In this document: positions 1-5,360 of the stretch, piece after piece
Layout: each line of letters opens with the position of its first letter
How positions within the stretch are numbered: position 1 is the stretch's first letter
Assembly: GCF_003334315.1 (NCBI RefSeq)
Contig: NZ_QOWR01000095.1
Length of the DNA: 5,360 nt
Strand: one strand, 5' to 3'
Source of the DNA: Escherichia coli
GTDB lineage: Bacteria; Pseudomonadota; Gammaproteobacteria; Enterobacterales; Enterobacteriaceae
Position numbers and translations under genes: made by a program
Notes under the pieces: generated by a model
Told to the model about the DNA's origin: nothing
Seen by the model: the letters and a program-made list of their open reading frames with translations, nothing else
Databases searched by the model: none

Positions 1-50
1 CCACGGGAATATCTGCGGCGGCGAACCAGTAATGGGTTAAGTGATAAAAA

Positions 51-293
51 GTGTATGGAAATATAGGGGCCAATCCAGAAGCCAATCTGATAGTTGATAA
101 TTTAATTACAGATAAGTTACCGCTGGAATTTTCTTCATGGGTCGCGAGAATGCGTACGCCAGAAGCGTTAGTAGACGCTATTCGCATTTACCAACAGAGC
201 GCATCGACAGAGGTGAGAACGTATTTTGCCTTGCAGAATGATGGCTTTTTCACCAGTGATATCATCATGGTAGATGCACATAAAGCGGCATAA
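51..293 (+). CDS. yafE: 3' portion of a putative SAM-dependent methyltransferase (YafE-like); only the last ~80 codons are open in this window, so it may be truncated or a pseudogene
   Basis: Open frame ends at TAA 291-293, convergent with mltD and followed by a shared hairpin terminator. Upstream the frame is closed by TGA 42-44 and TAA 45-47, and the other two forward frames also carry stops (TAA 38-40, TAG 64-66), so no frame is open across positions 1-66. The first in-frame start is GTG at 51. The symbol is assigned from synteny as I recall it (the gene convergent with mltD in E. coli K-12); the methyltransferase call is a weak inference from that identification, since the 80 residues contain no diagnostic motif. 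Confidence 0.45.
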   Translation: MYGNIGANPEANLIVDNLITDKLPLEFSSWVARMRTPEALVDAIRIYQQSASTEVRTYFALQNDGFFTSDIIMVDAHKAA

Positions 294-295
294 AT

Positions 296-330
296 AAAAA
301 AGGCACCGGGGGAATCGGTGCCTTTTTATT
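296..330. terminator. Bidirectional intrinsic terminator shared by convergent yafE and mltD
   Basis: Perfect inverted repeat GGCACCG (302-308) / CGGTGCC (316-322) with a 7-nt loop, flanked by an A-tract (296-301) and a T-tract (323-330). Either strand therefore reads as a GC stem followed by a U-run. It lies 3 nt after the yafE stop and about 11-19 nt from the mltD stop. Confidence 0.75.
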
Positions 331-340
331 ATCTGGTTTG

Positions 341-1699
341 TCAGGAATCTGGCATGTTGTTGTTTTTCACAAACAACGTCAGCTTATCGCCTGGTTGCAG
401 ATTCGCAGTGTCGCTGTTCCAGCGCATCACATCTTTGATGTTCACGCCGTGGCGTTTAGCAATGCTTGAAAGCGAATCGCCTTTGCGCACACGATACGTA
501 ATGCTATCGCTGTTGTTTGCCAGTCGCTGTGCGCTACTGCCTGCACCAATCGTCAAACTTTGGCCTGGCTTCAGCTTAGATCCGCGCAGTTTGTTCCACT
601 GCTGCAAATCTTTGGTGCTTACGCCGAGACGTGAAGCGATACTTGAAAGCGTGTCGCCAGAGCGTACGGTGTAAACACGGCTGTTAAGCGGCGTATTGTC
701 GGCAACCAGCGTCGACTGTACAGCAGCAATTTCGCCTGAAGCCAGAGATTCACGCAGTTGATCTGCATGCTTCTTTGGCACCATCACGTACTGCGGGCCA
801 CTTGCGCCCAGCGTGGAGCCTTTTACGCCAGCGTTGAATGTCTTCAGCTTGCTGACGGAAATCCCCGCCATATCTGCTACCTTCGCCATTTCAACCGGGC
901 TGCTCAGGTGCACACGCGCCAGAGCACGGCTTTCATCGGTCGTTGGCAGACGTACGCCATAACGCTTGCTGTTTTTGAGAATATCACTCAATGCCAGCAT
1001 TTTAGGCACGTACTGCTTCGTTTCCTGCGGCAACGGTAACGACCAGAAGTCCGTGGATTTCCCACGCGCTTTGTTGGTTTTAATTGCCTTCATGACCCGA
1101 CCTTCGCCGCTGTTATAAGCCGCTACGGTCAGAAGCCAGTCGCCGTCAAACATTTTGTTCAGACGCTGCATCATATTCAGCGCGGCAGTTGTTGAAGCAA
1201 CAACATCGCGACGCGCGTCATAATTGCGGGTCTGTTTCAAACCATAATTGCGCCCCGTGCTCGGAATGATCTGCCAGATGCCTGCGGCATTGGCGCCAGA
1301 CGTTGCGTGAGGATCAAAAGCGCTCTCCACTATGGGTAGTAGTACCAGTTCCATAGGCATGTTACGTTTTTTAACTTGCCCTGCTATCCAGTACATATAC
1401 GGCTCTGCCCGTAAAGTTACATCGTGGAGATAGCTCTTATTGCGTAAATATTTCTGTTTCTGTTCGCGAATCCGGTCATTTTCCGGAATTCCCATCTTTA
1501 GCTCGTCGCCAATGAAAGCCCACAAGTCACCATCTGGCGCGATAGACGTCCCATCGTCCATCCATCGTGCCTGACTTGTAAACTTTGCTGCTTCCCCTTG
1601 ACCAGCTGCAGAAAGGCTCTGTGCGTGCTGTTGAACGTTGCCGGTACTCTGGCAACCCACGAGCAGGACAGAGGCGAGTAATATCGCTTTTGCCTTCAT
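341..1699 (-). CDS. mltD: Membrane-bound lytic murein transglycosylase D (lipoprotein with a lytic transglycosylase domain and two C-terminal LysM repeats)
   Basis: 452-aa ORF. N-terminus MKAKAILLASVLLVGC has a signal peptide and LVGC lipobox. The lytic transglycosylase catalytic region is present (LPIVESAFDP ... AAYNSGEG). Two LysM-like repeats occur at the C-terminus (YTVRSGDTLSSIASRLGV..., YRVRKGDSLSSIAKRHGV...). Length and sequence match E. coli MltD as I recall it. Confidence 0.95.
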   Translation of the reverse strand: MKAKAILLASVLLVGCQSTGNVQQHAQSLSAAGQGEAAKFTSQARWMDDGTSIAPDGDLWAFIGDELKMGIPENDRIREQKQKYLRNKSYLHDVTLRAEPYMYWIAGQVKKRNMPMELVLLPIVESAFDPHATSGANAAGIWQIIPSTGRNYGLKQTRNYDARRDVVASTTAALNMMQRLNKMFDGDWLLTVAAYNSGEGRVMKAIKTNKARGKSTDFWSLPLPQETKQYVPKMLALSDILKNSKRYGVRLPTTDESRALARVHLSSPVEMAKVADMAGISVSKLKTFNAGVKGSTLGASGPQYVMVPKKHADQLRESLASGEIAAVQSTLVADNTPLNSRVYTVRSGDTLSSIASRLGVSTKDLQQWNKLRGSKLKPGQSLTIGAGSSAQRLANNSDSITYRVRKGDSLSSIAKRHGVNIKDVMRWNSDTANLQPGDKLTLFVKNNNMPDS

Positions 1700-1731
1700 G
1701 TGTGTGTCAATAGTTGCTTAAAAGACGACCG

Positions 1732-1760
1732 ATCATAACGGCGAACGGAGCCGATGACAA
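1732..1760 (-). promoter_or_regulatory. Candidate sigma70 promoter for mltD
   Basis: On the minus strand: -35 TTGTCA (plus coordinates 1755-1760), a 17-bp spacer, and -10 TATGAT (plus 1732-1737), about 30 nt upstream of the mltD ATG. It sits in the 71-bp gloB-mltD gap. Sequence match only. Confidence 0.35.
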
Positions 1761-1770
1761 GAAAGTTTTA

Positions 1771-2529
<759 letters not shown>

Positions 2530-2559
2530 TTACCTCTCAGTGTGAAACGGAAGGTTGTG

Positions 2560-3282
2560 ATGAAACCGGCAAGAGTCCCTCAAACTGTCGTGGCTCCTGA
2601 TTGCTGGGGCGATTTGCCCTGGGGAAAGCTTTATCGCAAGGCGCTGGAGCGCCAGCTCAACCCGTGGTTCACTAAAATGTATGGTTTTCATCTGCTTAAG
2701 ATTGGCAATTTAAGCGCAGAAATCAATTGCGAAGCGTGCGCGGTTTCTCATCAAGTGAATGTTTCTGCGCAAGGAATGCCCGTCCAGGTACAGGCGGACC
2801 CACTTCATCTTCCTTTTGCCGATAAATCCGTTGATGTTTGTCTACTGGCACATACATTGCCGTGGTGCACCGATCCGCATCGTTTATTGCGTGAAGCCGA
2901 TCGGGTATTGATTGATGATGGCTGGCTGGTCATTAGTGGCTTCAATCCCATCAGTTTTATGGGATTACGCAAACTTGTGCCGGTATTGCGCAAAACCTCG
3001 CCCTATAACAGCCGGATGTTTACTCTGATGCGGCAGCTGGACTGGCTCTCTTTGTTGAATTTTGAAGTGCTACACGCCAGCCGTTTCCACGTTCTCCCGT
3101 GGAACAAACACGGAGGAAAACTATTGAATGCGCATATTCCTGCGCTTGGTTGCTTACAACTTATTGTTGCCCGGAAACGGACTATTCCTTTAACGCTAAA
3201 TCCGATGAAACAGAGTAAAAACAAGCCACGAATTCGCCAGGCGGTTGGAGCCACCCGGCAATGTCGTAAACCACAGGCTTAA
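2560..3282 (+). CDS. yafS: Putative SAM-dependent methyltransferase YafS
   Basis: ORF in frame 1 ending at TAA 3280-3282. The preferred start is ATG 2560 (MKPARVP...), preceded by GGAAGG at 2549-2554 with a 5-nt spacer; this gives 240 aa. The track's upstream GTG at 2542 would add 6 residues but has no better RBS. The product call follows the usual annotation of this conserved gene; I did not verify motifs beyond a general methyltransferase-like composition. Confidence 0.85.
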
Positions 3283-3746
3283 ACTTCAACTTGGTAGCCT
3301 GTATCTTCCAGTGTGGGATTCATCGCCGCGGCACGAGCCAGTTCATCACAGCGTTCGTTTTCCGGGTGTCCGGCATGGCCTTTAACCCATTCCCATTTGA
3401 TTTGATGCTGCCCCAATGCAGCATCAAGACGTTGCCAGAGATCGACATTTTTTACTGGTTTTTTGTCTGCGGTTTTCCAGCCACGTTTTTTCCAGTTATG
3501 GATCCACTGGGTGATACCCTGGCGGACATACTGGCTGTCGGTACTCAAAATGACTTCGCAATGTTCTTTTAACGCCTCCAGCGCGACAATAGCGGCCATC
3601 AACTCCATACGGTTGTTGGTGGTGCGGGTGTAGCCAGCGCTAAAGGTTTTCTCGCGTCCGCGATAGCGTAAAATAGCGCCGTAACCCCCAGGTCCTGGAT
3701 TGCCCAGACACGAACCATCGGTGAAAATTTCTACCTGTTTAAGCAT
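3279..3746 (-). CDS. rnhA: Ribonuclease HI
   Basis: 155-aa product [21 protein letters not shown]...[21 protein letters not shown] with the RNase H carboxylate residues in their expected contexts ([25 protein letters not shown]). The start is ATG at 3744-3746 (minus strand) preceded by AGGAAG. The 192-aa ORF in the track is an in-frame upstream extension lacking an RBS. Confidence 0.95.
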
Positions 3747-3810
3747 CTCTGGTAGACTTCCTGTAATTGAATCGAACTGTAAAACGACAAGTCTGACATA
3801 AATGACCGCT
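3747..3810. promoter_or_regulatory. Divergent rnhA/dnaQ intergenic control region
   Basis: 64-bp AT-rich gap between back-to-back start codons (rnhA 3746 on minus, dnaQ 3811 on plus). It contains -35/-10-like hexamers (TTGAAT 3767-3772, ATAAAT 3798-3803), but I could not pair them into a confident promoter. Divergent overlapping promoters are established for this gene pair in E. coli. Confidence 0.5.
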
Positions 3811-4542
3811 ATGAGCACTGCAATTACACGCCAGATCGTTCTCGATACCGAAACCACCGGTATGAACCAGATTGGTGCGCACTATGAAGGCCACAAGATC
3901 ATTGAGATTGGTGCCGTTGAAGTGGTGAACCGTCGCCTGACGGGCAATAACTTCCATGTTTATCTCAAACCCGATCGGCTGGTGGATCCGGAAGCCTTTG
4001 GCGTACATGGTATTGCCGATGAATTTTTGCTCGATAAGCCCACGTTTGCCGAAGTAGCCGATGAGTTCATGGACTATATTCGCGGCGCGGAGTTGGTGAT
4101 CCATAACGCAGCGTTCGATATCGGCTTTATGGACTACGAGTTTTCGTTGCTTAAGCGCGATATTCCGAAGACCAATACTTTCTGTAAGGTCACCGATAGC
4201 CTTGCGGTGGCGAGGAAAATGTTTCCCGGTAAGCGCAACAGCCTCGATGCGTTATGTGCTCGCTACGAAATAGATAACAGTAAACGAACGCTGCACGGGG
4301 CATTACTCGATGCCCAGATCCTTGCGGAAGTTTATCTGGCGATGACCGGTGGTCAAACGTCGATGGCTTTTGCGATGGAAGGAGAGACACAACAGCAACA
4401 AGGTGAAGCAACAATTCAGCGCATTGTACGTCAGGCAAGTAAGTTACGCGTTGTTTTTGCGACAGATGAAGAGATTGCAGCTCATGAAGCCCGTCTCGAT
4501 CTGGTGCAGAAGAAAGGCGGAAGTTGCCTCTGGCGAGCATAA
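3811..4542 (+). CDS. dnaQ: DNA polymerase III epsilon subunit (3'-5' proofreading exonuclease)
   Basis: 243-aa product [17 protein letters not shown]... with the DEDDh exonuclease motifs (Exo I DTETTG, Exo II HNAAFD, Exo [17 protein letters not shown]) and the C-terminal QTSMAF beta-clamp-binding motif. An alternative in-frame ATG at 3802 would add 3 residues; 3811 corresponds to the canonical protein. Confidence 0.95.
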
Positions 4543-4617
4543 ATACCTGTGAAAGGCGCTAAAAATAGCGACTTGGGCGATTTTTGCAGCAAACGATTCA
4601 AAAGATGAGAAAAACCG

Positions 4618-4646
4618 TTGACGAAGGTCGAGGCAATCCGTAATAT
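4618..4646 (+). promoter_or_regulatory. sigma70 promoter of tRNA-Asp (aspV)
   Basis: -35 TTGACG (4618-4623), 17-bp spacer, -10 TAATAT (4641-4646), followed by a GC-rich discriminator TCGCCTCG (4647-4654) and preceded by an A-rich stretch (4600-4616) that could act as an UP element. The tRNA begins about 28 nt after the -10. This architecture is typical of stringently controlled stable-RNA promoters. Confidence 0.6.
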
Positions 4647-4674
4647 TCGCCTCGTTCCCAACGGAACACAACGC

Positions 4675-4751
4675 GGAGCGGTAGTTCAGTCGGTTAGAAT
4701 ACCTGCCTGTCACGCAGGGGGTCGCGGGTTCGAGTCCCGTCCGTTCCGCCA
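4675..4751 (+). tRNA. aspV: tRNA-Asp (anticodon GUC), 77 nt with encoded CCA
   Basis: GGAGCGGTAGTTCAGTCGGTTAGAATACCTGCCTGTCACGCAGGGGGTCGCGGGTTCGAGTCCCGTCCGTTCCGCCA. Acceptor stem GGAGCGG/CCGTTCC, GTC anticodon in a CCTGTCACG loop, and a T-arm GGTTCGAGTCC. The locus name comes from its position immediately downstream of dnaQ. Confidence 0.97.
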
Positions 4752-4781
4752 CTATTCACTCATGAAAATGAGTTCAGAGAG

Positions 4782-4811
4782 CCGCAAGATTTTTAATTTT
4801 GCGGTTTTTTT
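4782..4811 (+). terminator. Intrinsic terminator downstream of tRNA-Asp
   Basis: Stem CCGCAA (4782-4787) / TTGCGG (4799-4804) with an AT-rich loop, followed by a T7 run (4805-4811). Confidence 0.6.
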
Positions 4812-4907
4812 GTATTTGAATTCCACCATTTCTCTGTTCAATGATTTTACTCTGGCGTAGGTGCGTGATTCTCGCTTGTTGTCTCATTCATTAAAATTCA
4901 ATAATGA

Positions 4908-4930
4908 GGTAATGACTCCAACTTATTGAT
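4908..4930. repeat. IS1 terminal inverted repeat (right end)
   Basis: GGTAATGACTCCAACTTATTGAT at the element boundary, the characteristic ~23-bp IS1 end. The partner repeat lies outside the window. Confidence 0.85.
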
Positions 4931-5360
4931 AGTGTTTTATGTTCAGATAATGCCCGATGACTTTGTCATGCAGCTCCACCGATTTTGAGAACGACAGCGA
5001 CTTCCGTCCCAGCCGTGCCAGGTGCTGCCTCAGATTCAGGTTATGCCGCTCAATTCGCTGCGTATATCGCTTGCTGATTACGTGCAGCTTTCCCTTCAGG
5101 CGGGATTCATACAGCGGCCAGCCATCCGTCATCCATATCACCACGTCAAAGGGTGACAGCAGGCTCATAAGACGCCCCAGCGTCGCCATAGTGCGTTCAC
5201 CGAATACGTGCGCAACAACCGTCTTCCGGAGACTGTCATACGCGTAAAACAGCCAGCGCTGGCGCGATTTAGCCCCGACATAGCCCCACTGTTCGTCCAT
5301 TTCCGCGCAGACGATGACGTCACTGCCCGGCTGTATGCGCGAGGTTACCGACTGCGGCCT
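4923..5360 (-). CDS. insB: IS1 transposase InsB (ORF B of the InsAB' frameshift fusion), 5'-truncated by the window edge
   Basis: The minus-strand frame is open from the window end (5360) to TAA at 4923-4925 and encodes ...[145 protein letters not shown]. The track's 125-aa ORF (4923-5300) starts at an internal Met. Confidence 0.93.

Follow-up and report, generated by a model that had tools for sequence, protein, structure and literature searches.

Insertion sequences (ISs) of the IS2 group, in the IS3 family, make a DDE (rve) transposase from two consecutive genes, orfA and orfB, through programmed −1 frameshifting, and IS2 duplicates 5 bp of its target site. Class I SAM-dependent methyltransferases have a Rossmann-like core with a glycine-rich SAM-binding motif I (VLDxGxGxG) and then an acidic motif. 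In the DNA analysed here the two meet, because the right end of an IS2-group element abuts the 3' part of yafE, a gene annotated as such a methyltransferase. The window is the entire contig QOWR01000095.1 (GCA_003334315.1), reversed, 5,360 bp in length and filed as Escherichia coli; beyond the yafE fragment it contains mltD, gloB, yafS, rnhA, dnaQ, a tRNA-Asp gene and part of an IS1 (Table 1). With a probability of roughly 0.92, we attribute the state of yafE to simple transposition of a 1,331-bp IS2-group (IS3-family, ISEc27/ISEc36-like) element that split the gene. The mechanism is ordinary, already-known biology: an IS2 relative interrupting a non-essential gene is a textbook case.

Translation of bases 1–300 confirmed the pattern from which an earlier note on this DNA had started. 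Between bases 30 and 66 a stop closes each of the three forward frames: the first is TAG 64–66 in frame 1 and TAA 38–40 in frame 2, and frame 3 has TAA 30–32, TGA 42–44 and TAA 45–47, followed only by TAA 291–293. The frame that closes at TAA 291–293, that of yafE, is therefore open from base 48 only, and 0 of 3 forward frames run uninterrupted across the window start. That note overlooked that the similarity to yafE ends abruptly at base 78 and that bases 1–77 are a different entity. The stops at 30–66 are seen because bases 1–77 are the normal sequence of an IS end; they are not lesions in yafE.

Table 1. Features of the 5,360-bp window, with positions counted from its first base.
Feature	Position	Strand	Basis
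IS right end, last 77 bases with terminal imperfect inverted repeat	1..77	+	100% identity to ISEc27/ISEc36-annotated records
OrfB C-terminal 21 codons (PREYLRRRTSNGLSDKKCMEI) and TAG stop	1..66	+	Frame-1 translation equals the end of frame 1 in a complete IS copy
Mechanical hybrid ORF of 80 aa from GTG, in which the yafE remnant follows in frame on 9 IS-derived codons (MYGNIGANP)	51..293	+	ORF list
Right copy of the 5-bp target-site duplication GAAGC (yafE nt 409–413, K-12-type numbering)	78..82	+	Junction alignment
yafE 3' fragment, codons 137–207 of the 207-aa K-12-type allele (residues 186–256 of the 256-aa allele), and TAA 291–293	78..293	+	Match to K-12 DH10B yafE
G+C-rich hairpin, 12-pair stem, flanked by A-run and T-run, between convergent yafE and mltD	297..327	reported on −	Terminator-like scan
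mltD	341..1699	−	
gloB	1771..2526	−	
dnaQ, mechanical ORF of 246 aa from ATG 3802	3802..4542		ORF list
dnaQ, most gene calls, 243 aa from ATG 3811	3811..4542		Gene calls
tRNA-Asp	4675..4751		
IS1 (IS1A-like), partial	4908..5360	−	K-12-like homology ends at 4907; PF03400 (DDE_Tnp_IS1) on the deposited contig (L018) 1–438

The insertion-sequence end at bases 1–77

A sensitive search with bases 1–77 alone returned 22 E. coli records annotated 'IS3-like element ISEc27/ISEc36 family transposase', each at 100% identity over the full 77 bases, and a megablast of window 1–340 against 5,426 complete E. coli genomes placed the same bases in a region annotated 'IS3 family transposase'. A further 6,120 records from E. 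coli genomes matched at 80–90% identity. These weaker matches, found in most E. coli genomes, are presumably canonical IS2, from which the present element differs to just that degree in its 77-base end; it is a diverged member of the IS2 group and not IS2 proper. Over the range of 60–100% identity the end occurs at 20,075 places in 4,448 genomes, on both chromosomes and plasmids, with a related 77-base end counted in 4,412 genomes. The element is thus mobile by the criterion of multiple copies in unrelated contexts, which include the topoisomerase III gene of an mcr-1 plasmid, a position beside IS66 genes and another beside yehD.

The terminus of the element can be placed to the base. Copies in four unrelated flanks (L002, L003/L004, L005 and the window) are identical or nearly identical up to ...CCAATCCA and ...GGGGCCAATCCA, and they diverge directly after base 77, which makes it the element's final base. 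The RefSeq transposase coding sequences in L003, L004 and L005 end at the base that matches window base 66 (locus position 1666). The intact plasmid copy in L005, which RefSeq labels 'programmed frameshift', is 1,331 bp long and flanked by the 5-bp direct repeat ATTCT. The full copies in four contigs from relatives (L025–L028, described below) are also 1,331 bp each, and the relatives' copy differs from the plasmid ISEc36 copy at 7 of 1,331 positions.

These full copies in the relatives show the organization of the IS2 group. OrfA (121 aa, PF01527) scores 265 bits against a cutoff of 229 for the NCBIfam family 'IS2 repressor TnpA', and OrfB, which carries the Pfam rve domain PF00665 together with PF13276 and PF13683, scores 200.7 bits against a cutoff of 160 for 'IS3 family transposase', giving a two-ORF rve transposase. 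The terminal inverted repeats are imperfect: the left end, TAGACTGGCCCC..., is visibly related to the reverse complement of the right end, TGGATTGGCCCC..., and the right end finishes in ...CA. In length, in its two ORFs, in an OrfB stop that lies inside the right terminal repeat, in its imperfect terminal repeats and in a 5-bp target duplication, the element resembles IS2, and specifically the relatives that RefSeq names as ISEc27/ISEc36 type. The window itself holds the terminal 77 bases, including the last 21 OrfB codons, and we infer that the copy in the source strain is complete.

The yafE remnant at bases 78–293

Bases 78–293 match genes annotated as yafE or class I SAM-dependent methyltransferase at 97–99.3% identity in 5,425 of 5,426 complete E. 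coli genomes (megablast). They also lie in the conserved place of yafE, directly upstream of, and convergent with, mltD and, in relatives, downstream of yafD, so the earlier assignment of the 3' part to yafE holds by both sequence and position. The difference from yafE elsewhere in E. coli is that only the last 71 codons are present. Window bases 78 to 120 are an exact match to yafE of K-12 DH10B from nt 409, with which codon 137 of the 207-aa protein begins; immediately before the shared GAAGCCAATCTG, K-12 DH10B reads ...GTTAATCAAT and the window ...GGGGCCAATCCA. Among the 5,426 complete E. coli genomes, none covered at least 80% of window 1–340 (megablast), the yafE match running only from base 72 or 78 onward. 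In some megablast rows the match begins at base 72, but the extra bases align by chance and with a gap (AATCCA against AATCAAT); without gaps, and in the other strains, it begins at 78.

Because the 71 remaining codons fall outside the methyltransferase core, yafE is, as judged from its sequence, a pseudogene here. The fragment (residues 186–256 of the 256-aa protein) follows the Pfam methyltransferase core (residues 49–145) without overlap and includes neither motif I (VLDMGCGAG, around residues 48–56) nor the Rossmann-like core of a functional methyltransferase; no NCBIfam family was detectable in the 71 residues. It is not a point-mutation pseudogene, given that homology to the intact gene stops at base 78 with an IS upstream. 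The earlier view of a disrupted, strain- or lineage-specific yafE remnant to which IS activity is relevant is thus supported, with the gene split by the IS. Downstream of the remnant, the terminator-like hairpin between yafE and mltD can probably serve both strands as a shared bidirectional terminator.

The earlier note had also entertained a short GTG-initiated remnant. Such a frame exists, as a mechanical hybrid of IS and yafE codons (Table 1), but it comes without a recognisable promoter: there was no sigma-70-like promoter on the + strand in window 1–400 or in the last 400 bases of the IS, and an A-run stands upstream of the GTG instead of a recognisable ribosome-binding site. An exact look-up across 153 billion gene positions did not return the 80-aa product, and contig QOWR01000095.1 has no gene call at the hybrid ORF. 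It is probably not a gene. OrfB ends frame 1 at base 66, and there is therefore no transposase–YafE fusion. The 3' yafE fragment is probably neither expressed nor functional; that the hybrid ORF (GTG 51 to TAA 293) is transcribed by read-through from the IS into a stable, active C-terminal YafE peptide, or that the insertion was selected in this lineage, we regard as highly improbable.

The gene that was struck was not the longest form of yafE. A comparison of L001 1100–1723 (K-12 DH10B) with L016 946–1716 (ABU 83972) showed that the K-12-type yafE (207 aa, WP_000016007.1) differs from the 256-aa allele of many strains (for instance WP_000211716.1 of ABU 83972) by a 221-bp deletion; SAM-binding motif I (VLDMGCGAGHAS) and the native start codon are lost with it, and the K-12 ORF starts instead at an ATG in the former yafD–yafE spacer. 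PGAP calls the K-12-type allele 'missing N-terminus' in strain TP10-2 and an intact coding sequence in others. The K-12 gene, which the earlier note had named as the intact reference, has therefore lost its own N-terminus to a deletion. The K-12-type allele is also that of the window's lineage, because the 142-aa product of its left junction (see below) begins MSGLPQGRPTF, and the IS probably struck a yafE that was already impaired. Around the yafE 5' fragment, a 90% cluster has 243 members, many of them fragments of 90–200 aa from E. coli and Shigella, a picture that fits a dispensable, often degraded gene.

Junctions, target duplication and rival explanations

An insertion that duplicated GAAGC would be predicted to leave a left junction reading ...AAT GAA GC followed by T AGA CTG GCC CCC TGA, which encodes YafE residues 1–136, then EA and then RLAP before the stop, 142 aa in all. 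This prediction was borne out: five read-set assemblies, SRR1122540 and SRR25039417 to -420, all of them Logan assemblies, contain exactly this 142-aa protein, and an exact-protein look-up did not find it for the three NCBI assemblies. In contigs L024–L028 the left junction runs from ...TTAATCAATGAAGC directly into TAGACTGG..., and in the window the right junction runs from ...CCAATCCA directly into GAAGCCAATCTG...; uninterrupted K-12 has a single GAAGC at the insertion site. The 5-bp duplication thus has its left side in L024–L028 and its right side in the window, the left one being seen in relatives and not in the source assembly. With GAAGC on both flanks, the event has the hallmark of a simple insertion rather than of a deletion or an inversion.

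The order in L025–L028 (Logan contigs from SRR25039417 to -420) is yafD, yafE nt 1–413 ending in GAAGC, and then the entire 1,331-bp IS. L024 stops 29 bases into the IS. L025–L027 extend one base beyond the element, to a G that corresponds to window base 78; L028 goes no further than the last base of the IS. No single contig covers both junctions: L025–L028 cross the element in full and break off at its right end or at the first base beyond. This suggests that those genomes repeat the k-mers of the right end without repeating the complete element, as truncated copies of the kind in L003/L004 would do.

On this reading, the K-12-type allele received the IS after nt 408; element and gene point the same way, and the 5-bp target GAAGC was duplicated. 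The assembler would have left the repeat unresolved, so that the contig starts 77 bases inside the right end of the IS. Bases 1–77 are the OrfB tail with its stop at 64–66 and the terminal repeat, hence the stops in the yafE frame, and bases 78–293 are the orphaned last 71 codons of yafE. The left junction of the source assembly would read ...TTAATCAATGAAGCTAGACTGGCCCC.

The explanation offered earlier, a frameshift or nonsense lesion in an otherwise colinear yafE, and its variant with a sequencing or assembly error in bases 25–70 draw on the stops in all three frames at 30–66 and on the many truncated yafE fragments in E. coli and Shigella. A lesion fails at base 78, upstream of which there is no colinear yafE homology; K-12 and the window have different sequences (...GTTAATCAAT and ...GGGGCCAATCCA) before the common GAAGCC. 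As for an error in bases 25–70, bases 1–77 are exact IS sequence, and the independent assembly GCA_002190225.1 (L019) has the same junction, which is therefore reproducible and not a sequencing error. We consider a lesion or error of this kind practically out of the question. A chimeric assembly artefact, in which a graph overlap wrongly joined the IS end to yafE while the real gene is intact, would be in keeping with the length of the IS part, 77 bases exactly, which is a common choice of k for de Bruijn graphs; contigs of this kind may end in repeat k-mers. Against it, three independently made NCBI assemblies break at or show the same junction, the complementary left junction was assembled from five separate read sets, and an intact yafE would have let the contig run on into yafD, as it does in L017; an artefact is very unlikely indeed.

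More weight, although still little, belongs to an IS-mediated deletion or inversion, or recombination between IS copies, that would leave the 5' part of yafE missing or elsewhere in the source genome. The window has the right junction only, an IS lies at both contig ends, and the 142-aa left-junction protein is recorded in the Logan assemblies but was not found for the three NCBI ones. By contrast, relatives that share the GloB allele carry the complementary left junction with a matching GAAGC, contiguous with yafD and a full-length IS, and a matching duplication on both flanks is the signature of a simple insertion. A rearrangement of this type is accordingly improbable. The left junction of GCA_003334315.1 is probably the same as that in the relatives, and, as it is known from relatives sharing the GloB allele, a rearrangement specific to this isolate keeps a small residual probability.

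Contig boundaries, lineage and annotation

Both ends of the contig are repeats, the IS2-group end on one side and IS1 on the other. As the window is the whole contig, the record has no DNA upstream of base 1, where the earlier note had looked for 400–500 bp to align. The IS overhang of exactly 77 bases fits a de Bruijn graph overlap with k = 77, and we infer that this is how the contig came to break there. GCA_002190225.1 (L019) has identical IS/yafE and IS1 junctions, starting 19 bases inside the IS end and ending 20 bases inside IS1, and GCA_012531215.1 (L020) breaks at window positions 80 and 4904, within 2–3 bases of both junctions. The locus thereby resembles other IS-bounded short-read draft contigs, with a 4.8-kb unique segment, a partial IS at both ends and sister assemblies that break at the same junctions, and we saw nothing unusual that would set it apart. 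The partial IS1 begins 156 bases downstream of tRNA-Asp (aspV) and reaches the contig end. A search for this IS1/aspV junction found an IS1 near aspV in 78 complete E. coli genomes. The best matches among them had to be joined from two pieces and covered a longer stretch than the query, and thus did not show the identical junction; L015 has an IS1 nearby at a different position.

The unique segment is that of an ordinary E. coli. K-12-like E. coli chromosomes, among them those of strains TP10-2 and 98223, share about 99.9% identity with bases 78–4907, and NCBI files the proteins of the contig, including its GloB allele, as Escherichia coli; the Shigella-like genome that the earlier note had proposed thus finds no evidence here. 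Tens of thousands of contigs encode an MltD identical to that of the window, and the ten loci returned through this protein were all ordinary E. coli, with both 256-aa and 207-aa yafE alleles among them. The window's GloB, by contrast, is a rare allele: it is recorded in only 8 contigs and differs from the alleles in all ten of those loci. This allele occurs together with the left-junction protein in SRR25039417, -418 and -420; SRR9075510 has the same rare allele, but with an uninterrupted K-12-type yafE. The dnaQ calls vary between assemblies, at 243 or 246 aa. A literature search on the accessions QOWR, LYBE, GCA_003334315, SRR25039417 and SRR1122540 found no papers.

For annotation, the best label for bases 78–293 is a pseudogene fragment of yafE, interrupted by an IS2-group element, and for bases 1–77 a partial mobile element; 'short methyltransferase gene' and 'frameshift' are labels to avoid for 78–293. 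The case also illustrates a trap in draft contigs, in which a frame that closes near a contig end often means that the contig has reached a repeat. Combined with the rare GloB allele, the IS insertion can be used to mark the lineage of a small group of E. coli isolates. Finally, the yafE of K-12, the common reference, itself lacks motif I, which is consistent with yafE being a dispensable and often degraded gene.

Follow-up and report, generated by a model that had tools for sequence, protein, structure and literature searches.

Two LysM modules of ancient tandem origin very probably underlie a diverged direct repeat in Escherichia coli mltD

The window, by which the whole analysed stretch of 5,360 nucleotides of Escherichia coli DNA is meant here, carries the gene mltD on its minus strand, and a diverged direct repeat lies within this gene. 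The gene and the domains that matter for the repeat are as follows.

341..1699, minus strand: coding sequence of mltD (452 aa; stop included) for lytic transglycosylase D, an outer-membrane lipoprotein (NCBIfam NF008050)
1052..1396, minus strand: SLT catalytic domain, residues 102-216, with the catalytic Glu125 (Pfam PF01464, E 3.2e-32)
548..673, minus strand: LysM module A, residues 343-384 (Pfam PF01476, E 1.1e-15, 57.8 bits)
497..547, minus strand: linker between modules A and B, residues 385-401, without self-similarity in the DNA (pLDDT 67-72)
374..496, minus strand: LysM module B, residues 402-442 (Pfam PF01476, E 1.3e-11, 44.7 bits)

The encoded protein matches the NCBIfam equivalog NF008050 over residues 1-452 of 452 with 886.8 bits (cut-off 508) and is 100% identical to the NCBI cluster 'murein transglycosylase D [Escherichia coli]', and in RefSeq the identical region is annotated as mltD, flanked by a gene for a class I SAM-dependent methyltransferase and by gloB. 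The N-terminus reads MKAKAILLASVLLVGC, in which a putative L-V-G-C lipobox can be read directly at residues 13-16; the Pfam model LPAM_MltD matches it with an E-value of 0.53 only. In the catalytic domain, E125 and S126 do not vary in any of 99 homologues, and MltD variants with E125A or E125K are inactive (PMC10931528). The first-pass annotation of this DNA had proposed that the repeated minus-strand segments encode the two LysM repeats of MltD, to be found at about residues 340-385 and 400-445, and this agrees with the equivalog match and with the two Pfam matches at 343-384 and 402-442, both of which cover model positions 1-42 of 43. When NCBIfam and the PDB are searched, LysM segments of multi-LysM proteins match within MltD residues 261-442. 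The full-length AlphaFold2 model (pLDDT 86) contains three consecutive beta-alpha-alpha-beta units, two of which are module A (strand 341-344, helices 351-358 and 362-368, strand 381-384) and module B (strand 397-403, helices 410-417 and 421-427, strand 439-445); the block-mean pLDDT in the regions 341-384 and 397-445 is mostly 83-95, and a disordered linker with pLDDT below 50 lies at residues 328-338.

Outside of mltD, the window contains a hairpin, a tRNA gene and part of an insertion sequence.

297..327, minus strand: terminator-like hairpin, 14 nt past the mltD stop, with 12 pairs, 6 of them G-C, and a T tail
4675-4751: tRNA-Asp, with the IS1 copy beginning about 157 nt downstream
~4909-5360: IS1 copy, cut off by the end of the window (IS1 family transposase in NCBIfam, 126 bits)
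4923-5300, minus strand: IS1 transposase ORF

A/T runs flank the hairpin on both sides. It is situated between mltD and the convergent remnant of a methyltransferase gene and looks like a bidirectional intrinsic terminator. The first ~70-98 bases of the window are foreign to the usual yafE-mltD neighbourhood of E. coli; the best full-window matches begin at base 72, and bases 1-82 and 1-98 match the ends of IS3-family elements with 94-98% identity. The upstream methyltransferase gene, which we take to be yafE, appears to have been truncated by the insertion sequence, its last 80 codons being left as an ORF at 51-293. With IS elements at both window ends, the DNA resembles that of an IS-rich Escherichia or Shigella genome.

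In a repeat search of the window, the best ungapped match joins 415-490 and 592-667 with 56 identical positions out of 76 nt (74%), the start-to-start spacing of the copies is 177 nt or 59 codons, and this pair is the sole outstanding direct repeat within mltD.

415..490: copy 1 of the DNA repeat, promoter-distal, encoding residues ~404-428 in LysM module B
592..667: copy 2 of the DNA repeat, encoding residues ~345-369 in LysM module A, 74% identical to copy 1 at a spacing of 177

A diverged direct repeat at 432-499 and 609-676, offset by 177 bp, had been claimed before, and the claim holds: the strings quoted for it are located at 432 and 609, the segments are identical at 46 of 68 positions (68%), and they represent the same repeat, slightly shifted to the right. 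Within mltD, a 76-nt scanning window was compared at every offset of at least 30 nt, and the next-best one at any other offset had 36 matches, against 56 at offset 177, while after shuffling of the mltD codons (300 replicates) the best one over all offsets had on average 37.6 matches (sd 1.4) and never more than 43. As the observed value exceeds the shuffle maximum as well as the runner-up, the repeat is real and not an effect of composition. On the 177 diagonal, similarity is limited to about 413-493 and fades on either side, and in the linker DNA (497..547) the diagonal falls to 0-4 matches per 9 nt. The repeat DNA spans the first strand and the two helices of either LysM module, so that the similarity does not reach beyond their N-terminal two thirds, and the C-terminal thirds of A and B are more diverged and differ by a one-codon indel, which is why the register there is 174 and not 177. 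When gaps are allowed, modules A and B agree at 80 of 123 nt (65%) overall and at 54 of 78 nt (69%) across the first 26 codons, and their protein sequences agree at 22 of 41 residues; the longest exact match between the repeat copies has only ~10 nt. The equation of the repeat with the LysM modules therefore stands in so far as both copies lie inside modules, but it needs the refinement that the recognisable DNA repeat is a part of each module.

Direct repeats can also be DNA elements in their own right, and the pair could have been a mobile or regulatory element inside mltD, such as a REP/BIME-like sequence, an IS remnant or a pair of protein-binding sites. A direct repeat does exist here and IS elements lie at both window ends, but such an origin is extremely improbable, because the copies are in frame at a distance of exactly 59 codons and fall on the two Pfam LysM matches. 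Furthermore, in 5425 of 5426 complete E. coli genomes the region 341-760 of the window is found in one place (at least 80% coverage and at least 95% identity), there is no Rfam family in 341-1699, the tRNA elsewhere being the sole Rfam match of the window, and the repeat search detected no notable inverted repeat within 415-667. In other genera, the nucleotide similarity of A and B drops to 46-59%, whereas the protein motif stays. The earlier statement that the repeat is neither mobile nor regulatory is thus well supported by the in-frame register, the one place per genome and the lack of an Rfam match.

The repeat also leaves its mark on the opposite strand, where an ORF search finds a frame that overlaps both LysM modules.

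318..674, plus strand: antisense shadow ORF, 118 aa, GTG start

Its translation repeats itself at an offset of 59 residues (SLMFTPWRLAMLESESPLRTRYV versus SLVLTPRREAILESVSPERTV), and it had been correctly noted in the first-pass annotation that the LysM repeat accounts for the periodic look of this ORF. One could turn the argument around and regard the ORF as a real gene for a small, internally repetitive protein, to which the repeat would then belong, as the frame is open for 118 codons in the window and has a GTG start. This is hardly credible, since the equivalent frame contains 2-6 stops in all seven of seven orthologous loci, Salmonella included, has no NCBIfam match and would start inside the terminator-like hairpin at 297-327, and since RefSeq annotates only mltD at the locus and the opposite strand has the 887-bit equivalog match. 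To judge from the sequences of the loci compared, among which it is open just in E. coli, the ORF is a by-product that mirrors the LysM repeat and not a gene. Found together, an in-frame diverged direct repeat and a periodic antisense ORF are a signature of duplicated protein modules and do not indicate a second gene or a regulatory element.

The age of the duplication can be addressed with more distant relatives. A homologue search that lists only relatives of at least 85% identity is of little use for dating, and therefore a library of 50%-identity clusters was used, from which 150 representatives of MltD clusters (P0121-P0270) served as the family sample, and LysM modules were located in them by an HMM that was started from the E. 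coli pair and iterated. The two closest representatives (P0121 and P0122) are 64% and 57% identical to the E. coli protein overall and have the same gloB-mltD synteny. Module A of E. coli shares 0.68 and 0.66 identity with module 1 of these two proteins, and module B shares 0.78 and 0.72 with their module 2, whereas the cross-comparisons give 0.40-0.49, and A and B of E. coli are 0.55 identical to each other in the LysM core. As each module is closer to its positional counterpart than to its sister, the duplication predates the divergence of these lineages. Similarly, an A-type motif, Y-x-V-R-[ST]-G-D-T-[LV]-S-x-I-A-S-R-L-G-V, is conserved in Salmonella, Raoultella, Leclercia, Kosakonia and Kluyvera, and the same five genera conserve a distinct B-type motif, Y-R-V-[RQ]-K-G-D-S-L-S-S-I-A-[KR]-R-H-G-V. 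Judged by such alignments, the positional orthology of modules A and B holds across Enterobacterales.

In the wider family, a protein may have as few as 1 or as many as 12 canonical LysM modules, most often 3 (74 of 146 representatives), and E. coli has 2. Some of the proteins contain near-identical adjacent modules (0.8-0.9 identity), which points to recent duplications in other family members. The LysM array is thus plastic across the family, and the pair of E. coli is old. In comparison with the three-module relatives, module B is most similar to the last module in 53 of 74 cases, and module A is ambiguous, with module 3 as the best match in 38, module 2 in 26 and module 1 in 10; an assignment of A and B to individual modules of these relatives was dropped, since a stretch of 41 residues is not informative enough to tell which module was lost or never gained. 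Among E. coli genomes the pair is stable: a deletion of 177 bp would leave only ~58% coverage of 341-760 and would thus fall below the 80% threshold, and no variant from unequal crossover, with 177 bp lost or gained, was seen among the 5425 matching genomes, all of which reach at least 80% coverage in one place. The positional orthology across Enterobacterales and the stability in E. coli agree with the former proposal of an old intragenic duplication, and it is almost certain that the repeat reflects, at the nucleotide level, two paralogous C-terminal LysM modules of MltD that descend from an ancient in-frame tandem duplication.

With an old duplication, it may be asked why the copies are still recognisable at the nucleotide level. 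At residues that are identical in A and B of E. coli, the same codon is used in 15 of 23 cases, when 8.3-9.0 would be expected from local codon usage (Poisson-binomial P 0.002), and the nucleotide identity between A and B is 0.65 in E. coli, the highest of 8 loci, the seven orthologous loci having 0.46-0.59. In these seven loci the same-codon fraction extends from 5/21 to 14/19. The codon pair CTT-TCA is common to A and B in E. coli, and other synonymous codons are found elsewhere. A function of the shared codons at the RNA or DNA level was considered and found no support, because the synonymous sharing is not conserved across genera and hence gives no sign of selection on nucleotides. The A-B similarity drifts among the loci, and E. 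coli lies at the top of its distribution, which is exactly why the repeat was noticed there.

A second process that could keep the copies alike is gene conversion between the modules. If it acted in short patches in the Escherichia lineage, the nucleotide repeat would be partly young, although the duplication is old, and besides the shared codons and the high A-B identity, two positions in module A are of interest in this context.

565-573: E. coli-specific codons of module A for Lys377-Pro378-Gly379, a clustered multi-nucleotide change to AAG-CCA-GGC
641-643: E. coli-specific codon of module A for Ser353

Of 120 representatives of Enterobacteriaceae, only the E. coli cluster has Ser353 and Pro378, and both are the residue of module B. 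The AAG-CCA-GGC of A stands opposite CAA-CCA-GGC in B, so that the patch matches the CCA-GGC of B, and the other genera compared have AAA-(ATC/GTG)-GGT/GGG instead. When derived changes are counted, 10 of those specific to E. coli are toward the paralogue, 6 away from it and 4 neutral, in comparison with 19 toward, 55 away and 15 neutral in the other five genera, and this bias (10/20 versus 19/89) has a Fisher P of 0.013, which rises to 0.07 if the cluster of 7 nt is counted as one event. The signal is small and post hoc, and there is an ascertainment bias, as the window was flagged by its visible repeat. Leclercia has a similar same-codon fraction (14/19) without the changes of E. coli, and both derived residues also bring module A nearer to the general LysM consensus, so that parallel selection explains them, too. 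The longest exact match between the copies also speaks against conversion, since ~10 nt of identity is far under the usual requirement of RecA-dependent exchange. The same-codon excess and the bias toward the paralogue are therefore at most a weak hint of something that ancient duplication plus protein-level constraint does not fully explain. Conversion in the Escherichia lineage is an unlikely reason for the likeness of the copies, and it is with considerable doubt that one would ascribe, for example, the AAG-CCA-GGC patch and Ser353 to one or more very short templated conversions that partly re-homogenised A and B. If this were nevertheless true, mltD would be a small natural case of micro-conversion between intragenic repeats that are 26% diverged.

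Ancient duplication followed by constraint on the protein is the preferred explanation, and none of the observations contradicts it. On this reading, an in-frame tandem duplication of a unit of ~59 codons, including the linker, gave rise to modules A and B, and purifying selection has since kept the LysM core, Y-x-V-x-x-G-D-[TS]-L-x-x-I-A-x-x-x-G-V-x-x-x-D-x-x-x-W-N, in both modules, while in E. coli many residues common to the two happen to be encoded by identical codons. The DNA copies are still alike because of this selection on the LysM core in combination with the chance sharing of codons in E. coli.

A third unit of the same fold precedes the two canonical modules, adjoins the catalytic domain and lies outside of the DNA repeat.

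776..922, minus strand: sequence-cryptic third LysM-fold module, residues ~260-308

Pfam gives no LysM match at residues ~260-308, yet 92 of 150 representatives of the MltD family conserve this segment, and when a profile of 60 such segments was compared by hhalign with a profile of canonical LysM, the two-helix core aligned with a probability of 78% (E 1.8e-5). The AlphaFold2 model of the segment (pLDDT 85) has a strand at 260-264, helices at 271-278 and 282-288 and a strand at 304-308, and across the segment and full-length models the module has pLDDT values of 85-96. In a Foldseek search against the PDB, the best matches are structures of MltD from Pseudomonas aeruginosa (PaMltD; 8rhe, 8rhf and 8rhi; TM 0.62-0.69), on which the E. 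coli model of residues 250-330 superimposes with an rmsd of 1.1-1.9 A over about 60 aligned columns. The next matches are genuine LysM domains, namely 2mkx (AtlA), 5ylg and 4pxv (fern chitinase), 5bum, 4uz2, 4eby (CERK1) and 4b8v (Ecp6), with an rmsd of 2.3-3.4 A over 45-52 columns and weak E-values of 0.2-0.75, interleaved with poor matches to helix-turn-helix proteins at an rmsd of 8-9 A. For this module, only the profile-profile comparison (78%) and the fold comparison are informative, as pairwise BLOSUM scores of the cryptic region are just 35 with module A and 25 with module B, and hhalign of the cryptic profile with the single sequence of module A reaches a probability of 21%. The LysM1 of PaMltD has likewise been missed by sequence tools, is packed against the catalytic domain and has been called a hallmark of family 1D (PMC11327851). 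By homology with PaMltD, the cryptic module of E. coli probably packs against the SLT domain as well, and following this precedent it is predicted with confidence from the models that the structural LysM count in E. coli MltD is three and not two. The earlier count of two LysM repeats is hence right for the canonical modules, but falls short by the cryptic upstream module as a count of structures. E. coli MltD is usually drawn with just two LysM repeats. In the DNA repeat the cryptic module has left no trace in the repeat search, in which the sole candidate was a match of 12 nt between 566-577 and 839-850; this candidate was rejected as a chance match, as it pairs a KLKPG that follows the WN motif with a KLKTF that precedes the N and is thus out of the LysM register.

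LysM is a module that binds saccharides and peptidoglycan through the GlcNAc-containing glycan backbone, with tandem modules adding affinity, and the LysM modules of PaMltD have been described as mobile peptidoglycan-binding elements (PMC11327851). For MltD itself, the LysM region is needed in vivo according to the literature. Following these descriptions, each module of E. coli MltD, a beta-alpha-alpha-beta domain, would attach non-covalently to the peptidoglycan through its GlcNAc-containing glycan backbone. Modules A and B are placed on flexible linkers behind the cryptic LysM-fold module, which itself directly follows the SLT domain, and they would tether the outer-membrane-anchored MltD to the sacculus and may help to present glycan strands to the active site. 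The best-supported picture is thus that of A and B as flexible tethers that would feed glycan to the SLT cleft, and by analogy with AtlA we infer that their contributions may be additive.

The repeat is an ordinary and already described feature, as the two LysM repeats of MltD and their role in peptidoglycan tethering are documented, and it has little importance beyond correct annotation. What the analysis adds is the partial extent of the repeat in the DNA, the cryptic third module, the variable length of the array in the family, and a weak and unproven hint of lineage-specific homogenisation.

To our knowledge, the LysM of E. coli MltD was the first LysM domain for which a structure was solved. 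Residues 398-445 (365-508 in the window) match the full 48-residue chain of PDB 1e0g without a single difference. PDB 1E0G is the LysM domain of E. coli MltD (Bateman and Bycroft 2000, as cited in PMC11327851 and PMC10931528), and it is therefore the identical object to module B, within which repeat copy 1 (415-490) lies, whereas module A (343-384) is its paralogue with 55% identity over the LysM core. A search against solved structures returned none of E. coli module A. Among whole enzymes, the closest comparison is with PaMltD (8RHE, 8RHF and 8RHI), which phmmer aligns to E. coli MltD over residues 64-384 with an E-value of 3.7e-74, and which has the same order of an SLT domain, a cryptic LysM and canonical LysM modules on flexible linkers, the cryptic LysM being attached to the catalytic domain in its crystal structures (PMC11327851). 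The two enzymes differ in that PaMltD has three canonical modules and thus four with the cryptic one, whereas E. coli MltD has two canonical modules and the cryptic one, which is near the lower limit of the 1-12 canonical modules seen in the family, and in that PaMltD is anchored in the inner membrane, whereas E. coli MltD is an outer-membrane lipoprotein (PMC11327851). More distant parallels are AtlA of Enterococcus faecalis with six LysM modules (PMC4083421, as referred to in PMC11327851) and DipM of Caulobacter with four, which according to these references also carry tandem glycan-binding LysM modules on flexible linkers, and in hydrolases of this type the modules are described in PMC11327851 as additive in peptidoglycan binding. 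AtlA and DipM have a glucosaminidase or LytM catalytic domain instead of SLT and a different copy number of their modules, and outside of LysM they are unrelated to MltD.

Follow-up and report, generated by a model that had tools for sequence, protein, structure and literature searches.

The convergent genes yafS and rnhA of Escherichia coli share an ordinary four-nucleotide stop-stop overlap, with a probable rnhA terminator inside yafS

The convergent genes yafS and rnhA of Escherichia coli run into each other at their stop codons. The overlap is not unusual and its letters are not special in themselves: it is already annotated, the class to which it belongs was described in 2007, and the pair has already been catalogued as an excludon. 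We consider it fairly probable that this is an ordinary 4-nt tail-to-tail overlap, a by-product of genome compaction rather than a dedicated regulatory device, with terminators located inside the partner gene. According to this reading, yafS, rnhA and dnaQ, now part of the gloB-yafS-rnhA-dnaQ region, would have formed a packed co-directional operon in which the rnhA ORF alone was then flipped in place, leaving zero spacer beside yafS and a short divergent promoter region beside dnaQ. The rnhA transcripts would end at a hairpin and U-tract formed by the final ~20 yafS codons, and the yafS transcript past its stop would be untranslated antisense RNA, ended by Rho within rnhA. As a discovery the overlap matters little; the useful outcome is a correction, namely that zero intergenic space does not imply zero terminator. 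The additions made here, an rnhA terminator embedded at the codon level and an origin by inversion, are modest and partly inferential.

The window, i.e. the whole stretch of 5360 nt analysed, is the part of the E. coli chromosome that surrounds rnhA. It comprises mltD (341-1699, minus strand), gloB (1771-2526, minus strand), yafS (2560-3282, plus strand), rnhA (3279-3746, minus strand), dnaQ for DNA polymerase III epsilon (3811-4542, plus strand, co-directional with yafS; ORF list and RefSeq), tRNA-Asp (4675-4748, plus strand), which was the sole match in an Rfam search of the window, and the terminal part of an IS1 copy (4908-5360, reaching the window edge) with insB on the minus strand. The 240-aa product of yafS is a class I SAM-dependent methyltransferase, as indicated by the ORF list, RefSeq, Pfam (Methyltransf_11 in the orthologues) and SAM binding, and the 155-aa product of rnhA is ribonuclease HI (ORF list, RefSeq and Pfam, with RNase_H in the orthologues). 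Purified YafS binds SAM with a Kd of 0.68 uM, and neither knockout nor overexpression of yafS produced a growth phenotype (PMC12096079). The yafS-rnhA stretch is present in 5424 of the 5426 complete E. coli genomes, at 95-100% identity. Both yafS and rnhA are genuine protein-coding genes.

Both coding sequences contain the tetranucleotide TTAA at 3279-3282, which was read directly. The plus strand runs cag gct TAA act, and the TAA at 3280-3282 is the yafS stop, closing an ORF of 240 aa (start codon ATG at 2560) or of 246 aa (GTG at 2542). The TAA stop of rnhA is the reverse complement of tta at 3279-3281, read from 3281 down to 3279; it closes the 155-aa frame that begins with the ATG at 3746-3744 and has the C-terminal sequence GYQVEV. 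The two stop codons share positions 3280-3281. An identical geometry is found in the RefSeq/PGAP annotation of DH5alpha, where the yafS locus occupies 2521-3243 (plus strand) and rnhA 3240-3707 (minus strand). The initial annotation had described the stops as overlapping within TTAA and the genes as having no intergenic DNA between them, and both statements hold, the ORFs and the RefSeq overlap being the same. It had also named a different stop position for either gene as a ground for abandoning its claim; both stops agree with RefSeq and with the tails of the orthologues.

Genuine genes on opposite strands together with a TTAA-type tetranucleotide place the junction among the 4-nt convergent stop-stop overlaps of Lillo & Krakauer 2007 (PMC2174442), which have the same geometry, with opposite-strand stops sharing two bases in TTAA. 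The lengths of convergent overlaps in prokaryotes jump at exactly 4 nt, with the spellings TTAA, CTAA, CTAG and TTAG, and E. coli has 58 convergent overlaps (PMC2174442). Nothing essential separates yafS-rnhA from this class; the spelling of its tetranucleotide shifts between genera at constant geometry, and it would add a history traceable to the inversion of rnhA. The same work argues that rho-independent terminators would then fall within coding sequence. The assertion that the junction leaves no room for terminators therefore does not follow, since the terminators of convergent overlaps sit within the CDS of the partner (PMC2174442).

When both strands of the window were scanned with relaxed settings, the top-ranking terminator-like signal was a candidate intrinsic terminator of rnhA inside yafS. 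It comprises a minus-strand hairpin (3268->3227; folding, shuffles and recoding), which begins 10 nt after the rnhA stop, and a U-tract UUGUUUUU (3224->3217, minus strand; read directly) located 2 nt past the hairpin. The hairpin RNA is UACGACAUUGCCGGGUGG-CUCCAA-CCGCCUGGCGAAUUCGUG, followed by GC and then by the U-tract, in which 7 of 8 residues are U. The inner stem has 11 bp (3261-3251 with 3244-3234), the loop 6 nt (3250-3245) and the outer stem 5 bp. The minus-strand hairpin has a dG of -24.0 kcal/mol (z = -4.84), and none of 200 shuffles matched this stability; read on the plus strand, this DNA folds far more weakly (-15.4 kcal/mol, z = -1.82) because four G.U pairs become C.A mismatches. 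The hairpin outranks both the bidirectional terminator at 298-326 and the one that follows tRNA-Asp at 4777-4809, and in dinucleotide shuffles hits at or below -20 kcal/mol are expected at 0.08 per 10.7 kb. A simple consensus terminator scan returned none near the junction, a false negative, since the stem is interrupted.

The element has the attributes of an intrinsic terminator, namely a stable G+C-rich stem-loop, an adjoining U-rich tract and a position just downstream of the rnhA stop. Thus, rnhA probably has its own intrinsic terminator within the terminal part of yafS, for which the support is strongest in Escherichia, and the initial description of this junction as having no terminator is probably wrong on the rnhA side. 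The 3' end of the rnhA mRNA is predicted near the U-tract, with a 3' UTR of roughly 60 nt. The supplements of Adams 2021 and TERMITe 2025 contain no rnhA or yafS entries for RNA 3' ends. A bidirectional terminator at this site was considered and rejected: on the plus strand the hairpin precedes the yafS stop and is not followed by a U-tract.

The U-tract is the reverse complement of the yafS codons for Lys-Asn-Lys (AAA AAC AAG), and three rare codons, CGA, GGA and CGG, occur in the hairpin segment of yafS. In a recoding test, which was run after the hairpin had already been noticed, the YafS tail peptide was kept fixed, and only 0.07% of 3000 synonymous versions reached the native stability of the minus strand; the fold of the plus strand was unremarkable (25% with usage weights, 14% with uniform weights). 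Usage weights and uniform weights gave the same result. As judged by this synonymous recoding, the codon choice of yafS appears to serve the antisense structure.

It is rather unlikely that the hairpin is an accident of the conserved YafS peptide and that Rho, or a collision, ends rnhA transcription deeper in yafS. This explanation draws on the conservation of VGATRQ even in loci that have no hairpin, on a minus-strand C>G stretch at ~2980-2900 that could load Rho, and on the results of the covariation and polymorphism analyses. In 14 enteric sequences, covariation did not reach significance: 86.2% of cells were paired compared with 83.7% in shuffles, the covariation score was reached by 55 of 500 shuffles, and three pairs had double changes, no better than in shuffles. 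Polymorphism in the hairpin segment is not below that of neighbouring yafS among ~5400 E. coli genomes, the identical segment being found in 3167 genomes as compared with 3695 for the neighbouring yafS segment. However, an accident of the peptide is difficult to reconcile with the recoding result, which was obtained with that peptide fixed and is confined to the rnhA-sense strand, with the strand specificity given by the four G.U pairs and the placement of the U-tract so close to the stem, or with the low chance expectation for an equally strong signal.

The candidate rnhA terminator is best preserved in Escherichia. The inner stem is intact in all eight distinct Escherichia sequences, the changes being located in the loop or retaining the pairing through wobbles. 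T-rich tails occur at the matching position in other enterics, where the homologous hairpin is weaker: about -18 kcal/mol in Klebsiella and a metagenomic relative, -12 to -15 in Lelliottia, and -11 to -13 in Salmonella. The hairpin is absent in Kosakonia- and Enterobacter-like loci, and the Kosakonia-like ones keep VGATRQ by means of other codons. The hairpin is therefore not a conserved requirement across enterics.

Terminators embedded in a coding sequence are known from other convergent pairs, in which the Rho-independent hairpin and U-tract of one gene likewise lie inside the neighbour. Among the 58 convergent overlaps of E. coli, an embedded terminator is predicted for one gene in 19 and for both in 2 (PMC2174442), and TransTermHP 'overlapping terminators' are reported in 146 of 165 excludons (PMC12288877). 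Compared with these cases, yafS-rnhA adds direct evidence from a test of synonymous codons. The window offers a second comparison, the hairpin at 298-326, which is a classical bidirectional terminator and likewise serves a convergent junction. At the mltD junction a spacer of 47 nt holds a symmetric hairpin that has A- and T-tracts on its two sides, whereas the yafS/rnhA junction is spacer-less and its hairpin is one-directional, with a one-sided U-tract and four G.U pairs. The 298-326 hairpin has an 11-bp stem (AAAGGCACCGG...CCGGTGCCTTT) and is situated between the stop of a plus-strand ORF at 293 (yafE remnant) and the mltD end at 341.

The end of the yafS transcript is of a different kind. 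No plus-strand terminator-like structure was found before or near the yafS stop, and the sole plus-strand hairpin with a U-tract found between 3283 and 3810 was a weak one (3620-3642); the 145 nt downstream of the yafS stop fold no better than shuffles (z = +0.88). A composition scan of the plus strand revealed an untranslated C>G stretch at 3323-3402 (C 31-32%, G 21-23%), which is a candidate region for Rho loading. It is likely that yafS lacks an intrinsic terminator, and Rho acting within antisense rnhA would be the most probable way for its transcript to end.

Folding of the plus strand also yielded a perfect 10-bp palindromic hairpin (TTGATGCTGC/GCAGCATCAA) at 3402-3427, with a 6-nt loop and without a U-tract (dG -15.5, z = -5.4); it lies within rnhA, 120 nt beyond the yafS stop. 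Protective stem-loops occur at the steady-state 3' ends of Rho-terminated transcripts (PMC6061677), and by analogy it is possible that this hairpin protects the 3' end of a Rho-terminated yafS mRNA. Most enteric loci have a hairpin at the homologous place, and the palindrome folds on both strands (z about -5). As a selected element it received marginal support: the recoding test gave 3%, and the potential to form the hairpin is partly inherent in the RNase HI peptide LDAALGQHQ, of which it may simply be a consequence.

Transcripts that overlap in this manner invite comparison with excludons, a concept that reportedly comes from work on Listeria. The convergent excludons of ExcludonFinder likewise consist of opposite-strand neighbours with overlapping transcripts (PMC12288877), and yafS-rnhA appears in Table 1 of that work as one of 165 convergent excludons of MG1655, detected in at least 50% of 58 RNA-seq samples. 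Excludons were delimited there by coverage that, outside the CDS, stays above 50% of the mean for the gene. As the CDSs of yafS and rnhA already overlap, this criterion is satisfied almost automatically; the call therefore shows neither long read-through nor linked or anticorrelated expression.

The initial annotation had held that each transcript must extend into the other gene as antisense RNA. This agrees with the lack of a plus-strand terminator in the case of yafS, and it was overstated for rnhA, the antisense stretch of which would be limited by the candidate terminator to about 60 nt of yafS. With yafS transcribed through 3282 and rnhA probably to about 3218, the potential sense/antisense duplex would probably measure at least about 65 nt; given the embedded rnhA terminator, the obligatory overlap may amount to only about this length, which would distinguish the pair from other excludons. 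Regulatory coupling of yafS and rnhA through interference or duplex formation, which the excludon catalogue takes as its premise, is possible but unproven.

A functional convergent excludon, with no terminators, long mutual read-through and reciprocal coupling via RNAP collision and/or RNase III, appears improbable. In its favour, the CDS overlap is real, the plus strand has no terminator after yafS, the pair is listed as described above, tight packing is conserved across Enterobacteriaceae, a duplex of the indicated length could form even with the rnhA terminator in place, and head-on RNAP collisions have been documented as a termination route at convergent pairs (bioRxiv 10.1101/2022.10.23.513370). 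However, a strong candidate terminator lies 10-60 nt past the rnhA stop, and the listing criterion is near-automatic for overlapping CDSs. Moreover, the overlap varies from 0 to 53 nt between genera, yafS is dispensable in that its knockout and overexpression have no growth phenotype, and one E. coli strain carries a yafS interrupted by an IS element, all of which argue against a tuned device. The growth result gives no information on rnhA levels.

An extended version of this idea combines selection on the codons of the Escherichia YafS tail as an rnhA terminator with read-through from yafS that would run antisense across rnhA and in the sense direction into dnaQ, thereby tying the level of RNase HI to that of the proofreading subunit of Pol III; it is considerably less probable still. 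If it were true, the junction would be dual-coded, as a cryptic noncontiguous operon or excludon. The layout yafS(+) rnhA(-) dnaQ(+), derived from a co-directional operon, would fit the noncontiguous operons, whose co-transcribed genes have a gene of the opposite strand between them, but yafS-rnhA-dnaQ is not among the three E. coli cases given by ExcludonFinder, and rnhA-dnaQ is absent from its 16 divergent excludons (PMC12288877).

The ordinary tail-to-tail overlap that we favour was traced in 25 Enterobacteriaceae loci. The 4-nt overlap is found in 18 of them, the other seven having overlaps of 0, 10, 41, 41, 47, 53 and 53 nt, and an intergenic spacer between yafS and rnhA was found in none. 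The tetranucleotide is spelt TTAA in Escherichia, Kosakonia and some Enterobacter, CTAA in Salmonella, and TTAG in Klebsiella, the metagenomic relative (L022) and Lelliottia WAP21; in one Lelliottia the stops abut (TGATCA) with a 0-nt overlap. Tight tail-to-tail packing is thus conserved among enterics and the exact stop positions drift between genera. Conservation of the proteins stops at VGATRQ in YafS and at GYQ in RNase HI, and the tips beyond these motifs vary in sequence and length, so the overlap sits in variable and apparently unconstrained C-terminal tips of both proteins. The chance is negligible that the overlap is an annotation artefact in which one stop is not the true protein end. 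Nothing was found in favour of such an artefact, the ambiguity of the yafS start (GTG 2542 or ATG 2560) leaving the stop untouched; both frames close unambiguously at these codons, the lengths and tails of the orthologues are conserved, RefSeq agrees, and the 155 aa of the rnhA product are the well-known length of RNase HI. The artefact was rejected on the agreement of ORFs, RefSeq and orthologue tails.

The overlap appears to stem from an in-place inversion within a closely packed operon. The order mltD(-) | yafS-like(+) rnhA(+) dnaQ(+), with overlapping or abutting, tightly packed genes, is seen in five non-enteric Gammaproteobacteria loci (L019, L020, L025, L026 and L027), which include two Thioalkalivibrio, a Halothiobacillaceae MAG and Ectothiorhodospira mobilis. 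In T. denitrificans the TGA stop of the methyltransferase gene is overlapped by the GTG start of rnhA (GTGGCTGA), and the other outgroup loci have overlaps of 8 nt and 4 nt or a gap of 23 nt. In all 25 enteric loci rnhA alone is on the opposite strand, and the divergent rnhA/dnaQ region is short, 53-64 bp among enterics. From this arrangement we infer, as the simplest reading, that in an enterobacterial ancestor an in-place inversion affected only the rnhA ORF of a co-directional yafS-rnhA-dnaQ operon; the polarity is based on five outgroup loci from a narrow part of Gammaproteobacteria, and neither it nor the node is firmly set. Such an inversion would account for both the missing spacer on the yafS side and the short divergent region between rnhA and dnaQ, which in the window is the 64-bp spacer at 3747-3810, the other breakpoint side of the putative event. 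Inverted repeats flanking rnhA were searched for as relics of the inversion and none were found. The locus would provide a clean natural case of how an operon accommodates the in-place inversion of a single gene. In the outgroup loci gloB does not separate mltD from the methyltransferase gene.

The embedded terminator has a practical implication. The standard yafS deletion of the Keio design is said to leave only the last few codons of the gene. A deletion of this type would take away the probable rnhA terminator, with a possible effect on the rnhA mRNA; phenotypes assigned to yafS should therefore be read with caution.

Several further features of the window were observed. The start codons of gloB and yafS are divergent and separated by 33 nt (2527-2559), so that at least one promoter must lie inside the opposite gene; this spacing has been remarked upon (PMC3412212), and ExcludonFinder reports a divergent excludon 'gloB-ykfO' here (PMC12288877). 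All Enterobacteriaceae have a basic C-terminal motif in YafS, ARKRT(I/V)PLTLNP...K...R..VGATRQ (residues ~200-234; 3160-3261 of the window), which is retained even where the nucleotide sequence differs. In E. coli 13TMH22 (L002 791-2851), yafS is split by ISVsa5, an element of the IS4 family; the 3' remnant of yafS still terminates 4 nt inside rnhA, and rnhA is intact. Thus, yafS is dispensable in at least one clinical isolate. On the other side of dnaQ, the IS1 end (GGTAATGACTCCAACTTATTGATAGTG) begins 160 nt past tRNA-Asp. The two lie this close together in only 78 of the 5426 complete E. coli genomes, and among the matches shown the tRNA-Asp/IS1 region aligns as two separate segments; the precise junction may therefore be rare or strain-specific.

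Follow-up and report, generated by a model that had tools for sequence, protein, structure and literature searches.

Conservation and mapped start of a sigma-70 promoter at the tRNA-Asp gene aspV of Escherichia coli

Does the tRNA-Asp gene aspV, which lies just downstream of dnaQ in Escherichia coli, have a promoter of its own, and does this promoter belong with the growth-rate- and stringently controlled promoters of other stable RNA genes? We addressed this question in a window of 5,360 nucleotides, the whole stretch of DNA that was analysed (assembly GCF_003334315.1, contig NZ_QOWR01000095.1), for which an original prediction had been made from the letters alone. The window covers a region of the E. 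coli chromosome with the gene order yafE'-mltD-gloB-yafS-rnhA-dnaQ-aspV. Positions 72-4907 are identical, base for base, to MG1655 (K-12), and MG1655 coordinates are converted to those of the window by subtracting 232256. All features described below are on the plus strand.

The dnaQ coding sequence occupies 3811..4542 (K-12 annotation 236067-236798), and 75 bp separate its end from the -35 hexamer of the promoter considered here. The gene for tRNA-Asp(GTC), aspV, lies at 4675-4751 and was identified by ARAGORN, by Rfam (67.7 bits) and in the annotation; in the Rfam search the tRNA was the sole match. The gap between dnaQ and the tRNA is 132 bp long and contains the whole promoter core. The name aspV dates from 1987 (Horiuchi et al.), and the gene, cloned on a plasmid together with its own promoter and terminator, has served as a cassette for tRNA expression. 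The aspV promoter is thus an already known and ordinary feature, and the first reading of it was correct.

Core promoter, start site and conservation

We identified every element that had been claimed for this promoter, namely TTGACG, a 17-bp spacer, TAATAT, a GC-rich discriminator and an A-rich tract. The -35 hexamer TTGACG (4618-4623) agrees with the consensus at 5 of 6 positions and is the same as the -35 of leuV. The spacer (4624..4640) is 17 bp, a length that is fixed, and its sequence is mostly variable apart from the conserved final three bases, CCG. The -10 hexamer TAATAT (4641-4646) agrees with the consensus at 4 of 6 positions and retains T-12, A-11 and T-7. Directly after it comes TCGCCTCG (4647-4654), which comprises the 7-nt discriminator TCGCCTC (4647-4653; 5 of 7 bases G or C, with C as the second base past the -10) and the G of the start site. 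The A-rich stretch AAAAGATGAGAAAAA (4600-4614) lies upstream of the -35. The promoter lies 28 bp upstream of tRNA-Asp, and the distance from +1 to the tRNA is 21 nt. The description of the promoter as near-consensus is somewhat generous, above all for the -10, although the spacer has the optimal length; the two hexamers combined agree with the consensus at 9 of 12 positions.

In sigma-70 promoters the hexamers resemble TTGACA and TATAAT and are separated by 16-18 bp (here 9/12 and 17 bp), and a 5'-triphosphate end lies 6-9 nt past the -10 (here 8 nt). A hexamer scan alone does not place the site above chance, as the window holds 9 sites with at least 9 of 12 matches and shuffled sequences are expected to hold 6.6 ± 2.5. 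With 9 matches against this expectation, the consensus scan was dropped as proof of a promoter. The exact promoter string has a chance expectation of 0.01, a figure that was calculated post hoc. What makes the aspV site more than a chance match is the conservation of its elements and their spacing, together with the mapped 5'-triphosphate end at 4654.

The start had been predicted at 4653-4655, and two independent maps that are specific for 5'-triphosphate ends place it at 4654. Table S2 of Romero et al. (2014) lists FWD_(I)-236910 on the plus strand, class I being starts that are TAP-enriched and at the leading edge of transcription (PMC4681348). In Cappable-seq data (Ettwiller et al., 2016; PMC4782308) the same MG1655 position, 236910, is a start, and its relative read score is 10.7. 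This position corresponds to 4654 in the window, a G. As a control, we compared other entries of the Romero table with our own coordinates: the rrnB P1 entry is exactly the computed +1 (4164390), and the entries for tyrT and leuV fall within 1-3 nt of our estimates. The modest Cappable-seq score at 236910 is plausibly due to rapid removal of the leader. A second, weaker Cappable-seq start (relative read score 3.9) was noted at 4669 (MG1655 236925), 6 nt upstream of the tRNA. This signal lacks a recognisable -10 and has no counterpart in the dRNA-seq table; it probably reflects noise or processing of the transcript.

To define the footprint of the promoter, we sampled the dnaQ locus of 80 different Enterobacteriaceae species, which yielded 79 distinct upstream sequences. 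tRNA-Asp lies downstream of dnaQ at 79 of the 80 loci; at the last, the contig ends too early to tell. All 79 sequences have the -35 TTGACG and a spacer of 17 bp. The -10 is TAATAT in 76 sequences, the remaining three having TAGTAT or TACTAT, and a G is found at +1 in 78 of 79. The discriminator consensus is nCGCYTC, with an invariant CG and a mean GC content of 70% over the 79 sequences. In spacer columns 4624-4633, by contrast, identity to the window is mostly 15-61% (80% in one column), and the spacer sequence is about 50% identical overall. Fourfold-degenerate sites of dnaQ, used as a neutral proxy, have a mean identity of 55%, and 6% of them reach at least 94%. As the elements and their spacing are fixed while the sequence of the spacer behaves like neutral sequence, selection acts on precisely the promoter elements and the distance between them.

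Taken with the mapped start, we consider it very likely that 4575-4654 is the sigma-70 promoter of a monocistronic tRNA-Asp gene, aspV, in E. coli. RNA polymerase holoenzyme uses TTGACG and TAATAT, 17 bp apart, and initiates at the G at 4654. aspV is confirmed as an independent and conserved transcription unit, the start of which is already present in public maps of transcription start sites. Of 5426 complete E. coli genomes, 5425 carry the 105-bp promoter region as a single copy, which supports its suggested use as a landmark for the native side of the aspV locus. No paralogues of the promoter turned up at other places in E. coli, the median being one place per genome. The result has little importance beyond annotation, where it provides exact coordinates for the conserved, core-genome flank of the integration hotspot at aspV.

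The upstream region and its relation to dnaQ

Upstream of the core we identified a conserved block that extends from -79 to -51 (4575..4603). Most of its columns are at least 94% identical in the 79 sequences, a level reached by 6% of the neutral-proxy sites, and we propose that the block is an upstream activating region. It contains the Fis-like 15-mer GGCGATTTTTGCAGC (4576-4590), which is centred at -71 and has the form G-N13-C with an A/T core. In the 79 sequences its G and C are 100% conserved and its core is 87-100% conserved, and it has 3 of the 4 key positions of a Fis site. Fis site I of both rrnB P1 and tyrT lies at -71, and the K-12 sequences of these two promoters have comparable G-N13-C 15-mers with an A/T core at this same position. 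The 15-mer of aspV is a candidate Fis site. A paper on the regulatory network places aspV in one module with the fis operon and other tRNA operons, and this membership is consistent with Fis regulation at the level of the database.

Candidate UP-element sequences are found on either side of the end of this block. The distal position (4596-4603) is conserved and agrees at only ~6 of 11 positions with the consensus. The A-tract AGAAAAA (4608..4614), 3 bp upstream of the -35 and at the position of the proximal subsite, is 90-100% conserved, and AAAAA (4610-4614) is present in 79 of 79 sequences. The match is 7 of 9 to the proximal subsite consensus AAAAAARNR, which is reported to come from Estrem et al. 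(1999). We infer that this A-tract may be a contact for alpha-CTD. On balance we lean slightly towards a mechanism in which activity during fast growth would come from upstream contacts, that is, from the A5 proximal UP tract and from the Fis-like site at -71 within the -79 to -51 block.

An imperfect inverted repeat (4556-4570 and 4576-4590; A5T ... AT5) is located between the dnaQ stop codon and the -35 of aspV. It could be a hairpin at the 3' end of dnaQ, or it could represent paired A-tract sites for protein binding.

The tRNA was claimed to be expressed independently of dnaQ, and for its start this is borne out: aspV has its own primary start downstream of dnaQ, at the leading edge of transcription. 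No terminator was predicted between dnaQ and the aspV promoter, and Term-seq has no mapped dnaQ 3' end in the gap between the two, so that some read-through from dnaQ into aspV may still occur. A stronger version of this idea is that the hexamers are incidental and that tRNA-Asp comes mostly from transcripts of the dnaQ promoters, processed by RNase P and RNase E. The lack of a predicted terminator all the way from dnaQ to the tRNA would suit such an origin, as would the finding that hexamers this close to the consensus turn up in the window at least as often as by chance. However, two datasets place a 5'-triphosphate end, TAP- and cap-enriched, exactly 8 nt past the -10, and one of them classes the 5' end of aspV as a leading edge of transcription. 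Furthermore, an incidental pair of hexamers is hard to reconcile with a -35 and spacing kept in 79/79, and a -10 kept in 76/79, of the Enterobacteriaceae sequences. We regard read-through as the main source as scarcely credible and effectively refuted. Another interpretation concerns the upstream region and leaves the aspV start in place: the conserved block (4575-4603), taken together with the A5T tract (4561-4566), may serve mainly as a 3' hairpin of the dnaQ mRNA or as a weak bidirectional terminator, and not as an activator site for aspV. In favour of this reading, the inverted repeat is found in most genera, and in Klebsiella, Raoultella and Kluyvera it folds at about -22 kcal/mol. Pairing in register holds for 74.5% of cells, compared with 38-51% in slid registers, and no other terminator was predicted for dnaQ. 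Yet covariation is absent, as the observed pairing equals the shuffled mean and there are 3 double-change cells only, and the 3' arm is near-invariant while the 5' arm drifts, which is the pattern of a protein or DNA site and not of an RNA helix. In E. coli the hairpin is weak, with its T-run inside the stem and not after it. In addition, conservation continues for 13 bp past the repeat, to 4603, and Term-seq gives no dnaQ 3' end at the repeat. Thus, we find it unlikely that the block is mainly a dnaQ hairpin and keep this as a minor rival to an upstream activating region of aspV. The two roles can coexist.

If they do, the block might have a dual role, with the 3' arm of the hairpin at the end of dnaQ also acting as an aspV activator and coupling termination of dnaQ to initiation at aspV. 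Another possibility is that the block is bound by some different factor and not by Fis. Together with the A5 tract and the leader hairpin described below, the block and its Fis-like 15-mer go beyond what was noticed at first reading: a -79 to -51 block, an A-tract in the proximal UP position and a conserved hairpin at the 5' end of the transcript. That the block and the hairpin are jointly more than generic Fis, UP and leader features, the block having a dual role or binding a factor other than Fis and the hairpin being functional, is in our view doubtful.

The transcript and its processing

The aspV transcript is ~160 nt long and consists of the leader, the tRNA and a 3' trailer that ends at a hairpin and T-run. 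The 5' leader of the pre-tRNA (4654..4674) is 21 nt long and is removed by RNase P; a processing site has been reported at the exact mature 5' end of aspV. The leader forms a hairpin of 5 bp, GUUCC-CAAC-GGAAC (4654-4667), which begins at +1 and has a folding energy of -6.0 kcal/mol (z = -3.1). Among 52 distinct Enterobacteriaceae leaders the hairpin begins at the first transcribed base in 51, and the length and sequence of its loop vary. Its 5' arm is invariant, so these sequences demonstrate retention of pairing and not compensatory change. In a subset of tRNA operons such a hairpin might protect the triphosphate end, tune promoter escape, or influence RNase P processing or the shape of its substrate.

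Downstream of the tRNA, a small hairpin identified by folding (4758-4773) precedes a terminator-like hairpin with a T-run (4776..4817). The latter has a 16-pair stem followed by TTTTTT and closes the monocistronic unit. Literature on 3' processing of the aspV precursor describes polyadenylation after a strong secondary structure, in agreement with this terminator hairpin. 3' ends or cleavage sites are found 1-3 nt past the CCA of aspV, at 4752-4754 (MG1655 237008-237010): Romero et al. list 237008/09/10 (PMC4681348), and in Term-seq 237009 has a very high count. Such ends are 3' maturation intermediates. RNase P and 3' trimming free the tRNA from the ~160-nt transcript.

Stable-RNA architecture and predicted control

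The architecture had been read as that of a stable-RNA promoter, and the comparison with K-12 agrees: the discriminator, the C two bases past the -10 and the A-rich tract match those of rrnB P1, tyrT and leuV. The promoter directs a tRNA, which begins 21 nt past +1, and it has a GC-rich discriminator with a base other than G two positions past the -10. The spacer departs from the class, being 17 bp in 79 of 79 sequences and not the 16 bp that is common, though not strictly defining, among these promoters. By our own reading of their sequences, the promoters of thrU and argX have 17-bp spacers too.

To judge by sequence, the closest relatives of the aspV promoter are those of leuV, tyrT and rrnB P1. 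The CGCC core of the discriminator is common to aspV, rrnB P1 (GCGCCACC), tyrT (GCGCCCC) and leuV (GCGCCTCC). leuV (leuQPV) has an identical -35, TTGACG, and its discriminator GCGCCTCC is the same as TCGCCTC at 6 of 7 positions; like aspV, it drives a tRNA transcript from a purine start after a long GC-rich discriminator. The leuV promoter differs in its spacer (16 bp, against 17 bp in aspV), its -10 (TAGAAT, against TAATAT), the number of tRNA genes that it drives (three, against one) and the length of its leader (33 nt, against 21 nt). Control of leuV by growth rate, the stringent response and Fis is reported in work from the Holmes laboratory (Opel et al., 2004). Regulation is demonstrated for leuV, whereas that of aspV is predicted by analogy.

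tyrT shares with aspV the GC-rich discriminator, the G-N13-C 15-mer with an A/T core at -71 and a 5'-terminal hairpin of similar sequence, which is GCUUCCC-GAUA-AGGGAGC in tyrT and GUUCC-CAAC-GGAAC in aspV. Unlike aspV, it has a -35 of TTTACA, a 16-bp spacer, a -10 of TATGAT and a leader of ~43 nt. Three Fis sites of tyrT (-71, -91 and -122) have been footprinted; the candidate site of aspV is predicted from sequence and conservation. rrnB P1 resembles aspV in that the -35 is 5/6 in both, in the C that is second after the -10 in its GC-rich discriminator GCGCCACC, in a start more than 7 nt from the -10 and, as far as the aspV sequence suggests, in an A/T-rich UP region and a Fis-type site at -71. 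The two promoters differ at the -10 (the consensus TATAAT in rrnB P1, 4/6 in aspV), in the spacer (16 against 17 bp), in the discriminator (8 against 7 nt), in the starting base (A against G) and in the UP element, which is full in rrnB P1 and only partially matched in aspV (proximal 7/9, distal ~6/11).

The promoters of rrnB P1, tyrT and leuV are stringently controlled. By analogy with them, the aspV promoter is probably under stringent and growth-rate control. The GC-rich discriminator, with C two bases past the -10, and the imperfect -10 would produce a short-lived open complex. This in turn would make initiation sensitive to the level of the initiating NTP and to inhibition by ppGpp/DksA, as at these three promoters. 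A recent review describes GC-rich discriminators as typical of promoters that are inhibited by ppGpp/DksA and have short-lived open complexes, and transcription of tRNAs as a class is reduced in the stringent response. aspV, aspT and aspU encode identical mature tRNAs, and for this reason bulk data on tRNA-Asp cannot be assigned to aspV.

The promoter might instead be essentially constitutive, with a stable open complex and little effect of ppGpp/DksA or growth rate, in which case growth-dependent tRNA-Asp would come mainly from aspT and aspU in the rrn operons. The optimal 17-bp spacer, compared with 16 bp in rrnB P1, tyrT and leuV, could lengthen the life of the open complex and so speaks for this possibility; the good -35 would add to the stability of the complex. 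The review on ppGpp control notes that responsiveness is hard to predict from sequence, and pArgX illustrates that tRNA promoters can act atypically with DksA. The literature search also leaves room for constitutive expression, since the accessible literature yielded no experiment that directly measures how ppGpp, DksA, growth rate or Fis affects the aspV promoter. However, the conservation of the discriminator (nCGCYTC, the CG being invariant) far exceeds the neutral rate, which points to functional constraint, and the discriminator has the CGCC core of stringently controlled promoters. The curtailment of tRNA gene transcription as a class in the stringent response also argues against a constitutive promoter. 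We consider constitutive expression improbable, and stringent and growth-rate control the better account of the aspV promoter. Such control, and that by Fis, seems to have been assumed for aspV by analogy. The family-wide footprint (nCGCYTC, the -71 block, the A5 tract and the +1 hairpin) marks the bases to mutate.

Several observations concern the surroundings of the promoter. The rnhA and dnaQ promoters are divergent and overlapping, and two dnaQ starts from Cappable-seq fit this arrangement. They fall in the short divergent region between rnhA and dnaQ, at 3765 and 3790 (MG1655 236021 and 236046), and the one at 3765 is strong (relative read score 405). At the left edge of the window, positions 1-71 (with matches that reach ~82-98) match the end of an IS3-family element that is ISEc27-like (94-98% identity), and are not yafE. 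On the right, identity to MG1655 ends at 4907 and the sequence diverges beyond. Positions 4908-5360 are presumably the end of an IS1 element (GGTAATGACTCCAACTTATTGATAG...), to judge by its terminal repeat, and the many chromosomal and plasmid matches to this segment are in line with IS1. This end starts 156 bp past the tRNA and takes the place of the K-12 sequence toward yafT. As two different IS elements flank the segment that is identical to K-12, the source strain appears to be rich in IS elements.

Follow-up and report, generated by a model that had tools for sequence, protein, structure and literature searches.

We identified a copy of the insertion sequence IS1 in the intergenic spacer that follows the tRNA-Asp gene aspV of Escherichia coli, at the right end of the 5,360-bp stretch of DNA that was analyzed (hereafter the window). 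The element is an ordinary IS1A copy, of a kind already known. The AT-rich spacer between aspV and yafT in which it lies is a recurrent target of IS1, and most of the IS1 copies that we mapped in or near it in other strains border large deletions. By comparison with these strains, the IS1 copy in the window probably marks the edge of a deletion in which yafT was lost together with some or all of the T6SS-1 cluster. The copy leaves aspV and the housekeeping genes upstream untouched.

Gene content of the window

The window is the entire draft contig QOWR01000095.1 of assembly GCA_003334315.1, in reverse complement. Both ends of this contig lie in repeated insertion sequences, IS1 at the right and an IS3-family element at the left. 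Short-read assemblies typically break at repeated IS elements, and the window stops inside IS1 because it is the whole of a short-read draft contig. The truncation of IS1 at the window end is thus an assembly artefact. Judging from annotated relatives, the gene order is a yafE remnant, mltD, gloB, yafS, rnhA, dnaQ and aspV, followed by IS1. Bases 72–4907 align with complete E. coli genomes, the closest of which is 13C1065T. Within this alignment the only differences between the window and 13C1065T are at position 2423, in gloB, and at the left-end junction. The gloB difference is non-synonymous (V35A, codon 35) and is private to the window when compared with the relatives examined, 13C1065T included. 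The exact GloB V35A protein is found on only 8 contigs in a public assembly collection.

The initial annotation had taken everything up to aspV for conserved housekeeping sequence. This description is mostly correct; however, it does not hold for positions 1–78, which represent one terminus of an IS3-family element that has inserted into yafE. The element is ISEc27-like and its 78 nt are identical to ISEc27 of strain 5270. The 3' remnant of yafE follows at 79–293 on the plus strand and aligns with yafE of strains EP91B and 13C1065T. Because positions 1–78 are an ISEc27-like end, the 4.8-kb housekeeping segment is bracketed by two different insertion sequences. The junction between the IS3-family element and yafE is absent from the complete E. 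coli genomes searched.

In several close relatives, too, the annotation lists yafE as a pseudogene truncated at its N-terminus, in their case with no IS at that place (3116–3694 in R2; 3098–3694 and 11627–12223 in others). Decay of yafE has therefore followed more than one route in this group. In strain 5270 the ISEc27 copy (2339–3697) interrupts an ArdC/zincin-like gene beside a Hachiman defence locus consisting of HamA and a helicase.

The aspV gene and the native spacer

The gene aspV, encoding tRNA-Asp (GTC), occupies positions 4675–4751 on the plus strand (ARAGORN; Rfam RF00005, 67.7 bits) and is annotated directly after dnaQ in relatives. It is the sole tRNA gene that ARAGORN and Rfam report in the window. 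On its 3' side a consensus scan identified a terminator-like hairpin with a T tract (4776–4810, plus strand), which is also present in an IS-free relative. An effect of the insertion on aspV expression was considered and rejected because this hairpin lies upstream of IS1.

The segment between aspV and IS1 (4752–4907) comprises the first 156 nt of the 327-nt AT-rich intergenic region that separates aspV from yafT. Alignment of this segment with relatives, which the initial annotation had proposed, revealed native sequence with 100% identity through position 4907. The last native bases in the window are ...TTCAATAATGA, and relatives go on with TATCGAACC. The GC content of the aspV–yafT intergenic region is 30%, with a trough of 17–24% just past the junction, and IS1 inserted at the margin of this most AT-rich stretch. 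In native coordinates a promoter-like site of yafT is found 83 nt past the insertion point.

The IS1 copy

The first base of IS1 in the window, at 4908, is the exact terminal base of the element. The right inverted repeat (IRR, GGTAATGACTCCAACTTATTGAT) spans 4908–4930 and does not differ from the IRR of complete 768-bp copies in relatives, so that the terminal inverted repeat of about 23 bp that belongs to the IS1 family is present. The window contains the IRR-proximal 453 of 768 nt (4908–5360, minus strand), or 59% of the element, and all 453 nucleotides are identical to those of the IS1A copy in strain R2. The contig ends before the A6C frameshift site and the left end are reached, and any target duplication would likewise fall past it. 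Judged from R2, whose copy is identical, the T6 run of this motif begins about 3–4 nt past the end of the window.

Positions 4923–5360 encode on the minus strand the C-terminal 145 codons and the stop codon of insB/InsAB'. The product matches the IS1 family transposase model NF033558 (138 bits against a cut-off of 100, E = 3.8e-40) as well as PF03400, and the IS1-family DDE transposase is thus represented by its C-terminal 145 residues only. It had been claimed that the right end of IS1 lies at 4908, 156 nt after the tRNA, and that insB points back toward the tRNA. The coordinates, the sequence identity and the profile matches all agree, and therefore distance, boundary and orientation are right and none of them is due to chance. 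The junction string that had been given with these claims, AATAATGAG followed by GGTAATG, puts the boundary correctly at 4908 but contains one G too many; the window reads AATAATGA followed by GGTAATG. Because the true string is one G shorter, the 9-bp target predicted from the junction position, which would be duplicated in the case of a simple insertion, is CAATAATGA (4899–4907) and not AATAATGAG.

The position at which the window breaks off, 453 nt from the IRR (window position 5360), is shared by contigs from many unrelated assemblies and assemblers that stop exactly there. On record are 177 blocks that stop at this IS1 position, and a scaffold gap in ADKF01000018.1 also coincides with it. 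The polymorphisms seen among IS1 copies (at 325, 465/468/471, 507 and 642) leave the shared break position unexplained. A chromosomal IS1 remnant was considered as its cause and rejected, as the candidate turned out to be a scaffold gap.

The junction in other assemblies

Draft contigs can misjoin at repeats, and the IS1 position at which this contig ends is a stopping point of many assemblies. An assembly chimera between the flank and IS1 would therefore be one explanation of the junction. However, the independent contig LYBE01000065.1 has the identical junction. It corresponds to positions 59–4927 of the window, and so includes 20 nt of each insertion sequence and both junctions. A further contig, DABAWT010000112.1, corresponds to positions 80–4904 and breaks just short of each junction, 3 nt before IS1 on the right. 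A misjoin would also have to coincide with the exact terminal base of IS1. Since two other assemblies agree with both junctions, we conclude that the junction between flank and IS1 is real and clonally inherited, and we give a chimera almost no credence.

The assemblies assigned to the same lineage are GCA_003334315.1, GCA_002190225.1 and GCA_012531215.1. All contigs with the private GloB allele stop at the same repeats; four Logan contigs with the V35A allele end inside aspV. A second contig of the source assembly, QOWR01000004.1, ends in IS1 at the same position and on the IRR side, and the source genome therefore carries at least two IS1 copies. A lookup of the cut InsB product identified no IRL-side IS1 contig from this assembly.

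When 5,426 complete E. coli genomes were searched with a 60-nt probe for the flank–IS1 junction, none contained the identical sequence. Likewise, the 27-nt junction gave 0 matches in GTDB species representatives and 0 in JGI metagenome contigs. The nearest junction is that of EP91B, in which a different IS1, about 6% divergent, is inserted one base upstream. The YafT allele of the closest relative is too common to trace the far side of the element (5689 blocks, of which the longest contigs were listed).

The region beyond aspV in relatives

The initial annotation had anticipated variable accessory DNA beyond the tRNA, and the relatives bear this out. In 13C1065T, the complete genome closest to the window, the order after aspV is the 327-nt spacer, yafT, ykfM, the T6SS-1 cluster, an ISAs1 copy and yafV, a region of about 24 kb. 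Its T6SS-1 genes are hcp, vasL, tssM, tssA, tagH, tssG–tssB, a further hcp, vgrG and rhs. The same region has been described as an aspV-associated island, about 37 kb in length in the EHEC strain EDL933 (PMC5363993). According to the portion of a second study that was available to us, T6SS genes have been lost in a non-phylogenetic manner in E. coli, in multidrug-resistant (MDR) lineages through deletion or IS insertion; ST410 shows an IS-free recombinational deletion and ST131 an insertion event that inactivates the T6SS (PMC10711316). Neither IS1 nor aspV appears as a term in that study.

A tRNA 3' flank can also receive islands by integrase-mediated insertion, and the IS1 junction had been read as the likely edge of accessory DNA. 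aspV is indeed a real integration site in some strains. In ABWA45 a tyrosine-recombinase gene and island DNA (603–2000) lie upstream of the flank, between it and aspV. However, the att repeat of ABWA45 consists of the final 14 nt of the tRNA and immediately precedes the 156-nt flank, and islands therefore attach at the tRNA end and not at position +156. In the window the tRNA 3' end, GTCCGTTCCGCCA, occurs once only, at 4739–4751, with no second copy near 4908, and no direct repeats are found in 4600–5360. There is no integrase gene next to aspV in the window, and the gene order is that of island-free relatives. Native sequence on both sides of the junction, that is the 156-nt flank together with its continuation toward yafT, is found in 4071 of 5,426 complete E. 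coli genomes, K-12 included, and 4908 is the exact end of IS1. With no second copy of the tRNA end, no repeats and the att site of ABWA45 elsewhere, we rejected the reading that a genomic island or prophage of the integrase type has its boundary at 4908, for which we see next to no probability.

Recurrent insertion of IS1 between aspV and yafT

Probes that combined the flank with the IS1 ends identified IS1 within about 0.8 kb of the flank in 65 genomes in the orientation of the window and in 86 genomes in the opposite orientation. From the top matches listed in two such searches, 15 other distinct IS1 junctions were mapped onto 13C1065T. Relative to the junction of the window, four of them lie at offsets of −6 (FAM21845), −1 (EP91B), +5 (ECCHD184) and +10 (ECCWS199). 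These are followed by junctions at +42 (cM8a), +61 (SLK172), +80 (ABWA45) and +104 (PK6), and at +126, where R2 and, independently and in the opposite orientation, MLI023K1 have an IS1 end. The remaining junctions are at +160 (63-2), +241 (TA8571), +323 (DETEC-P80 and many others), +527 (WS4437A-1) and +849 (2023CK-01509). When the window is counted, 12 of the 16 junctions among the matches listed fall within a 178-nt intergenic stretch (binomial P = 4e-6 versus a uniform distribution). IS1 transposase targets AT-rich DNA, and the AT-rich aspV–yafT spacer is a recurrent IS1 target.

Two independent IS1 events of opposite orientation share one 9-mer target in the spacer, CGTTATCAA, at 8426–8434 in R2 and at 2274–2282 in MLI023K1. 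The event in R2 is a simple insertion, and that in MLI023K1 borders a deletion that extends to ISAs1.

The mapped junctions differ in what lies on the far side of IS1. Among the matches listed, 11 of the 15 classes have a single IS1 without a target duplication, and the far flank is 14–24 kb away, in tssC, in the rhs region, in ISAs1 or beside yafV. A single IS1, the lack of a duplication and flanks 14–24 kb apart are together the signature of an IS1 adjacent deletion, here of yafT and T6SS-1. Two further classes are simple insertions (R2, with CGTTATCAA as a 9-bp target-site duplication, and WS4437A-1, with an 8-bp one), and in the last two, EP91B and cM8a, the far flank does not map to the reference region. 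The four junctions within 10 bp of that in the window are, among the matches listed, all of the deleted or rearranged type. Other relatives have IS1-bounded deletions with different left ends, for example a truncated ykfM followed by IS1 and yafV.

Clustering is seen at the far ends of the deletions as well. Of the 11 mapped far flanks, seven begin within the ISAs1 copy (ISEc1) next to yafV or just alongside it, at seven different positions (23579–24411 of the reference, reverse complement).

What the IS1 copy in the window borders

As the initial annotation had recognized, the window alone cannot show the far border of IS1, because the contig ends within the element. The three scenarios that it had set out, a simple insertion, a composite, and a deletion or rearrangement, were apt, and deletion is the commonest outcome among the comparators. 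Because most comparator IS1 junctions at this site border a deletion, the IS1 of the window probably borders a similar one, which would include yafT and part or all of T6SS-1. Such a deletion would have begun with an IS1 that landed either near aspV, in the AT-rich aspV–yafT spacer past the tRNA terminator, or at the distal end. Intramolecular transposition of IS1 would then have deleted the adjacent yafT and part or all of T6SS-1. The product would be a single IS1 without a target duplication, with aspV and dnaQ intact and with IS1 as the aspV-proximal border of the deletion.

Every one of the comparator deletions may have begun as a simple insertion, and the window could still be at that stage. 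The locus would then consist of a 768-bp IS1 flanked by a 9-bp duplication of CAATAATGA, with the remaining spacer, yafT and T6SS-1 intact beyond it. The left end of IS1, ...AAGTTGGCAGCATCACC, would continue with CAATAATGATATCGAACCATTCAGC into yafT, and the flanking sequence would read ...AGTTGGCAGCATCACC–CAATAATGA–TATCGAACCATTCAGC... into yafT. The promoter-like site of yafT, on the downstream side of the IS1 insertion, would remain attached to its gene. R2 and WS4437A-1 are arranged in exactly this manner, and 13C1065T, the closest strain by SNPs, retains yafT and the cluster with no IS1-bounded deletion. However, among the matches listed, simple insertions account for only 2 of the 15 mapped classes, and the four junctions that lie 10 bp or less from that of the window include no such case. 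We therefore consider a simple insertion unlikely, though a serious contender.

Other rearrangements would include an inversion between IS1 copies or recombination between them, a composite segment with IS1 on either side, or replacement of the native region by foreign or IS-derived DNA. In EP91B the divergent IS1, one base from the junction of the window, is followed by fragments of IS5, IS3 and IS66 and by a phytase-like gene, and in both EP91B and cM8a the far flank could not be mapped to the reference region. In addition, the source genome has at least two IS1 copies, and another insertion sequence is found just 4.8 kb to the left. However, such arrangements are rarer than plain deletions in the comparators (2 of 15 among the matches listed), and the window offers no sign of one. 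We regard a rearrangement of this type as decidedly improbable.

The recurrence of deletions at this site, with the window lineage probably among the affected strains, raises a broader question. The aspV–yafT spacer may be a mutational hot spot at which deletions of the entire T6SS-1 cluster have become anchored to IS1 again and again. It would then constitute a convergent route of loss in commensal, livestock and MDR E. coli, of which the window lineage would be one more independent instance. We put this forward tentatively, as a possibility that we find somewhat doubtful. At least 11 independent IS1-bounded T6SS-1 deletions are anchored in or near a spacer of less than 200 nt beside aspV. 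If the hot-spot proposal is true, and if selection for T6SS loss rather than target preference alone drives the recurrence, it would extend what has been reported on non-phylogenetic T6SS loss in E. coli.

The IS1 copy in the window is itself of minor importance, being a standard copy at a repeat-induced contig end. The pattern to which it belongs points to a simple way of screening draft genomes for T6SS-1 loss by means of the junctions. Contig breaks at aspV–yafT often hide a deletion. Knowledge of IS1-anchored T6SS-1 deletions may help studies of T6SS distribution in E. coli.

Comparison with known systems

The copy in the window is like IS1A of E. coli over all 453 nt available, including the IRR, in the C-terminus of its transposase and in its AT-rich target. 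It differs in its exact insertion site, which is occupied in 0 of 5,426 complete E. coli genomes. The gal region of E. coli K-12 provided the classical examples of IS1-mediated adjacent deletions. The comparators analyzed here match those deletions, in that a single intact IS1 without a duplication separates flanks that are 14–24 kb apart in the reference, whereas for the copy in the window the likeness is drawn from these other strains. The window itself contains no T6SS gene. However, it shares its chromosomal site with the aspV-associated T6SS island (PMC5363993), and in relatives the T6SS cluster lies beyond the position of IS1 and has been variably lost.
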